Shown here: in pieces, positions 1 through 64,000 of the stretch | How positions within the stretch are numbered: position 1 is the first letter of the stretch | Layout of the letters: every line of letters begins with the position of its first letter | From: a virus | Virus record (IMG/VR): IMGVR_UViG_3300031454_000001 | Location: 7,546 to 71,545 of that record | DNA length: 64,000 bases | Reading direction: 5' to 3' (one strand) | Made by a program: the position numbers and the translations under genes | The notes under the pieces: model-generated | What the model was told of the DNA's origin: nothing | The model's database searches: none | What the model saw: the letters and a program-made list of their open reading frames with translations, nothing else

Positions 1-182
1 ATGGGAATTGCATTAGCCCCTTCAACTGAAATTATATGACACAAACCTTTTTTTTCAGGTACGTCAATATCATACCCGGAGAATGTATAGTTAGAAATAG
101 GACATACTATTTCAGTAACACACCAATTCGCATCTTCATACTTAATTAAACTTCCTATTCTTAATTCGTTTTGATTTATCAT
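1..182 (-). CDS. Partial phage hypothetical protein (ELRIG-type N-terminus), runs off the window edge
   Basis: Manual translation from ATG at 182: MINQNELRIGSLIKYEDANWCVTEIV..., open to position 1. Confidence 0.6.
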   Translation of the reverse strand, partial: MINQNELRIGSLIKYEDANWCVTEIVCPISNYTFSGYDIDVPEKKGLCHIISVEGANAIP

Positions 183-192
183 GTTAATATTT

Positions 193-408
193 TTAATCAG
201 CAAACCCAATCATTTTTAATTTGTCAATACTCTTAAGTACAGCCACCCTTTTACCGCTTTCATCTACAACCGGCTTAGTACAAATACTGTCAACAAAAAG
301 GTGTATATAAACTTTTTGTATAGCCTCAAAGGATGTATGCTGCTCTTTGTGGTAGGCTAAACCGAATTGACCTTTGTCAGTTTCGTAGATTATTCCTGGG
401 TTTCTCAC
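193..408 (-). CDS. Hypothetical protein
   Basis: 71-aa ORF overlapping the upstream gene by 4 nt in a minus-strand operon. Confidence 0.6.
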   Translation of the reverse strand: MRNPGIIYETDKGQFGLAYHKEQHTSFEAIQKVYIHLFVDSICTKPVVDESGKRVAVLKSIDKLKMIGFAD

Positions 409-902
409 TGTTTTAATTTTATAAACTTTCCCTTAATTTTTGAAGACATTAATGCTTCTGAATTAAATTGGTCGTAAGCAACCAAAACAGAAGGAGCGCC
501 TGAATTGGCTGCAGCCCTTGTACCGTCATTGTAATGAAAAAATATTCTCCCCTCTAAAAAAAGCAAACTATCCGCCTTATTCCAAACATTATCAAAAAAC
601 ATCCTAGTCTCTGTTCGGGCAAAAATTAATGCTGTAGCATTTTTATATTCTGCACATTTATGAAGCCATTTGGATGCCTGCAACCCATAAGGTGGATTAC
701 AGAATACCCTACCATACCATGGCTGAATCAAACCGTCCTGCTGTTTTGTAAATCTAGACCGTGCGGTTCCCCATGGCATAAATTCTGGTGTACAAGGATC
801 TAAGTCAAATTCACCTAAAGCATTTATTATTTCAAGTGGTGTTAACCAGGTGTCTGATTCCATTCTTGCCGATTGATGCGATCCCATTGCCGATTTATTC
901 AT
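405..902 (-). CDS. Phage DNA N6-adenine methyltransferase (phage Dam-like)
   Basis: W.TP, FDLDPC and VFCNPPY motifs. Confidence 0.9.
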   Translation of the reverse strand: MNKSAMGSHQSARMESDTWLTPLEIINALGEFDLDPCTPEFMPWGTARSRFTKQQDGLIQPWYGRVFCNPPYGLQASKWLHKCAEYKNATALIFARTETRMFFDNVWNKADSLLFLEGRIFFHYNDGTRAAANSGAPSVLVAYDQFNSEALMSSKIKGKFIKLKQ

Positions 903-908
903 CTTCTA

Positions 909-1097
909 TTACTTTAATATTCTATAAAAATTATTAGCTGAGCTCAACCTTGCTGCTATGCCGTTCTTAGCTCTCCATTCTTTTGATCTTTCAATAAACT
1001 CAATTTCCTTTACAGCTTCCGAATAATCTTTGATTGTAGTATCAGGCTCTTTTTTGATGTACTGATCAATGAGTAATATTTTTTCTTGGAGTGTCAA
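909..1097 (-). CDS. Hypothetical protein
   Basis: 62-aa ORF, 4-nt overlap with neighbour. Confidence 0.55.
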   Translation of the reverse strand: MTLQEKILLIDQYIKKEPDTTIKDYSEAVKEIEFIERSKEWRAKNGIAARLSSANNFYRILK

Positions 1098-1567
1098 TGA
1101 TTAAACATATTGTCTATATTTAAAAAATAAAACTGTCTTACATTTATTTTTTCATTGGGGCACTTGCATAACAATCTGAACAAATTATTTGCCATGATAA
1201 ATATATTTGCTTTCAATCTTAAAGGCTTCAGCCCTTCACTATCCTCTTTATCAAAGTCTAATGCCAATTCGCTTATAGCCATTATCTGCCATTCCAGCCA
1301 GGCGCTGTTTTCCGGGAAAGGAAGTTGATGTGCTTCGGCCCATACGATCGGGCACACTTCATGACCGTAAGCAAAGGCCACTAACTGGTGGGCTAATTCA
1401 TGAAGTAGTTTGTATTTAATCGGGCTTATACCCAGTTCCGGCCCTAACTTTTTATCGTTATCATTAGGCCATACTTTGCACTGAGTTCCATCAGGAAATT
1501 TCGTGATTACAAACTCGTTAATATCATCATAATCAATTTCAAAATTTCCGAAGTCGTAGGTTAGCAT
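1094..1567 (-). CDS. Hypothetical protein with HExxH motif (possible zinc metallopeptidase)
   Basis: LLHELAHQL motif, downstream Glu in WLEWQ. Confidence 0.55.
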   Translation of the reverse strand: MLTYDFGNFEIDYDDINEFVITKFPDGTQCKVWPNDNDKKLGPELGISPIKYKLLHELAHQLVAFAYGHEVCPIVWAEAHQLPFPENSAWLEWQIMAISELALDFDKEDSEGLKPLRLKANIFIMANNLFRLLCKCPNEKINVRQFYFLNIDNMFNH

Positions 1568-1797
1568 ATTATCCCCTCCCTTATCGCCACGGCAACCATG
1601 TGCGGTGAATTTTTAACATCTAATATTCCCCTTATTAATTCCAGTGTAGTAGCCACTGATTTGAACGTTATACGTAGCTTGTTAGCTGTTTGGGCTACTG
1701 TCAATCCTTCAGATATACACTTTATTACTAACACCTGGTGAGCATTGAGGTTACCTGATTGCCGCTGTGATCGTTCTATTATTTTTATTTGGGCCAT
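1561..1797 (-). CDS. LuxR/GerE-type helix-turn-helix transcription regulator
   Basis: LNAHQVLVIKCISEGLTVAQTANKLRITFKSV...VAVAIREGII matches the LuxR C-terminal pattern. Confidence 0.8.
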   Translation of the reverse strand: MAQIKIIERSQRQSGNLNAHQVLVIKCISEGLTVAQTANKLRITFKSVATTLELIRGILDVKNSPHMVAVAIREGIIC

Positions 1798-1833
1798 AAA
1801 ATTTTATTTAATTCAGTTAATAAATCCTTGTAA

Positions 1834-2391
1834 TTAATAGCCGAAAACTAGCATGGCAGCGTCTCTACTATGTTCAGTAGTTCTGCCTTCCCAATTGGTT
1901 ATTTTTATGAAAGTGGCAGCATTTAATTTTGTTTTATTATTCTTTGGTGAAACCATTTCAAAATCAACTTTTAGATCAGTAAGGAAATCCTCCCATATTT
2001 TGGCATCCCTTTTTATACTGCCGGCGCCTTGTAATTGCTCCTTACCTGCCTTCCCAAACCATTTACGTTTACGTGCATCCTCAACACGTACAAATACATT
2101 TAAACCACCATCACTAAATCCTTTTACTTTTTCTAAAGCACGGTGTATCGATACTGTTTCGATACATTGAAATGTTTTATACTTTGTATCCCACAATGAA
2201 AAGCCGGTATTTACACCTGTGTCAATTCCGATTATATAACGATACTCCTTAGTTATTTTTTTTGTCATTGTTGTGTAATATTTAATTTTCCCGTTAACCA
2301 AAGTTGTCGAATTAGATAACATTGATATTGTAAAATCCCTGATCTTACCTTCAGCTTTTAATTTTTCAATATGGGCAAGCGTCCACTTCAT
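1834..2391 (-). CDS. RuvC-like (RNase H fold) Holliday junction resolvase
   Basis: IIGIDTG, VRVEDAR and HSRDAAML acidic motifs. Confidence 0.7.
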   Translation of the reverse strand: MKWTLAHIEKLKAEGKIRDFTISMLSNSTTLVNGKIKYYTTMTKKITKEYRYIIGIDTGVNTGFSLWDTKYKTFQCIETVSIHRALEKVKGFSDGGLNVFVRVEDARKRKWFGKAGKEQLQGAGSIKRDAKIWEDFLTDLKVDFEMVSPKNNKTKLNAATFIKITNWEGRTTEHSRDAAMLVFGY

Positions 2392-3062
2392 TTACATTCA
2401 TCATCCTTCCATTCTTTGAAACGGTTTTTCAAATCACCGATGGCACCTACAAGGCTTTCTCCTGCACGAAGTAATTTAACATCCTGTGGATTCACATCAT
2501 CAAATAGCTTCATTGACGTGCCTATTGAATCTAAATTTGATATTTCAGCATCTTCCATTTTGCATGCTGCTATTCTCCTTCTGATCCAGTATTCATCTAG
2601 CATATCGCTGATAATCTGAAGATTAATGCGGTCATAAATTTTTATAAGCATTCCGCGCTTGGCCATAGAAAAAAACATAGTGTAATCTTCGAGCCTGAAA
2701 TTATCCGCCTCATCAATCAGCATAGCAGCAGCTTCGATCATCTGTTCTTCATTCATGTTGCGAACAACATTGGTGCTCGAGCAGAAATCTTTTACCATCA
2801 GAAACAAAATTTTTTGCATTTTTCCCCGGCCATAATCCTTAACCAGATCAACAATTTTTGGATATTTCACCACCTGAAGAAAATCAGGTTTACCTGCAGG
2901 CATTAAGTCTGAAACGACAGTGGCTAATTCCATTTTTCCATCAAGCTTCTGTTCCGGAATTTCCAGTTTTAGCATAGTGGCGATCAATTGCATCGAATGC
3001 TGACTTGGTGTCAACTTCTGCACCTGTAGCTGATTTTCCTGTTTTGGTTTTTGAATTTCCAT
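2388..3062 (-). CDS. Replication-associated protein (possible helicase loader/initiator partner)
   Basis: Directly downstream of the initiator; helical ORF typical of Bacteroidota prophage replication modules. Confidence 0.5.
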   Translation of the reverse strand: MEIQKPKQENQLQVQKLTPSQHSMQLIATMLKLEIPEQKLDGKMELATVVSDLMPAGKPDFLQVVKYPKIVDLVKDYGRGKMQKILFLMVKDFCSSTNVVRNMNEEQMIEAAAMLIDEADNFRLEDYTMFFSMAKRGMLIKIYDRINLQIISDMLDEYWIRRRIAACKMEDAEISNLDSIGTSMKLFDDVNPQDVKLLRAGESLVGAIGDLKNRFKEWKDDECK

Positions 3063-3786
3063 TCACGGGCGGTTTAAAATCTTTTGTAATAAATTTTCCA
3101 TCTTTCATGTCATTTCCCATCCAGTTTTTTGCAGAGGAGAGCCAATTAAACTTTTTTTCGTTTTTAGAATCTGCCCAGTTTTTAATCTGTTCGTGGTACC
3201 AATCCACGTTAGCCTGTTCGTACTGAGTGCCGATCAATTTTTCTTCAAAATTTTCCTTTTTAAAAATTTCAGATTCTGAAAAAAAGTGTTTTTCGGTCCT
3301 CCCCTCCACTCCCCTCCTTTCCTTTCCTTTCCCCTCCTCTCCTTGACTGGAATAATCCGTGACAATTCCGTGATTGATCAATGAATCTTTTAAAAAATTT
3401 TCCAGCTTTTCTTTCTCAACAAACAAATCTTCATAGTTTGGACGATTGATTACCTGATGTTTAGTTAAGTTCGGTAGATAATAAAATTTCTCCCCGCCGG
3501 AACCCTTACCGGAAGTAGAGAACAAAATAATTACTCCAACTTTTTCTAATTCTCTAAGCCAACTCTCAAACTTTACGAGATTTATTGTGTCATGCGGGAA
3601 TATTTTAGACTTCAGCCACACGGATTTTGAAATAATTACACCCAGGTCATCGGAAAAATTCCACATACCTATGTATGTTAGCCTGGCATCTCTTGACACC
3701 GTAGCAAGCTTTGTATCATCCCAAAATTTTGGTTTTATCGTCCGGATTCTTGCCATAGCCGATTTTAATAATTTGTCCAAAGGCAT
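2941..3786 (-). CDS. Phage replication initiator (replisome organiser); likely start at MARIRTIKP
   Basis: MARIRTIKPKFW N-terminus, GKGKERRG linker, NW.SSAKNW C-terminal motif. Confidence 0.8.
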   Translation of the reverse strand: MPLDKLLKSAMARIRTIKPKFWDDTKLATVSRDARLTYIGMWNFSDDLGVIISKSVWLKSKIFPHDTINLVKFESWLRELEKVGVIILFSTSGKGSGGEKFYYLPNLTKHQVINRPNYEDLFVEKEKLENFLKDSLINHGIVTDYSSQGEEGKGKERRGVEGRTEKHFFSESEIFKKENFEEKLIGTQYEQANVDWYHEQIKNWADSKNEKKFNWLSSAKNWMGNDMKDGKFITKDFKPPVNGNSKTKTGKSATGAEVDTKSAFDAIDRHYAKTGNSGTEA

Positions 3787-4562
3787 TCAAATGCTTCTTT
3801 TTCCGATCTTGTGTTAACCCGCCTTGGCCCGGGAATAAAATTGAAATCCTTAAATAACTCAACCATAAAAGGGCTGCTATATCCACTTATGGCAACACTT
3901 CCTTTTGTATTCTTTGCATAGTAATGCAGGTCGAAGAAATCCTGATTTATAAAATCAAACTCGTAACGCGTAGCGCTTCTGAAGGTCATATCGTAAGGTG
4001 AATCCAGATAAAAAAAGCTGCTCTCTGAATCATACTTCGACATGATAAATCTAAAGTCTCGGCATTCTATCTGAACACTTTTCAAGCGCTTTACTACTTC
4101 TGGAAGATTATCAATTGCATTAAGCCACTTTTGCACCTTTTCTGATTTACCTACCCTTGTATCATTAATAGATGCAGCCCACCCTTTTACCTGGTCCTGA
4201 GCACCTGCGGCCCATATTGATTGCTGAGTACGTATAAAAAACCTTCTTGCTTTTTCAAGTGGTGTGTCTACTTCAGAATACCAGGCTTTTGCATATTCTT
4301 CTTTACTGTATGGTGTCAGGTTTAAGGCGTCAATCAGTTCCTCTGGTTGAGATCTCAATACATTAAAGAAGTTAACAACTTTTGAATTGATATCATTGTA
4401 GGTTTCAATTGGTGAAGGTTTTCGATTCAGTAGCACAACGGCAGATCCACCGAATACATCAATAAAGTGTTTGCATTCGGGTAATAGAGGCAGCAGCCAA
4501 GGCAAGTAAGAAAACTTTGAGCCATGGTAAGTAAATGAATTTATCTGATTATTTATATGCAT
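3765..4562 (-). CDS. DNA adenine methylase (D12/Dam class)
   Basis: FTYHGSK, FIDVFGGSAVV, YNDIN and FFYLDSPY motifs. Confidence 0.9.
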   Translation of the reverse strand: MHINNQINSFTYHGSKFSYLPWLLPLLPECKHFIDVFGGSAVVLLNRKPSPIETYNDINSKVVNFFNVLRSQPEELIDALNLTPYSKEEYAKAWYSEVDTPLEKARRFFIRTQQSIWAAGAQDQVKGWAASINDTRVGKSEKVQKWLNAIDNLPEVVKRLKSVQIECRDFRFIMSKYDSESSFFYLDSPYDMTFRSATRYEFDFINQDFFDLHYYAKNTKGSVAISGYSSPFMVELFKDFNFIPGPRRVNTRSEKEAFECLWTNY

Positions 4563-4564
4563 AA

Positions 4565-6211
4565 TTACTTCTGGTTAAACAAGTTTAATAATTGATCGAT
4601 AACTTCCTCTTCCACATCATCAGTGGCGCCGGTTATAGTTTGAGCAACGGTCTTCTTTTTTTGAATAAGTTCGTAACAATAACGATCTATCGTATTCTCT
4701 CCAAGAAAGTAAGTAGCGGTAACTGAATCCTTCTGGCCGATCCTGTGTGCCCTGTCTTCACACTGTTCACAGTCAGCGAAAGTCCAGGGAAATTCCACGA
4801 AACCTTCCCTGGAAGCAGCGGTTAATGTAAGCCCAACTCCTGCAGCTTTAATGGAACAAATAATAACCTGGTAAGACGGGTCATTCTGAAATTTTTGCAC
4901 AGCATTATCCTTTTCTTCGGACGTCATTCCTCCCCTGATCATTAATGCATTCGGGTACATCTCTTTTAACCGGTCACCGATTTCACGAAGGGAACAGAAG
5001 AGAATAATTTTTTCACCTGATTCGATAATTTCATCGGCAAAATCCTTTACTTCATTGAGTTTGCCACGGGCTGAAATGTTTTTTAATATGCCCATCTTCA
5101 CCATAATTTCACCACGCAGCTTTTTAGCAACTTGCACATCTGTGCACCCGCGAACTTCTTTGAGGTATGCAACAAAGTTGTCTTCAGCTTCCTGGTATTC
5201 CTTTCGGTTAGAAATCTCGCATAGCATTACCTGCCTGATCTTTGCCGGTAGGTCTTTAAGCACTTCAGTTTTCTCACGCCGGTAAAAGCAATTCTTATTT
5301 AAAATGTAGTTAAGTTCTTTCAGGTTGCTGGCCCCAGCGCCTCCTTCGCAGTAGCGATCTATAAATTTTTTGTAACCTCCGAATACAGGTACTAGTTGGC
5401 CTAAGATGTGAAGTTGAGATATCAAGTCTTTAGGTTTGTTTACAACCGGAGTACCAGTTAGCTCTAAAATATATTCTTTATCCCGAGCGATACCCATCGC
5501 AAATTTCGATTGCTGTGTGGACCCGTCTTTACACTTATGACTTTCGTCCAGGATAATTGATTTAAAAACGGAGGTGGTGCCTTTGAAGGCGATGTGATTG
5601 AGTTTCAAAGGAACATCTTTCGGTTTGTTGATGGCTTCAACGAAGTACTTTTTTAAAGATTCGTAATTGCAGATAAAAACATCTACCATTCCAATTTTAG
5701 AATATTGGTGCCATGTATTCTTTACTTTGTCCGTTAATATCATTGCGCGTTTATCTGACCATTTAGACCATTCACGCTGCCAGTTGATCTTGAGCGTTGA
5801 GGGGCATACGATAAGGCAAGGGAAGGCATTGGCACCGATAATAGTAGCAATTGATTGAACGGTCTTTCCGAGGCCTGGCTGATCTCCTACAATCACTTTT
5901 TTATGAATGAGGTTATAAGCAACCCCACGCTCCTGGTAAGAAAACATGGGGATCTTCAGCGGAATATTAATCATGAGCTCTGGCATTTCAGGGATAGCTT
6001 CATAGTCTTCCGGAGCATGTAACACAGCCTGATCAATAACATTAAAACGTTTCTTCAAAAATTCAACTTCACGCTCCCTGTGTATTGGAATATACCAGGC
6101 TTTATTTGTGCCATTAAACCGCGCACCCTCAATAGCCTTAACAGCCTTATAAATATGTGGCAGGTATTCAAATTTTATTTCGAAGCCTGCCTGTGTTTCT
6201 GTGATTGTCAT
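4565..6211 (-). CDS. SNF2-family helicase (SMARCAL1/HARP-like)
   Basis: GDQPGLGKT, ILDESH, LTGTP, AGVGLTL and QCEDRAHRIGQ motifs; short N-terminal domain. Confidence 0.92.
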   Translation of the reverse strand: MTITETQAGFEIKFEYLPHIYKAVKAIEGARFNGTNKAWYIPIHREREVEFLKKRFNVIDQAVLHAPEDYEAIPEMPELMINIPLKIPMFSYQERGVAYNLIHKKVIVGDQPGLGKTVQSIATIIGANAFPCLIVCPSTLKINWQREWSKWSDKRAMILTDKVKNTWHQYSKIGMVDVFICNYESLKKYFVEAINKPKDVPLKLNHIAFKGTTSVFKSIILDESHKCKDGSTQQSKFAMGIARDKEYILELTGTPVVNKPKDLISQLHILGQLVPVFGGYKKFIDRYCEGGAGASNLKELNYILNKNCFYRREKTEVLKDLPAKIRQVMLCEISNRKEYQEAEDNFVAYLKEVRGCTDVQVAKKLRGEIMVKMGILKNISARGKLNEVKDFADEIIESGEKIILFCSLREIGDRLKEMYPNALMIRGGMTSEEKDNAVQKFQNDPSYQVIICSIKAAGVGLTLTAASREGFVEFPWTFADCEQCEDRAHRIGQKDSVTATYFLGENTIDRYCYELIQKKKTVAQTITGATDDVEEEVIDQLLNLFNQK

Positions 6212-6217
6212 AACGCT

Positions 6218-6673
6218 TTAAGCTTTATTGAGTCTTACAACTGCTTCCATATAACCGATCTCCGTTTTTGCAAGATCAATTAGGCAGTCAACGTTTGATT
6301 TAACCGCTTCAGCCTGTGGTATATATTCCTTATTCTCCTGAATCTTTCTGATGTTATCAAGTAGCATATCTTTAAGCTCCTTCACGACAGAGGCGTTGAT
6401 CTGCCTTTCAGGAAAAAATGTGCTATGCTCTTTCTCCTGGTTGCTGGGCACGATAACACGGCCGGCAACGAACTCAAGCTGGTTAAGGAATTCCATGGCA
6501 CTGTCATAGGGGCGATCGAACTGCTTTTTGTCGGTCATAACATATACACGCTCCTTGTCTTCCAGCATTCGGTAGCTTTTTATCGTATGTTCCGAATTGC
6601 CGTAATTGTATTTTTTACCGATCATGTCTTCCAAGGTGTGTATGATCAGTTCAATGTTTTGCTCGTTGCTCAT
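6218..6673 (-). CDS. Hypothetical protein
   Basis: 151-aa ORF in operon. Confidence 0.65.
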   Translation of the reverse strand: MSNEQNIELIIHTLEDMIGKKYNYGNSEHTIKSYRMLEDKERVYVMTDKKQFDRPYDSAMEFLNQLEFVAGRVIVPSNQEKEHSTFFPERQINASVVKELKDMLLDNIRKIQENKEYIPQAEAVKSNVDCLIDLAKTEIGYMEAVVRLNKA

Positions 6674-7517
6674 TTATAATTTTTTTAAGTTTGATAGATT
6701 GACGTTTCAGGTCTATAAGTTCTTTTTCTTCAATCAGAACTTTAAGAATATCGCGATTGATTTTACCTCTGCCACCTTTGTCATGAGCCATGGACATCGC
6801 TATATAACCGTCACTGTTACGGGTGTTTTCACAATGCTGTACACGGGTTATACATTCAAGATTATCCAGGTCACAGTTCATCGTGTCACCATTTCTAAAC
6901 ACAATTATATACCCTTCAGGAACAGGGCCATAGGCGTTCTCCCAGTTAAAGACGTTAAGCATTTTCCAGTTAGCTTTTGAGATCCGGATCCATTTATATG
7001 ACGGGCCGCCCATTTTCTTATGACTGTTCCTTGTCACAATAGCGCCATCATGCAAAGTGTTACCCGGAAGATTTCCTTTTTTAAATTGCCTGGACTTTAC
7101 TATTTCCAAACCTTCAGGCGTCATAAAATCTTCTCTCTTCAATCCTTTGTTGAACGGGAGAGTACCAGTTTTGAATCGAGTTGAGGATTTGATTTTTTCA
7201 ATAAGCCCCCGTGGCTGAACAAGACTAAGCTGCTTCATCCTTTTAACAACCAAACAGTGACTGCGGCCAATCATTTTAGCCATTCTTTTAACGGGCACTG
7301 AAAGGTAGTTTTCCTTCAGGAATTTATCCTGTTCCGGCGCTGAAGTAGTCCTTCCTGTTTGGGCATTAAACATTCTTTTCAGATTCATCTTCATAGCCCG
7401 AGTTTTCAAGGCAGGATATGTTTTACCAATGCTTTTGGCAAGCTCACGGGGATCTCCAACCGAAGGATATCCGGCTATCAACTGCTTAGTCTGCTCTTCT
7501 GTCCAGGTGATTCTCAT
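6651..7517 (-). CDS. HNH endonuclease family protein with N-terminal DNA-binding repeats
   Basis: WENAYGPVPEGYIIVFRNGDTMNCDLDNL; FKTG.LPFNKG and FKKGNLPGN repeats. Confidence 0.8.
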   Translation of the reverse strand: MRITWTEEQTKQLIAGYPSVGDPRELAKSIGKTYPALKTRAMKMNLKRMFNAQTGRTTSAPEQDKFLKENYLSVPVKRMAKMIGRSHCLVVKRMKQLSLVQPRGLIEKIKSSTRFKTGTLPFNKGLKREDFMTPEGLEIVKSRQFKKGNLPGNTLHDGAIVTRNSHKKMGGPSYKWIRISKANWKMLNVFNWENAYGPVPEGYIIVFRNGDTMNCDLDNLECITRVQHCENTRNSDGYIAMSMAHDKGGRGKINRDILKVLIEEKELIDLKRQSIKLKKIINEQRAKH

Positions 7518-7783
7518 AATATTGATTTTCGGTTTAGCAGCTTATAATAAATTTTCATCGAATCATTGCCATGTAATTTCCGGATGGCGTTCCTGCTAAT
7601 AATCCATCTGCCTTTCTTATCAACGTTCAGGACATGCTTTATCTTCAAGAATGCATTTTCCCGGTGAAACGATTCGGGGCTCATATTACCGCTATAAGTT
7701 TTGTAACCAACACGGCCATTATGATTTTTGGCTTTGATGGCATACATTCCGGATAAAAGCTGGCGAAACAAAAGTGACGGCAT
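7514..7783 (-). CDS. Hypothetical protein
   Basis: 89-aa basic ORF with 4-nt overlap. Confidence 0.55.
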   Translation of the reverse strand: MPSLLFRQLLSGMYAIKAKNHNGRVGYKTYSGNMSPESFHRENAFLKIKHVLNVDKKGRWIISRNAIRKLHGNDSMKIYYKLLNRKSIL

Positions 7784-7822
7784 GGCATTATTTTAAATTT
7801 CCTCTTCTGAATATTTATCTTC

Positions 7823-8470
7823 CTAGTCAAATGGTAATTTTGTCTGCATGTAGACAGGCGCCTGCTTGCCGTTATGATATAGATCAACCTCATCAACAAG
7901 GTCAGTAACGGTCATGATCAGGTCATGCAGGAAGTTGTATTCGGAGTCATACTTTACCGCATAAGTTGTCAGAGGGATATCCTTGTTATTAGACAGCGTT
8001 CTGGTACCATGCAGCCGCACTGACTTTGAATCGCCTTCACCAGATAATGTGAAAGCATGTACTTGGAATCGTGACATCAGAAACTGAATGGTTTCATGTG
8101 CATGAAGCTTCGGATCAAAGTCTTCTATCTTAGTAATGTCTCCGATCCTGCTTTCATCAACCTGCTCACAGATAACAGCCAGGTGAGGATTAAGCGCTTT
8201 AAACCTAGCGGTAATATCTTCATGAACAGGGCGCTCAGATTTAACGTTGTGCGTATTGCTCGTGTTCTTAGCAACAGTTTCCGTGTACTGGTAATTACAG
8301 AACAGGCCATTCATCGCAGCACTTTTTATTTCGAAAGACTTTTCAAAGTCATCCTCATCTTTGTTTTTTATTTTATCAGCCAGCTTATTGAATTTTTTGG
8401 TAAGCTCTTCAGCAGTTCCGCTGATCACAATACCTTCAGACTTAAGCTGAAAGTTTGATTTTCTTGACAT
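7823..8470 (-). CDS. Hypothetical protein
   Basis: 215-aa ORF in recombination module. Confidence 0.7.
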   Translation of the reverse strand: MSRKSNFQLKSEGIVISGTAEELTKKFNKLADKIKNKDEDDFEKSFEIKSAAMNGLFCNYQYTETVAKNTSNTHNVKSERPVHEDITARFKALNPHLAVICEQVDESRIGDITKIEDFDPKLHAHETIQFLMSRFQVHAFTLSGEGDSKSVRLHGTRTLSNNKDIPLTTYAVKYDSEYNFLHDLIMTVTDLVDEVDLYHNGKQAPVYMQTKLPFD

Positions 8471-8490
8471 AGAATTTTAATGTTTAATTC

Positions 8491-9153
8491 TTAATTGTTA
8501 AAAGTGTTGTTAATGTTTGAAAACAAATACCAGTATTTAAAAGCCAGATCCTGGTACTTGGCTTTGCCCTGGTTATATATCTCGCTGCCTTTCTTCACCG
8601 GGATTTTGAAAATTTTAAAATTTACTTTGCTGATCCCGATGAATATGAAATTGCTCCTACCTTCTAAATCAAGGTACCAGGCCGCCTGCCGGTCATAATC
8701 GAAGTGATGAATGCTGGCTTCAAATTGTTTTTGAGACGTGCATGCCGTACTTTTAAGATCACCGCTCATATCGATCCCTTCAACAAAGAAGTCAAACTTG
8801 CAACGCACAGGAAGCGTAAAATCGAAGCCATCATGAGCTATATGAAACTGTTGCTTTACGCTTACCTTCTGCATCAGTGATTGTTTAGCCAAATGGAAGC
8901 AGAGCGGATCTTTAAAGAACATTATCTTCATTTGTTCAGCCTTTTGGAAATCTTCCTGACTGTGTTGAACGTCTCCTGCGGTTAGCTTGTAATAATTAAC
9001 CAGGTGTGGTTCTGTAATAACAGCATCCAGCAGGCTACCGAACTTATAAGCCTGTTCGATGTCAATAACATACTGTTCCGGCTGCCAGTACTTTTTAAGT
9101 TCGGTCAGGTCGCTGTTGGAGACTTCCGGCCGTGAGTAGTAAGGGTCTTTCAT
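8491..9153 (-). CDS. PD-(D/E)XK exonuclease (RecE/DUF3799-like)
   Basis: VSNSDL, FGSLLD, RCKFDF, GDLKST and YDRQAAWY motifs. Confidence 0.82.
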   Translation of the reverse strand: MKDPYYSRPEVSNSDLTELKKYWQPEQYVIDIEQAYKFGSLLDAVITEPHLVNYYKLTAGDVQHSQEDFQKAEQMKIMFFKDPLCFHLAKQSLMQKVSVKQQFHIAHDGFDFTLPVRCKFDFFVEGIDMSGDLKSTACTSQKQFEASIHHFDYDRQAAWYLDLEGRSNFIFIGISKVNFKIFKIPVKKGSEIYNQGKAKYQDLAFKYWYLFSNINNTFNN

Positions 9154-9446
9154 TTACCTGTAATTCTTTCTATTATTTCTTTCATTTTAAAAGTAGTCGA
9201 GCCCTCGATGATTTCTCCTTCATCTAACTCCCACTCAACTATTTTAGATAATAATTCAAACATGTTTTTGGATTCAGCAAGAAGTTTTGCGTCGTCAGAC
9301 TTTAGTATGCTTTCAGCAATTAGATAACCGCCATAATAAGCGATTTCTGAACGCCCATCGATATTGTTGGCAGGGAAACCATCACTATTATCAGTAACAA
9401 CAGTTCCAGGTCTACCCACTTTCCAATTTCCTTTTGAATGTGACAT
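9150..9446 (-). CDS. Hypothetical protein
   Basis: 98-aa ORF, DAKLLAES motif common in small phage proteins. Confidence 0.65.
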   Translation of the reverse strand: MSHSKGNWKVGRPGTVVTDNSDGFPANNIDGRSEIAYYGGYLIAESILKSDDAKLLAESKNMFELLSKIVEWELDEGEIIEGSTTFKMKEIIERITGK

Positions 9447-9448
9447 AA

Positions 9449-10888
9449 TTAAATAATTTTCTTGTTTACAGCTTTATAAGTTTCAATATATTCCAGCAGC
9501 TTAGTGCCAGTGATTTTTTCATCACTTTTGAGCGCAACCTTTTCACAAAACGATTTCATCTGGTCAAGTGTTTTCCTGCCTAATTCAAGGATGGATAAAT
9601 TCTTCCCTTCCTTCTCAAAATAAAATTGAAAAATTTGAACGTAAGCGGCGGGGTGATGGATTTTAATTTCTACTCCTGTTTTTGTCTGCGCTTTATTTTC
9701 GTTTCCGGAAATTTCGGCAACCGAATCAAACAAATTCAAGGTCTTATCGCCGTCTGCTTTCATTTGGATTGATAGCTGCGAACTCTTTTGCATGTCTTCT
9801 GATTCAGTCTTTATCCGGAGCGCTTCAGCTTCTTCACGTTCCTTGATTTGCTGAAGCCGAAGCTGCCGCTCGTCCTCGGTTTTTTTAGACGCTTCTGCCG
9901 CAGCTTCGTCGTCTTTTATCTTTTGAAGCCTGGCAGCTTCTTCTAATTCCTTTTTTTTCTTACCGATCGCTGCGTCAATTTCCGATTGCCTTTTTTCCTC
10001 AGCTATCCTGTTTGCTTCCAGTTGCGCAATCCTTGCTTGCTCGGCTTCATCAGCCTGGCGCTTTATATCTTCTAACTCCTTTTTTTTAGAAGGCAGGCGA
10101 TCGATCAATAACCGTTTTGTTTCAGATATATCCACTTCATAAACGGCCTTATAAGTGTCAATTTCAAAGTCATTCATCGCTTCGATAGTCAGGTCGTCAT
10201 ATTCATCCGCAATCAATTGACTGGTTTTTATAAACTCAGCTTCTGAAAGCAACTCCTTAATTTTTGCATCTGAAAGTATGCATGACATCTTTTGCAACGA
10301 TGCCGATTTTTTTTCAAAATTTTCCAGGGTGATGGCGTTGAAGTGCTCAGTAATCATGTTCTTCTTATTAAACAGATAATTATTTAAGATCTCAGAAGAC
10401 TGTAATAATACATCAGCTTTAAAGTCAATCCGCGCCTGAGATATTGCTGCCTTTTCAGCACGCTCTATTTCTTTACGCTTTTCTTCAATAGCAATGGCCG
10501 TTACGTATTTATCCCTGTTGTCTTGAATGCTAGCAGGAACGCTACCTGGTTTGGCCTTATCAAGTTCGTTCTCAGAACTGGTAAACATCCGGGAAAATTC
10601 CGTCATCAATTGCGTAATGGCTGCACGAGCTTGGTTCATTTCGCCTTTAGCCTTAGAAGTATTCACCAGGAACTTATTGGAGCGCTCATCAGCTGCCTGC
10701 AGGGCTTCCATGCGCTTATCAGAATCTTCGATTTCCCAGGCAGCAACCCATTGTTCTAAAATTGAATTTCCTACCATCAGCGCCTTAGCTGTACGCTCTT
10801 GGTTGGCTTTTAAAATAGCAGGCGCTGTCTTGAAAACCTCGATGGATTTTCCTATAACCTGGACCTGCTTTTCTGTATCTACTTGCAT
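9449..10888 (-). CDS. Coiled-coil hypothetical protein
   Basis: 479-aa E/K/A-rich ORF between recombinase and exonuclease. Confidence 0.7.
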   Translation of the reverse strand: MQVDTEKQVQVIGKSIEVFKTAPAILKANQERTAKALMVGNSILEQWVAAWEIEDSDKRMEALQAADERSNKFLVNTSKAKGEMNQARAAITQLMTEFSRMFTSSENELDKAKPGSVPASIQDNRDKYVTAIAIEEKRKEIERAEKAAISQARIDFKADVLLQSSEILNNYLFNKKNMITEHFNAITLENFEKKSASLQKMSCILSDAKIKELLSEAEFIKTSQLIADEYDDLTIEAMNDFEIDTYKAVYEVDISETKRLLIDRLPSKKKELEDIKRQADEAEQARIAQLEANRIAEEKRQSEIDAAIGKKKKELEEAARLQKIKDDEAAAEASKKTEDERQLRLQQIKEREEAEALRIKTESEDMQKSSQLSIQMKADGDKTLNLFDSVAEISGNENKAQTKTGVEIKIHHPAAYVQIFQFYFEKEGKNLSILELGRKTLDQMKSFCEKVALKSDEKITGTKLLEYIETYKAVNKKII

Positions 10889-10919
10889 TTATAAAAAGTT
10901 GATAGATTAATAAGGAGGT

Positions 10920-11786
10920 TTAGAATTCATCATCATTATGAACAGTAGTAGAATTAACTATTTCCGACTGGGCGAACGAATCATCATCGATCGGCGGCTC
11001 AATCGTACCGTTGCTGTTCACAGAAAGTTTTTTTTGATCCCCGGGTATTTCTTCCACTTCGTCAACCTCGACGCTGAAGTTTTCAGCAGCTGCAAGCCTA
11101 TTACCAGTTGCCCAACTCTTATCCATAGCGGCATGTTTTATGATCTTAGTGCGAAGGAACGCGGCTCCCGGCTGGCCAGCGTTGCCGGTCCAATTATCGC
11201 CAGATGAATTATTTTTTTTCTTCCATGCCTCCCAATCTGATTTCCGGTAGATGAAATACTTATCATTGCCTTTTAAGTCTATAACGAACCTGACGTAACC
11301 AGCGATTATTTTTTCTGATTTAAATGTTTCTCTATGTTTTACAACACGGCCATTTTCCACTTCAAATACATCTTCTTCGTAAACCAGCTTCGCCTGATCA
11401 GCCGATACAACCTGGCCGGTATTCATCAGTCGGCGAACATGCGCACCTGCCTGGCGCCACAAGTAAGCTTTGTTGCCAAGTGGTACCAGGTAAACCTCAG
11501 CATCAGCGGGATCCATAGAATATCCGTTTACAGCGGCCGTCACAAAGCATGCATATAAGCTGAATGGATCGGCTTTTTTCAAAGCCTCGCTTGCGCTAAT
11601 TAACTGTTTGAAGTGAGCCACCTGCCTGTGGTACATTAGCTCACCTGCCTTATCCTTGTGGCAGAAATTGTAATTGGCAATAAACTTGTCGCGAACGATA
11701 TCAAGCTCTCCAATTTGAACTGCTGGCGTCTTTGATAAAAGTTCCACCATCATCACTTGCGGTTTTTGTGTTACATTTGCTTCCAT
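10920..11786 (-). CDS. RecT/Red-beta-like single-strand annealing recombinase
   Basis: AAVNGYSMDP..EVYLVP, VYEEDVF and KTIIKHA motifs; acidic C-terminus; exonuclease nearby. Confidence 0.78.
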   Translation of the reverse strand: MEANVTQKPQVMMVELLSKTPAVQIGELDIVRDKFIANYNFCHKDKAGELMYHRQVAHFKQLISASEALKKADPFSLYACFVTAAVNGYSMDPADAEVYLVPLGNKAYLWRQAGAHVRRLMNTGQVVSADQAKLVYEEDVFEVENGRVVKHRETFKSEKIIAGYVRFVIDLKGNDKYFIYRKSDWEAWKKKNNSSGDNWTGNAGQPGAAFLRTKIIKHAAMDKSWATGNRLAAAENFSVEVDEVEEIPGDQKKLSVNSNGTIEPPIDDDSFAQSEIVNSTTVHNDDEF

Positions 11787-11827
11787 CTGAATTTTTATTT
11801 TTTAGTTAAGAAATGAGTTTTTTTATG

Positions 11828-11852
11828 AGCCCGGTTACAGCCGGGCTTTTTT
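11828..11852. terminator. GC hairpin with T-tract
   Basis: AGCCCGG-TTACAG-CCGGGCT followed by TTTTT on the plus strand. Confidence 0.55.
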
Positions 11853-12195
11853 ATTCCACCAGTTCATATAATGCAGCCAACACTTCTTCTTCATCCGGCA
11901 CCGGGAACGCGTCCACCAGGTTCTTATCGAAATAGGTTTCAAAAACCGAGGTTGCTTTTAAAAGGGCACTTGCAAATTCATTTTGACTTACTTGCGCGCC
12001 ATTCTCCACATACATATCGATCAGGTCTTTAGTAACCAAGCGGACTTCGATGCTGCAGGGTTTATCCGAGTGAACAATCAGTGCCCATTTTTCATCTTTC
12101 AGCAGGACGAACCATTCCATGCCGTTTACCTTATAATAGCAGGGGAAACCGGTAGGGATTTCTACTTCCTGCATGCCGAAAACTTTTACTTTCAT
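11851..12195 (-). CDS. Hypothetical protein (paralogue of 18077..18445)
   Basis: 114-aa ORF; FPCYYK, CSI and MY.EN motifs shared with 18077..18445. Confidence 0.65.
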   Translation of the reverse strand: MKVKVFGMQEVEIPTGFPCYYKVNGMEWFVLLKDEKWALIVHSDKPCSIEVRLVTKDLIDMYVENGAQVSQNEFASALLKATSVFETYFDKNLVDAFPVPDEEEVLAALYELVE

Positions 12196-12218
12196 GATTG
12201 GTATATTTTATGTTAAAA

Positions 12219-12455
12219 TTATACTGAGCTTTTCTCCCTCATCACCAGGTCCAGGTCATCTTCATTACCTTCAGCACCCAACTTTCCATTAAGCGAATAG
12301 TAATGAATCTTGCCATCGATCAGAACTTCAAGAGGAAAGGCAAACCTGGACCAATTGCGGTTATAGATATTACACACCTTGTCTCCCTGGCGGGTGAATA
12401 CGTCGTATTCAGGCAAGCAAGTAATGTCAAAGGGTATTTCTTCAATTTGTTCCAT
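12219..12455 (-). CDS. Hypothetical protein
   Basis: 78-aa ORF in operon. Confidence 0.6.
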   Translation of the reverse strand: MEQIEEIPFDITCLPEYDVFTRQGDKVCNIYNRNWSRFAFPLEVLIDGKIHYYSLNGKLGAEGNEDDLDLVMREKSSV

Positions 12456-12471
12456 TGTAAAGTCTTTTAGA

Positions 12472-12687
12472 TTATTGACGTGAACTATTGCTGTTTCCCC
12501 TTATTTTTTCTGCCGGCATTGCCTGCTCCTCATTAAGCCAGGTTGTTATCTGCTGTTCAACTTGCTTATCCCATTCAGACATAACTTCTTTTCTGCGAAG
12601 CGCATTGCGGTAGGTAACAGCGGTAACCAGTGGCAGCTGTACCTTCGGTCCAGCTTCTCGTAGCCTAATGTGTATATATGTAGTCAT
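12472..12687 (-). CDS. Hypothetical protein
   Basis: 71-aa ORF in operon. Confidence 0.5.
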   Translation of the reverse strand: MTTYIHIRLREAGPKVQLPLVTAVTYRNALRRKEVMSEWDKQVEQQITTWLNEEQAMPAEKIRGNSNSSRQ

Positions 12688-12696
12688 AAGAATAAT

Positions 12697-13044
12697 TTAA
12701 AGCTGTTCATCATCATCATCATCATCATCATCAGGTATCAACATGTTGTCAATTTGTTTCAAAGCCAAATGTTTTTCAACCATTGCAGACATAGTGTAAG
12801 TATCAATTGGCTTTACTTCCATTCGTTCAGAAAGCATTTTGACAGTAGCCTCATCTATAGGGTTGATGCTGTAGATAGCAGAGGAGCCAAAAAAACGCGT
12901 AAAGGCTGGTTGTAATGTTGTTTCAGGAACGTCAACACGTAGCATATTTGTGCCGGCAATGTTTTGCTCAGTACATTTTCCCGCTATTTTAGTGTGTCCG
13001 AATAGTTCAACCAAACACCATAAATCAAATTTCTCTTGTTGCAT
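12697..13044 (-). CDS. Conserved phage hypothetical protein with poly-Asp tail
   Basis: WCLVELFGH..IAG, MLRVDVP and SSAIYSINP motifs. Confidence 0.7.
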   Translation of the reverse strand: MQQEKFDLWCLVELFGHTKIAGKCTEQNIAGTNMLRVDVPETTLQPAFTRFFGSSAIYSINPIDEATVKMLSERMEVKPIDTYTMSAMVEKHLALKQIDNMLIPDDDDDDDDEQL

Positions 13045-13049
13045 ATATT

Positions 13050-13451
13050 TTAGTTTTTATAATGAACATATTTTGCATACCCCATCCTTACCATCATTGT
13101 ATTGACGGACACGGTATCGCTAGGATTCAAATACACATAGGCTATCCACCGTCCGTATATATCCTTTCCATGTGTATCATACCAAACTGTTTTTTCAAGT
13201 GTAAGATTTGATAGAGCAATTTGGGATTTATGAGCATTGGCAGTATCATTTCCTTTTTTCATCTCAGGAGCATTTATATCTGAAAGCCTTAGCCTTACCC
13301 AGGCATGAACTCCTAAACCCAGATAGGTATCCACATCCTCTGTATCTCCATCCACCACATAAATTACTTTACCGGTGAAATGTGTGGGCTCCTTCTGTGC
13401 GTAACCGTTAAGGCAGGTAAAAATGAGTAGTATGAATGTGATGTATTTCAT
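13050..13451 (-). CDS. Thermonuclease (SNase) family protein with signal peptide
   Basis: VVDGDT, RLRLSDINAPE, DIYGRWIAYV and MVRMGYA motifs; hydrophobic N-terminus. Confidence 0.88.
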   Translation of the reverse strand: MKYITFILLIFTCLNGYAQKEPTHFTGKVIYVVDGDTEDVDTYLGLGVHAWVRLRLSDINAPEMKKGNDTANAHKSQIALSNLTLEKTVWYDTHGKDIYGRWIAYVYLNPSDTVSVNTMMVRMGYAKYVHYKN

Positions 13452-13463
13452 GCTAATAAAATT

Positions 13464-13880
13464 TTAGGACCATGACTTATGGTTTTCATTTATCGTTTCG
13501 TTGCCATCATATTCATGAATATAGTAATCCGTTCCATCTGGTATTTCTACCACTTTAAGATCTGCACAACTTCCGTTTGCTTCTCCTTTTAATTGTTCTA
13601 TGACTGAAATCAAATCAGTATCAGCTCTATCTTCAGGTGTACATGTGAGGTAATATTTATCCCATAAAGTTTTAGTATCAACATCATTTGGATTTTCTAT
13701 TGAGAATGCGGTAAAATACCATTGGGCTTCTGTAATCAAAATCGGTTCGTATGTTTTGTTATCAAACGTGCCTTCATCTTTAAAAAAGAAACATTTAATT
13801 TCTTTTAATTCATAATACTCTTTCATTCCCTTTGCCGATAAAGAAAAACCTCCAAAGCATTTGTTAATAGCTATTTTCAT
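13464..13880 (-). CDS. Conserved phage hypothetical protein
   Basis: MKIAINKCFGGFSLS...R.D.DLI.V.E.L...LKVVEIPD...EYDG.E pattern. Confidence 0.75.
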   Translation of the reverse strand: MKIAINKCFGGFSLSAKGMKEYYELKEIKCFFFKDEGTFDNKTYEPILITEAQWYFTAFSIENPNDVDTKTLWDKYYLTCTPEDRADTDLISVIEQLKGEANGSCADLKVVEIPDGTDYYIHEYDGNETINENHKSWS

Positions 13881-13902
13881 AATATTTTATTTTTAAACTT
13901 GA

Positions 13903-13953
13903 AAACCGGTAGCATTACTGCCTTTTCAGAAGGCTTTCGCCTTTACCGGTTTG
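13903..13953 (-). other. Branched RNA hairpin / possible terminator
   Basis: AAACCGGT...ACCGGTTT outer stem enclosing AAGGC-GAAA-GCCTT. Confidence 0.4.
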
Positions 13954-14152
13954 TTTTGTGTTCCTTGTGAAGTAACCATGTATCGCGCTCTATGGGGCTT
14001 TTAATGCGACCGGATGACACTTTTTTGATGTGATAATTATCATAATCATCTACGGCAAATATTAAGAATATAAATTCTATATATGGAGCATGCATTATCT
14101 AGTCATGGGTTCTACCACTATTCCAAGTACCAACACAATAATTTAAAAGAAC

Positions 14153-14380
14153 TTAATCTTTCCAAGTGATTGCTTTTACAGCAGCAATTTGTGCTAACTC
14201 TGTTTGAGTTATAGCGAATGAACACCATCTTTTTACTCCGGTCTGATCGGTTGTGCTTCTTAGATCATTTAACTGGTCAATTGCATTAGCATAAATCTTT
14301 TTGCATTTTGAAACTGAATCAAGATTGGACGGATTTAATTGCAATTCAACTGCCTTTTCACCGAAAGTTTGTTCTGACAT
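14153..14380 (-). CDS. Small helical protein resembling Acb2/Tad1 hairpin (DUF7681-like) anti-defence proteins
   Basis: RWCSFAITQTELAQIAAVKAITW resembles the recalled Acb2 C-terminal helix pattern RW.....T..Q.G..A..RAI. Confidence 0.55.
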   Translation of the reverse strand: MSEQTFGEKAVELQLNPSNLDSVSKCKKIYANAIDQLNDLRSTTDQTGVKRWCSFAITQTELAQIAAVKAITWKD

Positions 14381-14452
14381 ATTGATATTTATTTAATTAC
14401 TTCTTTAAAAGTGCCGGGGTTACCTAAAACACCCGGCTTAAATCAAAGACAT

Positions 14453-14554
14453 TTAAACCTTCACTTCAACGGATGGCGCTGCTGTTGGAGCTGGCGCTGC
14501 TGTTGGAGATGGCGTTTCTACTGTAACTGTTGTGTCTCCTCCTGGATTTATCAT
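14453..14554 (-). CDS. 33-aa Pro/Thr/Ala-rich micropeptide
   Basis: MINPGGDTTVTVETPSPTAAPAPTAAPSVEVKV, AT-rich start context TTAAATATG. Confidence 0.45.
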   Translation of the reverse strand: MINPGGDTTVTVETPSPTAAPAPTAAPSVEVKV

Positions 14555-14582
14555 ATTTAATGTCGCTTTAAAATGCGATTCG

Positions 14583-14630
14583 TGGAGCATGAAGGAAATC
14601 GAACCTTCCGACACCACCAATGGATGCCCC
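14583..14630 (-). ncRNA. 48-nt tRNA-like mini-RNA (acceptor stem, mini D-arm, T-arm; no anticodon arm)
   Basis: GGGGCAT/ATGCTCC 7-bp stem with G3-U70 and discriminator A; CCA-TTGG-TGG; GAAGG-TTCGATTT-CCTTC. Confidence 0.65.
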
Positions 14631-14958
14631 GTTATTATTGTGTTGGACGCTTAGGGTAGTTAAGCGCAGGTTGTTAACCACCAATAATCGCCAACACAAT
14701 TATTTATAAGAATATTGTGTAGGCTCCGGGCTCTTACCGGTATGCACGTCTGTTCAGAGGATTACCAACACAATTATTTCTAAGAACTTTTTTAAAAGTA
14801 CCTGCCGGATCATCAACCCGACTTCCCTTAGCGGCATTCGCAATGTCAAGTGTATTACCCGTTGTTCTTCCAACTGTCATATCATTATTATTGCGTTGAT
14901 AGTCTATGTCGTCGCTTCGCTGATCAGGCGTAGTAAGGCTTCAGAATTACCAACACAA

Positions 14959-15477
<519 letters not shown>

Positions 15478-15494
15478 TTAATATTAATTCCACA

Positions 15495-15806
15495 TCATTT
15501 TTTAAACTTAGCTTCATGTTCTTCCCAAATTTTTTCAATTTCATCGTTCATGGCAAGAACGGCACAAGAAATATCTATACACTCAATTTCATTTGTTTCA
15601 GATTCCTCCATAGGAGGCGATATTAAATGAGCAATCATTCTCAAAGTAAACTGAACTTTAGTTTCGTTATCCAAAGGGATTTTATCTTCATAATTTGGAT
15701 GTTTTTTAAGTTGTAAAACTGTAATACCTGCCAGGAGATAATTAGTTAATTTATCAGTTTGAGCCTCTCGTTCTTTGGCATCTTTAATAGAAATTCCATG
15801 TGCCAT
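15495..15806 (-). CDS. Hypothetical protein
   Basis: 103-aa ORF in operon. Confidence 0.6.
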   Translation of the reverse strand: MAHGISIKDAKEREAQTDKLTNYLLAGITVLQLKKHPNYEDKIPLDNETKVQFTLRMIAHLISPPMEESETNEIECIDISCAVLAMNDEIEKIWEEHEAKFKK

Positions 15807-15817
15807 AAACTTATACT

Positions 15818-16357
15818 TTAAAATTGCTTTAATAATTCCACATCATCAGCATGGAAGTAAGGAGAAAATGTTTCACCATTACCGTCTGCATCAATGCAAA
15901 TAAATCCAATTGTTGCGGTACCGCCGGTTACAATAAAATCAAGTGTGTTCAACTCGCCCTTAATATTTGATTTGATCTTTTGCTTATTACTGTTAGCAAA
16001 CAGATACATTCCGGTACCCGCAGCATCAGCATACACTTTAAAAGTATAGTTCCCATTTTTAAGGCCCGTTATGATTTGATAAATTTTACCATTCCATGGA
16101 GTTTCCTGCGGTGCTCCAGGAAAATGCGATGATTGGGCTGCATAAAAATTAAGACCATACTTTCCAGTTCTCTTTGCATCAGGGCTGGCCTGGAACCCGT
16201 ATATCCCTAAGTAACCAGTTTCTACGGTCCAGCCTTTTAAAGAATCTTCAAAGCCTGGGTTAGAAATCTTTATTGAAATAGGCTCTGGTAGACTGCTTGA
16301 TTTCTGGCAGGCAGTTAAGTAGATAAGGAAAGAAATAAAAAGCGTTGATAGTTTCAT
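15818..16357 (-). CDS. Predicted lipoprotein with carbohydrate-binding-like beta-sandwich
   Basis: Lipobox LTAC; NPGFE...GW start and DDVEL end typical of CBM4/9-like domains. Confidence 0.7.
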   Translation of the reverse strand: MKLSTLFISFLIYLTACQKSSSLPEPISIKISNPGFEDSLKGWTVETGYLGIYGFQASPDAKRTGKYGLNFYAAQSSHFPGAPQETPWNGKIYQIITGLKNGNYTFKVYADAAGTGMYLFANSNKQKIKSNIKGELNTLDFIVTGGTATIGFICIDADGNGETFSPYFHADDVELLKQF

Positions 16358-16393
16358 TTTATTTTGGTTGTGTTTTTTGTTTGTTTAAAAATT

Positions 16394-16409
16394 GCCGGTC
16401 TTTCCCGGC
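16394..16409 (-). terminator. GC hairpin (terminator or boxB-like)
   Basis: GCCGG-GAAAGA-CCGGC followed by AATTTTT on the minus strand. Confidence 0.5.
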
Positions 16410-16577
16410 TGTCAGCTTTGTTTAAATTTTAATGTTTTTCTATTACTTAACCATGTGCCGTCATGTCGGTATCTCTACGATCTCATTCCATGAAGTCAGT
16501 ACGTTTCTACGTTGTACCTCGTGAATAGTGTTTCATTAAAACCAACTCAGCATTTCTGCCTCCTGTGTGTATGGTTG

Positions 16578-16686
16578 TGACGGGAGCAGTCTCGAAGCTG
16601 CAAGGATTTACGTAAGTTTTAGCATCCGGAATCTCAACTTACTACCAACTAATAATAGCTGCGTTTACCAATTTCGCCATCCCGCC
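16578..16686 (-). ncRNA. tRNA-Leu/Ser-like RNA with non-canonical anticodon and expanded variable region
   Basis: Acceptor GGCGGGA/TCCCGTC, D-arm GCG-AAATTGGTAAA-CGC, T-arm GCAG-CTTCGAGA-CTGC; 109 nt. Confidence 0.6.
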
Positions 16687-16752
16687 AAAAAAATATTATT
16701 TATTTTGATTCGTGTTTCTTCCTCCTTTTTTATAAATAACACCTTTAAAATG

Positions 16753-16774
16753 CGGGAGATAGAAATCTCCCGCC
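16753..16774 (-). terminator. Intrinsic terminator-like hairpin
   Basis: GCGGGAGAT-4 nt-ATCTCCCGC, followed by ATTTT on the minus strand. Confidence 0.55.
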
Positions 16775-16809
16775 TCCTTAATCCTTAAAAAAACCAAACC
16801 ATGCTAACT

Positions 16810-17130
16810 TTATTGAACCTTGCCTAATTTGCTATTAGCAACTATAAAATCCTTTCTTTCTATTATATCAGATATCGCTGCAACAGTTGTTTTACATTTC
16901 GGATGATACCTAAAACGAAACCCAAATTTGTCCAAAGCATCCCAGGCCGCATCAACATGCTTAGATGAACTAATATATCTTGCTTTATCTAGCAATTCTA
17001 ACCGGGCTATATCAAATTCCTGGTTAGGGTTTTTCAAACGGAAGTCAATGCCTTCAAAGAAGAATTTCACGATCCAGTTAATTAATTTGTTACGCATGTT
17101 ATTTATTGAATTGTATAATTTAGTTTTCAC
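16810..17130 (-). CDS. Hypothetical protein
   Basis: 106-aa ORF. Confidence 0.55.
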   Translation of the reverse strand: MKTKLYNSINNMRNKLINWIVKFFFEGIDFRLKNPNQEFDIARLELLDKARYISSSKHVDAAWDALDKFGFRFRYHPKCKTTVAAISDIIERKDFIVANSKLGKVQ

Positions 17131-17170
17131 AGGGTTTTGGATTAAAGGGTGGATTAAAAAACGGTCTACT

Positions 17171-18046
17171 TCAGGAAACTAATAAGTTGTAATTGATATA
17201 TCCTTCGAATTCATTAATCCAATCATATACTATTTGCAATACTTGATTTGTCTCCGGTGTATCACCAGGTTTCACATTCATGAAGAACATCTCAATTGGG
17301 CGTGATGAATCTTTAATTTTATTAATATTATTAGCTATTGTAATATCGCGTGACTTCATTAAAGTTCCACACAAACATGAACATTCGCCTTCATAAACAG
17401 AACCGTCTATTTTACCATCTGAAATCGCTTTTTTAAGATTTTGTATTTCAGGAATAGCTCTTAGCAAAACGTCAAATAAGTCTTTTTTAATTTCGCGAAG
17501 GTCAGCACCGCGAAGGTCAGCACCGATAAGGTTAGCACTGCTAAGGTCAGCACCGCGAAGGTCAGCACCGCGAAGGTTAGCACCGCGAAGGTCAGCACCG
17601 CTAAGGTTAGCACTGCGAAGGTCAGCACTGCTAAGGTCAGCACCGCTAAGGTTAGCACTGCTAAGGTTAGCACTGCTAAGGTCAGCACCGCGAAGGTCAG
17701 CACCGCGAAGGTTAGCACTGCTAAGGTCAGCACCGCGAAGGTCAGCACCGCTAAGGTTAGCACTGCGAAGGTCAGCACCGCGAAGGTTAGCACTGCGAAG
17801 GTTAGCACTGCTAAGGTCAGCACCGCGAAGGTCAGCACCGATAAGGTTAGCACTGCTAAGGTCAGCACTGCGAAGGTCAGCACTGCTAAGGTTAGCACCG
17901 CGAAGGTCAGCACTGCGAAGGTCAGCACCGCGAAGGTTAGCACTGCTTTTTATTGCTTCTAGTAGTGTGTCCTTAATATTATTATTTTCATTTTCGTACT
18001 CGAAAAGTATTGATCCCCACAGCGATTTTATTTTAATCTTAATCAT
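17171..18046 (-). CDS. Pentapeptide repeat protein
   Basis: About 30 A(D/N)L(R/S/I)(G/S) repeats between unique N- and C-terminal domains. Confidence 0.92.
   Translation of the reverse strand: MIKIKIKSLWGSILFEYENENNNIKDTLLEAIKSSANLRGADLRSADLRGANLSSADLRSADLSSANLIGADLRGADLSSANLRSANLRGADLRSANLSGADLRGADLSSANLRGADLRGADLSSANLSSANLSGADLSSADLRSANLSGADLRGANLRGADLRGADLSSANLIGADLRGADLREIKKDLFDVLLRAIPEIQNLKKAISDGKIDGSVYEGECSCLCGTLMKSRDITIANNINKIKDSSRPIEMFFMNVKPGDTPETNQVLQIVYDWINEFEGYINYNLLVS
17499..17946. repeat. 15-bp tandem repeat encoding the pentapeptide repeats
   Basis: Units GCAC(C/T)G(CG/CT/AT)AAGGT(C/T)A repeated in tandem. Confidence 0.9.
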
Positions 18047-18076
18047 TTTATTTTAGGTTTTTTAAGTGTTAAGGGA

Positions 18077-18445
18077 TTAATAAACGGGCTGCCTTAATGT
18101 AGTTTCATACATCTTTATTATTTTATCATCGCAAGATTCGGCGACTATTTCAACGGGCATTGGTTCACTTGACATAAACCGGGCAATGCTATTCAACGCT
18201 TCAATTTTTGCCTTTAAAAAAACTTCTTTTGTTGTGCGCTCGGCATTCTCATACATGCTTAAGATCTGAGCCCAGTTGATGCTGTAGTCGTTTGAGATAG
18301 AGCAACTGCCCATTTCGTATCTTGTAATAACCTGACAGTTATTTTTGTCCTTGAAATAGACTGTATTGTATTCATTTTTGAAGTAGCAGGGAAAGTCTAA
18401 CTCGTATTTTATTTCGTGTCCCTGGACATAGTTTGTGATTTGCAT
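18077..18445 (-). CDS. Hypothetical protein (paralogue of 11851..12195)
   Basis: 122-aa ORF; FPCYFK, CSI and MYEN motifs. Confidence 0.65.
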   Translation of the reverse strand: MQITNYVQGHEIKYELDFPCYFKNEYNTVYFKDKNNCQVITRYEMGSCSISNDYSINWAQILSMYENAERTTKEVFLKAKIEALNSIARFMSSEPMPVEIVAESCDDKIIKMYETTLRQPVY

Positions 18446-18456
18446 GGTTGATTGGT

Positions 18457-18567
18457 TTATTCGATTATTAATGTAACTATGAAGTATATGCTGAAGAAAA
18501 TAAAAACTAATATTATAATAGTGATTGCAAGCATTAAAGCCACTTCGAAGAATTTTTTAAATTTCAT
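18457..18567 (-). CDS. 36-aa single-pass membrane peptide
   Basis: MKFKKFFEVALMLAITIIILVFIFFSIYFIVTLIIE (manual translation). Confidence 0.6.
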   Translation of the reverse strand: MKFKKFFEVALMLAITIIILVFIFFSIYFIVTLIIE

Positions 18568-18600
18568 ATTGCTATACATTGTAGTTGATTGGTTGAAGTT

Positions 18601-18711
18601 TTATACAATTATAAATCTGAATATTATAAAAAGGACGTAGCCACATAGAACTTGAATTGCAACTGCTAGTATAATCCATAAAATCCCTCTTAAAACGTCT
18701 TTAAATTTCAT
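18601..18711 (-). CDS. 36-aa single-pass membrane peptide
   Basis: MKFKDVLRGILWIILAVAIQVLCGYVLFIIFRFIIV (manual translation). Confidence 0.6.
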   Translation of the reverse strand: MKFKDVLRGILWIILAVAIQVLCGYVLFIIFRFIIV

Positions 18712-18715
18712 ATTG

Positions 18716-18892
18716 CTATGCTTTTGTCAATTTGTCAAATCTATTATTTATGTAAGCCTTAGCTCTGCGGAAGGCGCTAAATGTTTCTCCCAGGCAAAAC
18801 ACTAATCCTTTCTCTTTGAACATCGCAAAGCCTTTGTATTTGCGTATGTGTATTTCTGTTAGTTCGTCAACAAGGACGAATGTGCGTGTCAT
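18716..18892 (-). CDS. 58-aa hypothetical protein
   Basis: Manual translation MTRTFVLVDELTEIHIRKYKGFAMF...KLTKA; stop abuts the next start. Confidence 0.5.
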   Translation of the reverse strand: MTRTFVLVDELTEIHIRKYKGFAMFKEKGLVFCLGETFSAFRRAKAYINNRFDKLTKA

Positions 18893-18904
18893 GGTTAAGC
18901 TGCT

Positions 18905-19177
18905 TTAAGTTTTATGTTTTACCATCCTCCTTTTCAGTTCATTGATAGAAGATGCTTTATACTCCGGCGTCCTGCCATTCAAGTATTGCCAATCAAATCC
19001 CTCTATCAGTATTGCAGGACTATCCTTGGTACCATTTCGTGCTTTTTTTAGCCACACCTTTCCCCTCTGAAGGATTTCCATTGTCTTTGCTTCGCTTATC
19101 CATTTGGGCGATTGCTGCAATTCCATTCTTTTAAGAATGTTTTCTATGCTTGCTAATCTTTGATATATTGAAGTCAT
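18905..19177 (-). CDS. Excisionase-like / winged-helix DNA-binding protein
   Basis: KWISEAKTMEILQRGKVWLKKAR; located just downstream of Cro. Confidence 0.55.
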   Translation of the reverse strand: MTSIYQRLASIENILKRMELQQSPKWISEAKTMEILQRGKVWLKKARNGTKDSPAILIEGFDWQYLNGRTPEYKASSINELKRRMVKHKT

Positions 19178-19225
19178 CTAATACTACTTTTAGGTAATTG
19201 CATTCCTAAGTGGATGCACTTAGTT

Positions 19226-19420
19226 TTACGCTTCGATAAAATCCTCATGCTTTAAAGCCTTCCGTTGAAATACCTTCTTTGCCTTTTCTGAAGTCAGTCT
19301 GTCGTCATTGGCCCTAACCCATCTTACGATGGTAATAGGAGATTTACCGAAAGCATCTGCAAGTGCTCCGATGACCTCCTGAGGGAGCACTTGCTTTTCA
19401 TTAGTTTGTTTCTTTGTCAT
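19226..19420 (-). CDS. Cro-like HTH regulator
   Basis: LADAFGKSPITIVRWV helix-turn-helix; divergent from repressor. Confidence 0.7.
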   Translation of the reverse strand: MTKKQTNEKQVLPQEVIGALADAFGKSPITIVRWVRANDDRLTSEKAKKVFQRKALKHEDFIEA

Positions 19421-19446
19421 GTTTTATATTTGTTACAATTCTGATT

Positions 19447-19477
19447 CAAATGTAAGTTGGAATTTCCAATATAACAA
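19447..19477 (-). promoter_or_regulatory. Bacteroidota-type leftward (lytic) promoter with operator between -33 and -7
   Basis: -7 TACATTTG (19454-19447), TTG 20 nt upstream, palindrome TTGGAA-T-TTCCAA at 19457-19469. Confidence 0.7.
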
Positions 19478-19536
19478 GTTTTTTTATTGATTTTATAAAT
19501 ATTCGAAAATATTTAAATTTCCAACATTTTTATTAG

Positions 19537-19992
19537 ATGAATCACAAAAAAGAGTTGAAAGAGTTGATTAAAACGATAAAGGATGCTACTGGCTTAACTC
19601 AACAGAAGATATCCAGCGGTGCTGGGTATGAGAAAAATTCTATATCACAGGCATTAGCTAAAAAGGAAGGACATGAACCAGTAATTAAAAGGCTTCAATT
19701 AGTATATAAAATTGTATTGGAAAATCCAACAGGATTTAAAGAGTTTGAAGAAAATGAGAAGGCTAAACAGGAGCTATCAAAAACAACAATGCCCGGAAAT
19801 TCTCCGAGCATTGAACAGGACTTAAAAAAGACCAAAGACGATTTGATAGCAAGCCTAAAACGTGAGAACGAATTTCTTAAAGCTAGTTCAACCGATTTGA
19901 AGGAAAGGATAACATTAAGTCAGGCGCTAATTGAACAGCTTTACAATCATTTGAACATCCCTTTACCTGGTATTGATAAAGGCAAAGCTTAA
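19537..19992 (+). CDS. CI-like XRE repressor
   Basis: GLTQQKISSGAGYEKNSISQAL HTH, coiled-coil C-terminus, divergent from Cro. Confidence 0.75.
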   Translation: MNHKKELKELIKTIKDATGLTQQKISSGAGYEKNSISQALAKKEGHEPVIKRLQLVYKIVLENPTGFKEFEENEKAKQELSKTTMPGNSPSIEQDLKKTKDDLIASLKRENEFLKASSTDLKERITLSQALIEQLYNHLNIPLPGIDKGKA

Positions 19993-20207
19993 GCCGAAAA
20001 GGAATAGAGAATCCAGCTAAAGGGCAATCGTTTCGTTTAGGACATACAGAGCATGCAATTGTTTTTTTCATAATGACTTGGCTTTAGATAACACTGCAAT
20101 CATTGAATTTTGTTTCAGGCATGATGCATAGTGGAGTATTAAACTTAAACAATATTTTAATAAAATCAAAGGAATAATTAGTAAATATTTATTCCCGTAT
20201 AAAAATA

Positions 20208-20489
20208 TTGACCGTGAATAATCCTGAAGTAAAAAAGAAGTTCCCATGGGCGCTATACTTATCAACCGTCATCATATTATTAGCAGCAGGGCTAATTTTC
20301 AAAAACCCAGAATTTAGCAATAAAGCCGGTTATACCGAAAAGATAACGGACAGTAGCTGGGAAACCCACCCACAAAGAGTGGTTGTATCCTATCCAGATT
20401 TTGACTTTAAAAGTGCATTCATTGCAGCAATATCAACAATTATTTGTTTTAAAATCTATGAACTTGTAAGAAATAAACTGGACGTTTAA
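20208..20489 (+). CDS. Small two-TM membrane protein (lysogeny region)
   Basis: Two hydrophobic segments; same strand as and downstream of the repressor. Confidence 0.6.
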   Translation: MTVNNPEVKKKFPWALYLSTVIILLAAGLIFKNPEFSNKAGYTEKITDSSWETHPQRVVVSYPDFDFKSAFIAAISTIICFKIYELVRNKLDV

Positions 20490-20572
20490 GTTAAAAAATT
20501 AAGGTTAATTGGATATCCGCTATCCTCACAAAAGCCACAGGTGCCGGTTTTTCTTTCCGGACATTTTTTATT

Positions 20573-21778
20573 TTATATCGTCCTCAACACCCCTGCCTGC
20601 TCTGATATACTTTCCCCTGTAAGGTGGTAGTAAATTGATACTGTACCTACTGTAACGGCCATTAGTTCCGCCGTAACGCTTTTAGGTATTTTATTTTCAG
20701 CGCACATAGTAGCAAAAGAATGCCGGGCCACATGGGTAGTGATGTTCTTGCTGGTTTCAAGCATTACAGCCAGCACCTTTAAATTATCCCTTGTTTTGCG
20801 CTGGCTGATAGGCGCCGGCAAAGTAGCTACTACTTCAAAAATGCCTACCAGCGTAGGACCGATTGGCAATACAACCCATTGACCGGATTTCCTTGTTTTA
20901 ATGGGCCTTAGCCTTAATAAGTCGCCGGACACCATGGACATAGCATTAGCCCAGTCCGAATACCGCAACCCGGAAAAAACACCCATAAGGAAGTAAGTAA
21001 GTGAAGCATATAATGAACCCGTTACTCTTTTCTCTTTCCAAAACTTTACCCACTTGTCCCGCTCATGCATTTCCAGGAACGTCCGCTCTGTCTGTACATA
21101 TTTAGGAATAGTAAAATTATGGAAGGGATTTATTTTTATCACGCCTTCTTTATATGCATGCGTTATAACGGTGCGAAACCACTTGAAAGTTGTGTTAAGG
21201 GTGTTTTGCCCCATACCCCGTGATCTTTCCGCAGATTCATATTTACGAAGAAAGGTAGCGTCAATGGAGCTTAAAGCAAGCTGGCTTCCGGCAAAAGATT
21301 TTAACCGGTTTATCTCCTTATTATAATTTGTGCGGGAACCAGTCACCTGCGACAGGTCTTTATATACTTTCAGATCAGCAGCATACTCAAAGAAGTTTTT
21401 GCCTGACACCTTGCCTTTTAGTTCATCCTTAATCATTTGGCCCGATACCGGCTTTCCTTCAATAGATTTATTTACTATTATGCGCTCTATTTCGCTGATC
21501 GTTTTTCGCAGATCAATGTTACAGTTTTTGTAGTTTGGGTAACTGGATTTTATTTCCCTGGTACTACCATCCCAATATTTTTGTTCTATCTTGTAGGGGG
21601 TAGAAATATAGGTTATTTTTCGGTTAAAAGTAATGGCTATGTATATAGGATATTGATTACCGTTATATACAGCATGTTTCCATAATAGCAAGCGAACGGA
21701 GTGAGGTATCATCTTAGTAAGATAGTTGGTTAGACAATAGTAAGACAAAACCTTTAAATTAATGTCTTTATTTACCAA
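20573..21778 (-). CDS. Tyrosine recombinase / phage integrase
   Basis: N-terminal arm-binding (YPIYIAITFNRK) and SAM-like domains; GLRYSD, HVARHSF and C-terminal Tyr. Confidence 0.93.
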   Translation of the reverse strand: MVNKDINLKVLSYYCLTNYLTKMIPHSVRLLLWKHAVYNGNQYPIYIAITFNRKITYISTPYKIEQKYWDGSTREIKSSYPNYKNCNIDLRKTISEIERIIVNKSIEGKPVSGQMIKDELKGKVSGKNFFEYAADLKVYKDLSQVTGSRTNYNKEINRLKSFAGSQLALSSIDATFLRKYESAERSRGMGQNTLNTTFKWFRTVITHAYKEGVIKINPFHNFTIPKYVQTERTFLEMHERDKWVKFWKEKRVTGSLYASLTYFLMGVFSGLRYSDWANAMSMVSGDLLRLRPIKTRKSGQWVVLPIGPTLVGIFEVVATLPAPISQRKTRDNLKVLAVMLETSKNITTHVARHSFATMCAENKIPKSVTAELMAVTVGTVSIYYHLTGESISEQAGVLRTI

Positions 21779-21832
21779 CTTAGACCATAAAAGTGGTATT
21801 TAAATTTGTCTCAAAGCAAGGCTGGTAAAGGG

Positions 21833-21883
21833 AAAGCCGCTATGATAGCGGCTTTAAAGAAAAATACCCAGTGATCCCGCTGG
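21833..21883. mobile_element. Putative attP: 13-bp core GTGATCCCGCTGG plus terminator-like hairpin
   Basis: Minus-strand CCAGCGGGATCAC resembles a Bacteroidota tRNA 3' end (recalled as tRNA-Arg TCT); AAAGCCGC-7 nt-GCGGCTTT hairpin follows; adjacent to integrase. Confidence 0.65.
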
Positions 21884-22097
21884 TATTAAACTCGCTTACT
21901 GAAAGCTAGTGCAGTATTGATTTATAGGATATCAACATACATAAGTAAGACAGTACAAAGATATACCCCCTAAAAAAAGAGCATTTTATTTTATTATTAG
22001 CCTAATAATTTTAGCAATTTATTACTAAGTTTGCTAGTATGCCGCTATATTTTTTTACAATAACTTTAAAATCTGGCCACTGCTATGAAATAAATTG

Positions 22098-22733
22098 TTA
22101 TTGCTTGAATATATTAGCTTCAGACGCTGCCCACGCAGCTTTCATATCTGACTTGCTATTAAAACTATCATCTAAAACAACATGAAAATAAAAGTTGCCG
22201 CTGAAAAATTCAGAACTGTAAAACAGCCCGCTCGCAGCTTCACTTTTAACGGACCAAAGTTGCAAATCAGCCTGGTTACGGGCAATGTTTACCGGCGAAT
22301 GTAAATCCCAATTATTTGCAACCCAGTCCGAAAGTTGAGCATGAGTTGTAGCAGGTGATTGCATCAATTTTTGAGTTTGATTTCCAGCAAAGTCTCCGTA
22401 ACCATGTGTCCAAAGAAATGAACCTACAGCAATTTTTTGCGGAATACCGTACCAGGTAACAGCGGTAAACTTTTCAATCTTTAGTCTATTAAAATCTGAT
22501 TCAAATATCTGCATTATTCGATCATCGCTTATTAGCTGACCAAATTTTAAACCATCGCCAGGCTGAACCAAATGGCCGATGCCAACGGTAAGCAAGCCCT
22601 TTGAATCTTTATAAACATTATTTTTCACACCTTCACGCAGGATTAAATAGCGGAAAAAATGGCGCTTAAAGCCTTGAAGTTTTAAGGTACTAATCCATAA
22701 CTTATTTAAATATTCTTTTTGTTTTGCGGTCAT
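22098..22733 (-). CDS. Endolysin, GH24/T4-lysozyme-like
   Basis: LILREG..NVYKDSKGLLTVGIGHL catalytic motif. Confidence 0.88.
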   Translation of the reverse strand: MTAKQKEYLNKLWISTLKLQGFKRHFFRYLILREGVKNNVYKDSKGLLTVGIGHLVQPGDGLKFGQLISDDRIMQIFESDFNRLKIEKFTAVTWYGIPQKIAVGSFLWTHGYGDFAGNQTQKLMQSPATTHAQLSDWVANNWDLHSPVNIARNQADLQLWSVKSEAASGLFYSSEFFSGNFYFHVVLDDSFNSKSDMKAAWAASEANIFKQ

Positions 22734-22811
22734 GGTTAATGATTATAAAACCTTAAATATTTTATTGAAATTTGTATTTAATTATCACAATGCCACTTCC
22801 GCCAGCAACTG

Positions 22812-24635
22812 TTATTTATAGCCAATTAAATAAATTTTCAAACCTTTTGCTCCGGTTCCCGCAACAGTTATATCCACTGTCATTTCAGCATCATCAGTAA
22901 GCCCAATGGTTGACCGGTTGTTAGCGGATGTGCCAGATATAACGGGGGGCGTTGTTGCTGTTGTTGATGTTTTTTCGTTTGCATTAATCGTAACCAGTGT
23001 GCTTAATACACTCGTGCCATTTTGTTTTACGTCAATGGTAGGCAATCCGCTCGTGCTGGCAGTATTAACGGACGCTCTAACAGATAACAGCCTCATTGCA
23101 TATGGCATCCTAAATGTCAGCTTAGACGTTCCTGTAGTAATAGTAGTGGGTTCGTCACTGACAGCCACAACCATTTCAACCGGGATTCCTAGTGTCGATG
23201 AACTGTACAACCCGATATTATTATATTCAAGATAGCCGGCGTTAGTGCCTTGTTTTTTGACTTCTAACTGACCATAATATTGTGAAGGAGGACCTTGACA
23301 GTCATTGTTAAAAAAATGTATATTGGTAGTATTATTCAAATACAAAGGATCATTTCTTCTACCGTTAGTAACATTATAGATACGATTACCAAAAACGGAT
23401 ACATCATTGATTGTTCCAAGTTGTACTGCTGAAAAATAAATAGAATTATTATTGTCAATTCTATTCCAATTGTAAATCGTATTGCCTGAAATTTGTGTAT
23501 GTAAAATTTTTGCCGTACTAAAAGGAATAAGTCTTATAGCACTTTGTCCACTATTTGAAAAAGTGTTGCCTTTTATAATCACATTATTTACTATGTAATC
23601 ACCTGTAGTAGCATTTGAGTTATCAACTTGTCCATTAATAAAATTATTTATTGTGTTATCCGTGATTTCAACTTTATCAATAGCGGCTACAGAAGGGTGT
23701 ATAAAAACGCCAATTGATTGCCCAGTGACAGTTGTTGATCCTTCTTGCCCACTGATAATATTGTTTGAAATTTTAACATCATCACCAGATTCAATGTTAA
23801 TACCGTACTCATAACAATTTGTAAAGGAATTACCTACAATAAAAGCAGTAGTTTTTGTTGTATCTGCCCTCCTGCCATCGTATTCGATAGCGAAGTTTGC
23901 ACCTTCTGCTATATTGCCCTGCATGATTAATCGCTCGATAATTTGAGGATTATAAGCGTCATGGTTGCAACTATAAACCTTGTTGTTTCTCATGATACAT
24001 TCAACCGCATCCCATACTGCAAAGCATTCTTTGTTTAGGGTATCAGCTCGTACTCCTTCTATTAATACCTTATTCATTCTGTTTGCTGCGGTTCCAAGAA
24101 ATATACCTCCATCACTATCGGTGGCTCCAGGCGCTTCGTAGCCTCGTCCAGTTGTTCCTACTATTCTAAAATTCTTGAATGTGTAATTTCTAGCTCGCAA
24201 AACGGCAGCATCATTAATGGATTTGTAATATTCGATTGTGTACCCGTTGAGACTTGTTGATTTTCTTCGTAAGATGGTTGATTCACCGTCGCCAATTAAA
24301 ACAACGCCTGGCTTTACAAACAAGTTAGATATAATACCTTCAGCGCTTGATGTGGACATGCTGTAGGTGCCGGATGGCATGTGCACTACTTTCTTTTGCG
24401 TGTACCCTGAATCCAGCGCCCGTTGAATTGCCGCTCTATCATCTGCGATGCCATCCCCAATTGCGCCAAAATCTTTAATGTTAATTGCAGAACTAGTTGC
24501 TTTTGTTGCTATAACGCTATCAGCCGAAACCTGTCCTGATAAGGTAGTCGGAGTTCCAATTATAATCTGCCTGGCTTGTGAAAAAGCATCTGCAGATGAT
24601 AGTAAGGCAAAGAATAATAATAATTTATACATCAT
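22812..24635 (-). CDS. Right-handed beta-helix (pectate-lyase-3-like) tailspike/depolymerase with signal peptide
   Basis: INIKDFGAIGDGIADDRAAIQRAL; beta-helix repeats; C-terminal SDE..ITTGT.KLTFRMPYAM domain seen in phage virion proteins. Confidence 0.8.
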   Translation of the reverse strand: MMYKLLLFFALLSSADAFSQARQIIIGTPTTLSGQVSADSVIATKATSSAINIKDFGAIGDGIADDRAAIQRALDSGYTQKKVVHMPSGTYSMSTSSAEGIISNLFVKPGVVLIGDGESTILRRKSTSLNGYTIEYYKSINDAAVLRARNYTFKNFRIVGTTGRGYEAPGATDSDGGIFLGTAANRMNKVLIEGVRADTLNKECFAVWDAVECIMRNNKVYSCNHDAYNPQIIERLIMQGNIAEGANFAIEYDGRRADTTKTTAFIVGNSFTNCYEYGINIESGDDVKISNNIISGQEGSTTVTGQSIGVFIHPSVAAIDKVEITDNTINNFINGQVDNSNATTGDYIVNNVIIKGNTFSNSGQSAIRLIPFSTAKILHTQISGNTIYNWNRIDNNNSIYFSAVQLGTINDVSVFGNRIYNVTNGRRNDPLYLNNTTNIHFFNNDCQGPPSQYYGQLEVKKQGTNAGYLEYNNIGLYSSSTLGIPVEMVVAVSDEPTTITTGTSKLTFRMPYAMRLLSVRASVNTASTSGLPTIDVKQNGTSVLSTLVTINANEKTSTTATTPPVISGTSANNRSTIGLTDDAEMTVDITVAGTGAKGLKIYLIGYK

Positions 24636-24696
24636 TGAAATGTTTTTCTATCTTTATGATTGCTTTATTTTGTCGGGAAGGACAAAATGGTGTTAA

Positions 24697-24722
24697 GACC
24701 GCTTTGAAAGAGCGGTTTTTTG
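24697..24722. terminator. Hairpin terminator
   Basis: ACCGCT-TTGAAAG-AGCGGT followed by a T-tract on the plus strand. Confidence 0.5.
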
Positions 24723-24726
24723 TTTT

Positions 24727-25242
24727 TTAAGCCGTTACGGGTGTTGCCGGAGCAGATTCCAATAGATCAATCTTTTTTTCAAGAAAATAAGTAGCAGCCA
24801 TCCCATCAGCAACACTTTCTTTTAAATTAGGAACTGTTTCATCAGCGTGTGATGCATGCAGTAACAATGTTGATGCAAGCTTAGCCGCTGTTCCGTTCTG
24901 ATCTGTTTCAGACCTCTTTTTAAATGCCTCACCAAAACATTGAAGTTTCTCAAGTAATGTAGGTTTGCCTAAACAATCAGTTGTTAGCTGCATTTTATCA
25001 ACACCTTTTTCAACTACTGAAAGAATCTTTTCTTTCTCCGCTTCTGTTTTGTTTTGCAACTTGTCGCCCAAAAGGCTTTCGATAGTCATTACCTCCGGCG
25101 ACCTGGCAATACCGATAATTCTTTTTACAAATTCAATGATAAAAGGCATGTTTTCTTCAACGAAGTGTTCATACTTTTTAAGTCCGGCAAATAGCCTTAC
25201 AAAAAAGTTTCCGATTTTGTCCAATCTTTCTTTAAGTGTCAT
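24727..25242 (-). CDS. Hypothetical protein (lysis region)
   Basis: 171-aa ORF. Confidence 0.65.
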   Translation of the reverse strand: MTLKERLDKIGNFFVRLFAGLKKYEHFVEENMPFIIEFVKRIIGIARSPEVMTIESLLGDKLQNKTEAEKEKILSVVEKGVDKMQLTTDCLGKPTLLEKLQCFGEAFKKRSETDQNGTAAKLASTLLLHASHADETVPNLKESVADGMAATYFLEKKIDLLESAPATPVTA

Positions 25243-25269
25243 TTTTTTATTTTTTGAGTTATTAAATAC

Positions 25270-25515
25270 TTAGTTTCTGTGTGTTGCCGATAAGAAATTT
25301 ATTTCTTTAGTTTGCTTTTCAATCATTCGTGATTGCTCCCTGGCTACTGCCTCCAAAGCCTCATACGCTTTCCTATCATTTTGCATTTCCAATTCTAGTT
25401 GAATGTTCCTTTGTTCTAGTTCAATGTTCCTTTGCCACATGAAGAAGAATCTTATAGCAAGGATATAAAGAACTGCAAAAAGAATGATGATTAATATCGT
25501 TAATGAGCCTGTCAT
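25270..25515 (-). CDS. Membrane-anchored coiled-coil protein (i-spanin-like)
   Basis: N-terminal TM helix followed by coiled coil, in lysis cassette. Confidence 0.5.
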   Translation of the reverse strand: MTGSLTILIIILFAVLYILAIRFFFMWQRNIELEQRNIQLELEMQNDRKAYEALEAVAREQSRMIEKQTKEINFLSATHRN

Positions 25516-25946
25516 GCACTTTGCTTTCTTGCTTCCTCTTTTATTTCGCTATTTGTAAGTGATGCCGGTTGAATGACCTCTCCTTCAATTTTAGCATTCT
25601 TAATGGTAGCTGTTTGTTCATAACCACGACTTTTCGGATCCGGCATAAACGCAAATCCAAATACTAGTGTTAACTGAATAATAAGCTGGGCCCAGGTAAA
25701 GTGACCGGTGTTTAATACCGTTTCAAATGCATATCCGAAATTGCCAATTATGCCGATTATACTGGCAGATTGTCCTCTCCAATTTTTTGCTACATAACTG
25801 ATTGCGGCCATGCCTAAAGCTATTCCTACCACCTTTCCGTCTACTTGTGTTTCACTTGAAAATTGCTGTAATGTAAGCAGTATAGCACCTGCTAAACCGA
25901 AGATGAATACTTTGTATTCCATCCACAAATTTTTAATTTTAGTCAT
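25512..25946 (-). CDS. Putative holin
   Basis: Several hydrophobic segments with charged C-terminus, upstream of endolysin. Confidence 0.55.
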   Translation of the reverse strand: MTKIKNLWMEYKVFIFGLAGAILLTLQQFSSETQVDGKVVGIALGMAAISYVAKNWRGQSASIIGIIGNFGYAFETVLNTGHFTWAQLIIQLTLVFGFAFMPDPKSRGYEQTATIKNAKIEGEVIQPASLTNSEIKEEARKQSA

Positions 25947-25959
25947 TGTATTGTTTTTT

Positions 25960-26229
25960 TTATTTTGATTTATTTTCAGTTATTTCGAATTCTAATTTTG
26001 TCATACGTTCACCACCCCTAAACTGTTCCATCTGTATTTTATTCACTGATGTTTCAATTGATGATATGTGTTCTGTGTTAACTGTTGCCCGTTCTTCAAG
26101 CCTTATCAGCCGGTCGTTTAGATCACCAAGCCGGGAGTAAGTGCCTAAAATCGCTGCTGTTGTTATAGCTAATACAATAGTTTGTATCCACTTTAATACG
26201 TCTTGATTTTTTTGTTGCCTATCTTCCAT
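25960..26229 (-). CDS. Small TM + coiled-coil protein (lysis/holin-like)
   Basis: One TM helix followed by leucine-zipper-like segment. Confidence 0.55.
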   Translation of the reverse strand: MEDRQQKNQDVLKWIQTIVLAITTAAILGTYSRLGDLNDRLIRLEERATVNTEHISSIETSVNKIQMEQFRGGERMTKLEFEITENKSK

Positions 26230-26291
26230 AATTAATTAATTAGTTGTTGTTATGAATTTTCGTTTACTCGGTATCGTTACCCTTGTTATCA

Positions 26292-27551
26292 TCACTTCAG
26301 TTCCTTTGGATATTTTCTATGATCCGTATTGTAATTAAATATTCTGTCGCTAATTATTCCGGGTACAACTACCACTGGAGTTGAAGTGTTGTTTCCTATA
26401 ACAAATCCGTTATTAGCTACCTTCAAGTTGAAGATTCTTAACTGGTCTACCTCCTTCGCCAATGTAATTGGGTTCGGATAGTGATATGAGGCACTGGAAT
26501 TTACGTTAATAGGAGAGCCACTTACAAACACTTCATCTTGCCTATCAGTAAACGGTTGATTTACTCCCGGACGAACATACCCAACTGAATCGTCCGTCAT
26601 ATCTATGTCATGAAATACGGAAGGATAAGCAACATTTGATCCATTCCATATAGAACGTCCTCCCCAAAAATAGTATGACTGAACTCCATTAGGAAATAAT
26701 CCGGAAGATAAAATTGTGTTGTGATAAGAATGAATGTCATGACCAGCATTGACATTAATACCACCGTTACAGACTGAGACTACCTGATTATTGTAGATAC
26801 GAATCCACTGTGAAACATTTGTTGCTAAGTTGTGACCTCCTTCTCCTTCGACTGTTATTCCTGATCCGGTGTAAGATGAGCCCCCGTAACTACTAGGCGG
26901 GTAAGCGCCTTTTATATAATTATCGTGAATTAAGAAAGGCCGTGCTTGAGTAGCAACTACGTTTCCTAGATTGATATTATCCTCAATCCAGGAACTATCC
27001 AATAAGTTCTCAAATTTATTCCATGCAATTTCTCCTTTAATTCCTTGAGGAATATCCACCGTGTTGAATAAAATAGAAGCGCGGTGCCCCCCTTCAGATC
27101 CATCAACATTTCTCTTGTCTGTATTTCTAATTAGGTTGTATTTAATACTGACTGAATCGGTATTCTCATCACCATGATCTACGATAATACCTCCTGTATG
27201 TTCTACGTAATTATGTTCAAAGACAAAAGTTTGAGGGTGATAAATGTCAACAGCTCGTCCCCATTGGTCGTTGTTGATCGGAGTTTGCCCTACGATATTT
27301 GTGTATTTGACTGTGAGCTTTGCTCCCCCGTAAGCCTGTATACCAATACCCGAAGACTTGATATTTGAATTAATAATTATTACTGGGGCATAACAGTTAA
27401 TTCGAACCGCTGCGGTGTTACCGTCAGCTTTCCAGTTTCCGGTGTAGGTTCCTCCAACCGTAATATAAATTGCGGAATCGTACACGATTTGAGCCTTGGT
27501 AGTACCAGAGACTAGTAGAAAAAGTAATATTTTAATAAAAGCAACTTTCAC
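26292..27551 (-). CDS. Beta-helix protein with signal peptide and conserved C-terminal tag
   Basis: Signal MKVAFIKILLFLLVSGTTKA-Q; Asn/Ile-rich beta-helix repeats; ends DRIFNYNTDHRKYPKELK. Confidence 0.75.
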   Translation of the reverse strand: MKVAFIKILLFLLVSGTTKAQIVYDSAIYITVGGTYTGNWKADGNTAAVRINCYAPVIIINSNIKSSGIGIQAYGGAKLTVKYTNIVGQTPINNDQWGRAVDIYHPQTFVFEHNYVEHTGGIIVDHGDENTDSVSIKYNLIRNTDKRNVDGSEGGHRASILFNTVDIPQGIKGEIAWNKFENLLDSSWIEDNINLGNVVATQARPFLIHDNYIKGAYPPSSYGGSSYTGSGITVEGEGGHNLATNVSQWIRIYNNQVVSVCNGGINVNAGHDIHSYHNTILSSGLFPNGVQSYYFWGGRSIWNGSNVAYPSVFHDIDMTDDSVGYVRPGVNQPFTDRQDEVFVSGSPINVNSSASYHYPNPITLAKEVDQLRIFNLKVANNGFVIGNNTSTPVVVVPGIISDRIFNYNTDHRKYPKELK

Positions 27552-27553
27552 CC

Positions 27554-29677
27554 TTACTTCAGTTGTTTTGGATATTTTCTATGATCTGTATTGTATAAGA
27601 ATATTCTGTCATTAACCGCCGCAGGGATTACTGCCTGAGCGACATATGTAACTTGTGTGCCCATAAAGCCATCCATTGGCTGAAGCAGGATACCGTCGGT
27701 ATAATTGTTAATGCCATCCATACTTCTGTAAGTCTTACCGGCAAATGGCACAAGTTGAGCTGTCTGAGATGTATTGTAAAATATTTTCATACTATCAGCG
27801 TTAACTTGCCTGAACGTAGAAGCAGCATCATAACCATATCTTGCGGTCCAGGTAGTCCTACTTGAATAATTTGCATCAGCCCCTACAAAGTTTGTATTGT
27901 TAGGTTTCATGTAGAAGTTGTTATTAAAACTTCCCCAGGTACCCTGGTTGTTAGTATTACTTTCAAGAAAAAGTGCGTAAGAAACAAAACCTAAATAGGA
28001 GCTTACATTGTTTCCGGTATAAAGATTATTAGAGGAAACGTTCATATTCGAAGTAAAAAATCCCTGACTAGTTCCTATCCCATCCTGATGAAGCTGAAGG
28101 GCTGCTTCATCTCTGTTATTAAACACGTTGTTATACTGTACTATTTGGCTGCCAGGATTGTGTAAATAAATACCCGCCCTTGAATTAGCAACAACTGTGT
28201 TATACTTTACGTCAACATATTGCGTAATATCATCATTGTATATCCCCGGCATTCCTCCATTTGCTGTACCAGTAGGTTCAGACCTTTTATCTCCAACACC
28301 ATTTAAAACTACGTTGTGAACAACTTGACGTTGAAAAGCGCTTGTTTCGTTATCATAGTTTGTGTAAATACCGCCGCCATCTGTTAACATTTGACCGTGA
28401 CCATCTACGTAATTATAAGAGATAATTGCTCTACCGCCCTGCCATCTGATGCCGCAATATCCTGAGTTATAAACATAGTTACGACTAATTAAAAGGTCAG
28501 TAGTATTTCCTACATTTTCCACACAGATACCATCGTGTTGTTGATTATTAGATCCTCCTAAACCTTCCCAAATCCCTGAATTATTTATAGTACTATTAGT
28601 TACTGTTATGGCGGGGCAATGTCTTATATCAATGCCGCAGTTCATTGATTTATTAATGTTACAACTATCAACAATGATATTTGAGCTAGGATATCTGCCT
28701 AAACCATCGTTTACAAGAATTGAACTATAGCCGACCATTTCGAATTTACAGCTAACAATCTTTATTCTATCAACATACTGACCAAATATGCTCGCAGAAT
28801 CTTGTCCAGTAAAGGACAAGTTTCTGAATACATAATCTGTTTTGTGCGTTCCAGAATTGCCAACAATGCTAAATGCGAAGTTTGAAGTAGCTGCTTTTAA
28901 ACCTAAACCACCAGGATTTGAAGTCGAATAAACTCTAAGAGTTTGGGCAGACGAATTATAAAACCATTCATTTTGTACATCTAATGTAGCTGGGTGTTTC
29001 TGCATAAAAAATTTCCAATTATCTTCAGCAGGGTGGCCGTTTGTTGTTGCATAACCAGCTGTATTTCCAGAGTGAGAAATAATAGGCACGCGATCTAAAT
29101 TATAATCATTTAACCTTATTACCATTTCAGCACTTAACCAGTTTTGATTACCTACTGGTATATCAGTACTTGTAATAGTCTGTCCTGTATAGCCAGTAAA
29201 GAAGTCGCCACCTGTATAATTTACGTGAGTATTAACCGTAAAATAAGCTCCTGTATTTGGAGTACGCCCTGGCATAATCGGAGTTGTACCAATAGCAACC
29301 AAGTCCAAATTTAATCCAGAGTTCACATTAGCTTGCCAGATGTTTGTTGTAATGTTTGTCCATGAACCAGTGCTGGAGAGATCGGAGTATCCAGAAAGAA
29401 TAGCCGGTAAAGTTCCGTTGTAAGTCGTAAAAGTAATAGGAAGATCGTTTACGCCACTACCAATAATATTGGCTTCTCCTGCTATAGTTTCTCCCGACTT
29501 AAAATAAACAAAATCTCCAGGAGCAAGGTTTATAGAGTTTAACTTATTTAAAGTTTGCCAGGGAGCCCCAATCGTACCTGCTGCGGAGTTATTACCGCTC
29601 GAAGAGAAGTAGTAAGACGCAGCAAAACCACGTTGTCCAGCAGCCAATAAAAACAATATGGTCAGCAGTTTCATCAT
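27554..29677 (-). CDS. Beta-helix (polysaccharide lyase-like) protein with signal peptide and conserved C-terminal tag
   Basis: ASYYFSSSGNNSAAGTIGAPWQTLNKLN...PGDFVYFKSGE; LTDGGGIY; ends DRIFLYNTDHRKYPKQLK. Confidence 0.8.
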   Translation of the reverse strand: MMKLLTILFLLAAGQRGFAASYYFSSSGNNSAAGTIGAPWQTLNKLNSINLAPGDFVYFKSGETIAGEANIIGSGVNDLPITFTTYNGTLPAILSGYSDLSSTGSWTNITTNIWQANVNSGLNLDLVAIGTTPIMPGRTPNTGAYFTVNTHVNYTGGDFFTGYTGQTITSTDIPVGNQNWLSAEMVIRLNDYNLDRVPIISHSGNTAGYATTNGHPAEDNWKFFMQKHPATLDVQNEWFYNSSAQTLRVYSTSNPGGLGLKAATSNFAFSIVGNSGTHKTDYVFRNLSFTGQDSASIFGQYVDRIKIVSCKFEMVGYSSILVNDGLGRYPSSNIIVDSCNINKSMNCGIDIRHCPAITVTNSTINNSGIWEGLGGSNNQQHDGICVENVGNTTDLLISRNYVYNSGYCGIRWQGGRAIISYNYVDGHGQMLTDGGGIYTNYDNETSAFQRQVVHNVVLNGVGDKRSEPTGTANGGMPGIYNDDITQYVDVKYNTVVANSRAGIYLHNPGSQIVQYNNVFNNRDEAALQLHQDGIGTSQGFFTSNMNVSSNNLYTGNNVSSYLGFVSYALFLESNTNNQGTWGSFNNNFYMKPNNTNFVGADANYSSRTTWTARYGYDAASTFRQVNADSMKIFYNTSQTAQLVPFAGKTYRSMDGINNYTDGILLQPMDGFMGTQVTYVAQAVIPAAVNDRIFLYNTDHRKYPKQLK

Positions 29678-32600
29678 AAGTTACCTCCCACCATATACCA
29701 ATTTCCGCCAGACGCTCTTATTCGTACATTCTTGTGTGTAGGAAGGGACACGAGCGAAGTAAATCCCGCCCAGTAAAGAATACCACCGTTTGCATCAATT
29801 GGTTTGCCTGACGTGTATATGTTTATTGAAGTGTTCCCCACGTTATTTATTTCTATTGTCCTGCCCTGATTTGCCACCGGTGATGGAAGGTATATAGTAT
29901 CCGCAGAATACGCATACACTGAGCCGGTAGTGTCGTTAATAGCAAAAGTTCCTGATGTGTTTACGATTTGCACGCCTGTTTGTGCAAGTGTTATTCTGAT
30001 TAGCGTATCACCTACATAAGCTATCATTAAACCCGGGCCGTTACCTATTGACCGTAACGAATCCACATTAGGAGATACACTTCTGTATATCTTAGCCCCG
30101 CCGCCCTGCTGAACGATTGTATGAATGGTGGCAGCGGTTGTAGACGAATCTATAGTAACTAATAATTGCGCCCGTATCCTGTCAGCATAAGCGGTAGTGG
30201 CTATTTGTGTATTATTTGTATTTGCACTTGCAGTCGGTGTTGTAGGTGTTCCTGTTAATGCAGGCGAGGCCAGTGGCGCCTTTAAACCAAATGCCGTATT
30301 TAAATCCGTTTGGTTTGCAAGTGTTCCTGTGATTGAGCCCCATGTAGCTGCCGATCCGGTTCCACCAGTATACTGAGGAATATTTAATGTGTTCCCTGTT
30401 AAGGTTGAAGGACCAGACGTTCCGGTAGTAGTAATTGTAAGTCCTGTTTGTTTTGTGTTAATAGCAGCCGCCAGTAATGCACTATCCCTTCTTACTCTAT
30501 ACAAAGAAGAAAGGAATTTTGTAGTATCGCCGCCACCTGGTGAACCCAATGTGAAGTCTCCCTTAAGGGTAGAATCGACATATATTGAAGCGCTTCCACC
30601 AGTTCCGCTGGGTGGCGTAGCCCATGTTCCATCTCCACGTAAATATGTAGTTGCTGATTGTGTTCCAGTAGCGGCAATAGAATTTACAGGCACTGTGCCT
30701 GCACCATAACGAGCAGCTGCGAATACTCCTGATGAAACATCTGTAGCTGTATGATTGTGAGTAATTGATGCTTTACCTGAGAGCGCAGTATTAAGATCAG
30801 ATTGTGAACTTAGTATACCTGTAATTGATCCCCAAACAGGGGGTCCAGCACTTCCGCTGACAGTACTTGATCCTGTTCTGAGTGTATCTTTTGAGCCATT
30901 TTGCCTTGTGAAAGCAGTCCTGCTACTATCGCCTGGCAGAGATGCAAAACTTATATAAGGTGAAGGTGGAGCAATATAACCATAAAATTCAAGTTCGTAT
31001 ACTGCTAACTGATAGACACCTGATGCATTAAAAAGTCGAATATATTTGTAAGGAGTTAGTGAATCAATCGTATAAGAACTCCATTGAAAAAACGGCGCGT
31101 TCGGTAGTGTAAAGAGGTCAACATAACCTGAAGTTGGCGAAGTATTAGAACCTTGTATTTTAGTTCCTGTAATAGGTTGTCCTGTAAAAGGTCTGATTCT
31201 AACTTTTGTTATGACATTTGGTGCTGTTAATGTCAAACCAACAAACGTATTAGGATCACTGTCTACAGCAACCGAAACATAAGCAGTCGTAATATCATTA
31301 TCAAAAGCCTTATCAAATGTATAAGGCGGATTTGCACCGGGCGAACTTTCAAAAGGAGTTCCTGTAAGTTTGTTTGAGTTGGGTAATAAGGTATTACTAA
31401 TACTATAAGGATCTGTTGATATACCTGTACCGGTTACTTTTATACCACCTCCGCCAGTCACTTTACCAAAATCTAAGTCTTCTGTCCAGGCTAATGTTTT
31501 AACCGTTCGATAAGCCGGGTTATCAGATGACGGCCGATTGGTGACACCCTGAATATGTCGTAACTCATCGTTAAACCATAGTTGTCCTACAGGCGTACTT
31601 GCAAATCCTCCATTATGTAGTGCTATCGATACTGCATTACTAAGTAAGGGAATTCTAATACCATTTGTGGATGATTCAATATTAAGTGGAATTCCTGATG
31701 GTATTGGATAAACATTGCTGAATCCGCCTGATCCATAAACCGCAGCATTGAAAATGTTTTGGCTACCTGTAAAACTGGTATTGCCTCGCACAGTAAGATT
31801 GTTGGTAATATCAAGGGGAGCACCCATGTCTATTCCTAAAACATCATTTCTAAAAACCATTCCTTTACCTGAAGTCCAATCGCCGGACGTACCCGAAATT
31901 TCCATGTTGGCTCTACCTCCCTGATCTGCATAACGGTTTTTGATCATAATACCGCCCGCCTTAGCAGGTGATGCTGTTTGGTTCCAAAAAGCCACACCAC
32001 CATTATATTCGCCTGTTAAGAAGTTGCTTGCCCCGTTTCCATCAACAAAGAGTTGATTTGAAATATTTGGAGTATTTACACTGATTCTTTTTGTCAGTAA
32101 TAAGCTTGATTTAATTGGAGGCGCATTATAAAATATCTCATGTAAGTTCTGAGTTGAAAGAGCTTTGGCATCAGCAACGGGTTTGAGTAAATACATCTTA
32201 GGCGCAACTGCTGCAGCCCACACCTTATATCCCAAGTCATTGTAGTGTACCACATCTCCAGGAGCCATTAAAGAGGTAGGCGGTATTTTATGACTATAAT
32301 CTACAACATCCTGCGGTATCTCTGGGTTATATGCCTCCACCAAACCAGTAAATACGTCTGCATAACGAACGCCATACGTTGCCTGCAAATGCGCATTTAG
32401 CGTATCTAGTCCGTTGCGCTCCGGTGCGCCCTTCCAGAACGTTGATGAAGATTGACCGGGTACAGAAGTTATTAAATACCTGTTATGTCCAATCGCCGCC
32501 ACAGCCGCTGCAATATCAGCCTCAACAGTAGGCCGATCTCCCAAATTATTTTCACCCATTTCGAAAATAAAGGAGTTGAAGCGTTTTAAAGGATCAGCTG

Positions 32601-33204
32601 CTATATCAGCAAGAAGCCTGTTCTTTATTTGCGTTGAACTTTGTCCAGGTATACTAAAGGAAACCACATCATAACCTGAAATATTAGTTAACCATTGAGC
32701 TATAGGCACACCATTTGGATGTGATGTTGTCGTTGTACCTCCTGAGCTATATCCTAACGAGTTGCCATACCAGTTCACATGCATTGCGCCACGTATATCA
32801 GTCGAATCGGCTGCAAGACTTATAGGCGCAGAACCTGAATTTTTAATCACTAAATTAATATCTGCAACACCATCTTTATACAAGTATTCGTTCATCGTTC
32901 CACCTGTCCAAACACCTGCTGATAGTGATCCACCGCTATGAACATAAATCGGAAAGTATCCCTTTCTTTTGGTAGCTGTGTTAAAATAAGCGTTAGCTTC
33001 CGCAACACTCTGAAAGTCTCTCCATGTTGCAGGAAAGATAGTAGTATCATGATATTGACTACGTGCATCAAGAGCGAAACCGCTGATGCCTACAGGCTGG
33101 TTTCGGCCGGGTACACCATCAACGGAAGGCGAAAAAACCCTTTGCTGTCCGGATACGATACCCGAAGCCAAAACAAATAATATGATTAATATTTTTTTCA
33201 TCAT
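29674..33204 (-). CDS. Mosaic tail-fibre-like protein with SGNH hydrolase and F5/8-type (discoidin) domains, with signal peptide
   Basis: GNSLG, GENN and D.VHYNDLGY (SGNH); KAFDND (F5/8); LASPALTGTPTTPT..NNTQIATTAY fibre motif. Confidence 0.8.
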   Translation of the reverse strand: MMKKILIILFVLASGIVSGQQRVFSPSVDGVPGRNQPVGISGFALDARSQYHDTTIFPATWRDFQSVAEANAYFNTATKRKGYFPIYVHSGGSLSAGVWTGGTMNEYLYKDGVADINLVIKNSGSAPISLAADSTDIRGAMHVNWYGNSLGYSSGGTTTTSHPNGVPIAQWLTNISGYDVVSFSIPGQSSTQIKNRLLADIAADPLKRFNSFIFEMGENNLGDRPTVEADIAAAVAAIGHNRYLITSVPGQSSSTFWKGAPERNGLDTLNAHLQATYGVRYADVFTGLVEAYNPEIPQDVVDYSHKIPPTSLMAPGDVVHYNDLGYKVWAAAVAPKMYLLKPVADAKALSTQNLHEIFYNAPPIKSSLLLTKRISVNTPNISNQLFVDGNGASNFLTGEYNGGVAFWNQTASPAKAGGIMIKNRYADQGGRANMEISGTSGDWTSGKGMVFRNDVLGIDMGAPLDITNNLTVRGNTSFTGSQNIFNAAVYGSGGFSNVYPIPSGIPLNIESSTNGIRIPLLSNAVSIALHNGGFASTPVGQLWFNDELRHIQGVTNRPSSDNPAYRTVKTLAWTEDLDFGKVTGGGGIKVTGTGISTDPYSISNTLLPNSNKLTGTPFESSPGANPPYTFDKAFDNDITTAYVSVAVDSDPNTFVGLTLTAPNVITKVRIRPFTGQPITGTKIQGSNTSPTSGYVDLFTLPNAPFFQWSSYTIDSLTPYKYIRLFNASGVYQLAVYELEFYGYIAPPSPYISFASLPGDSSRTAFTRQNGSKDTLRTGSSTVSGSAGPPVWGSITGILSSQSDLNTALSGKASITHNHTATDVSSGVFAAARYGAGTVPVNSIAATGTQSATTYLRGDGTWATPPSGTGGSASIYVDSTLKGDFTLGSPGGGDTTKFLSSLYRVRRDSALLAAAINTKQTGLTITTTGTSGPSTLTGNTLNIPQYTGGTGSAATWGSITGTLANQTDLNTAFGLKAPLASPALTGTPTTPTASANTNNTQIATTAYADRIRAQLLVTIDSSTTAATIHTIVQQGGGAKIYRSVSPNVDSLRSIGNGPGLMIAYVGDTLIRITLAQTGVQIVNTSGTFAINDTTGSVYAYSADTIYLPSPVANQGRTIEINNVGNTSINIYTSGKPIDANGGILYWAGFTSLVSLPTHKNVRIRASGGNWYMVGGNL

Positions 33205-35519
33205 TGCTTTAATTGAACGGCGTCAGTATATGTTAATACAAATTCAGCCACGGTTGAATAATATCTATATGGTCCTACAGTCCACGCACGGAAAACACCT
33301 GGAATTATTCCTGAGTTGTCTGAGTTATGGTAGTAACTTGTTTTAGGATTTTCTGTTACAGCTTCCCTGAACACTAAAAATTTATCTGCTGCCGCTGCCG
33401 GAAAGAAAACAGAGATATCTGTATTATGTGTAATGTTGGTAGTTATTGCATTTTCTATAGTTGGAGCCGTGGTTCCGTTTATATACGGATTAGTAGCCGA
33501 ATATCCGTAAGTAAATACTATTGCTGTTACTGTAGTTACTATCAGCACAGCAGTTGAGCTGGTTATAGTGCCTGCATTACTATCATTAATAATTGCTTTA
33601 TAATTATCGGAATCACCTGTGGCAGCGGAGTTTATAGTAAATGTATTAGAAATAGCTCCTGGAATATTAACGTTGTTCTTTTGCCATTGATAAGCGTATG
33701 GAGTTGTGCCTCCGGAAACAGCCACCGAAAAGGTTACCGGTGAACCCACGATAACCTGTTGAGACACAGGCTGGGTTACAATAGTTAATGATGGGTTTGT
33801 AACAGCCAGCACCGCTACCGCACTGGTTACTGTAGCAGAAGCAGTATCGGTAACCACCAAACGGTAATTGCCGGCGTCTGACAATACTAAAGAAGGTATG
33901 GTATAAGATGAAGATGTAGCCCCAGATATATTAACACCATTTTTCTGCCATTGGTAAGTATAGGGAGAAGTTCCACCGGATGCTACTGCTGAAAAAGTTA
34001 CTGATTCGCCGGTAATTTTGCTTGAATTTTGTGGGGCAGTAACGGCTAAACTGATATATGGATTTACTACTAAAATGGCTACACCGCTTGTAGTGGTAGA
34101 TGAAACCGCATCAGTTACTAAAAGCTGATAATTACCACCGTCTACTAAACTTAATGAAGGGATTGTATAAGAAGCGCTAGTGGCCCCTAAAATATTGGTT
34201 CCATTTTTTTGCCACTGGTAAGTATAAGGGCCCGTACCTCCCGATGCTGTTGCGGAAAATGTTACTGATTGACCAACTATTTTGGTAAATCCGGTAGGAG
34301 TTGTTACCGCTAATGCTACATATGGATTCACCGTTAATGTAGCGGTATTACTGCTTATGATAGAATTATCTAAAGAATGGATCACAACATCATAAGAACC
34401 AGCATTACCAATGATGGTAGATAAAAAAGAAAGCGAAGATGCAGTGGCTCCAGGAATGTTTATACCATTTTTTCTCCATTGATAGGTGTATGGCGCAAAG
34501 CTGCCGGAGGCTACAACGGTAAATGTTACCGCGTTACGTTCAACAACTGTTTGAGATATTGGCTGTGTGGTTATGGATAAGGGCAATATGCCACTTTGAG
34601 TTTGCGAACCACATCCACAACCGCAAAAATCAGTAAAAGAATACGTATTTATAATATTATTTGTAACGCTATAAACATGGGATATGCCATTATTTATTAC
34701 CTGATAAATTTCATCAATCATATCCTTGATGTCCACCCTGTTTGCCCCGCAATTCCCACGTTGGCGAAAGTGCTCAAACAAAATAAAGGCATACATATAA
34801 TTTGTCTTATAATCATCTTTGCCCTCCTTGCAGCAAGGGTCTTTTATGTATTTCAGTTTGTAAGCAGTGAGCTTAATCCAAAGTTCATTTAAGGTTAAGG
34901 GTATTTCAGTGACGTAATACGCAGATAGCGTTATCTTATCTATAATTGAAGCCCATGAATAACCTTTGATGGGATATGTTATGGTTGAAGATAGTGTAAC
35001 ATTATATTTTGAATCATAATAAAATCCTTGGTAAGCCAAATCAAATTCAGCACTACCCGTGCCGGTAATTGCTGCTATAGTCTGAATTATAGCTGACCAC
35101 GATCTTACAATTACAGGAGTGCCAAAATTTGGTAATGCATACGCTGTTTGGTCATAAACTTTAAGGCTTGGAGTAAATACATCAAAGGAATTCTTTAATG
35201 ATAGTTTAGGGGCTTCATAATAAACTGAAAACGTTTTAGTGAGTACATTAGGGCCTGTATAACTTGGATGGGCAACCGTAAATGTCACACTATATAAACC
35301 CTTCTGAAAATTTCTGTCTGTTGCAAGCCTTAATTCAGCATTAAGAGAAGCGCCACTTACAGTAATCCCATCAGGTTGGGTTATTGAAAAAATAGAAGAT
35401 GTAATGCCCGCAGCAACGCCAGCTGGATATGCGCTTGTATTAACTAAATTAATGGCAGGTAATGAATCTGACTTATTTAGGGCTACTGTAAAATCAAGAT
35501 ACGAATTCAGGTCTGCCAT
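33201..35519 (-). CDS. Virion protein with four Ig-like domains
   Basis: Four VTF.V.ASG...PY.YQW.KN..NI.GA repeats. Confidence 0.8.
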   Translation of the reverse strand: MADLNSYLDFTVALNKSDSLPAINLVNTSAYPAGVAAGITSSIFSITQPDGITVSGASLNAELRLATDRNFQKGLYSVTFTVAHPSYTGPNVLTKTFSVYYEAPKLSLKNSFDVFTPSLKVYDQTAYALPNFGTPVIVRSWSAIIQTIAAITGTGSAEFDLAYQGFYYDSKYNVTLSSTITYPIKGYSWASIIDKITLSAYYVTEIPLTLNELWIKLTAYKLKYIKDPCCKEGKDDYKTNYMYAFILFEHFRQRGNCGANRVDIKDMIDEIYQVINNGISHVYSVTNNIINTYSFTDFCGCGCGSQTQSGILPLSITTQPISQTVVERNAVTFTVVASGSFAPYTYQWRKNGINIPGATASSLSFLSTIIGNAGSYDVVIHSLDNSIISSNTATLTVNPYVALAVTTPTGFTKIVGQSVTFSATASGGTGPYTYQWQKNGTNILGATSASYTIPSLSLVDGGNYQLLVTDAVSSTTTSGVAILVVNPYISLAVTAPQNSSKITGESVTFSAVASGGTSPYTYQWQKNGVNISGATSSSYTIPSLVLSDAGNYRLVVTDTASATVTSAVAVLAVTNPSLTIVTQPVSQQVIVGSPVTFSVAVSGGTTPYAYQWQKNNVNIPGAISNTFTINSAATGDSDNYKAIINDSNAGTITSSTAVLIVTTVTAIVFTYGYSATNPYINGTTAPTIENAITTNITHNTDISVFFPAAAADKFLVFREAVTENPKTSYYHNSDNSGIIPGVFRAWTVGPYRYYSTVAEFVLTYTDAVQLKQ

Positions 35520-35611
35520 TAAATTAATAATTGAAAATCATTACTAATATTCCCCTTATAGGTGGAAACCATCGGGGCACCCTTTTAAAACCCAGGAAAT
35601 CTAAAGTTTGA

Positions 35612-36508
35612 TTATTCAGTTACTTCTGCGGGTTTGGTTTGTTCTTTTATAAGTGCATTATTATGCTTACGAATACCGCTCATTACATTATCACCAGCCT
35701 TTCCATTCAATCTCAACCACTCTGTAAATAAATCAACATGATTGCGTCCGTCTTCTCTTAACAGTGAGGCTATGGCAGTTCCTTCCGGAGTATTCCCCCA
35801 CTTTATTCTGTGGGTTGCTACGTCGTAGGAAATAATCCCTTTGGTTAAGGCGCTTTTTATTAAGGCTTTATCCTTCAAATTCGGGTCTTGCCAGAACTTG
35901 ATGAAAGCGGACGGCTTTGTTTGGGCGAATTCGCCTAATTGGTCTTGCAGCATTTCCAAATCCTCCTTTTCGTTCCATGCCATTGCTGCTGCGAATTCCC
36001 TTATTTCTTCTTCCTTCATGCCACTTGCATAAGTAAGAGCAATTTGCAGGTCACTGCGGGAACTCATTCTTTTCAGAGCATCTTTCTTAGCATCTATTCT
36101 GCGAAAAACAGGTATCACACTTGTATCCCGGTTGGGATTACTTTCATTATCATTAGTAAGTTCAAGGAATTCATACATCTCTTCCTGGTCAATATTTCCA
36201 CCCTGGCAAAGAAGTATTCCCGATGCTGCACCAGGCAGATAAAATGATTTTGTGATGATCACTTCATTACGATGTTCGTCCAGTTGTTTTTTAGAAAAAA
36301 CACCAACATCGACGGGATCATTTTTACCTGGGTCGTAAATACGATCCTTTGTTTTTATCTTCCTTGAAAAAGGATAATTTATTTTCCCGGGCTTATTCCA
36401 ATCCGGCATCCCATAACTGTAAAAAAAATATTCTACAACTTCACCTTTCTTTAATTTTACCGGCTTAATAGCTTCTGATACGTTATTAAAATCTCCAATT
36501 ACTTTCAT
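35612..36508 (-). CDS. Conserved virion-associated protein downstream of MCP
   Basis: 298-aa ORF; position after capsid gene. Confidence 0.6.
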   Translation of the reverse strand: MKVIGDFNNVSEAIKPVKLKKGEVVEYFFYSYGMPDWNKPGKINYPFSRKIKTKDRIYDPGKNDPVDVGVFSKKQLDEHRNEVIITKSFYLPGAASGILLCQGGNIDQEEMYEFLELTNDNESNPNRDTSVIPVFRRIDAKKDALKRMSSRSDLQIALTYASGMKEEEIREFAAAMAWNEKEDLEMLQDQLGEFAQTKPSAFIKFWQDPNLKDKALIKSALTKGIISYDVATHRIKWGNTPEGTAIASLLREDGRNHVDLFTEWLRLNGKAGDNVMSGIRKHNNALIKEQTKPAEVTE

Positions 36509-36534
36509 AGATTTTATATGAGGGTTATTAAAAA

Positions 36535-36557
36535 AAGAGGGGCAGAAAAGCCCCTCT
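36535..36557 (-). terminator. Intrinsic terminator after major capsid gene
   Basis: AGAGGGGC-TTTTCT-GCCCCTCT followed by T-tract on the minus strand. Confidence 0.75.
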
Positions 36558-36566
36558 CATTAACTT

Positions 36567-37907
36567 TTAAGCGGCGAGGACAACGGATTTTGCGAAGTGC
36601 TGAGCTCCGAGTATCTGTAAGCCCTGGTGAGAAAGCCAGTGTGTATGTCTTACTGCTGTTCCGTCTGTTGGACGTGGACGGGCAAGAGCGCCGGTTTCCC
36701 ATTGAGCGATATATTCGTTCTGCATTTCAGCGCCTTCCATTGCAGCAATGTTGTGCTTCATATATCTCATCATCATACGTGGAAGAGTACCGCTACCTTT
36801 TGTCTTAACCTGATCTTTTGGTATGAAGTAGATGGATCTAACAATATCGGTTTGTGAAAAGAATTCCTGATTATCAAGAATACCTATGGTGCCAAATTGA
36901 AAATCAAAATTTCCATATTTGAAACCATCAACCATGTAATCAAACGTTTTTCCATCAAGAGAAAGCCTGCCGGATGATATACCTGGGTTTATTCCTTTTA
37001 TGTAGCTATCCATTACAATAGCCGCTTTGGTGCCGCGCAATATCAGGTAATTCTTGCTTGTTTTTGCTACCAATAACTGACTTATTACATCGCTCAAATC
37101 AGCGAAATTCCATTGACCTGGAGTATTTGCCACATCATTAATTCCGTAGGTAGTTATATATTCATCAAGGCCGCGTGTTGTTTGCACCGCACCACCTGAT
37201 AGTGGATCTGTAAGGGCTGGGTTTGCATCCTGGAAACTGGTTGCAGATAATGAACCGCCTATTATAGCTCCGTTAATCCAAGCCTTAAACATTAATGCTT
37301 TAATGGCCAACTCCCGGTCAATAACATAGTAAGAACCGTTGTATTCCAGTTCCACTTCGGAAGCCATTTGAACGTCCGTTTCTGAATTGATGTCACGGAA
37401 GTTTTGAATCTTGTTGGTGTATTGTGTTTGACCGAATCTGCGGTTGATGGGCTGAGTGGAAGCCTCACCAAAGGCATTGGAGAATACAGAAAGTTTTTGT
37501 CCTGCGGTATGTGTAAGGTTAGTACCGTTAACAGACTTCATGACTATTACATCCTGGCCTCCAACGGGGGTGTTACTGATAACATATCCAACTTTGCCAT
37601 CAGGAAATTTAATGAGGTCTGTAGGCCGAACGAAACCGGAAGTACCCGCTGTGAGCGTGGTAGTTACCTGTGGCGTTCCAGTACCTACAACCGTTGAACC
37701 TGTGGTGTCAAGCAGTTTAAACAATGCATCGTCAACGAATTCCGAATACAGCGGATTAATAGCAAGTTTATACCTGCCTGAAATTTCCATTATGTCGGTT
37801 AAGTATTCGTCATTCGAGATATCCAGCCTTGTAGTGAGCCAGTCGCGTTTGTCAATACCAAGCGCGGTAATATATTTTTTATCTGTTATGCCTAGTGAAA
37901 AAGCCAT
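36567..37907 (-). CDS. Major capsid protein
   Basis: 446 aa; follows portal and scaffold; followed by terminator; YTNKIQNFR and TRGLDEYI segments typical of HK97-fold MCPs. Confidence 0.75.
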   Translation of the reverse strand: MAFSLGITDKKYITALGIDKRDWLTTRLDISNDEYLTDIMEISGRYKLAINPLYSEFVDDALFKLLDTTGSTVVGTGTPQVTTTLTAGTSGFVRPTDLIKFPDGKVGYVISNTPVGGQDVIVMKSVNGTNLTHTAGQKLSVFSNAFGEASTQPINRRFGQTQYTNKIQNFRDINSETDVQMASEVELEYNGSYYVIDRELAIKALMFKAWINGAIIGGSLSATSFQDANPALTDPLSGGAVQTTRGLDEYITTYGINDVANTPGQWNFADLSDVISQLLVAKTSKNYLILRGTKAAIVMDSYIKGINPGISSGRLSLDGKTFDYMVDGFKYGNFDFQFGTIGILDNQEFFSQTDIVRSIYFIPKDQVKTKGSGTLPRMMMRYMKHNIAAMEGAEMQNEYIAQWETGALARPRPTDGTAVRHTHWLSHQGLQILGAQHFAKSVVLAA

Positions 37908-37946
37908 AGTAGTACGGATTAGTAATTATGTATGGAAAAAAATTGT

Positions 37947-39032
37947 TTACCAGTTCTTTTTGACACCATTTTTTAGGAAAGCCTGACCGAGGGTCATGGG
38001 CTCAACAACGGCTGTCGTACTGGATGATCCTGCGTTTTCTAACTCACTGACAAAGGCTTGCTTACCAAGGGATTTGCCGTGATTAATAAGCGCATTGAAA
38101 ACTTTTTCCGGGTCTTTTGCGACAAGTGCAAGAAGTGTCATTTTAGCTACATTAGGGATAGGGTTTCCCTGGCTATCTTTTGTCGTCATTGTGTCAGCAT
38201 ACTTCTGCTGATCAAGTAAAAGGTCTAGCGTCTCTTGCGGATTTTGAACTTCATAGTTGAACTTAAGGCCATTGCCAGCGTCAAGAGTTATGACTTTATT
38301 TTGAAGTAAACCTTTAATATTAGCATCACTAATAAGTGTGTTCTTAAAAGTTTCCACCTGCCTTTGCTGCTCCAAGCGTTCTGATTCCTGTGCTGCTATC
38401 GCTTCAGCTTTCAGGTCTTTATCCTGAATAGTAAACTGTGCCTGCTTTTCAAGAAATTTCGAACGAACTTTTTCAGCATCTTGCTTTAAAAGTTCCTGAC
38501 CTAGTTCAGTATCTTCCGGAGATGCTGCGAGGTCGGGATCAAGGTCGTAACCTTGAGTGATTTTTTTGTGATATAATCTCTCAAATACCGCTGGTGGCAA
38601 TCCTGGATTCTGCTGGCGTAAATCACGTCTCATGATTTCTTCCGCTGACATATCCTTGTAATTAACCGACATCGCTTCCAGATAGTCTTTATAACTACCA
38701 GTGGTTTTGCGATGTTTTAACATATTGAGGTCATTATCATCAAAGCCTTCACCTTTAAGAACTTCTTCCCAGCTTTTAGCCGCTGGGATAGCTACCTCTG
38801 TTTTTACAGTAGGTGGCTCTACTGGTGGCGTTACCTGCCCTACCGGTGTAGTATCTGGTACTACTTCTACTGGTGTGGCAGATTCTGCCGGTGTTTCCGT
38901 TACTGGTTCCGCAACTACCGTCTCGGGTTGCAGGGCCTGTTCAGGAATATTTTGTGATCTATCAACAACTTTTACATTTTCAAGCGTTGCCCCTTCAAAC
39001 AATCCAGGAGAATAAAACTTTATAAAATTCAT
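37947..39032 (-). CDS. Capsid scaffolding protein
   Basis: Acidic P/E/T/V-rich N-terminus, helical core, immediately upstream of MCP. Confidence 0.65.
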   Translation of the reverse strand: MNFIKFYSPGLFEGATLENVKVVDRSQNIPEQALQPETVVAEPVTETPAESATPVEVVPDTTPVGQVTPPVEPPTVKTEVAIPAAKSWEEVLKGEGFDDNDLNMLKHRKTTGSYKDYLEAMSVNYKDMSAEEIMRRDLRQQNPGLPPAVFERLYHKKITQGYDLDPDLAASPEDTELGQELLKQDAEKVRSKFLEKQAQFTIQDKDLKAEAIAAQESERLEQQRQVETFKNTLISDANIKGLLQNKVITLDAGNGLKFNYEVQNPQETLDLLLDQQKYADTMTTKDSQGNPIPNVAKMTLLALVAKDPEKVFNALINHGKSLGKQAFVSELENAGSSSTTAVVEPMTLGQAFLKNGVKKNW

Positions 39033-39052
39033 TAGGGCGAATTAAAAACGGG

Positions 39053-39478
39053 TTACTTCTTTTTCTTTTCTTCAGGCTTTTTCTTTTCTTCAGGAAGTGC
39101 AGCATCCTTCACCTCTTTTGTTGTGTCGTCTGTAGCCAGCATCTGAGTGCCGTCATTCAAAGGGATAACCATTTTAGGTGCATAACTATCACCAGGCTCG
39201 TCCTTTCCTTTTGTCATTGTAAGGCGTTCCTTTACTTCATCTTCGGTAAGCATTAATTGTTTGCCGTCTTTAAATGTTATGATCGTTGCCCCTTCTTCTA
39301 CCCTTTCGGCATGATTGTTAACTGACATATGATTATAAAATTTAGGTTCACCGTTACTAAAAGAAATACAGCAACCTTCGCCAAAAGCAACGTCACCTTT
39401 GATTAACCTTTCCTTTTCTTCTTTTGAAAATTCAACTGTTTCAACAGTTACTTCTTCTTTATATATTGCTTTTGCCAT
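39053..39478 (-). CDS. Hypothetical head-module protein
   Basis: 141-aa ORF with charged C-terminus. Confidence 0.6.
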   Translation of the reverse strand: MAKAIYKEEVTVETVEFSKEEKERLIKGDVAFGEGCCISFSNGEPKFYNHMSVNNHAERVEEGATIITFKDGKQLMLTEDEVKERLTMTKGKDEPGDSYAPKMVIPLNDGTQMLATDDTTKEVKDAALPEEKKKPEEKKKK

Positions 39479-39483
39479 AGAAA

Positions 39484-39498
39484 GTTATAATTTATAAC
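39484..39498. promoter_or_regulatory. Palindromic operator-like site GTTATA-N3-TATAAC
   Basis: Perfect inverted repeat 5 nt upstream of a start codon; recurs at 44536, 60152 and 60252. Confidence 0.6.
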
Positions 39499-39572
39499 CA
39501 AAGTTGAAACGATATTTTCAATACATCACAATTTTTACAACAAGATTATTTACTTTTTTAAAAAAATGTTTT

Positions 39573-41918
39573 TTATTGTAACTGATCTTGTGTTTGTTCT
39601 TGTGGCAATTCATTTGTAACAGGTACCGAATTGTCCGGTTGACCAACTGGTTCAACGGGTGGTTGCTCCATAGTATCCACGGGAATGCCTTGCTCTATTT
39701 TTGATTGTCGTTCAGCGGAATCGTGGCCGAGCATTGTTGTAGCAATCTTATGGGTTGAATTAGTCTCGGCTATATCCGTTGCGCCTTTTATTTTTAGCTT
39801 AGCAATATCAAAATCAATATTCTTTAATTTTAATTCAAGCTCACCTTTAAGCTTATATTCCAATGTTATGGTGTCTTGTTTGGCCTGCTCTGCGGCTTGC
39901 GCAGATTGAACTTGAATTTGCCCATTCTGCTGTTGCATCGCAATTGCGTCCTGCTGTTCTTTCTCTGCTTTCTTTTTTATTTTTAAGACTAACATCTGCT
40001 CGGTTTGTTTCAGATTGTTACTGTTATTCACCATGAAGTATACATCTGGATCAACTTTACCTTCTGAATTTTTAATGTTTAAATACTGTAACAACATTGC
40101 CTTTTCCTGATCTGTAGGCTTATCTTCAATCATGATCCCAAATTCATGTAAAGCGAGATCAGGTGAAACCTTTATAAACTTAACCGTATTAGTGCCAAGA
40201 GCGTGAATAATACCCTGTACTCCTTTACCGTTTTTAACAGATAGTTGAATCCGCTGTATTACCCCCTTGGCTAACCTTTCAAGTATATTTTTTTCAGCAT
40301 AAGTTACCGGGAATATTGCGTTGTTGGTAGATTCATTGGCGAAGTTTGCCACCGGTACCAGCGTCTTAGCATTTGGCGTTGAGCCGTCCGTAAGGGCATT
40401 AAATCCGCTTGTGTCACTTAGTTCCTGGTTAAGCCTTTGAAGGTCGCCTATAAGTCCCATAAACTCATTTACCATAGGTGTTGGCAATACTTCAATAGGT
40501 TTGAAGTTTACATTGCCTGCGCTTATTTCACTTCTACGGTTTAAGGCAACATTAGTCTGCCATATCATATCTAGCAATTGCAAAGGGCTCATATTAGCGC
40601 CGCCTTTACCAAGTGCCACCCCTTCCAGTGCTTCCATATCAACGTTAATGATGTAGGGTATCCATTTATTTTTGAAATGCTGAATCTTTAATACTGTAGC
40701 CTGGTATTCATCAAGTGTCGGCTTCAACCTTTTCATATAACTAACAGCGGTCATATTGTAAAAGTTATAGGCGTACATGTGATAGCTAAAACAGGTGTTA
40801 GCAGGATTTGAGTTATCCCTTTTCTGGTTCGTGGAAATGCCTGTATCATATACGAAGTCGGTTCCTATTATCCATTTTACTTTGTAAATGTTTTGAACTG
40901 ACCTAGTGGAATATTTTGGTTCTTCTTTTCCGTCAATAGTTACCGTAGCATCAATTTGCTTTTTATCATATTTGGACTGGCCAAAAACCAGGTTGCCTCT
41001 TTGGTCTATCCTTTGGGAAAAAACCTTTTCATCAATAGATTTTATTTCCAGGTCAAGTACTTGTATTTTAGTTTTATCCCTATTTAAATTATTTGAAACG
41101 GGTTGATATGCATACTGTTCTAAGGTAGCTGACTTTATTTTTTCAAGCTGTTCAGGATTGAAAGGAAGGGTGTCCAGGTCAACTTCTATTATTTCCCCAA
41201 TATGAGTAGCATCTTTAAAATCAGGACGCCTGCAGTAGCTGCAAATTATGTTTTGAGGTGAAATATCCCTCAACTTTACTTTGCCGTTATCATCCGTCCA
41301 TTCTTTGTAACCTCCAACACCTAAGTCATACTCATTAATAATTGTCTGCCTTCTTTCTTCCACTAAATCATTTTGGTAAGCAACTAACTGAAATGATTCT
41401 TCGGCTTCAATAGCCATATTGTGCTTCCAGGTGTAACCCATCTGCATTTCCAATTCTTCCAAATCTTCGGCCTCACCATCTTCTTGTTTAACTGCAGGGG
41501 CATCAAGCATTTCAGGATTGGTTTGCTTTAGCTGGTCCCTCATTAAAATCTTGACCTTCGCTTCAGCAAAATATTTATCTGCGTCGTCTTTAGCTATTGC
41601 GTCAATCGGAGTGGCTGTAATATTGAATTCACGTTGTTGTAGTTTTGTAATGGCTATATCTCTGTACTTTGAGATAACAGGTCTGATTGTCTGGTCAAGT
41701 TTTGTCCAGGTATTCCCCTGCTCGTCAACGTAAGGCTTCATATACTGAGCCGTGGGCTGCTGGGCAATAGCATACTTTTTTAATAAGTCATACTCTGCGG
41801 CGGCACCGTAAAATATACCCGGTGTTTTAGCAGTGCCATCGTTCCATGCCTGCTTTGCGTATTGCATTAGCCATGCATTAGCTTTATCTTTCGGATTTAT
41901 ATTTTCTTTTGGATACAT
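39573..41918 (-). CDS. Portal protein
   Basis: 781 aa, helical, Q-rich C-terminal coiled coil, directly after terminase. Confidence 0.8.
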   Translation of the reverse strand: MYPKENINPKDKANAWLMQYAKQAWNDGTAKTPGIFYGAAAEYDLLKKYAIAQQPTAQYMKPYVDEQGNTWTKLDQTIRPVISKYRDIAITKLQQREFNITATPIDAIAKDDADKYFAEAKVKILMRDQLKQTNPEMLDAPAVKQEDGEAEDLEELEMQMGYTWKHNMAIEAEESFQLVAYQNDLVEERRQTIINEYDLGVGGYKEWTDDNGKVKLRDISPQNIICSYCRRPDFKDATHIGEIIEVDLDTLPFNPEQLEKIKSATLEQYAYQPVSNNLNRDKTKIQVLDLEIKSIDEKVFSQRIDQRGNLVFGQSKYDKKQIDATVTIDGKEEPKYSTRSVQNIYKVKWIIGTDFVYDTGISTNQKRDNSNPANTCFSYHMYAYNFYNMTAVSYMKRLKPTLDEYQATVLKIQHFKNKWIPYIINVDMEALEGVALGKGGANMSPLQLLDMIWQTNVALNRRSEISAGNVNFKPIEVLPTPMVNEFMGLIGDLQRLNQELSDTSGFNALTDGSTPNAKTLVPVANFANESTNNAIFPVTYAEKNILERLAKGVIQRIQLSVKNGKGVQGIIHALGTNTVKFIKVSPDLALHEFGIMIEDKPTDQEKAMLLQYLNIKNSEGKVDPDVYFMVNNSNNLKQTEQMLVLKIKKKAEKEQQDAIAMQQQNGQIQVQSAQAAEQAKQDTITLEYKLKGELELKLKNIDFDIAKLKIKGATDIAETNSTHKIATTMLGHDSAERQSKIEQGIPVDTMEQPPVEPVGQPDNSVPVTNELPQEQTQDQLQ

Positions 41919-43927
41919 TATACTGCTTTATGCATTCTGAAATATTCGGTTACTTCCCTCGGTGCCGCTGTGTTTTGTTTAACTACATGGTGAACGTCTG
42001 CCATGAGCGCATATCCAGCGGCCATTGCTTCATCCGATTTGGTTGTATCTGATGGGTCAAATTTTATCCATTGTTTAATAAGTTCGGGAAAAGGAACATC
42101 GTGAACTCTTTTATTAATAAAATCTTTTGTCACCCTGGTAAGTTCCTGATTAGATTCATACGAAGCATATAAGCCATAATCCGTTTCACCATTCAACCAA
42201 ATCAAAAACCCGCCTACACCCTCATTTACCATGTACTTTATTAAACCGTATTTGTTTCTTTCAGCAAGCATTTCAGCACCGTAATACCAAATTGTTTTTA
42301 TAACATCGTCATAGTAATCATCTGACAATTGTGGCCTGTTCGCATATCTGACAATAAGATTATTGTTGCATGGGTTACTTTGATTATGAATAGAAAATTT
42401 CCATTTAACATATACCGTACCCCTGGAACCACCTCTTTTATCTTTTGTTTTATTAATATCAAAAGGATCTGATCCTGCACAAAAATTTATAGCGTTGTCA
42501 GGGTAGTAGGTGCGGCCACGCTTAACAACCTTATTTGATTCACCCTCTCCAAGTAAATGAGATACCTGCCATCTTCCTTTTTTACTAGCGACCCAGATAA
42601 CTTTTGAATACTTAATGCCGTCTTGCCAATCAAAATCACCTGTAGTAGTTAAATTGCTATTTGACAACCATCCTAATTCACTTTCCCGGTCACTTAATTT
42701 TATGAAGTTATACACACAATCGCTCGAGGCAACCTTAAATGCTTCAACAATTGTCAAAGGTTCTTTTCTTACAGCGTCAATATAATCATCCGGTTCATTT
42801 TGTAAAGCCAATCTATCATCCAGTATTCTTTTTAAAGTTCTGGCTTCGTCCGGTACTCCATATTTATCATAATCTCCCGACCTGCTAGCTGTCATAAAGA
42901 AAGAATAAAGACCTGATTTTGTCTTTCCGTTGTCTTCTCTTTTACTCTGATCACTCCATTTCCAAAGAACATCAAATCGGAATTCTATTCCAATCATCTC
43001 ACATGTGGATGTTACCAGCATCTTTCCTATTATCTTGCCTTTCTGATCAACACAACAATGCTTTACAATAAGGTGCCTTGTAATTACATCCACTTCTACT
43101 TTGCCGCTTTCATCGAGTACAAGCCTTTTTGTTTTTGATCCATCATAAGCCTTCGCTTTTGAATTACGATAATCAATTACCGATTTCAATTCCTCCCCAG
43201 TTAAATTCTTGCTTGCAGACTTTCCTTTTTTGGATGGCCTATGAAAACGCAAACTTCCCCTTGGTGTTGAACCAGAACTAGTATCCCATATCGGCCTAAA
43301 AAAAGAAGGCAATGTTTGAAACTGAGGAACAATTGCTTTATCAAATAACTCTCCTGCCGATATCTCTTCTTTACTTTGAATGCCCCCAAGGGCGTTCTTT
43401 GTTCGGGATATACATTCTTCCAACATACACCCGGCTCTAAAGGACTTTCCATCGCGCCTTTTTCTTACCTCAATCATTCCGAAACAATCAGGGTCCTCAA
43501 CACAGTATTGCCAGAAATAATAATATTCAACATCAATTTCTCTATAATCAGGTAGTCCAATGTCAAGCATCCAGTAATTAAGGTAATAATAGTTCAACCC
43601 AGTTAAATAAACCGGCGTACCATTTATATATACCCAAACACCGTACAGCCTTCTTCTCCATTCTCTTTCCCTGATGGCTGAAAGTTCGGCGTCATAATAA
43701 GAAGGATCTCGTTGCTTAAAATCATTTTCTATATCAACTTGTTCTTCAAAATCTCCTGGTAATGATTGTGGCTCCCAATACTGCTCTGATTTTATATTTG
43801 ACCTTTTTATTATGTCAACAGGTTTTATTTCTGCGGTATCACAATGCGTACCCATACCTAAGGGCGGAATCCAGCATTCCAGTCCTTGTATTTCTACGCA
43901 TTTACCGTTATGAATTTTATTATACAC
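41918..43927 (-). CDS. terL: Terminase large subunit
   Basis: YLTGLNYYYLNY, RKRRDGKS (Walker A-like), LVLDESGK (Walker B), AGSDPFD and SDEAMA nuclease motifs. Confidence 0.88.
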   Translation of the reverse strand: MYNKIHNGKCVEIQGLECWIPPLGMGTHCDTAEIKPVDIIKRSNIKSEQYWEPQSLPGDFEEQVDIENDFKQRDPSYYDAELSAIREREWRRRLYGVWVYINGTPVYLTGLNYYYLNYWMLDIGLPDYREIDVEYYYFWQYCVEDPDCFGMIEVRKRRDGKSFRAGCMLEECISRTKNALGGIQSKEEISAGELFDKAIVPQFQTLPSFFRPIWDTSSGSTPRGSLRFHRPSKKGKSASKNLTGEELKSVIDYRNSKAKAYDGSKTKRLVLDESGKVEVDVITRHLIVKHCCVDQKGKIIGKMLVTSTCEMIGIEFRFDVLWKWSDQSKREDNGKTKSGLYSFFMTASRSGDYDKYGVPDEARTLKRILDDRLALQNEPDDYIDAVRKEPLTIVEAFKVASSDCVYNFIKLSDRESELGWLSNSNLTTTGDFDWQDGIKYSKVIWVASKKGRWQVSHLLGEGESNKVVKRGRTYYPDNAINFCAGSDPFDINKTKDKRGGSRGTVYVKWKFSIHNQSNPCNNNLIVRYANRPQLSDDYYDDVIKTIWYYGAEMLAERNKYGLIKYMVNEGVGGFLIWLNGETDYGLYASYESNQELTRVTKDFINKRVHDVPFPELIKQWIKFDPSDTTKSDEAMAAGYALMADVHHVVKQNTAAPREVTEYFRMHKAV

Positions 43928-44553
43928 TATACTCTTGTTGCCATTTTTTCGGGTGTGTAATCATCATTTTTAAATGCTTTGCTTAAGTCGGTATCTGATC
44001 CAAAAAACTTATTATAATCCTTTTCGAGCAAATCGTTCATCTCTGCCATATCTGCACTTAACTTTGATTTAATTGCAATCGCCGACATTAAATCTTTTTC
44101 CTTGTCTCCCGTTTTTGCCTCCACAGGTTTCAGCATTCTTTCCGCGTATTCATATATTGTTTGTTCCCGGGCTGATATCATATACCATAACCTACTATGA
44201 ATAAAGAATTTTAAAAAGTTACTTACTCCATAGAGTGCTGCGTTATTCGAAAATGAAAAAAGATCAATTAAAAAATATTCGTCTTTTGTAAAATCATAAC
44301 CCGCCACCATTGCGGCTGTTCTTTTCCTTAATGTAATATCCCGGTATTCTTTAATCAATGGCGATCCAGGATCGTACATTGCAATTATATATCGAACCAT
44401 TTTTTCATTATCTTCTTCACTGTTTAACATGTCCTTGGGTATTAATTCACTTAACCTGGGATATGCATTGAAAATGTTTTTCTTCAATGGGTTGCAAAAA
44501 CAGCCCGCGAAATCCTTCTCTGAATAACTCATAAGGTTATAAATTGTAACCAA
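43927..44553 (-). CDS. Hypothetical protein upstream of terminase (possible small subunit); likely start at 44532
   Basis: 208-aa helical ORF abutting terL. Confidence 0.55.
   Translation of the reverse strand: MVTIYNLMSYSEKDFAGCFCNPLKKNIFNAYPRLSELIPKDMLNSEEDNEKMVRYIIAMYDPGSPLIKEYRDITLRKRTAAMVAGYDFTKDEYFLIDLFSFSNNAALYGVSNFLKFFIHSRLWYMISAREQTIYEYAERMLKPVEAKTGDKEKDLMSAIAIKSKLSADMAEMNDLLEKDYNKFFGSDTDLSKAFKNDDYTPEKMATRV
44536..44550. promoter_or_regulatory. Operator-like palindrome directly downstream of a TAATTTTG -7 box
   Basis: Minus strand reads TAATTTTG-GTTACAATTTATAAC-CTT-ATG. Confidence 0.6.
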
Positions 44554-44597
44554 AATTACTATGAAAACATGCTGATAGTCATAATTTTACAACATGT

Positions 44598-47500
44598 TTA
44601 CTTGGAAAAGTCCGGAAGCGAAGACGATGATGTAGGAGATTTATCTCCTTTACCTTTACTGAATATCTTTAAATCACGTTCACCACCGTACCTTGACTGC
44701 ATTTTCTTTTCCATAATCTTTTGCAACTTCCGGTTAGCATTCTGAACTTCCGCATCCCCAGCTAAAGGAACGCCTACTATTCCGGCAGCATTAATGAGAA
44801 AGTTAGCTACAAATAAAGCACGTTCATTGTCAGTTATTTTAACAGTTTCGGTTTGCTTTACACCCTCCATACCACCTTTAATAACCTTTTCTGTTTCTCC
44901 TAATACGGCCTCCGAAGCATGTTTTTTAAATGACTGAATTTGGGTAGGCAGAATTCCATACATTCCCCAATTAGAGAAGTCAGTTTGATCATCTTTGGAT
45001 GGATCAAATGTATAAAAAGCCTTTGGGTGAGTATTTGCTTTACCACCATTTGGATAGGTTTCAGTAGCCATATTTGAATACAGCCAATTCATTCCTTTCT
45101 GCATAACTTGCTGCGTTCCGCCGCCCATCCCACTAAAATAAAAATCGCTAATAGTATTGGCGACAAACTTTTTATGTTTATCAGAAGTTGAAATATCCAT
45201 GTCTCCAATTTTGATATTTATATCTTCATAAGCCTTTGCTTTCTTTTCGTCTTGATCATCCCAAAATCCGAATGCCGCAGCTAGTCCCCTAGCTCCCGAT
45301 GTCGTTAATGCACCTAAACCATAAACTTTTATTGCGTTAAATATTCCTTGCTCTAAAAATGTGGCTGCTAATGACCTGGCCGCTTCTGATTTGTTTCCGC
45401 CTTTAATTAATTTTTGTAAATCATTTGTCATTCTTACTCGTTGATTAACGGCAAATGAACTAAAAGGAAGTATCATGTTTTTTAAAATCATAGAACCTCC
45501 TTTAGTATCTCTATATAAAGAACCTAATTCTGTATTATTGTTTGGGTTTTGACTGCGGCTTACCATTTGTTCAGCATACGCCCCAGCTTCTTTGTTATAA
45601 TCTTCGTGGGCTTTATTCCAGTCTATTTTATTAATATCAACACCCTGCTTTTTTAAGTCTTGCATGTAGTAAGAAAGCCAGGAAGTACGGGCTACAGATA
45701 CATCTGATTTTACCAAAGCACTCATAGCTGTTTCAGCTACTTTAGCCATAGTGCTAAGCGCCTGCCTACTGTTTCTTACAAAACTATTTCCAAGTACCGA
45801 TCTATCAATTGACGCAATATCCATATCATGATTATATCCGGCTTTAGTATCGCCACGCATAGCTATACTTGACTGATCAAATAATTTTATTTTATTTGAT
45901 ACCCTCAAAGCCTGGAAATACAAACCCATATCTGTTCCCAAATTTGCTACCGTTGAGGATGCTACAGATATATACTGTTTTGGAAGTTGGCTTATTGATC
46001 CAAGTGCAATCCGGGCGCCCTTCGCTTGAAGTATGTTCAACGCTTTCACCGCGTTTCTTTCTAATTCAGGCGCTTGTAATTGTTTATTTTTTTGTTTAAG
46101 GACGGCATTTTTAATACTCTCCATTACAAATTTTTTATTATGAGTACCACCAAGTAGTTTTTCAGATTCAGGAGTACTAAAGAAAGCCCTAACTTTTGCG
46201 ATATGCGGCGCAGTTTCAAGATCGTAATTGGTATCATAAAACCTTTCTCCTTGTACTGAATCAAAATCAAGATCATAAACTGTATTAGCTGGTAAAACGG
46301 ACGACTTTATACGATTCATTTTTGTTTTTGAAGGTGAGGCATCCAGCTTTTTACTTAACATGGTGGCCTTAAAAATATCTTCACCCTCGGCGTTAATGTA
46401 ACTTCCGTTTATAGCCTTTGCCTTAGTTGCTGTGTAATTATTATATCGTTCGAATATTTTATTATTATATATTTCTGAACTAGCAGCAACATCATCTGCA
46501 CGTTCATTGAACTTATTGATCCAAAAGTCAACCAGTTTTATGTTATTCGATTCAATCTTTTGCAAAGAAGTCTTTACCTGATCTGCGTTTTCTGATCCAT
46601 CTAATAATTCTTTATACACTTTCTCTAAAAGTTTCCCCTCTTGCACTTCTGTATCAACGTCGGAACGTAATAACCTTTCATAACTGTGCTGTATCAACCC
46701 CTTTACCCGGTCAAATTCAGATTTAATATTTTCAGATGATCCGCCAAGTTCTTGAATAACCCTTGCATATACACCACGGCGATACCTGTTTTCAGGATCG
46801 TCTATTTTATTTCCGAACTTATCTTTTAAATTCTGATATTCTTTTAAGGTGCGTTCTTGTGTAACGGTAGCTTTTGCGTGGCCGTTAAAAATATCATGAA
46901 TGCCAGATAGTTGCTGCATCCGGGATGCAAGTTTTGAACTCTTAGCTATGAAATCAAAAACTAAATGGATGGAAGCTACCCCTTTTAGTATCTTATCATA
47001 CCATGCATTTGAGAATTTAGATAAATCAATACCTGACTTATCAATCTCTATCTTCATTTGCGCATTATCCTTAATCACATCATGAATAACTGCAATATCC
47101 CCAGCTCCGTATAACTCCCCATTTACCACAATGTTATTTATAATATCATTTGTTTTTACCATCTGTGATAAAGAAAGGTCGGCAGGATTTAAGTCCAGTA
47201 TATTTTTAATTATTTCGTTTTCTTGGGGGGTAAGAATATCTAAGTCTTTCGTACTGTCATGCATCTCCTGTAAAGCGGATTGCTGCATTTCGATAAGCGA
47301 AGCCATAGCGCGTTCCTTTTCTGCTTGCTTCGCATTGTCGAGCGCCAATATTTCTTCAGGTGTTGCGGTGGGGCTATTCACCGAATCAATAACATCCTGC
47401 ATTTCTTTGAGCGACATCGTGGCCGGATCAATTACTCCAATATCAACTAAGTCCTGATAGTTTTCTGCAGTTCTTGTTTTAGCAAGTTCTTCAGCATGAG

Positions 47501-50500
47501 TTAATTGCTCGTCAGTGTATTTTCGTATATCACGGTTAGCGATGTCGTGGGCTTCGTTAGAAATAACACCACGGCCTTCAACTACTTTTACCGATACTGC
47601 TTTTTGCGTAGACAATATCTTTTCAGCAATATCATTGTAAACTTTAATATCAGTAACATCATCCGGCTTAATTTTTAGAAACGCTTTGACTGTTTCTTTA
47701 TTAGACGCAGACCTGTCAAGAGATTTGCCTTTTATAACTTTGGCTATTTTTGATTTTAGTGATGTAGCCTGGTTATAGTGTTTATCATATTCTACATCAT
47801 TAATAATTTTTGCTACGCGATCCATTGCTTTAAGTAATTGCAATGGGCTTTTCGCATTGTTGAGCGTCTTGGCTATGCTCGACACCATGTCTGCTTTGGT
47901 AGTACTGGAAAATACACCGCGATCTTCAGCGGCTTTCAGCATGTCACCTATCTTGGTTTTTATATCGGAAACATGAGTTTCAAATTCTTTTTGTGCTTTA
48001 GTGGCAACGGCAGAACCTTCACGCATACCTTTTTTAAACCCTTCCATCATTCCTTTGACGAAGCCTTCCGACTTGCCTTTGGCCATACCTTCCGTTTCGC
48101 CTTTCGCTAGGTTGCGGTACTTGTCTTTGATCTGGCGTTTGAGTGCCGACATCTCGGATTCAATAACCTTATCTTTAACAACAGTAGATGTTGACCTTTT
48201 TATGTTTTCTTTTGGTGCGCCAGTCTCTTCAATAGGTATAATTCCGGCGGACTTGAATAAATCCTTTACGTCAGCTTTAGTTTGTTTTAAATCAAATTCT
48301 TTACCTGTTTCCTCGTAATGCTTTTTAATTGCATCTACAGCGTGTGATATCGCTTTTGCGACTGTAGAACCGGCTTCAATAAGTTCGGCTGCCCCTTTAA
48401 GTGCGGTTGAGATAACCGCTTTAGGAAGTGCTAACAGGTCGGACTTAGCTACGCTGGTATCGCCTTCAATGAACTTTGCCCAACTACGTAATTTATCAGC
48501 AACTATTTTAGCATGATCTTTTTCAAGCGGTTGCTCAAAGTCTATTCCCGTTTTTGTTTCTTCCACGCTTGTTGTACCATTTTCTGGTAAAGCAGTTTGA
48601 TCACCTGATCCTGCCGCTCCGGTGACAACCTGCTCAGCGCCTCCGCTGTTTGTGGCTTGTTCTGTAATATTTGCTTGAGGTTCTTGAATTTTTCCATTTT
48701 CTAAATCGTTATGAATTTCGTTTACCCACTGGGCTGTTTCTTCATCGGGTACTGAGAAAGTTTCCGGTGTCAAAGATTGGTTTACTTCCGCTTCGGCTTT
48801 CACTAATTCTTCTGGCGTAGCTTCTGGAATTTCAAACTGATTTGAATAATCTACCTGTTTAGTGTCGGTACCTAACTCTTTAAATACTCTCGCTGTTTTA
48901 TCACCATTTACATACTGCTGCACTAATCGCTTATTGCCATCCAGCACTTTACCCTCACCATCAACAATAGCCGGTGTCCTTAATCCTTCAGGATCTTCTT
49001 TGCTTTTTTCAAATTCGTCAACCGATTTTTTAAATGCGGGTTCATTATCATACTTGTCCTGGAGATTAATTTCATCAACCTTATAGGTGTTGCCCTCTAC
49101 TTTTTTTTCAAGAGCACTACCGCTATTAGGCGTATTTTTTATTATGGTTTTTAATTCATCACCTGTAATTTCACTTCCAGGCTCAGGGATACCTAACGCT
49201 GCATCTTTGATATCATTCTTTAAAACCTCTCTATCCTTCTCCGCTTCTTTTCCGATGGTTTCTTTCAAGATTGGATTCTCATGAACGACTTTACTATTTT
49301 GTGTAATCTTTCCATCCTTATAAGACGACCATGCCATACGGGTAGCCTGATCCGGGCTATATCCCTGATCAGATAACTGAGTAACCTGGGTTGAAAATTT
49401 ACCGATATTATCTTTTATTAACTGTCCTTGTTCCGGTGTGTAGCTTCCTGCAGCAACCCCCTTGTCAATCGCGTGAGAAAATTCAGGTAGATTTTGAGAA
49501 GCATACAGTAGCGAAGACTTAACCTGGGCATCAGGGGTGTAATGCCGCAGCATGCCTGGCGCCATCATTAATGGAGTGGTAAGAACAGCCGTTAACAAGG
49601 TGCCTGCAACCTCATCTTTTATAGCCTTAAAAGAAAGATCATCATTAAAAACAGGTTGATCTTTCATTGCATCAACGGCGCTATGCACAGCATGATCAGC
49701 GGCGTTTACTCCAAGCAAAGTGGCCGATGTATGCCCGGTAGCTTTTAATAAGTCAACCGCTCCTTTTTTAACTGCCTGCTTAACGGTCATTCCTTCGGCA
49801 ATATCTTTAGCCGCTTCGGTAGCAAACTTCGCTTGCGCTTTACCTGCTAATTGCTCTGCGGGTAATCCCATAAAGATAGCGGACGTTATGCCAGCCGATA
49901 TGTTAGCGAAGGCATCAAGTTGCCCTCCTTTTAATCCGGCTGCTTTTCCTGTCTTACGGTAATCTTCTTCGGTACCTAAATAAGTTAATGCTAATAGCCC
50001 AGCCTTGCCACCACCTAACGCCTCTCCACCAAAAACATACCCGGCCATTGTTGTTACATTTTCAATGGTAGAAGGAATTATTTTAGAGGTATTTATTTTG
50101 CCATCGTTAATAAGATTACCCTGCAATTTTGTTGGTTCTGCAAAAAGATAAGCGTTCTTACCACCGCCTTTAGCTATTTCTTTATTATCATAGAAATTTA
50201 CAAGATCATCGGCCATGTTATTGTAATGCTCCTTATCATTACCGGGTATATAACCTTCCAGCCGTTTAACAGCGCCCATAGCGTTACCTAAAAACTTTCC
50301 GCCCCCTGTAGCCATTGGCTGAATAATATTATAATACATTTTACCGAAAGGTGTCTTATATGCTTCATCCGCTTTTTTCTGATTGTCTATTTCATTTTGA
50401 GAAGGTTGTTCAGGCGCGTCAATAACTGGTTGCTTGATAGGCTGCAAGTTTGCCGGTACACCGGTTTGCTTTGAAATACGGTCTTGCGCTTCTCCTATTT

Positions 50501-50870
50501 GAGCATTACGCATTATATTTTCACCGGATGCTAAAGCTTGCTGATCAGCAATTTTTTGAGGTTCATTTCTTATGTCAGTTTTTAATTTATCAAGGCTTTG
50601 CGCTGGCTGGTTAACGCTTGTGCTCTCACTGGCAAGTTTGGGTGAATCTATATTTGGTAGTACGCTTGGCTTTGATGGTGTTTGCTCTTTAGTTATAAAT
50701 TTTGAAGCATTAGGATACATTTCAAGGGCATCAGATTCAGATAATTCCCCCTTTGTTATGGCATAGTTATACTTATGGAGTGTAACTAAATCATCATCTT
50801 TTAAGTTATACTTCTTTTTAAGCTGTACATCCGGAACACCATTTTTTATATCTAGTATAGGATCAGGCAT
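44598..50870 (-). CDS. Giant internal virion / DNA-ejection protein with ParB-like domain
   Basis: 2090 aa; G/A-rich hydrophobic stretches; PAIVDGEGKVLDGNKRL motif; last of three ejection-type genes. Confidence 0.65.
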   Translation of the reverse strand: MPDPILDIKNGVPDVQLKKKYNLKDDDLVTLHKYNYAITKGELSESDALEMYPNASKFITKEQTPSKPSVLPNIDSPKLASESTSVNQPAQSLDKLKTDIRNEPQKIADQQALASGENIMRNAQIGEAQDRISKQTGVPANLQPIKQPVIDAPEQPSQNEIDNQKKADEAYKTPFGKMYYNIIQPMATGGGKFLGNAMGAVKRLEGYIPGNDKEHYNNMADDLVNFYDNKEIAKGGGKNAYLFAEPTKLQGNLINDGKINTSKIIPSTIENVTTMAGYVFGGEALGGGKAGLLALTYLGTEEDYRKTGKAAGLKGGQLDAFANISAGITSAIFMGLPAEQLAGKAQAKFATEAAKDIAEGMTVKQAVKKGAVDLLKATGHTSATLLGVNAADHAVHSAVDAMKDQPVFNDDLSFKAIKDEVAGTLLTAVLTTPLMMAPGMLRHYTPDAQVKSSLLYASQNLPEFSHAIDKGVAAGSYTPEQGQLIKDNIGKFSTQVTQLSDQGYSPDQATRMAWSSYKDGKITQNSKVVHENPILKETIGKEAEKDREVLKNDIKDAALGIPEPGSEITGDELKTIIKNTPNSGSALEKKVEGNTYKVDEINLQDKYDNEPAFKKSVDEFEKSKEDPEGLRTPAIVDGEGKVLDGNKRLVQQYVNGDKTARVFKELGTDTKQVDYSNQFEIPEATPEELVKAEAEVNQSLTPETFSVPDEETAQWVNEIHNDLENGKIQEPQANITEQATNSGGAEQVVTGAAGSGDQTALPENGTTSVEETKTGIDFEQPLEKDHAKIVADKLRSWAKFIEGDTSVAKSDLLALPKAVISTALKGAAELIEAGSTVAKAISHAVDAIKKHYEETGKEFDLKQTKADVKDLFKSAGIIPIEETGAPKENIKRSTSTVVKDKVIESEMSALKRQIKDKYRNLAKGETEGMAKGKSEGFVKGMMEGFKKGMREGSAVATKAQKEFETHVSDIKTKIGDMLKAAEDRGVFSSTTKADMVSSIAKTLNNAKSPLQLLKAMDRVAKIINDVEYDKHYNQATSLKSKIAKVIKGKSLDRSASNKETVKAFLKIKPDDVTDIKVYNDIAEKILSTQKAVSVKVVEGRGVISNEAHDIANRDIRKYTDEQLTHAEELAKTRTAENYQDLVDIGVIDPATMSLKEMQDVIDSVNSPTATPEEILALDNAKQAEKERAMASLIEMQQSALQEMHDSTKDLDILTPQENEIIKNILDLNPADLSLSQMVKTNDIINNIVVNGELYGAGDIAVIHDVIKDNAQMKIEIDKSGIDLSKFSNAWYDKILKGVASIHLVFDFIAKSSKLASRMQQLSGIHDIFNGHAKATVTQERTLKEYQNLKDKFGNKIDDPENRYRRGVYARVIQELGGSSENIKSEFDRVKGLIQHSYERLLRSDVDTEVQEGKLLEKVYKELLDGSENADQVKTSLQKIESNNIKLVDFWINKFNERADDVAASSEIYNNKIFERYNNYTATKAKAINGSYINAEGEDIFKATMLSKKLDASPSKTKMNRIKSSVLPANTVYDLDFDSVQGERFYDTNYDLETAPHIAKVRAFFSTPESEKLLGGTHNKKFVMESIKNAVLKQKNKQLQAPELERNAVKALNILQAKGARIALGSISQLPKQYISVASSTVANLGTDMGLYFQALRVSNKIKLFDQSSIAMRGDTKAGYNHDMDIASIDRSVLGNSFVRNSRQALSTMAKVAETAMSALVKSDVSVARTSWLSYYMQDLKKQGVDINKIDWNKAHEDYNKEAGAYAEQMVSRSQNPNNNTELGSLYRDTKGGSMILKNMILPFSSFAVNQRVRMTNDLQKLIKGGNKSEAARSLAATFLEQGIFNAIKVYGLGALTTSGARGLAAAFGFWDDQDEKKAKAYEDINIKIGDMDISTSDKHKKFVANTISDFYFSGMGGGTQQVMQKGMNWLYSNMATETYPNGGKANTHPKAFYTFDPSKDDQTDFSNWGMYGILPTQIQSFKKHASEAVLGETEKVIKGGMEGVKQTETVKITDNERALFVANFLINAAGIVGVPLAGDAEVQNANRKLQKIMEKKMQSRYGGERDLKIFSKGKGDKSPTSSSSLPDFSK

Positions 50871-52646
50871 TTATAAATTTTCTTTAAGATAATCAGCTAA
50901 TTCTTCTTGAGTTTTAAAGGTTACTTTCTTTTTTTTGCCCGTACCGTCTTTTACTTCAATATAAAATGGGTCCATACCAAGCATTTGTTTAGCGCCGCCT
51001 CTGGTATCAATATTTTCAATGGTACTTCCGTTCTTTAATAACTTGCCCTTAATTTCTTCAATGTGGGATATGTCACCGCTATCTTTAAAATCAGTCACCT
51101 TTTGCAACACTTCTTTTTTCTTTTTGAATTGTGCCACTTCCTGAGCCGCCTGCAGGGTTGCTACATTTTTTGTATCCTGCCTACCTGTATAATTACCTGA
51201 CTGATCCATATAGTTATTAAGTATCTTATCAGCCTTATCATTAGTTACGCCGTTATAATTAGCGACATTCTTTATGAACCGGCGCACATCTTTGCCTTGG
51301 TAAGTTTTCTCACCTCCATCAGTAACTACATGCAGGCTTTTTGAAACCGGGTCAACGAAAACACCCGTAGCGAATACGGGTTTATGATCTTTGTCATAAC
51401 CAGTTTTCATACCGCCGATACTGCCTGTTAGATCATAATACTGCTTACCATCTATTTCAGTAGTACTAGCACCTTCAAGCGCCCCCTGATCTCCACCTAA
51501 TCCTTTCATTATAACGGACGGATCAAGTCCATCTAACTTCGCATTTTCTTTCAAAAGTTTAGCAGTATCAGACATACCTTGCCGGTAAAGGGGAACACCT
51601 AACTGCTGTTTGTCAATAAGGTTATTATTCGTTTGCTCAAAGTCAGGCTTATAGGAATGAACGCCATTGGAGTTTAAGTTATCGTATAGCAACTTTCTTT
51701 TTACTAATTCTCCCTGTTCTGATTTAGAATCTATAGGCTGTTTGCCCGCTTTAACCAACTGCTGATTGAAGTCTTTAAACATTTTGTGTAAGACAATGGA
51801 AGATCCCGGGTCGCTATTATAAGAATCATACACCCCTTTATCTATAACTTTCATAGGTGTACCATCAGGGTTTTTTACACCCGGTATAACCTCACCCCTC
51901 AACTGCACTCCGGTTGCGAACGTTGGGTTTTTAGGGTCGCCAAATACCGCTTCAGCATATCCGGGAACTTTCCCGGTATAACTTTCAAGCCTGGTTACAC
52001 CTTTGTATTCGCTTTTCCTTTTTCCTCCAATATCAGCCGACTGGTATCCTTTGGTAAAATTCCTTAAAGGCAAATCCCCGTGGGCAATTAACTCCGGATG
52101 CTGGTCTATTGCTTCAGACAGGTAGTCTTTATTAAAATCAATCTTGCTTACATCCTTTGGTTTTCTGGCACCAGTGTTAGGATCTACATCATAGATCATA
52201 TTGGTTAGTGCCAGTTGCTTCATGGCATTCGCGTCAAGGCCCGGGTACTTTTCAAATTCTTTGGCCTGTGCATCAATGGTAGCTCTTGCGTTTTTAATCC
52301 CTAATGCCGAACCTCCGATATCATTCATATCTTTTTTAATCATAAACTGCAGGTCACCCATACTCATTGATGGGTTCTTTCGTATCGTATCCGTAGCACG
52401 TGTTTTTGCATCGATTAACTGCGAATGAAAGTAAGGATCAAGAGCAGTGCCCGTCATATAGTTTTTGTCCTCGAACTGTGTGCCTACATACTTTGAAAGC
52501 ATGTCTTGTCTTGCCAGCTGCTCTTTCTCCAGTCTTGCATCTTCGAGTTTTTTATGCTCGTTTTGAGCATAGAGATGATTAATAAACCCGTGGAGTTCCT
52601 GGTTTACCGGTATTGTTACCGCCTGGTCTATATTATTGTAAGCCAT
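50871..52646 (-). CDS. Putative internal virion / ejection protein
   Basis: 591 aa between pilot-like and giant protein genes. Confidence 0.55.
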   Translation of the reverse strand: MAYNNIDQAVTIPVNQELHGFINHLYAQNEHKKLEDARLEKEQLARQDMLSKYVGTQFEDKNYMTGTALDPYFHSQLIDAKTRATDTIRKNPSMSMGDLQFMIKKDMNDIGGSALGIKNARATIDAQAKEFEKYPGLDANAMKQLALTNMIYDVDPNTGARKPKDVSKIDFNKDYLSEAIDQHPELIAHGDLPLRNFTKGYQSADIGGKRKSEYKGVTRLESYTGKVPGYAEAVFGDPKNPTFATGVQLRGEVIPGVKNPDGTPMKVIDKGVYDSYNSDPGSSIVLHKMFKDFNQQLVKAGKQPIDSKSEQGELVKRKLLYDNLNSNGVHSYKPDFEQTNNNLIDKQQLGVPLYRQGMSDTAKLLKENAKLDGLDPSVIMKGLGGDQGALEGASTTEIDGKQYYDLTGSIGGMKTGYDKDHKPVFATGVFVDPVSKSLHVVTDGGEKTYQGKDVRRFIKNVANYNGVTNDKADKILNNYMDQSGNYTGRQDTKNVATLQAAQEVAQFKKKKEVLQKVTDFKDSGDISHIEEIKGKLLKNGSTIENIDTRGGAKQMLGMDPFYIEVKDGTGKKKKVTFKTQEELADYLKENL

Positions 52647-52649
52647 GAT

Positions 52650-52988
52650 TTATAATTTAACCAAATACTTTTTATCTAACCCGGCCATTTTAATAAGTTG
52701 ATTACAAGCTGACATTGACCTAAAATAATATTCTAACTTGGTTTCATTACCTGAAAAATATTTTAAGTAAATTTTCTCTGAATTACACAAATCCGGTCTA
52801 TCATCATACACACTGCAGGTATTATCATCATTTAATTTCTCGCAAGAACCATCTTCCTTTGTATTAAAAGGAAAACTAATATATTCATCATAGAAATTGT
52901 CGCCTGGCTGTACCAGTTCTTTAGCCTCCATAATACCTTTGACCATTCTGCAGCACTGGCCACAACCTGTACAGGGATATTCTGTCAT
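52650..52988 (-). CDS. YkgJ-family cysteine-cluster (Zn/Fe-chelating) protein
   Basis: CTGCGQCC...C..L...CSVYDDRPDLC. Confidence 0.85.
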   Translation of the reverse strand: MTEYPCTGCGQCCRMVKGIMEAKELVQPGDNFYDEYISFPFNTKEDGSCEKLNDDNTCSVYDDRPDLCNSEKIYLKYFSGNETKLEYYFRSMSACNQLIKMAGLDKKYLVKL

Positions 52989-52989
52989 T

Positions 52990-53847
52990 TTAATACATCC
53001 ATTTACCGGTTAAATAATTAAATTGCCCTCTCCGGGCAGGGTTCCACGCACCTGGATATGGGTCATGTGTTTGCCAATTGGTAGGCTGTTGAGGCATCAT
53101 TATATTTCCTGTGTCAGCAGCGTTATAATAATTCGGCATTCCAGTGGTCATTCTACTATTTGGTGATCTGAATTTGTAATTACCTGTAGGATAAGATGAA
53201 CCTCCTGCCTGGCCATTACTTCCCATAGCGGATGTTCCGGCGATGGCCGCTGACGTTAAGTCGCTCCACATCCCGGCATTATTATTACTGGCAGCTTGTG
53301 AAAGTTGTGATTTAGCCGCCACATCACTACCGTACTTTCGTACCATATCGTTATACTGCTTGTTGCCCTCCTCAACCATTCCCTGGTTAGCACTATATAC
53401 AGCGTTCGCCCTATTATTTCTATCCTGGGATTCCTGGATAGCCAGGTTGCCCAAAGATTCATTAGTTTGCCCTTGCGCCAGTTGGCTAAGCGACAATGCC
53501 TGGGAACTATTGGTAGCATTTTTATTGATTGCCCCAATAGCGGTTCCTTGCGAACCTTCGATATTTCTTTGTAGGTCGGCAGCGCCTGCCATACGTCCGT
53601 TATATAATGATTGAGCTAATCCAAGATTATCAGCTGCATAAGGCGATGGCGTATAGGTGGGATCATTGGGGTTGATTTGCCTTGCCAGCTTATTTTGCTT
53701 ATGAGCTTTAACGCCTTTCGCTATTGCCCCGGCTAAAGCGATGGCACCATAAATAATTGCCGGTGCGATATAAAGTCTGTCTTTTTTAATACCAAACTTT
53801 AGCAGCAAAAAATAACCAACAATTTCCAGTAAAAATAATTGTCCCAT
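52990..53847 (-). CDS. Putative DNA pilot / ejection protein
   Basis: Hydrophobic GAIALAGAIA N-terminus; A/Q/N/G-rich body. Confidence 0.55.
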   Translation of the reverse strand: MGQLFLLEIVGYFLLLKFGIKKDRLYIAPAIIYGAIALAGAIAKGVKAHKQNKLARQINPNDPTYTPSPYAADNLGLAQSLYNGRMAGAADLQRNIEGSQGTAIGAINKNATNSSQALSLSQLAQGQTNESLGNLAIQESQDRNNRANAVYSANQGMVEEGNKQYNDMVRKYGSDVAAKSQLSQAASNNNAGMWSDLTSAAIAGTSAMGSNGQAGGSSYPTGNYKFRSPNSRMTTGMPNYYNAADTGNIMMPQQPTNWQTHDPYPGAWNPARRGQFNYLTGKWMY

Positions 53848-53852
53848 AACTT

Positions 53853-56800
53853 TTAAGTTGTATGTCCTTCAGCAATATGGCACCCTATATCAACTGCTTT
53901 CATTTGCAATTTTTTATTTGTCGTTGCAAATTCAAGTTGAATCATTAAGGCGTCACCACGCATTTTATCTCCATGATATAATTTAAAATCGGCATCGCCT
54001 TGCGTATTCGGCGACAACCTGTCTCTTAATATATTTGCATAATACTTCCCTTCTTTAAAAATAAAATCAGTAGCAACCAAATCAGTTATTTGCTCGTATG
54101 GACTTACTGAGTAAAAAATACAATGTACCGGAGCCATATTAGCTTCAACAATAATATTTGAAAACACTTTAACTTTAAATGGATTGCTGTTTGCAACAAA
54201 CATCAGTTTTGTAGTGTACTGCACACCATAAAAATTATTATCGGGAAGTGAGGTATCATTATGCTTATAAAATAGTCCGTTGACAGAGGAAAACATATTT
54301 AATCCCGCATATTCAAACAGATCTGCCACATAAGGGTATGTTGATAGAAACTTATCACGCCTTAATCCAAAGCCAAATGTTTTAGCCCTGCCATCGTACA
54401 TATTAAACTCATTTAAGTCTAATAGTGTAGGAAGTACTGGCATAAAATTATTAACCTCTACCTGGGGGACTGACAATAAGTATTCTTCCGCCACCGGATC
54501 AATGCCCCCCACAATAGGTTTGTTATTACCTGATGATAAGTATTTCTTAGAAAATCTTTTAAAATATTTAGTAAACTTATAATTTGTAACCGGGAATAGT
54601 CCATTGCTTGCATATTGAACGATAGCACCCCTGTTTACATCAAACCAATATACATTTCCCATATACTCCTGCACACTTTCCGCATGCTGCGTACCAAAAC
54701 CACCTTTTAGTACGTTGATGGTACCGATAACTTTACCTGAAGTGGTAGTCAAGGTTTGGTTAGCATTATCCCTCACTTGCGTTTCTCCAATATAAACTGA
54801 ACAAGTTTGGTTCTTTGAGATTGACAGCATAACAGAGCCTTCATCTTCAACTTTTGAGGCCAGTACCAATTTATTTATTTCACCGCACTCAACAGGCACA
54901 TCTTCAATATCCAGAACATCAAAAGATGATAACCCGTTTGTACGGGTTCCGGGTATCAATATATTTGAAAATGCTATGCTCGTCTCCCGTCTTTGCTGCC
55001 CTATCCTATCAACGATATTGAACCATCCAATATCGTAGTACCAGTTTTTCCAATACCTGTCATTTGGCGACATCGCTTCAGCAACATAATTTCCTATGTT
55101 GCTATCTGTCCGGTTTACGCCATAAATATCTCCATTGATGGTGCCACTTAAAACAGAATATGTCCGGGCGTTGGTAGTAGGATTTGTTATGGCATACCCT
55201 TCACCTATTTCATAATAGCCTTCATTGACGTTTTCTTTATAGGGTGTATAGATTTCAAAAAATAGCGGGGTGGTAATACTTAAATTTCCTAAATCGCTTA
55301 AGCTTAATATTACCCAATCGCTATACTGGCCAATAACACTTAAAGTTACGGGTGTGGCAAAACTGCCTGTATATACTGTAACAAAGTCACCTTCGGAAAA
55401 ACTATAACCAATCCCTGAATTTATAAGCCTTGCTATCTTTATTCCAATACCGTAATGAGAATTAGCATAAGTTGAATTAGTAAAAACAAAGCTGCCGGTA
55501 GCATCTTTTGTTACATAAGCCGCATTTGAAGCCGTACCTTGAATAAAAGATAAGTAATTTAAATTTCTACTTCTTACGATATGATAGTAATACGCCCAAT
55601 CCGGAATCTCGGCAACTGAGTTTGAATTACTTAATGCCCATTGTAATAAATAATTATATGGGTTTCCACCAGCCGGATTAGCCGGTACCGATATTTTTAA
55701 AATATCATTAGTAAGAACGCCACATTTTCTTCTGTACTGATCATAAAAAACAATTCCTGTTCTATAAGAACTGTTTCCTTTAAACGGCCTGATACCACTG
55801 CTGCTGGTTGACCTGGAAAAAACATTTATTACTGTAAATAAACTGGTAACATCCGAAACCGGAAAAGAATTGTAAGAATTAAATACAGGCTCCCTGGCCG
55901 CAATTATTAAAGCCAGTTCAGCCAGTGTATCTACCCTGGTAGTAATATCATTGATATAAAGAATACCGGGAGGTACATAAGCAGCAGGGGCATGCAGGGT
56001 TGTATAACTAATATTATTAACCCCCACATAAGCCGCAAAAAGCAGGTCAACGGATTTAACGTAACCATATCTTTTAACAGTACCTCCAAAATCAATGAAA
56101 ATTCCATAAGCGAAATTCTGGTAAGCACCCGGATTGCCTGTTCTTAAACTCGTTATCTTAAAATAATACCAGTTGCCAAGCTCGCTCCCTGCTGACGCAA
56201 AAGATTTTAGTGTTACTGACAAACTAGTTGTGGAAGGAGTATTGTAACCAAAAAGATTATTTCCCAGAAAGAGCCTGTTCTTTGCTACCGTCATAGCCTT
56301 TGATTTTAAAGGTATACTCTCAAAGGGTTTGTTTAATAAAGCCTCATCTATTGGTGTACCGGTACCGTCATTTAAAAAGTAATAAGTAAAGAAACCGGTT
56401 GTAAATACATTAAGATCCCGAACCTTGTCCCATGTTTTTACAATGAAGGCTTTACCGAAGTTTCCGAACCTCACAATCAATTCAATAAATGAAACGTCTT
56501 GCTCTATATATTCTGAAAAGAGTATTTCTATAGCGTTCAACGTGGTGGATTCCCCTATATTACCGTAAGAAACAAGTTTACTCCACGGCCCCAGCACACT
56601 GTATTCATTATCGCGGTATATCAGCCTTACGCAAAATTGAAAAGCGTTATCTGCTATAAAGTTTTGTGTAAATGAAGCTATTGAAGGAATATCTATTGAT
56701 TGAACTTTTCTTACTGATAATACACTATTAGAAGGTTTCTTTATTAAAGAGAGTTGCGTTTGGTTCATGCCTATGCCATAACTTGACTCAGAAGTGTTAT

Positions 56801-57278
56801 AGTTACCGTGATTATACCTTATACCAGCATCAATATTTATTCTTCTTGGTTCATTTAAATTATCTGTCCAATACAAAATGCCGTTTACTACAAACATTTC
56901 ATTTATTCGGAACGAGGCTGACAAGTTAAGGCCCCCCGCTATTTGACCTGGTCTTATTACCGTATAGGTTACACCGGTATTTACATCATAACAAAACAAA
57001 GTTTCTTCACTATAATTATTTTGAAAAAAATATAGTATTCTGTTTTTTGCCTGATCCCATGTGGACCCTATGTCAATACCAGGATTCAGTATCGGCACAA
57101 CATAATTTACATCAACAAGTTTTATGGCAGCAACAGATTCATTATTTCCAACATCACCGTTTTCAGTAGTACCAAACCGGTGATTTACCGCATTGATCAT
57201 CTCTGATGGCCCTACAATAAAGCTGGCATCATCGCAATTAATCCCCTCACTTAGATATTTTTTTTCCTGTTGGAACAT
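53853..57278 (-). CDS. Tail stabilisation / nozzle protein (P22 gp10 / crAss-like)
   Basis: 1141 aa beta-rich; LYWTDNLNEPRRINI, NRLFLGN, YRTGIVFYDQY and FGTQH motifs. Confidence 0.72.
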   Translation of the reverse strand: MFQQEKKYLSEGINCDDASFIVGPSEMINAVNHRFGTTENGDVGNNESVAAIKLVDVNYVVPILNPGIDIGSTWDQAKNRILYFFQNNYSEETLFCYDVNTGVTYTVIRPGQIAGGLNLSASFRINEMFVVNGILYWTDNLNEPRRINIDAGIRYNHGNYNTSESSYGIGMNQTQLSLIKKPSNSVLSVRKVQSIDIPSIASFTQNFIADNAFQFCVRLIYRDNEYSVLGPWSKLVSYGNIGESTTLNAIEILFSEYIEQDVSFIELIVRFGNFGKAFIVKTWDKVRDLNVFTTGFFTYYFLNDGTGTPIDEALLNKPFESIPLKSKAMTVAKNRLFLGNNLFGYNTPSTTSLSVTLKSFASAGSELGNWYYFKITSLRTGNPGAYQNFAYGIFIDFGGTVKRYGYVKSVDLLFAAYVGVNNISYTTLHAPAAYVPPGILYINDITTRVDTLAELALIIAAREPVFNSYNSFPVSDVTSLFTVINVFSRSTSSSGIRPFKGNSSYRTGIVFYDQYRRKCGVLTNDILKISVPANPAGGNPYNYLLQWALSNSNSVAEIPDWAYYYHIVRSRNLNYLSFIQGTASNAAYVTKDATGSFVFTNSTYANSHYGIGIKIARLINSGIGYSFSEGDFVTVYTGSFATPVTLSVIGQYSDWVILSLSDLGNLSITTPLFFEIYTPYKENVNEGYYEIGEGYAITNPTTNARTYSVLSGTINGDIYGVNRTDSNIGNYVAEAMSPNDRYWKNWYYDIGWFNIVDRIGQQRRETSIAFSNILIPGTRTNGLSSFDVLDIEDVPVECGEINKLVLASKVEDEGSVMLSISKNQTCSVYIGETQVRDNANQTLTTTSGKVIGTINVLKGGFGTQHAESVQEYMGNVYWFDVNRGAIVQYASNGLFPVTNYKFTKYFKRFSKKYLSSGNNKPIVGGIDPVAEEYLLSVPQVEVNNFMPVLPTLLDLNEFNMYDGRAKTFGFGLRRDKFLSTYPYVADLFEYAGLNMFSSVNGLFYKHNDTSLPDNNFYGVQYTTKLMFVANSNPFKVKVFSNIIVEANMAPVHCIFYSVSPYEQITDLVATDFIFKEGKYYANILRDRLSPNTQGDADFKLYHGDKMRGDALMIQLEFATTNKKLQMKAVDIGCHIAEGHTT

Positions 57279-57998
57279 TTATTTTTGTTTACCGTAATAC
57301 CGCGATATAACCGCTTTCACATTATCTGGTGTCAGATCGCTTTTTCTTCCTCGTAGTATTCTGTATTGCCTGTCATACTCCGCTTTCTCATTATTAGCTT
57401 CCCCTGCACCAAATGTTCTGTTCTTAGCCTTCAACTGCCAGAACACGTAAGCCTCTATGCATGCCTGCGCGTAAGGATGCACCTTTATGGCATTATCTAT
57501 CTCACTGCCGTCCGTTATATAGTCCAGGATAAGAAAGCCAAAATTTCCATACTGGGATAGCTGTATTTCACCGCGCTCCTGTATAATTTCAAAACCGCTG
57601 TTGCGAACACTATATGAGTAATCAGGATAAGCCCCATTTGGATATACCCATTTCCCCCACTCAGTTCCATAAGCCCACTGGTTAGTTGGATACAAAACTT
57701 TTTGACCTGTCTCATCAATATTTACTAAGCGGTTAAAATTTATAACCCCACCGCTGTTATGAATATTTTGCCCTGAAGGAGTTCCAATCCTTATGTAGTC
57801 TATATAATCACATGGTAGTTCAATGGCGCCATAGCTATTAGCTTCAAGTTTTTTACTCTTAATATTTCCAAGTACATCAAACTGCAGTTCACGCAGGCAG
57901 TCGGACGAGAACTTCAGCACCTGCATATAATAATGAACACTTTTTCCTGATTGAATCAGGATCGAATGAACGATTTCATCCAGGGTGCGGTAAGTCAT
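57279..57998 (-). CDS. Tail ring / tubular protein
   Basis: 239 aa; ELPCDYIDY motif; directly upstream of the stabiliser. Confidence 0.6.
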   Translation of the reverse strand: MTYRTLDEIVHSILIQSGKSVHYYMQVLKFSSDCLRELQFDVLGNIKSKKLEANSYGAIELPCDYIDYIRIGTPSGQNIHNSGGVINFNRLVNIDETGQKVLYPTNQWAYGTEWGKWVYPNGAYPDYSYSVRNSGFEIIQERGEIQLSQYGNFGFLILDYITDGSEIDNAIKVHPYAQACIEAYVFWQLKAKNRTFGAGEANNEKAEYDRQYRILRGRKSDLTPDNVKAVISRYYGKQK

Positions 57999-58624
57999 TT
58001 GCTTTGTATTTTACTTGGTTCACTACCGCTATCCACAACCTTGTCCGGCCGCGGTTCATTGCTATACCTTGCCACCACTGTATCAACCACCGTTTTTTCC
58101 ATATCGGCCGGTATCGGAAGCAGATCGAATTCACCATACTTTGAAATATCCATTACCACGAGTTGAATCATTAATGGAACATCAATCACCTTACTAGTTA
58201 TCACATATCCATCACGAACTTCGTAAGTTGTAGTGAGCAGGTCGTTTATCAACTGATTCTTTAATAACATCCCCTGGCCTGGCTGAACCGGTATAAAAAA
58301 ACAATCGGGGTCGTCGTTTGGCCCTACATGGTAGACGCCCATATTACGCGGTAGCATAACCGGTATTGCGGGTAATTTTGCCCGGCTTCTATTTTTCCAT
58401 TCCTCAACCTGGATATTATCATACGATGCCAGCACATGCCCCGCAGGTATTGATTCGCCGCTGGGAAGTGTTACGCCTATGTATTCGGTTTTTAATAACC
58501 CATTTACAATTTGCCCAATATATTCGCGCACTTCCTCTGTCCAAACATTAGAACCAACGGATGGGTTGCCTCCCTTTATAAGCCTTTTAGCCTGCTCCGA
58601 TATTTTACCGATTGTAGTAGCCAT
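57995..58624 (-). CDS. Tail ring / neck protein
   Basis: 209 aa; LLPIPADME C-terminal motif. Confidence 0.55.
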   Translation of the reverse strand: MATTIGKISEQAKRLIKGGNPSVGSNVWTEEVREYIGQIVNGLLKTEYIGVTLPSGESIPAGHVLASYDNIQVEEWKNRSRAKLPAIPVMLPRNMGVYHVGPNDDPDCFFIPVQPGQGMLLKNQLINDLLTTTYEVRDGYVITSKVIDVPLMIQLVVMDISKYGEFDLLPIPADMEKTVVDTVVARYSNEPRPDKVVDSGSEPSKIQSK

Positions 58625-59280
58625 TAGGCGTCAGTTAGTTTAAGTTGGGTGTACTGAATCATTTGCTCGCTACTTAAGTTCACTCCTAAAAATTGAAGTG
58701 CCCTATATATTACATTAGTTACTTCCCCTTCCCCCCATTCAAGTTCGGTAGAATAAAACTCATCGTACGTTACTTCCCTGCCGCTTTGATAATATTCCAG
58801 CTTAGGTTTATCCGGCCTTTTTAAATACCATCCCTCTCCCACGTTCATGGTTTTGGGGTAAATCTGAAATTTCCCTTTACCTATCCACTGGATAACCGGG
58901 TTGTTTTCATTCACCGGCTTTAACTGAGACCGCAACCTTTCAACCAGTTCATCATCATTTAACACTTCAATTTCTGTCATTAAGTTCTTTTGCAAATCAT
59001 TATCATACTTTAGAAGCGATACACTAAGAAGGCGTAGATAATCATCAGGTAATATGACTTTGCCAGCAATAGAAGTACTGTTAGTAAAGCTGAAAGGTTT
59101 TTTAAAAGGCGCTAGTGCATCCTGAAATTTTTGCGTTTCGGCATAGTAAGCCACATATTGATTAAAGGCAGCCATGCTACCCCAGTCCAGGGCCATATCA
59201 ATTTCTTCCGAAGTCGCAAAGCCGTTTATCTCCTTGTCAAGCATGAATAATATGAAGTCATGAATCTCTTTAAGTGTCAT
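58624..59280 (-). CDS. Head-tail ring protein
   Basis: MTLKEIHDFILFMLDK..GF...EEID and LPDDYL, YLKRP.KP motifs. Confidence 0.6.
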   Translation of the reverse strand: MTLKEIHDFILFMLDKEINGFATSEEIDMALDWGSMAAFNQYVAYYAETQKFQDALAPFKKPFSFTNSTSIAGKVILPDDYLRLLSVSLLKYDNDLQKNLMTEIEVLNDDELVERLRSQLKPVNENNPVIQWIGKGKFQIYPKTMNVGEGWYLKRPDKPKLEYYQSGREVTYDEFYSTELEWGEGEVTNVIYRALQFLGVNLSSEQMIQYTQLKLTDA

Positions 59281-60142
59281 TTTCTATTCCCAGCACCTGG
59301 CTTTGAAGAATGAGTAAATAGTTTTTGGCCCACAATTCATATTTCTGCGCATATTTTGGGTCGAACCTGATATAGTCACCATCTTTAACTCCAATATCAG
59401 ATTCGTTTTTAAGTGGTGAACCGATAGATATAACTTTTGCTTTACCTTCATCCACTTTTGTCACTAAATGAAGCTCTTGATTTACTTGCTTTTCGTAAAC
59501 CATCCGGCTTTCCTGCGGTTCCATTAGTACATTGCCGCCAATCATTATAATTCTATCCTCTCTCTTTACAGCTATAGCATCGAAATAATCTACCATCCAG
59601 TATTCGGCATCATCCAGCGGAATACAGTTTTTATAATAAGTGTCACTATCCCCGGCTATTGGATATTGCAGCATCCATTTTTCAACTTGCTTCGGTGTTC
59701 CCTGAAAACCGTCAAGAACATCATTATTTTTATCAACCAAAACACCGATTGCTTCTTTTTTAGTAAGCCGCCTTGTTTTAATCATTTCCTTTTTACCGTT
59801 CTCAAAGACCTTAATGCTGCCATCTCCTTCCGTTATTTCTTTAAAAGCGTCCGAATCGTTCCTTAGTTCCCGGTCGGTAATTACCTGGTAGGAAAAAAAT
59901 AGTTCATCTCCTACCTGTACTTCCGGGACAATGTCACTATGCCTGCGCTCTGACAAGTCGCCGTCAATTGCATTTCTTAATACCGATGGCACTGAAATAA
60001 CTTTACCCGTAACAGTAACATTCCACTCTGGATTATAGGACGCGTCCTGATAATACTTAAATCCGGAGGCTGTTATTTTTTCCTCTTGGAACTTAGTGTC
60101 AATCTGAACCAATATTTTATCAATAGGGCATTTAGGGTACAT
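59270..60142 (-). CDS. Protein with two GroES-like domains
   Basis: DKILVQ...TGKVISVP...VQVGDELFF and GNVLMEP...GKAKVISIG...VKDGDYIRF. Confidence 0.55.
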   Translation of the reverse strand: MYPKCPIDKILVQIDTKFQEEKITASGFKYYQDASYNPEWNVTVTGKVISVPSVLRNAIDGDLSERRHSDIVPEVQVGDELFFSYQVITDRELRNDSDAFKEITEGDGSIKVFENGKKEMIKTRRLTKKEAIGVLVDKNNDVLDGFQGTPKQVEKWMLQYPIAGDSDTYYKNCIPLDDAEYWMVDYFDAIAVKREDRIIMIGGNVLMEPQESRMVYEKQVNQELHLVTKVDEGKAKVISIGSPLKNESDIGVKDGDYIRFDPKYAQKYELWAKNYLLILQSQVLGIENDT

Positions 60143-60151
60143 ATAACCAAA

Positions 60152-60266
60152 GTTATAATTTATAACCTCTATCAGCCTAAAAAAACTAACAGGTTTATTT
60201 GTTATTAATGAATCATTTACTAAAAAGTCGGAAAATAATTTACGGATTATGGATACAATTTATAAC
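60152..60266. promoter_or_regulatory. Divergent control region with two operator-like palindromes 100 bp apart
   Basis: GTTATAATTTATAAC at 60152 (overlaps minus-strand TAACTTTG) and GATACAATTTATAAC at 60252. Confidence 0.55.
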
Positions 60267-60340
60267 TTTATAGTTTTAAAGGGTATTACGTCAACAGTGC
60301 GCGGGTGTTTTCTAACACCTGCTTTTAAAAAATCCCCTAT

Positions 60341-60508
60341 ATGAACACTATAGACTTATCAAGTTTTACTAAGGAACAAATAAAATTAGTTTTCCCAAGT
60401 GGTTTTTCAATTATAGCCCATCCAGATGTTATAGAAAGACTATTAACAGATTGGGTTATCCAAAATAAAGACAAAGTATCAACCCATGAACAAATACATT
60501 TTACTTAA
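60341..60508 (+). CDS. 55-aa hypothetical protein
   Basis: Manual translation MNTIDLSSFTKEQIKLVFPSG...; first gene of the plus-strand cluster. Confidence 0.5.
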   Translation: MNTIDLSSFTKEQIKLVFPSGFSIIAHPDVIERLLTDWVIQNKDKVSTHEQIHFT

Positions 60509-60788
60509 AGACTTGCCTGATTTCAAAGCGGGAGAAGTTTTCATAAAAGGAGAAGACAGTAATATTTATGAAGACGTGAATAAGACTTCTTACTACAGCA
60601 GCGAAACTGTTGAAACTAATACTGAATGGTTTAAGAAGGCTGAAGAATTAATATACTCAGAACAAAACATGCTTGACTTTGGAAAGTTTGTTAGAGAACA
60701 ATATAGAGATCGTGGCAATCCATTTTCAATTGTACACAATATAAATGAATGTCTAAAGGTGTTTAAATCTCACAAAAATACTCCATGA
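60486..60788 (+). CDS. Hypothetical protein
   Basis: YILLKDLPDFKAGEVF motif common in phage proteins. Confidence 0.65.
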   Translation: MNKYILLKDLPDFKAGEVFIKGEDSNIYEDVNKTSYYSSETVETNTEWFKKAEELIYSEQNMLDFGKFVREQYRDRGNPFSIVHNINECLKVFKSHKNTP

Positions 60789-61039
60789 AGTTTATCCCCA
60801 TAGCAGACCGTGTGTTAATAGAACCTATAAAGCAAGCTGAATTATCGGCGGGCGGTATTATTATACCAGAAATAGCAAAGAAGAAAAGCAATATTGGAAT
60901 CATTGCATCAGCAGGTAACGATTGTGTGGTAAAGTCCGGTGATCGCGTTTTGTTTTTAGAAAACGCCGGTACAGAACATAGTGAAGGTGGCCGGGATTTT
61001 AGAATCATTAAAGAGGATGATGTTTTGTGTATAATATAA
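60785..61039 (+). CDS. groES: Co-chaperonin GroES (Cpn10)
   Basis: FIPIADRVLIEP, SAGGIIIPE, VKSGDRVLF and IIKEDDVLCII motifs. Confidence 0.92.
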   Translation: MKFIPIADRVLIEPIKQAELSAGGIIIPEIAKKKSNIGIIASAGNDCVVKSGDRVLFLENAGTEHSEGGRDFRIIKEDDVLCII

Positions 61040-61067
61040 ACACACCTTGCTTATCAAATAAATATTA

Positions 61068-61379
61068 ATGGCACTATACCACCTTAAACCAAGCCCCTCC
61101 ATTAATGCCAGCCAGTACGCACCAGGAATGCAGGACGGCTTTACAACATTCACTTCAGGTACGGTAGATTTAAACCCCATACCCGCGGCACTGGAACGCA
61201 TTGCCGGTTTCTGGTTTGTTGAAACGGGGCTTACTTCATGGACGTGCTCAATACCTTATGTCGGCACTTTTAACTATTTATACCCTGACGATTATGTTAT
61301 AACACCAACATCCGGCCCTAAAACCAGGATGAGTAAAGCAAGTTTTGAAGCTAAGTATGAACTGGATAACGCTAGTTAA
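61068..61379 (+). CDS. Hypothetical protein
   Basis: 103-aa ORF, FEAKYE C-terminus. Confidence 0.65.
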   Translation: MALYHLKPSPSINASQYAPGMQDGFTTFTSGTVDLNPIPAALERIAGFWFVETGLTSWTCSIPYVGTFNYLYPDDYVITPTSGPKTRMSKASFEAKYELDNAS

Positions 61380-61382
61380 AGC

Positions 61383-61604
61383 ATGAATAAAACTACGGGA
61401 ATTCAATATTACATTACCAACTTTGCCCCAACGGAAGCGGTTAGCAACGATTGGGGATTATGCGATATTGAAGATATAATTAAGCAATTGCGGGAAACAA
61501 AACGTAAAGAAACACTGTTTTGGTACAATGGCAGGTTTTACGATCTTTATCCAGGAACAAGGAAAGCAAGAAAAATGATACGTAGATTAAAGCGAAAGCC
61601 ATGA
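61383..61604 (+). CDS. Hypothetical protein
   Basis: 73-aa ORF in operon. Confidence 0.55.
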   Translation: MNKTTGIQYYITNFAPTEAVSNDWGLCDIEDIIKQLRETKRKETLFWYNGRFYDLYPGTRKARKMIRRLKRKP

Positions 61605-61807
61605 CCATCATTACCGACCTAGACTTTTTTGATACCGTTTTCCTAAAGAACGACCCTGAACAAATGGAAGGTTTCGTTATAGGTATTGAAATTTGTCCAT
61701 CGGATAACGGCCAGTACAGCAGCAGGTATCTTATTCAATGGAACGGTTCTTTTACCAGGCATTACTGGCAGGAGTTAAGCAAAGAAAAAGACGAAAGTAA
61801 GGTATGA
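61601..61807 (+). CDS. Hypothetical protein
   Basis: 68-aa ORF with 4-nt overlaps on both sides. Confidence 0.6.
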   Translation: MTIITDLDFFDTVFLKNDPEQMEGFVIGIEICPSDNGQYSSRYLIQWNGSFTRHYWQELSKEKDESKV

Positions 61808-62811
61808 CCGACTACTCCGCCCTACTCGACCTTGCCCGTATAGACATCCTGGAGGACATCCGGATTAATCCAACGTGCATAAAGGTAGGTGGTAACACAT
61901 GGGGAACGTTGTCAAACTTTTCAGCAGTAATCGGTAAGGCAAAAAGTAAAAAGAGTTTTCTAATCATGATAGCCCTGGCAGCGGCGGTTAAACAATCCGA
62001 AGGCTTAATAACCGTTGAGTTCGCTAAAGACAAAGATAAAGTACTGCTCTTTGACACAGAACAATCGAAATTCCATATACAGCGCGCCGTTAAACGTATC
62101 AGCTACCTGGCCGGTAATATCCACCCTCACAACCTGGAAACATACGGGCTCAGGCGCCATCCGCCGGTAACAAGGCTGGCAATGATAGAGCAATGTATCT
62201 ATGACAATTATGATACCGGGCTGGTGGTTATAGACGGCATACGGGACCTGGTTACTTCGATAAACGACGAGGAGCAAGCTACCATGATCACCAGTAAGCT
62301 GTTAAAATGGACCGAAGAACGCAACATCCATATCATTATCGTCCTCCACCAGAACAAGGGAGACAACAATGCCCGGGGCCATGTAGGAAGCGAGATAATC
62401 AATAAAGCCGAAACCGTGATATCGGTATCCAAAGATCCCGACAACAAAGAAATATCCAATGTCCAGGTAGAATACGCCCGTGATAAGGAGTTTGAACCCT
62501 TTAGCTTTACCATTGACGAAAACGGAATGCCTGCAGTAGTTGAGAACTTTCTTAAACCGGAAGGTAAAAAAGCAATAACGCCTGCAGACGTGAGCAAAGA
62601 AATGCACGGGCTTATCCTGGACCAGATATTCATCTTTGCCCCTAACTTTTACTATAAAGAATTTATCATCCAGGTAAAACTTAACTTTCAAAGCAAGTCA
62701 ATTAAAATCGGCGATAACAAAGCAAAGGAGTTTATCACCTATTACATGAACCAAGGATGGGTGGAAAAGGTTGAAGGAGGTAAAAGGTATCCTTATTATA
62801 AACTAAAATAA
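61804..62811 (+). CDS. AAA_25/RecA-like ATPase (RepA/DnaB-like helicase domain)
   Basis: GKAKSKKS Walker A, LFDTEQS, VVIDGIRD Walker B, HQNK...ARGHVGSEI. Confidence 0.85.
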   Translation: MTDYSALLDLARIDILEDIRINPTCIKVGGNTWGTLSNFSAVIGKAKSKKSFLIMIALAAAVKQSEGLITVEFAKDKDKVLLFDTEQSKFHIQRAVKRISYLAGNIHPHNLETYGLRRHPPVTRLAMIEQCIYDNYDTGLVVIDGIRDLVTSINDEEQATMITSKLLKWTEERNIHIIIVLHQNKGDNNARGHVGSEIINKAETVISVSKDPDNKEISNVQVEYARDKEFEPFSFTIDENGMPAVVENFLKPEGKKAITPADVSKEMHGLILDQIFIFAPNFYYKEFIIQVKLNFQSKSIKIGDNKAKEFITYYMNQGWVEKVEGGKRYPYYKLK

Positions 62812-62813
62812 AT

Positions 62814-63005
62814 ATGAAATACAGCTACCCGTTTTTCTGCCATTACAGCAATAATAGATATTTCTGGTTCAGGATAAAAGGCTACGGACTACATATTAAG
62901 GACGTTAACCGTCATGGATTAATGCCTAATGAAAGATCGGGTTTAAGGAAAAGGATTCAGATTGGCAAATGGAGTATTCGAACATTAACACCTGATAGTA
63001 TTTAA
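62814..63005 (+). CDS. Hypothetical protein
   Basis: 63-aa ORF abutting the ATPase. Confidence 0.5.
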   Translation: MKYSYPFFCHYSNNRYFWFRIKGYGLHIKDVNRHGLMPNERSGLRKRIQIGKWSIRTLTPDSI

Positions 63006-63120
63006 CCACTATATTAGCCCATTCCTGACACCCCCTTTCTAATGTATGTACACATGCGTAAAGTCGGAAATCTAGTAATGGTGAGGTTTGGAGGTGGCAA
63101 AGCGTTTAATTATTTAAATT

Positions 63121-63327
63121 ATGGATACGGAAAATGATATTATAAAAGAAATTCAACAGTCGGTTGTCTCGAAAAGCGATGTTTACAAAAATGGATATTG
63201 CAACAATGACGGTGAATTTGTTGAAGAAAACATTTATTCAACTCAGGAAGTCTTTGAAATTTTACAAGTGTATACAGATGAGCTAATTAACCGTAAATTG
63301 ATAATATTTAACGATACAACCTTATGA
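63121..63327 (+). CDS. Hypothetical protein
   Basis: 68-aa ORF. Confidence 0.5.
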   Translation: MDTENDIIKEIQQSVVSKSDVYKNGYCNNDGEFVEENIYSTQEVFEILQVYTDELINRKLIIFNDTTL

Positions 63328-63548
63328 GTATTAACGAATTGACAGATAAGATTTGTAATCTGCCACATTTCTCAAACACAATAAATTTTTTGGTTAAACT
63401 TTCACATAACCAAAGTGTTTACATGCTATCCCTTACTTCTGGCGTTCAGGAACTTACATTAGCTATTCACATGGACGCTTTAAAGGATACTTACTATCCA
63501 GACTTAGTAATTCTTAAGATAAATGAATTTATACAAAATGTTGACTAA
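63324..63548 (+). CDS. Hypothetical protein
   Basis: 74-aa ORF with 4-nt overlap. Confidence 0.5.
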   Translation: MSINELTDKICNLPHFSNTINFLVKLSHNQSVYMLSLTSGVQELTLAIHMDALKDTYYPDLVILKINEFIQNVD

Positions 63549-63945
63549 GTATATGATTAATAATAGTTTACGTAGGTGGAAGTGTGGGGTAAGTGATATA
63601 TTGAACGGGGGCTTCAGGTGGCGGGAAACCGGGAAAGGCGAACCGGGTGGGGTAACTTTCTCAGATTCACGTTTCTGGCTTCTATTTAACATAATACAAC
63701 CTATAAGACAACTTCAGATAAGCTATTTTATTGATAGACAACGATTTAACTTTTACAAATATTATCAAATGAGAAATAAATGGGCAATTATAGGGGAAAA
63801 TGCCTCTATGTCAGGTATCTTGAAGACCGGTTTAACAATGGAAACCGCAAGTTTAAACCGATTGAGCTATTTAATTCTAAAAAAACATTTAATTGTAGGT
63901 AGAAATAGTGATTTAGCCCTCTCCTTGAACCTCTACTACACATAA
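63523..63945 (+). CDS. Possible hypothetical protein
   Basis: 140-aa ORF, no recognisable motif, unusual G-rich segment. Confidence 0.3.
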   Translation: MNLYKMLTKYMINNSLRRWKCGVSDILNGGFRWRETGKGEPGGVTFSDSRFWLLFNIIQPIRQLQISYFIDRQRFNFYKYYQMRNKWAIIGENASMSGILKTGLTMETASLNRLSYLILKKHLIVGRNSDLALSLNLYYT

Positions 63946-64000
63946 CGCGCAATGAAAGACTACAGAAACATACGCAGGTCATTAATGATAAACAAAGCTG

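Follow-up and report, generated by a model that had tools for sequence, protein, structure and literature searches.

The closest described relatives of the protein considered here are the phage sponges Acb2 and Tad1. In PaMx33 Acb2, the residues R67 and T74 coordinate cA3 and cAAG through their phosphates at a three-fold axis, and the R67A substitution abolishes binding; Y11 contributes base stacking and K26 a salt bridge, both for cyclic dinucleotides (PMC10312549). The T4 homologue Vs.4 (PDB 7UQ2) binds dinucleotides, not cA3, and its D61R mutant still fails to bind cA3 (PMC10312549). In CmTad1, R88 and T95 constitute the trinucleotide pair, and the hexamer interface is formed by Q98, M102, W103 and K106 (PMC10680739). 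Acb2 homologues are numerous, with 4,204 non-redundant sequences in IMG/VR v3, and include Acb2_43, a hexamer that uses a remodelled N-terminal segment for a different signal (PMC12393519, Hadary et al. 2025). Sponges of the Acb2 family also set off Panoptes counter-defence (PMC13712596), and possession of one therefore bears on host range.

We analysed a window of 64,000 nucleotides (positions 7,546 to 71,545 of IMG/VR record IMGVR_UViG_3300031454_000001). The source record is 73,556 bp long and complete according to CheckV. It carries portal, large terminase, tail fibre, spike, helicase and RecT-like genes, and the portal, terminase and tail genes indicate a tailed phage. A search of GenBank phages for close relatives gave no near match. 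The gene of interest, here called acb2-like, lies at 14153..14380 on the minus strand and consists of 75 codons, the first an ATG, and a TAA stop; all of its flanking genes are on the same strand. The product of 75 residues has the C-terminal end VKRWCSFAITQTELAQIAAVKAITWKD and is predicted to form a short N-terminal helix followed by a two-helix hairpin. The reading frame is more than a chance occurrence, because 20 close homologues share 16 invariant columns and 2,412 sequence clusters match the corresponding profile.

Like PaMx33 and JBD67 Acb2 (PDB 8H2J, 8H2X and 8IXZ; Pfam PF24729), the acb2-like protein is small and of phage origin, has a two-helix hairpin in its model and is encoded by a stand-alone gene. 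Those proteins are longer, however (94–108 aa, compared with 75), come from phages of another host phylum, and have a hairpin that extends approximately 20–35 residues further at the tip. They carry an N-terminal KGY where the clade of the acb2-like protein has a TFGEKAVG..FNPS motif, and they end in AQPD or AQPE rather than TWKD. Tad1 (CbTad1, PDB 7UAV and 7UAW, and CmTad1) shares the Pfam hairpin domain and has a similarly short hairpin, but is about twice as long (~120–140 aa) owing to an N-terminal antiparallel beta-sheet domain. That domain is absent here: the protein has only 75 residues, its AlphaFold2 model contains no strand, and its N-terminus is common to the homologues. The protein is thus closer to Acb2 than to Tad1. 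Acb2_43 is comparable in that the N-terminal segment of the present clade is likewise distinct and highly conserved. It differs by description in having extra beta strands at both ends, where none are predicted here, and in its contact residues T4, H5, L6, V7, K19 and K55, which are unmatched.

Family membership and predicted fold

Profile comparisons place the acb2-like protein in the Acb2/Tad1 hairpin superfamily. Its own score against PF24729 (hmmscan) is 24.8 bits (E 2.6e-5; residues 17–72 on profile positions 7–57 of 58), just below the gathering cut-off of 27 bits. A search of 5.8 billion proteins returned 19 other homologues at 51–87% identity, 17 of which were already labelled PF24729. 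When the 20 sequences were scanned individually, 19 matched this family, with a best E of 7.2e-14; the homologue P0002, which is 87% identical to the window protein, scored 31.9 bits. At E <= 1e-3, a profile of the clade recovered 2,412 clusters (50% identity); 899 of these also passed E <= 1e-10. All 30 of the nearest clusters in the ESM Atlas, as judged by language-model features, belong to PF24729 (best score 0.92, with 217 of 256 features shared). Acb2 itself has been described, and many of the relatives carry the automatic UniProt/Pfam label 'Acb2/Tad1 hairpin domain-containing', so that membership as such is already on record for much of the group.

Comparisons with experimentally characterized members gave consistent results once sufficiently deep alignments were used. 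A direct phmmer search of PDB sequences with the window protein found no match, and a profile of 20 sequences found spurious matches only. Vs.4 and Acb2 came into reach in the PDB only at a depth of 61 sequences (alignment A2). Searched against all PDB sequences, the A2 profile had T4 Vs.4 (7UQ2, E 0.017) and PaMx33 Acb2 (8H2J/8IXZ, E 0.3) as its best natural Acb2 matches; designed helical proteins and the dynein regulatory complex protein 9y6s (E 0.26) scored as well or better. Sequence searches of the PDB at E <= 10 recovered no Tad1 chain. With hhalign, the clade aligned to JBD67-type Acb2 at 76% probability (E 2.3e-5) and to Vs.4-type Acb2 at 32% (E 4.7e-4), values to be read against the 62% that two experimentally validated Acb2 groups reach against each other at the same alignment depth. 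Searches of NCBIfam found no family, for JBD67 Acb2 as well as for the window protein, and PHROGs yielded only weak matches to families of unknown function.

The AlphaFold2 model (alignment A1; mean pLDDT 94.8) has a short helix at residues 6–10 and long helices at 21–43 and 47–72 joined by a loop at 44–46, in agreement with the two-helix protein of 75 residues that had been proposed from the sequence. A structural match to the sponge hairpin was obtained for the monomer model in BFVD, where the top two hits are proteins named Acb2/Tad1 hairpin domain-containing (TM 0.76–0.87, 28–32% identity), but not in the PDB, where Foldseek returned nothing at E <= 1e-3. An exhaustive VIA-align search placed Vs.4 at Z 6.6, at rank 38 amid generic unrelated helical hairpins. 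Fold searches of the PDB do not discriminate because the hairpin is too simple; the predicted fold is consistent with Acb2 and undiagnostic alone. Taken with the Pfam assignments of the homologues, the Atlas neighbours, the BFVD and PDB profile matches and the alignment of the R67 and T74 positions described below, these observations bear out the original prediction of an Acb2/Tad1-like protein. We consider it probable, from sequence and by analogy with characterized members, that the product of the gene is a small sponge of the Acb2 family for host nucleotide alarm molecules. A small gene of an uncultured phage, probably of Bacteroidota, can thereby be annotated functionally with confidence.

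Candidate pocket residues and possible ligands

The C-terminal helix can be mapped robustly by alignment to JBD67 and PaMx33 Acb2 and to Vs.4. The pattern RW..I..T..Q.G..A..RAI, which the original prediction had given for this helix, occurs literally in JBD67 Acb2 as RWAAIAKTDIQTGVMALVRAI and is also present in PaMx33 Acb2 (8H2J). As had been suggested, the helix of the window protein lines up with it: hhalign places residues 47–72 on JBD67 residues 78–103. With numbering transferred from JBD67 to PaMx33 via 8H2J, R51 (codon 14228..14230, minus strand) aligns with Acb2 R67 and CmTad1 R88, and T58 (codon 14207..14209, minus strand) with Acb2 T74, Vs.4 T68 and CmTad1 T95. R51 falls on D61 in Vs.4, position 65 on M81 of PaMx33 Acb2 and M75 of Vs.4, and K69 on R85 and R79, respectively. 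The remaining pairs with PaMx33/JBD67 Acb2 are W52 with W68, A66 with A82, A70 with A86 and I71 with I87.

The similarity extends to the other characterized proteins. Vs.4 has ...T..K.ASMWACRAV in this helix and the clade consensus is ...T..Q.AQMWAVKAI; the two nevertheless differ at the pocket arginine, and Vs.4 has a longer hairpin. The consensus residues R51, T58, Q61, M65, W66 and K69 are spaced exactly as the pocket and interface residues R88, T95, Q98, M102, W103 and K106 of CmTad1. Among 170 relatives, R51 is Arg in 157 and T58 is Thr in 151. As judged from the alignments, no feature of the protein is better preserved than the trinucleotide pocket.

The N-terminal arm could be placed with less certainty, since this mapping depends on low-confidence alignment columns. 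In the most probable register, K27 (codon 14300..14302, minus strand; Lys in 167 of the 170 relatives) would be the equivalent of Acb2 K26 and Vs.4 K23, an assignment of moderate confidence, and L15 (TTA codon, 14336..14338, minus strand) would take the place of the base-stacking Y11, with a deletion of three residues between them. Three independent indications agree on this register: Pfam coordinates, a greedy hhalign alignment and hairpin geometry. The Pfam alignments pair P17 of the window protein with profile position 7, N16 of the homologues P0007 and P0014 with position 3, and G10 of JBD67 with position 1. Greedy hhalign to the Vs.4 family sets F15-N16-P17 on the aromatic-x-Pro segment Y8-K9-P10 and K27 on K23; the N-terminal arm of Vs.4 is longer, its aromatic and Lys being three residues further apart. 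Finally, the register predicts a hairpin tip at approximately residue 46, and the model has its loop at 44–46. Against JBD67-type Acb2, hhalign gave conflicting registers of low probability when run globally and when confined to the N-terminus. The ungapped N-terminal register of HMMER to Vs.4 and PaMx33 was rejected, as the tip would then fall near residue 39, within the confident helix 21–43.

By analogy with solved members, six copies would assemble as a trimer of dimers, and this putative hexamer would hold host alarm nucleotides without cleaving them. Effectors of CBASS, and possibly also of Thoeris, would then never be switched on, allowing the phage to replicate. The likeliest function is that of a hexamer that soaks up the cyclic oligonucleotides of CBASS, and this would imply that the hosts of this phage use cyclic-oligonucleotide (CBASS-type) immunity. 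In addition to the pocket at the three-fold axis, a second, peripheral pocket could be composed of T5-F6-G7-x-K9-A10-V11-G12-x-x-F15-N16-P17 together with K27 and the C-terminal T72-W73. Our best guess for the ligand of this particular protein, a weak one, is of the cA3/cAAG type, since R51 and T58 are intact while the probable stacking aromatic is replaced by Leu. It is weak because Vs.4 D61R, which still fails to bind cA3, indicates that the Arg and Thr are necessary and not sufficient. Under a putative mapping, the conserved R41 is placed where Y37 of Vs.4 is said to clash with cA3.

Substitutions at three conserved positions, G12E, F15L and M65I, set the window protein apart from more than 94% of its relatives. 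Among the 170 relatives, G12 is found in 164, F15 in 161 (with Leu in 4) and M65 in 165, and the codons for E12, L15 and I65 are each one nucleotide from the consensus codon. The shortfall in the Pfam score coincides with these substitutions. They may have weakened or retuned binding, in particular of dinucleotides.

A possible, if unlikely, alternative is that this is a true Acb2-family sponge whose N-terminal pocket has been rebuilt for a non-classical ligand, such as the Thoeris signal 3'cADPR, the c-di-GMP of Bacteroidota CdnE/TIR-STING systems, or another molecule. The ligand range of Acb2 is wide: type I Thoeris was inhibited by 10 of 46 tested homologues, and Acb2_43 binds 3'cADPR through N-terminal residues without inhibiting CBASS (PMC12393519). 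TFGEKAVG..FNPS and TWKD are invariant in the clade and absent from PaMx33, JBD67 and T4 Acb2, and the window protein lacks an aromatic residue at the position equivalent to Y11, all of which would fit a changed specificity. The strong conservation of R51 and T58 argues instead for a trinucleotide pocket. The gcADPR pocket of CbTad1 (F82, N92, R109 and R113) corresponds to T43, C53, A70 and K74, by a numbering offset taken from R90 = R51 only, and is not conserved as F/N/R/R at these positions.

A bolder form of the same idea, which we regard as doubtful, is that the clade represents an uncharacterised major branch of Acb2 with a near-invariant N-terminal pocket for a signal not known to be sponged by Acb2, and that L15, E12 and I65 of this phage amount to a natural specificity switch. 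One candidate signal would be the c-di-GMP of CdnE/TIR-STING CBASS, a system often found in Bacteroidota.

The same three substitutions could also be taken as signs of a decaying copy that keeps the fold and has lost useful binding, a reading that we judge improbable. Its basis is that E12, L15 and I65 occupy sites that are almost always Gly, Phe and Met and lie one nucleotide from consensus, and that the Pfam score falls under the cut-off which the 87%-identical P0002 exceeds. Yet the frame runs uninterrupted over its full length in a complete and compact genome, and K27, R41, R51, T58, K69, T72 and W73 are all kept. Moreover, Leu occurs at the aromatic position in three other relatives, and A66, which differs from the consensus Trp, is typical of the nearest clade.

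Distribution of the clade and genomic surroundings

The clade is defined by the N-terminal TFGEKAVG..FNPS and C-terminal TWKD hallmarks and comprises approximately 2,400 clusters at 50% identity. No tested member came to light in the literature surveyed, which for Hadary et al. was the article itself. Because the clade is very large, spans several phyla and has no tested member that we found, a single binding study would annotate thousands of phage genes. The acb2-like gene reveals no new kind of system; what is new is modest, namely the motifs of a large and distinct clade and the unusual substitutions in this copy.

Relatives were identified in 434 IMG/VR stretches and 65 loci in prokaryote genomes. 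Those in cultured phages include Pasteurella Pmp11 (60% identity), DSL-LC05 and Enterobacter EcP1 (49%). The closest prokaryote-genome relatives are in Dyadobacter and other Cytophagales and Chitinophagales, and further copies occur in Pasteurellaceae, Burkholderiales, Actinomycetota, Acidobacteriota and Saccharibacteria. The clade thus spans phages of Bacteroidota, Pseudomonadota, Actinomycetota, Acidobacteriota and Saccharibacteria. The distribution of the nearest relatives fits a host in the Bacteroidota, which had been suggested for this phage and is probable. SMODS (CD-NTase) genes scored above the cut-off in two of the five Cytophagales genomes that carry prophage copies. Two metagenome scans for the context of the closest homologues (87–78% identity) found nothing nearer than 67%.

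A few relatives have unusual forms. In P0023 and P0024 the Acb2 hairpin is called as a fusion with thioredoxin, and in P0119 as one with a crAss001_48 domain (PF21825); PF21825 fusions were left out of the Acb2 set of Hadary et al. (PMC12393519). Many other relatives have N-terminal extensions of up to 150 aa, which could be gene-calling artefacts. Avibacterium paragallinarum NCTC11296 has five copies with identical scores in five places (L094–L098), at 58% identity to the window protein, presumably in repeated prophages.

Clustering of the neighbouring ORFs of 157 related loci revealed no partner family in more than 12 loci. The acb2-like gene is a mobile stand-alone cassette without a conserved partner, as is typical of sponges. 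In this phage, its surroundings look like an accessory region, and none of its neighbours matched known anti-defence families. A staphylococcal-nuclease-like protein is encoded at 13050-13451 (minus strand; PF00565, E 8e-14), and its N-terminal stretch MKYITFILLIFTCLNGYAQ looks like a signal peptide. On the other side is a gene for an Rv2179c/RNase AS-like 3'-5' exoribonuclease (14959-15453, minus strand; PF16473, E 6e-11; phrog_2259, E 1e-50). This gene has approximately 70–72% nucleotide identity to Enterococcus and Bacillus myophage genes, a similarity across phyla, and its last codons and stop lie within the first copy of a local repeat. Further upstream, a pentapeptide-repeat protein of 291 aa (17171-18046, minus strand; PF00805, E 2e-55), with 29 copies of a 15-nt period at the DNA level, may be a DNA mimic.

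Repeats and RNA elements near the gene

A family of 35-nt repeats has copies starting at 14123, 14684, 14758 and 14943. Its motif CCAACACAATWATTT occurs in four mismatch-free plus-strand copies, at 14130, 14691, 14765 and 14950, a count that none of 100 shuffled sequences reached. The fourth copy (14123..14157, minus strand; GTTCTTwwAAATwATTGTGTTGG on the gene strand) starts at the TAA stop codon (14153-14155) of the acb2-like gene, and thus adjoins the coding sequence as originally reported. A reading of the repeat as a Bacteroidota promoter was considered: TAATTGTG is one mismatch off the -7 element TAnnTTTG, and there is no consistent -33 element. Rfam gave nothing at gathering thresholds, a relaxed search of 13800-15050 gave chance-level matches only, and ARAGORN detected no tRNA or tmRNA.

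The proposal that protein and RNA effectors are combined in an anti-defence island here is not supported. Folding of the 78 nt that follow the acb2-like stop is poorer than that of shuffled sequence (z +1.5). The repeat is unlinked to the gene in the related loci: its 10-mer core is present in 3 of the 157 homologue-carrying loci, compared with approximately 2 expected by chance, so the adjacency of repeat and gene is specific to this phage. There is also no conserved neighbour, and joint action of the protein and the RNAs is not supported. Upstream of the gene, an RNA unit of 133 nt (14580-14712) does fold (z -2.9). It is separated from the acb2-like gene by a GC-rich hairpin followed by CACUUUUAA (14411..14437, minus strand), approximately 30 nt upstream of the start. 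This hairpin (-15.3 kcal/mol, z -2.86, 0 of 200 shuffles as good) looks like a terminator or processing site of the upstream unit. That the protein is no sponge at all, and is instead a generic helical hairpin or an RNA-associated factor acting with the flanking small RNAs, is very improbable: the gene does sit between repeat copies beside a tRNA-like element, and helical hairpins do resemble many unrelated folds, but the profile-level homology to Acb2 is specific and includes functional residues, the repeat and RNAs are missing beside the homologues in the 157 loci, and the RNA stretch after the stop does not fold.

The tRNA-like element, a mimic of the top half of a tRNA, is at 14583-14630 on the minus strand. 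It has an acceptor stem GGGGCAT/ATGCTCC with a G3-U70 pair and a T-arm-like GAAGG-UUCGAUUU-CCUUC, and is located 3' of a 10-bp closing stem, ATTGTGTTGG/CCAACACAAT. Neither ARAGORN nor Rfam made a call for it.

The 15-mer AAATAATTGTGTTGG was also found in a 4.3-kb viral fragment (L223, IMGVR_UViG_3300023251_000343), at positions 47, 2187, 3739 and 3923. The fragment has no blastn similarity to the window region. Each of its 15-mers is preceded by a conserved block of approximately 35 nt that contains TTGACA, and these copies suggest that the 15-mer may act as a regulatory site or leader common to both sequences and may not belong to an RNA gene. A candidate coding sequence, a small ORF of 33–55 aa rich in Pro, Ala and Thr (14453-14555, minus strand), occupies the interval from the tRNA-like RNA to the hairpin that precedes the acb2-like gene, and it includes an 18-nt tandem duplication at 14474-14509.

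Follow-up and report, generated by a model that had tools for sequence, protein, structure and literature searches.

How far can a phage tmRNA be cut down and still be a working RNA? The question is raised by a 48-nt element in the window (the whole 64-kb stretch of DNA analyzed here, which is most of a 73.5-kb IMG/VR record rated complete), where an acceptor stem and a T-arm with alanine-type letters stand almost side by side. Its parts are as follows.

14583 to 14630, minus strand: whole anticodon-less tRNA/tmRNA-like minihelix, 48 nt (sequence reading, and the sole match of the minihelix scan in the window)
14624 to 14630, minus strand: 5' strand of the acceptor stem, GGGGCAT (7 of 7 bases pair with 14584 to 14590)
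14609 to 14623, minus strand: unpaired linker resembling a tmRNA-type D-loop, containing TGGTGGT (linker alignment test)
14591 to 14608, minus strand: T-arm, with stem strands GAAGG and CCTTC around the 8-nt loop TTCGATTT (5 of 5 Watson-Crick pairs, direct reading)
14583 to 14590, minus strand: 3' strand of the acceptor stem, ATGCTCC, plus discriminator A73 (direct reading)

On re-reading, the letters of the original prediction matched exactly from 14630 to 14583, and its main structural claims were borne out: a 7-bp acceptor stem with G3:U70 and discriminator A, a 5-bp T-arm with TTCGA, no anticodon arm, and no encoded CCA (CGA follows A73). All 12 of 12 stem pairs form, and G3:U70 is the sole wobble in GGGGCAT/ATGCTCC. 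The T loop is 8 nt, the canonical 7 plus 1, and no register yields 7 nt. The linker, 15 nt long (CCATTGGTGGTGTCG), contains GG and has no convincing stem. A mini D-arm had also been claimed; its three pairs, CCA with TGG, can be drawn on paper but are absent from the minimum free energy (MFE) and centroid folds, and this arm is doubtful. The same two folds also lack the T-arm as drawn, the centroid fold retains the 7-bp acceptor stem, and overall stability is ordinary (MFE z = −1.29 versus shuffles).

G3:U70 makes minihelices substrates for alanyl-tRNA synthetase (AlaRS), for which a 12-bp coaxial acceptor/T helix carrying this pair suffices, and acceptor/T minihelices are also accepted by RNase P and the CCA-adding enzyme. 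The phage element has the corresponding features, with G3:U70 in a 7-bp acceptor stem, a T stem, and A73. It shares the 12-bp acceptor/T helix and G3:U70 with synthetic alanine minihelices, which unlike it are laboratory constructs. It also has the features of an RF00023-type tRNA-like domain, namely, the acceptor with G3:U70 and A73, the unpaired D-loop, and the T-arm. Helix P2, the pseudoknots, and the tag frame of RF00023-type tmRNAs are absent, as just 15 nt lie between acceptor and T-arm.

The linker was used to ask which kind of RNA the element resembles. When the 16 nt after the acceptor strand were aligned against six tmRNA or tRNA-like domain (TLD) D-loop regions (G003, a tmRNA-bearing relative described below; two host-family tmRNAs; DS6A; pSt2308; and L107), the alignment was better than those of 99.4% of shuffles (P = 0.006), while the likeness to eight tRNA-Ala-type D-arms was at chance level (P = 0.78). 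TGGTGGT is common to the linker and the DS6A D-loop. Judged from its letters, the predicted shape is a tmRNA tRNA-like domain whose D-loop leads directly into the T-arm. The host-family tmRNAs (Lacibacter and Flavisolibacter) are standard one-piece genes without an encoded CCA, so a missing CCA is normal for the lineage, and posttranscriptional addition is plausible.

A chance resemblance in AT-rich noncoding DNA has to be weighed at this point. A scan for a 7-bp acceptor (no more than 1 G-U pair), a 5-bp T stem, a TTCRA loop of 7 to 8 nt, and a gap of 3 to 30 nt found exactly 1 site on both strands of the window, at 14583 to 14630. In 300 dinucleotide shuffles, the mean was 0.043 matches per window, or 0.0033 when G3:U70 and A73 were required. 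However, the definition was set after the site had been seen, and very many windows have been scanned, so rarity among shuffles is by itself no proof of a gene, and context must decide: a rate of 0.003 per window over about 250,000 windows would give hundreds of such sites, the stability is not above that of shuffles, and both stems formed in only 1 among the 120 metagenome pattern matches listed (L230). What argues against chance is the noncoding location, an RNA cluster partly shared with a tmRNA-bearing relative, and the tmRNA-like linker. An accidental match would have had to fall in one of the few noncoding stretches, within an RNA-gene cluster whose counterpart in a relative has a tmRNA, and with a D-loop-like linker at P = 0.006; we judge it very unlikely.

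Curated models did not settle the identity. The original prediction had proposed running ARAGORN and the Infernal tRNA and tmRNA models, and the minihelix was called by none of them. ARAGORN found 0 tRNA or tmRNA genes in the window, and Rfam gave no tRNA or tmRNA at the gathering threshold, nor at an E value of ≤10 in the 3 kb around the minihelix. Across the phage, RF00005 (cloverleaf tRNA) had no match at the minihelix even at an E value of ≤10, RF00023 (threshold, 47 bits) had no match, and RF04321 had none at the minihelix site. Searching 76 nt alone gave mascRNA-menRNA (RF01684) as the best whole-length Rfam alignment on the RNA strand, at an insignificant 12.7 bits (E = 2.1; threshold, 42.5), with Plastid-ycf2 at 13.9 bits on the opposite strand and an insignificant, partial match of 7.1 bits to beta_tmRNA at its T-arm and acceptor end. 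In mascRNA, a natural tRNA-like RNA that RNase P and RNase Z excise in MALAT1 processing, the anticodon arm is reduced; this RNA differs from the minihelix in being a vertebrate RNA. A covariance model, R1, built from three actinophage TLD-only RNAs (DS6A, pSt2308, and L107), ranked the minihelix first in the 3 kb searched, but at 8.5 bits (E = 0.69), aligned via the acceptor stem only, and ordinary tRNAs score similarly under R1; with default filters, R1 did not report the minihelix. With the Rfam scores insignificant, the minihelix belongs to no curated family by score.

The terminase large subunit (TerL) and portal of the phage are of the Flavobacterium/Cellulophaga podovirus type. Nearer relatives lie in Chitinophagaceae chromosomes, where Lacibacter and Flavisolibacter carry related TerL genes (L265 and L262), and in many soil and rock metagenomes. 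No credible genes occur in the roughly 580 nt around the minihelix, which are flanked by an exoribonuclease gene on one side and an Acb2/Tad1-like gene on the other; the surroundings are an RNA-gene and accessory island. The features that matter are the following.

20573 to 21778, minus strand: tyrosine integrase (phrog_1, E = 2.8e−23)
14959 to 15453: DEDD 3'-5' exoribonuclease (phrog_2259, PF16473)
14684 to 14718, minus strand: copy C of the leader motif (direct repeat family D2)
14634 to 14703, minus strand: long hairpin, unit 3 of the array, directly upstream of the minihelix (inverted repeat I1)
14453 to 14551: 32-codon open reading frame (ORF) after the minihelix
14413 to 14437, minus strand: GC-rich hairpin plus T run, likely terminator of the unit after the 32-codon ORF (direct reading)
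14153 to 14380, minus strand: 75-aa protein near the Pfam Acb2/Tad1 hairpin domain (24.8 bits versus a threshold of 27, E = 2.6e−5)

The integrase makes the phage temperate. The 75-aa protein is a candidate sponge for cyclic-nucleotide defense signals, as suggested by its near-threshold domain score. Four copies of a ~29-nt leader motif (AAGTTCTTAnAAATAATTGTGTTGGTAAT), with an overrepresented core, AATTGTGTTGG, lie on the minus strand between 14123 and 14977. Three of the four copies open hairpins of 60 to 70 nt with variable interiors, and copy A overlaps the exoribonuclease stop. These motifs may be promoters, and copy C is the putative promoter of a hairpin-plus-minihelix transcript. The arms of the unit 3 hairpin (14634 to 14663 and 14674 to 14703) end 3 to 6 nt before G1 of the minihelix, in agreement with the earlier statement that an array ends 6 nt upstream. 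This hairpin folds at −25.2 kcal/mol (z = −4.29), a stability reached by none of 200 shuffles. The arrangement of a GC hairpin plus TTTTAAA downstream of the 32-codon ORF is seen also at other gene ends of the window.

This layout bears on the idea that the minihelix is a processing signal only, with RNase P and RNase Z cuts giving the upstream hairpin its 3' end and the downstream ORF mRNA its 5' end and the freed minihelix having no role. Its start 3 to 6 nt past a very stable hairpin, the ORF and terminator that come after it, the insignificant mascRNA-menRNA alignment as the best on the RNA strand, and the placement of similar RNAs of other phages in tRNA arrays, which are regularly processed by RNase P/Z, would all fit. 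However, units 1 and 2 of the array have no such element, and a signal of this kind needs no G3:U70, A73, or tmRNA-type D-loop. As a complete account it seems improbable, although cleavage at this point is compatible with, and not exclusive of, the favored reading as a working tmRNA-like RNA.

Directly after leader copy D, a second 48-mer (14084 to 14131, minus strand) shows 24/48 ungapped identity to the minihelix and no stems, and it overlaps the start of a 50-codon ORF. Both 48-mers end in the same nine bases, CATGCTCCA; outside this 9-mer, the likeness has a P value of only 0.04. The 14084-to-14131 sequence may be a decayed paralogue, which would indicate that copies in the island do decay.

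Conservation in related phages had been named as a further check on the original prediction, and no minihelix homologue was found in 26 clade relatives or in phages sharing neighbor genes; there is therefore no covariation evidence for the locus. TerL alignment led to 39 loci, and 26 clade records were searched in all. The best TerL identity within IMG/VR was 52%, and the closest relative was a Logan contig with a TerL identity of 66%. TerL or a 138-aa protein as single queries gave no relatives. Neither the exoribonuclease nor similar DNA was found in the 14 clade records searched for each, exoribonuclease neighbors in 13 IMG/VR loci were not syntenic, and the only match of the region in a blastn search of cultured phages was to the exoribonuclease gene. 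A 479-aa protein and RecT used as anchors led to other temperate phages, which lacked the minihelix. An exact 27-mer had 0 matches in viral_contigs. Two rock-metagenome DNA runs contain the minihelix stretch, identical in both, and a third contains a small part; among the sequencing runs listed, no RNA run contained it.

The pattern of a T-arm followed by an alanine-type acceptor end was absent from all 26 clade records save G003 (IMGVR_UViG_3300020045_009568; 71.3 kb; TerL identity, 45%), and there it belongs to a circularly permuted two-piece tmRNA (L073:1461-1790; RF04321, 58.6 bits versus a threshold of 47, E = 4e−10), on which ARAGORN agrees. This tmRNA has G3:U70 and A73 in its acceptor, and its tag frame has alanines at the end. 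Most descriptions of permuted tmRNAs are from Alpha- and Betaproteobacteria and Cyanobacteria, and one in a Chitinophagaceae-type phage seems unusual. The order in G003 is tRNA-Asn, an RNA of about 235 nt ending in the terminator ACAGCCGGGNAAGACCGGC, and then the tmRNA.

In the window, both ARAGORN and Rfam passed over a 109-nt tRNA-like sequence at 16578 to 16686 on the minus strand, with acceptor GGCGGGA/TCCCGTC, a D-arm, a weak T-arm, and an extra long arm; after it come a ~190-nt RNA and a terminator (whole segment, 16380 to 16700, minus strand). The terminator ACAGCCGGGNAAGACCGGC and part of the ~235-nt RNA are common to G003 and this segment, so the two phages share part of an RNA-gene cluster. 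The cluster of G003 includes a full tmRNA, and that of this phage includes three inserted protein genes, the hairpin array, and the 48-mer. Immediately before the G003 tmRNA lies a sequence that has AAGTTCTT in common with the window leader motif, which is weak evidence for what may be a common promoter type. Adjoining the RNA cluster of the window is a gene for a 291-aa protein (17171 to 18046, minus strand) made almost entirely of pentapeptide repeats (PF00805, E = 2e−55), which may be a DNA mimic.

The G003 tmRNA and the minihelix come from the same phage clade and agree in G3:U70, A73, and the missing encoded CCA, and the D-loop of the former matches the linker of the latter in 10/14 bases by eye. 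They differ in that the tmRNA is permuted and has P2 and a tag frame, none of which the minihelix has, and in that the tmRNA follows its tRNA(-like) gene and noncoding RNA (ncRNA), whereas in the window three protein genes separate that shared segment from the minihelix. No SmpB gene was found in this phage or in G003.

Phage attachment sites can also preserve tRNA-like letters, and the 3' part of a host tRNA-Ala or tmRNA gene retained for integration is a further explanation, one made conceivable by the tyrosine integrase. An attP core holds just the 3' part of a gene, but this element also includes the matching 5' acceptor strand, separated from the T-arm by 15 nt. The 23 nt from the T-arm to the end had 0 exact matches in genome_contigs (185,579 species genomes), the integrase gene is 6 kb away, and a working host gene would hardly have an 8-nt T loop. 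We consider an attachment site most improbable.

Several known RNAs have been reduced in a comparable direction. The TLD-only RNA of mycobacteriophage DS6A (tmRNA Website tmID 11587), which we located at L139:28478-28557, resembles the minihelix in coming from a temperate phage and in its standard order, G3:U70 and A73, unpaired TGGTGGT D-loop, and T-arm, and both lack a tag message and pseudoknots. The two differ in that the DS6A RNA is 80 nt with a P2 stub whose tip is CCGCACGCGG, while the minihelix is 48 nt with no P2; it also departs from DS6A in its 8-nt T loop, its Bacteroidota-type phage, and its insignificant score to the DS6A-type model. The SmpB-binding TLD constructs include a P2 stub. 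On paper, the minihelix would match the DS6A family; by score, P2 stub, and tip hairpin, membership is unsupported. The proposal of a tmRNA tRNA-like domain without the mRNA part is partly supported, by the shape, the tmRNA-like linker, the G003 tmRNA, and the DS6A precedent, but no detector or family model calls the element.

DS6A is listed as "TLD only" by Hudson, Lau, and Williams (PMC4131195), and that paper cites Mao et al. 2009 for a DS6A-similar molecule that strongly inhibits tmRNA whether or not it can be charged, perhaps through titration of SmpB. The 2025 tmRNA database recognizes a class of "standard, no CDS" sequences, with nine members, describes tmRNAs lacking a coding sequence (CDS) from jakobid mitochondria and forms of about 65 bp from Mallomonadaceae plastids, and cites Mao et al. 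2009 for inhibition of endogenous tmRNA in E. coli by the DS6A form (PMC11915505). The organelle CDS-less tmRNAs are like the minihelix in being reduced to little beyond the tRNA-like domain. They differ in being the organelle's or cell's own and in co-occurring with SmpB, whereas the minihelix is a phage accessory in a phage without SmpB.

Similar RNAs exist in other phages. The IMG/VR pattern scans fixed GGGG and CTCCA, so the alanine identity of their matches holds by construction; the closing of both stems, the missing anticodon arm, and the tRNA-gene-like place in arrays do not. In L102 (IMGVR_UViG_3300020716_000021, 803 to 845), an array of nine tRNAs has a 43-nt alanine-type form between two tRNA-Lys genes, and a 48-nt form lies between two tRNA-Pro genes of a 437-kb phage contig (L120). 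Three further contigs (L121, L118, and L127) have alanine-type RNAs of 56 to 59 nt, with the D-arm intact and no anticodon arm, located within or next to tRNA arrays; like the two shorter forms, they lie on the strand of the tRNA genes. A 79-nt TLD-only form with a short P2 stub occurs in six IMG/VR contigs, and Streptomyces phage pSt2308 has an unannotated TLD-only tmRNA-like gene of about 78 to 79 nt between annotated tRNAs (L138:1501-1578; PV588686.1, 33356 to 33433); the P2 tip CCGCACGCGG is common to the pSt2308, DS6A, and L107 forms and those of the six IMG/VR contigs. The clade relative G017 has a 45-nt acceptor-plus-T-arm RNA (L276:~680-724) with stem CCTCCTG/CAGGAGG and discriminator C, in a 14-tRNA cluster and preceded by TTGACA-like letters. 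This nonalanine example indicates that internal-deletion tRNA derivatives exist without alanine identity. The CGAA after A73 that is common to the window and L102 was discarded as a feature, since CGA was then required in the pattern and its recurrence among matches is meaningless. In the L102 array, a 90-nt cloverleaf-like RNA whose anticodon-type loop has 8 nt lies uncalled at positions 196 to 285, and after the array comes an ORF that has a KxDG ligase-type motif.

These comparisons are central to the main rival, which holds that the minihelix is a dead remnant, a tmRNA or tRNA-Ala gene that lost its interior, has no function, and is not yet degraded. A full tmRNA is kept by just one relative and most have nothing there, the region is mosaic and fast-changing (the exoribonuclease is missing from 14 relatives), the T loop has an extra base, and no model calls the element. 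The possible decayed copy at 14084 to 14131, the nonalanine G017 form, the lack of covariation, and the identity of the two metagenomes with the minihelix also fit a relic. Yet the 12 stem pairs, TTCGA, linker GG, G3:U70, and A73 are intact, whereas the putative paralogue 500 nt away has lost all pairing. The deletion would need to have excised precisely the stretch from P2 to the T-arm, the 185,579 species genomes gave no exact match to a source sequence, and the same architecture recurs within tRNA arrays of unrelated phages. On balance we regard a remnant as possible but unlikely.

The reading that we favor, with moderate confidence, is that the minihelix is a working, maximally reduced tmRNA-like alanine RNA that would serve as a decoy for SmpB or other tRNA partners and also as an RNase P site. 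It would have descended from, or converged on, a tmRNA tRNA-like domain, keeping the alanine-marked acceptor, the tmRNA-type unpaired D-loop, and the T-arm and losing P2, the pseudoknots, and the tag message. Transcription would begin at the repeated leader motif and include the upstream hairpin. Host RNase P would then cut at G1, which would also mature or release the upstream hairpin RNA. RNase Z or an exonuclease would remove the 3' trailer, and a host enzyme would add CCA. Bacteroidota tRNAs and tmRNA without an encoded CCA need this addition anyway. AlaRS would charge the product via G3:U70 and A73. Having neither message nor anticodon, the minihelix cannot decode or tag. Its most likely action would be as a decoy, for SmpB first and possibly for EF-Tu or AlaRS. 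It would thereby dampen trans-translation during infection or lysogeny, as reported, in the papers that cite the experiment, for a DS6A-like TLD-only molecule.

The kind of RNA is not new, being already known from DS6A and the CDS-less tmRNAs. New are the 48-nt size without P2, the Bacteroidota-type phage, the connection to a same-clade relative whose tmRNA is permuted, and the attachment to an array of leaders and hairpins. If expressed and charged, the minihelix would be the most reduced natural tmRNA-like RNA so far, at 48 nt and with no P2, and phage TLD-only RNAs would extend from actinophages to Bacteroidota phages. Together with the comparable RNAs in unrelated tRNA arrays, it suggests a widespread and mostly unannotated phage interference with SmpB, EF-Tu, AlaRS, or RNase P, by elements all of which standard tRNA and tmRNA finders miss. 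The minihelix also offers a minimal natural system for testing which TLD features SmpB and AlaRS require. Even as a remnant it would document the loss of phage tmRNA genes.

A bolder extension, which we think doubtful, is that the 48-mer represents a distinct, P2-less class of working phage alanine minihelices, the smallest tmRNA/tRNA mimics, in an RNA-only counterdefense module with the leader-plus-hairpin RNAs, beside the Acb2/Tad1-like sponge and the exoribonuclease. Such RNAs might block host trans-translation or act as decoys for tRNA-directed defense nucleases.

Other candidate identities for the island were tried and rejected. On inspection, both spacing and sequence of the leader misfit a Bacteroidetes −33/−7 promoter and likewise a CRISPR-repeat mimic, and a Y-RNA (YrlA)-like architecture was dropped because the tRNA-like part is not enclosed by a long stem. 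Elsewhere in the clade, RF00005 matched a 120-nt sequence in G008 (C1:71600-71719; L065), which ARAGORN missed, and a 92-nt sequence in G005 (C1:23477-23568; L070); both are tRNA genes with long insertions.
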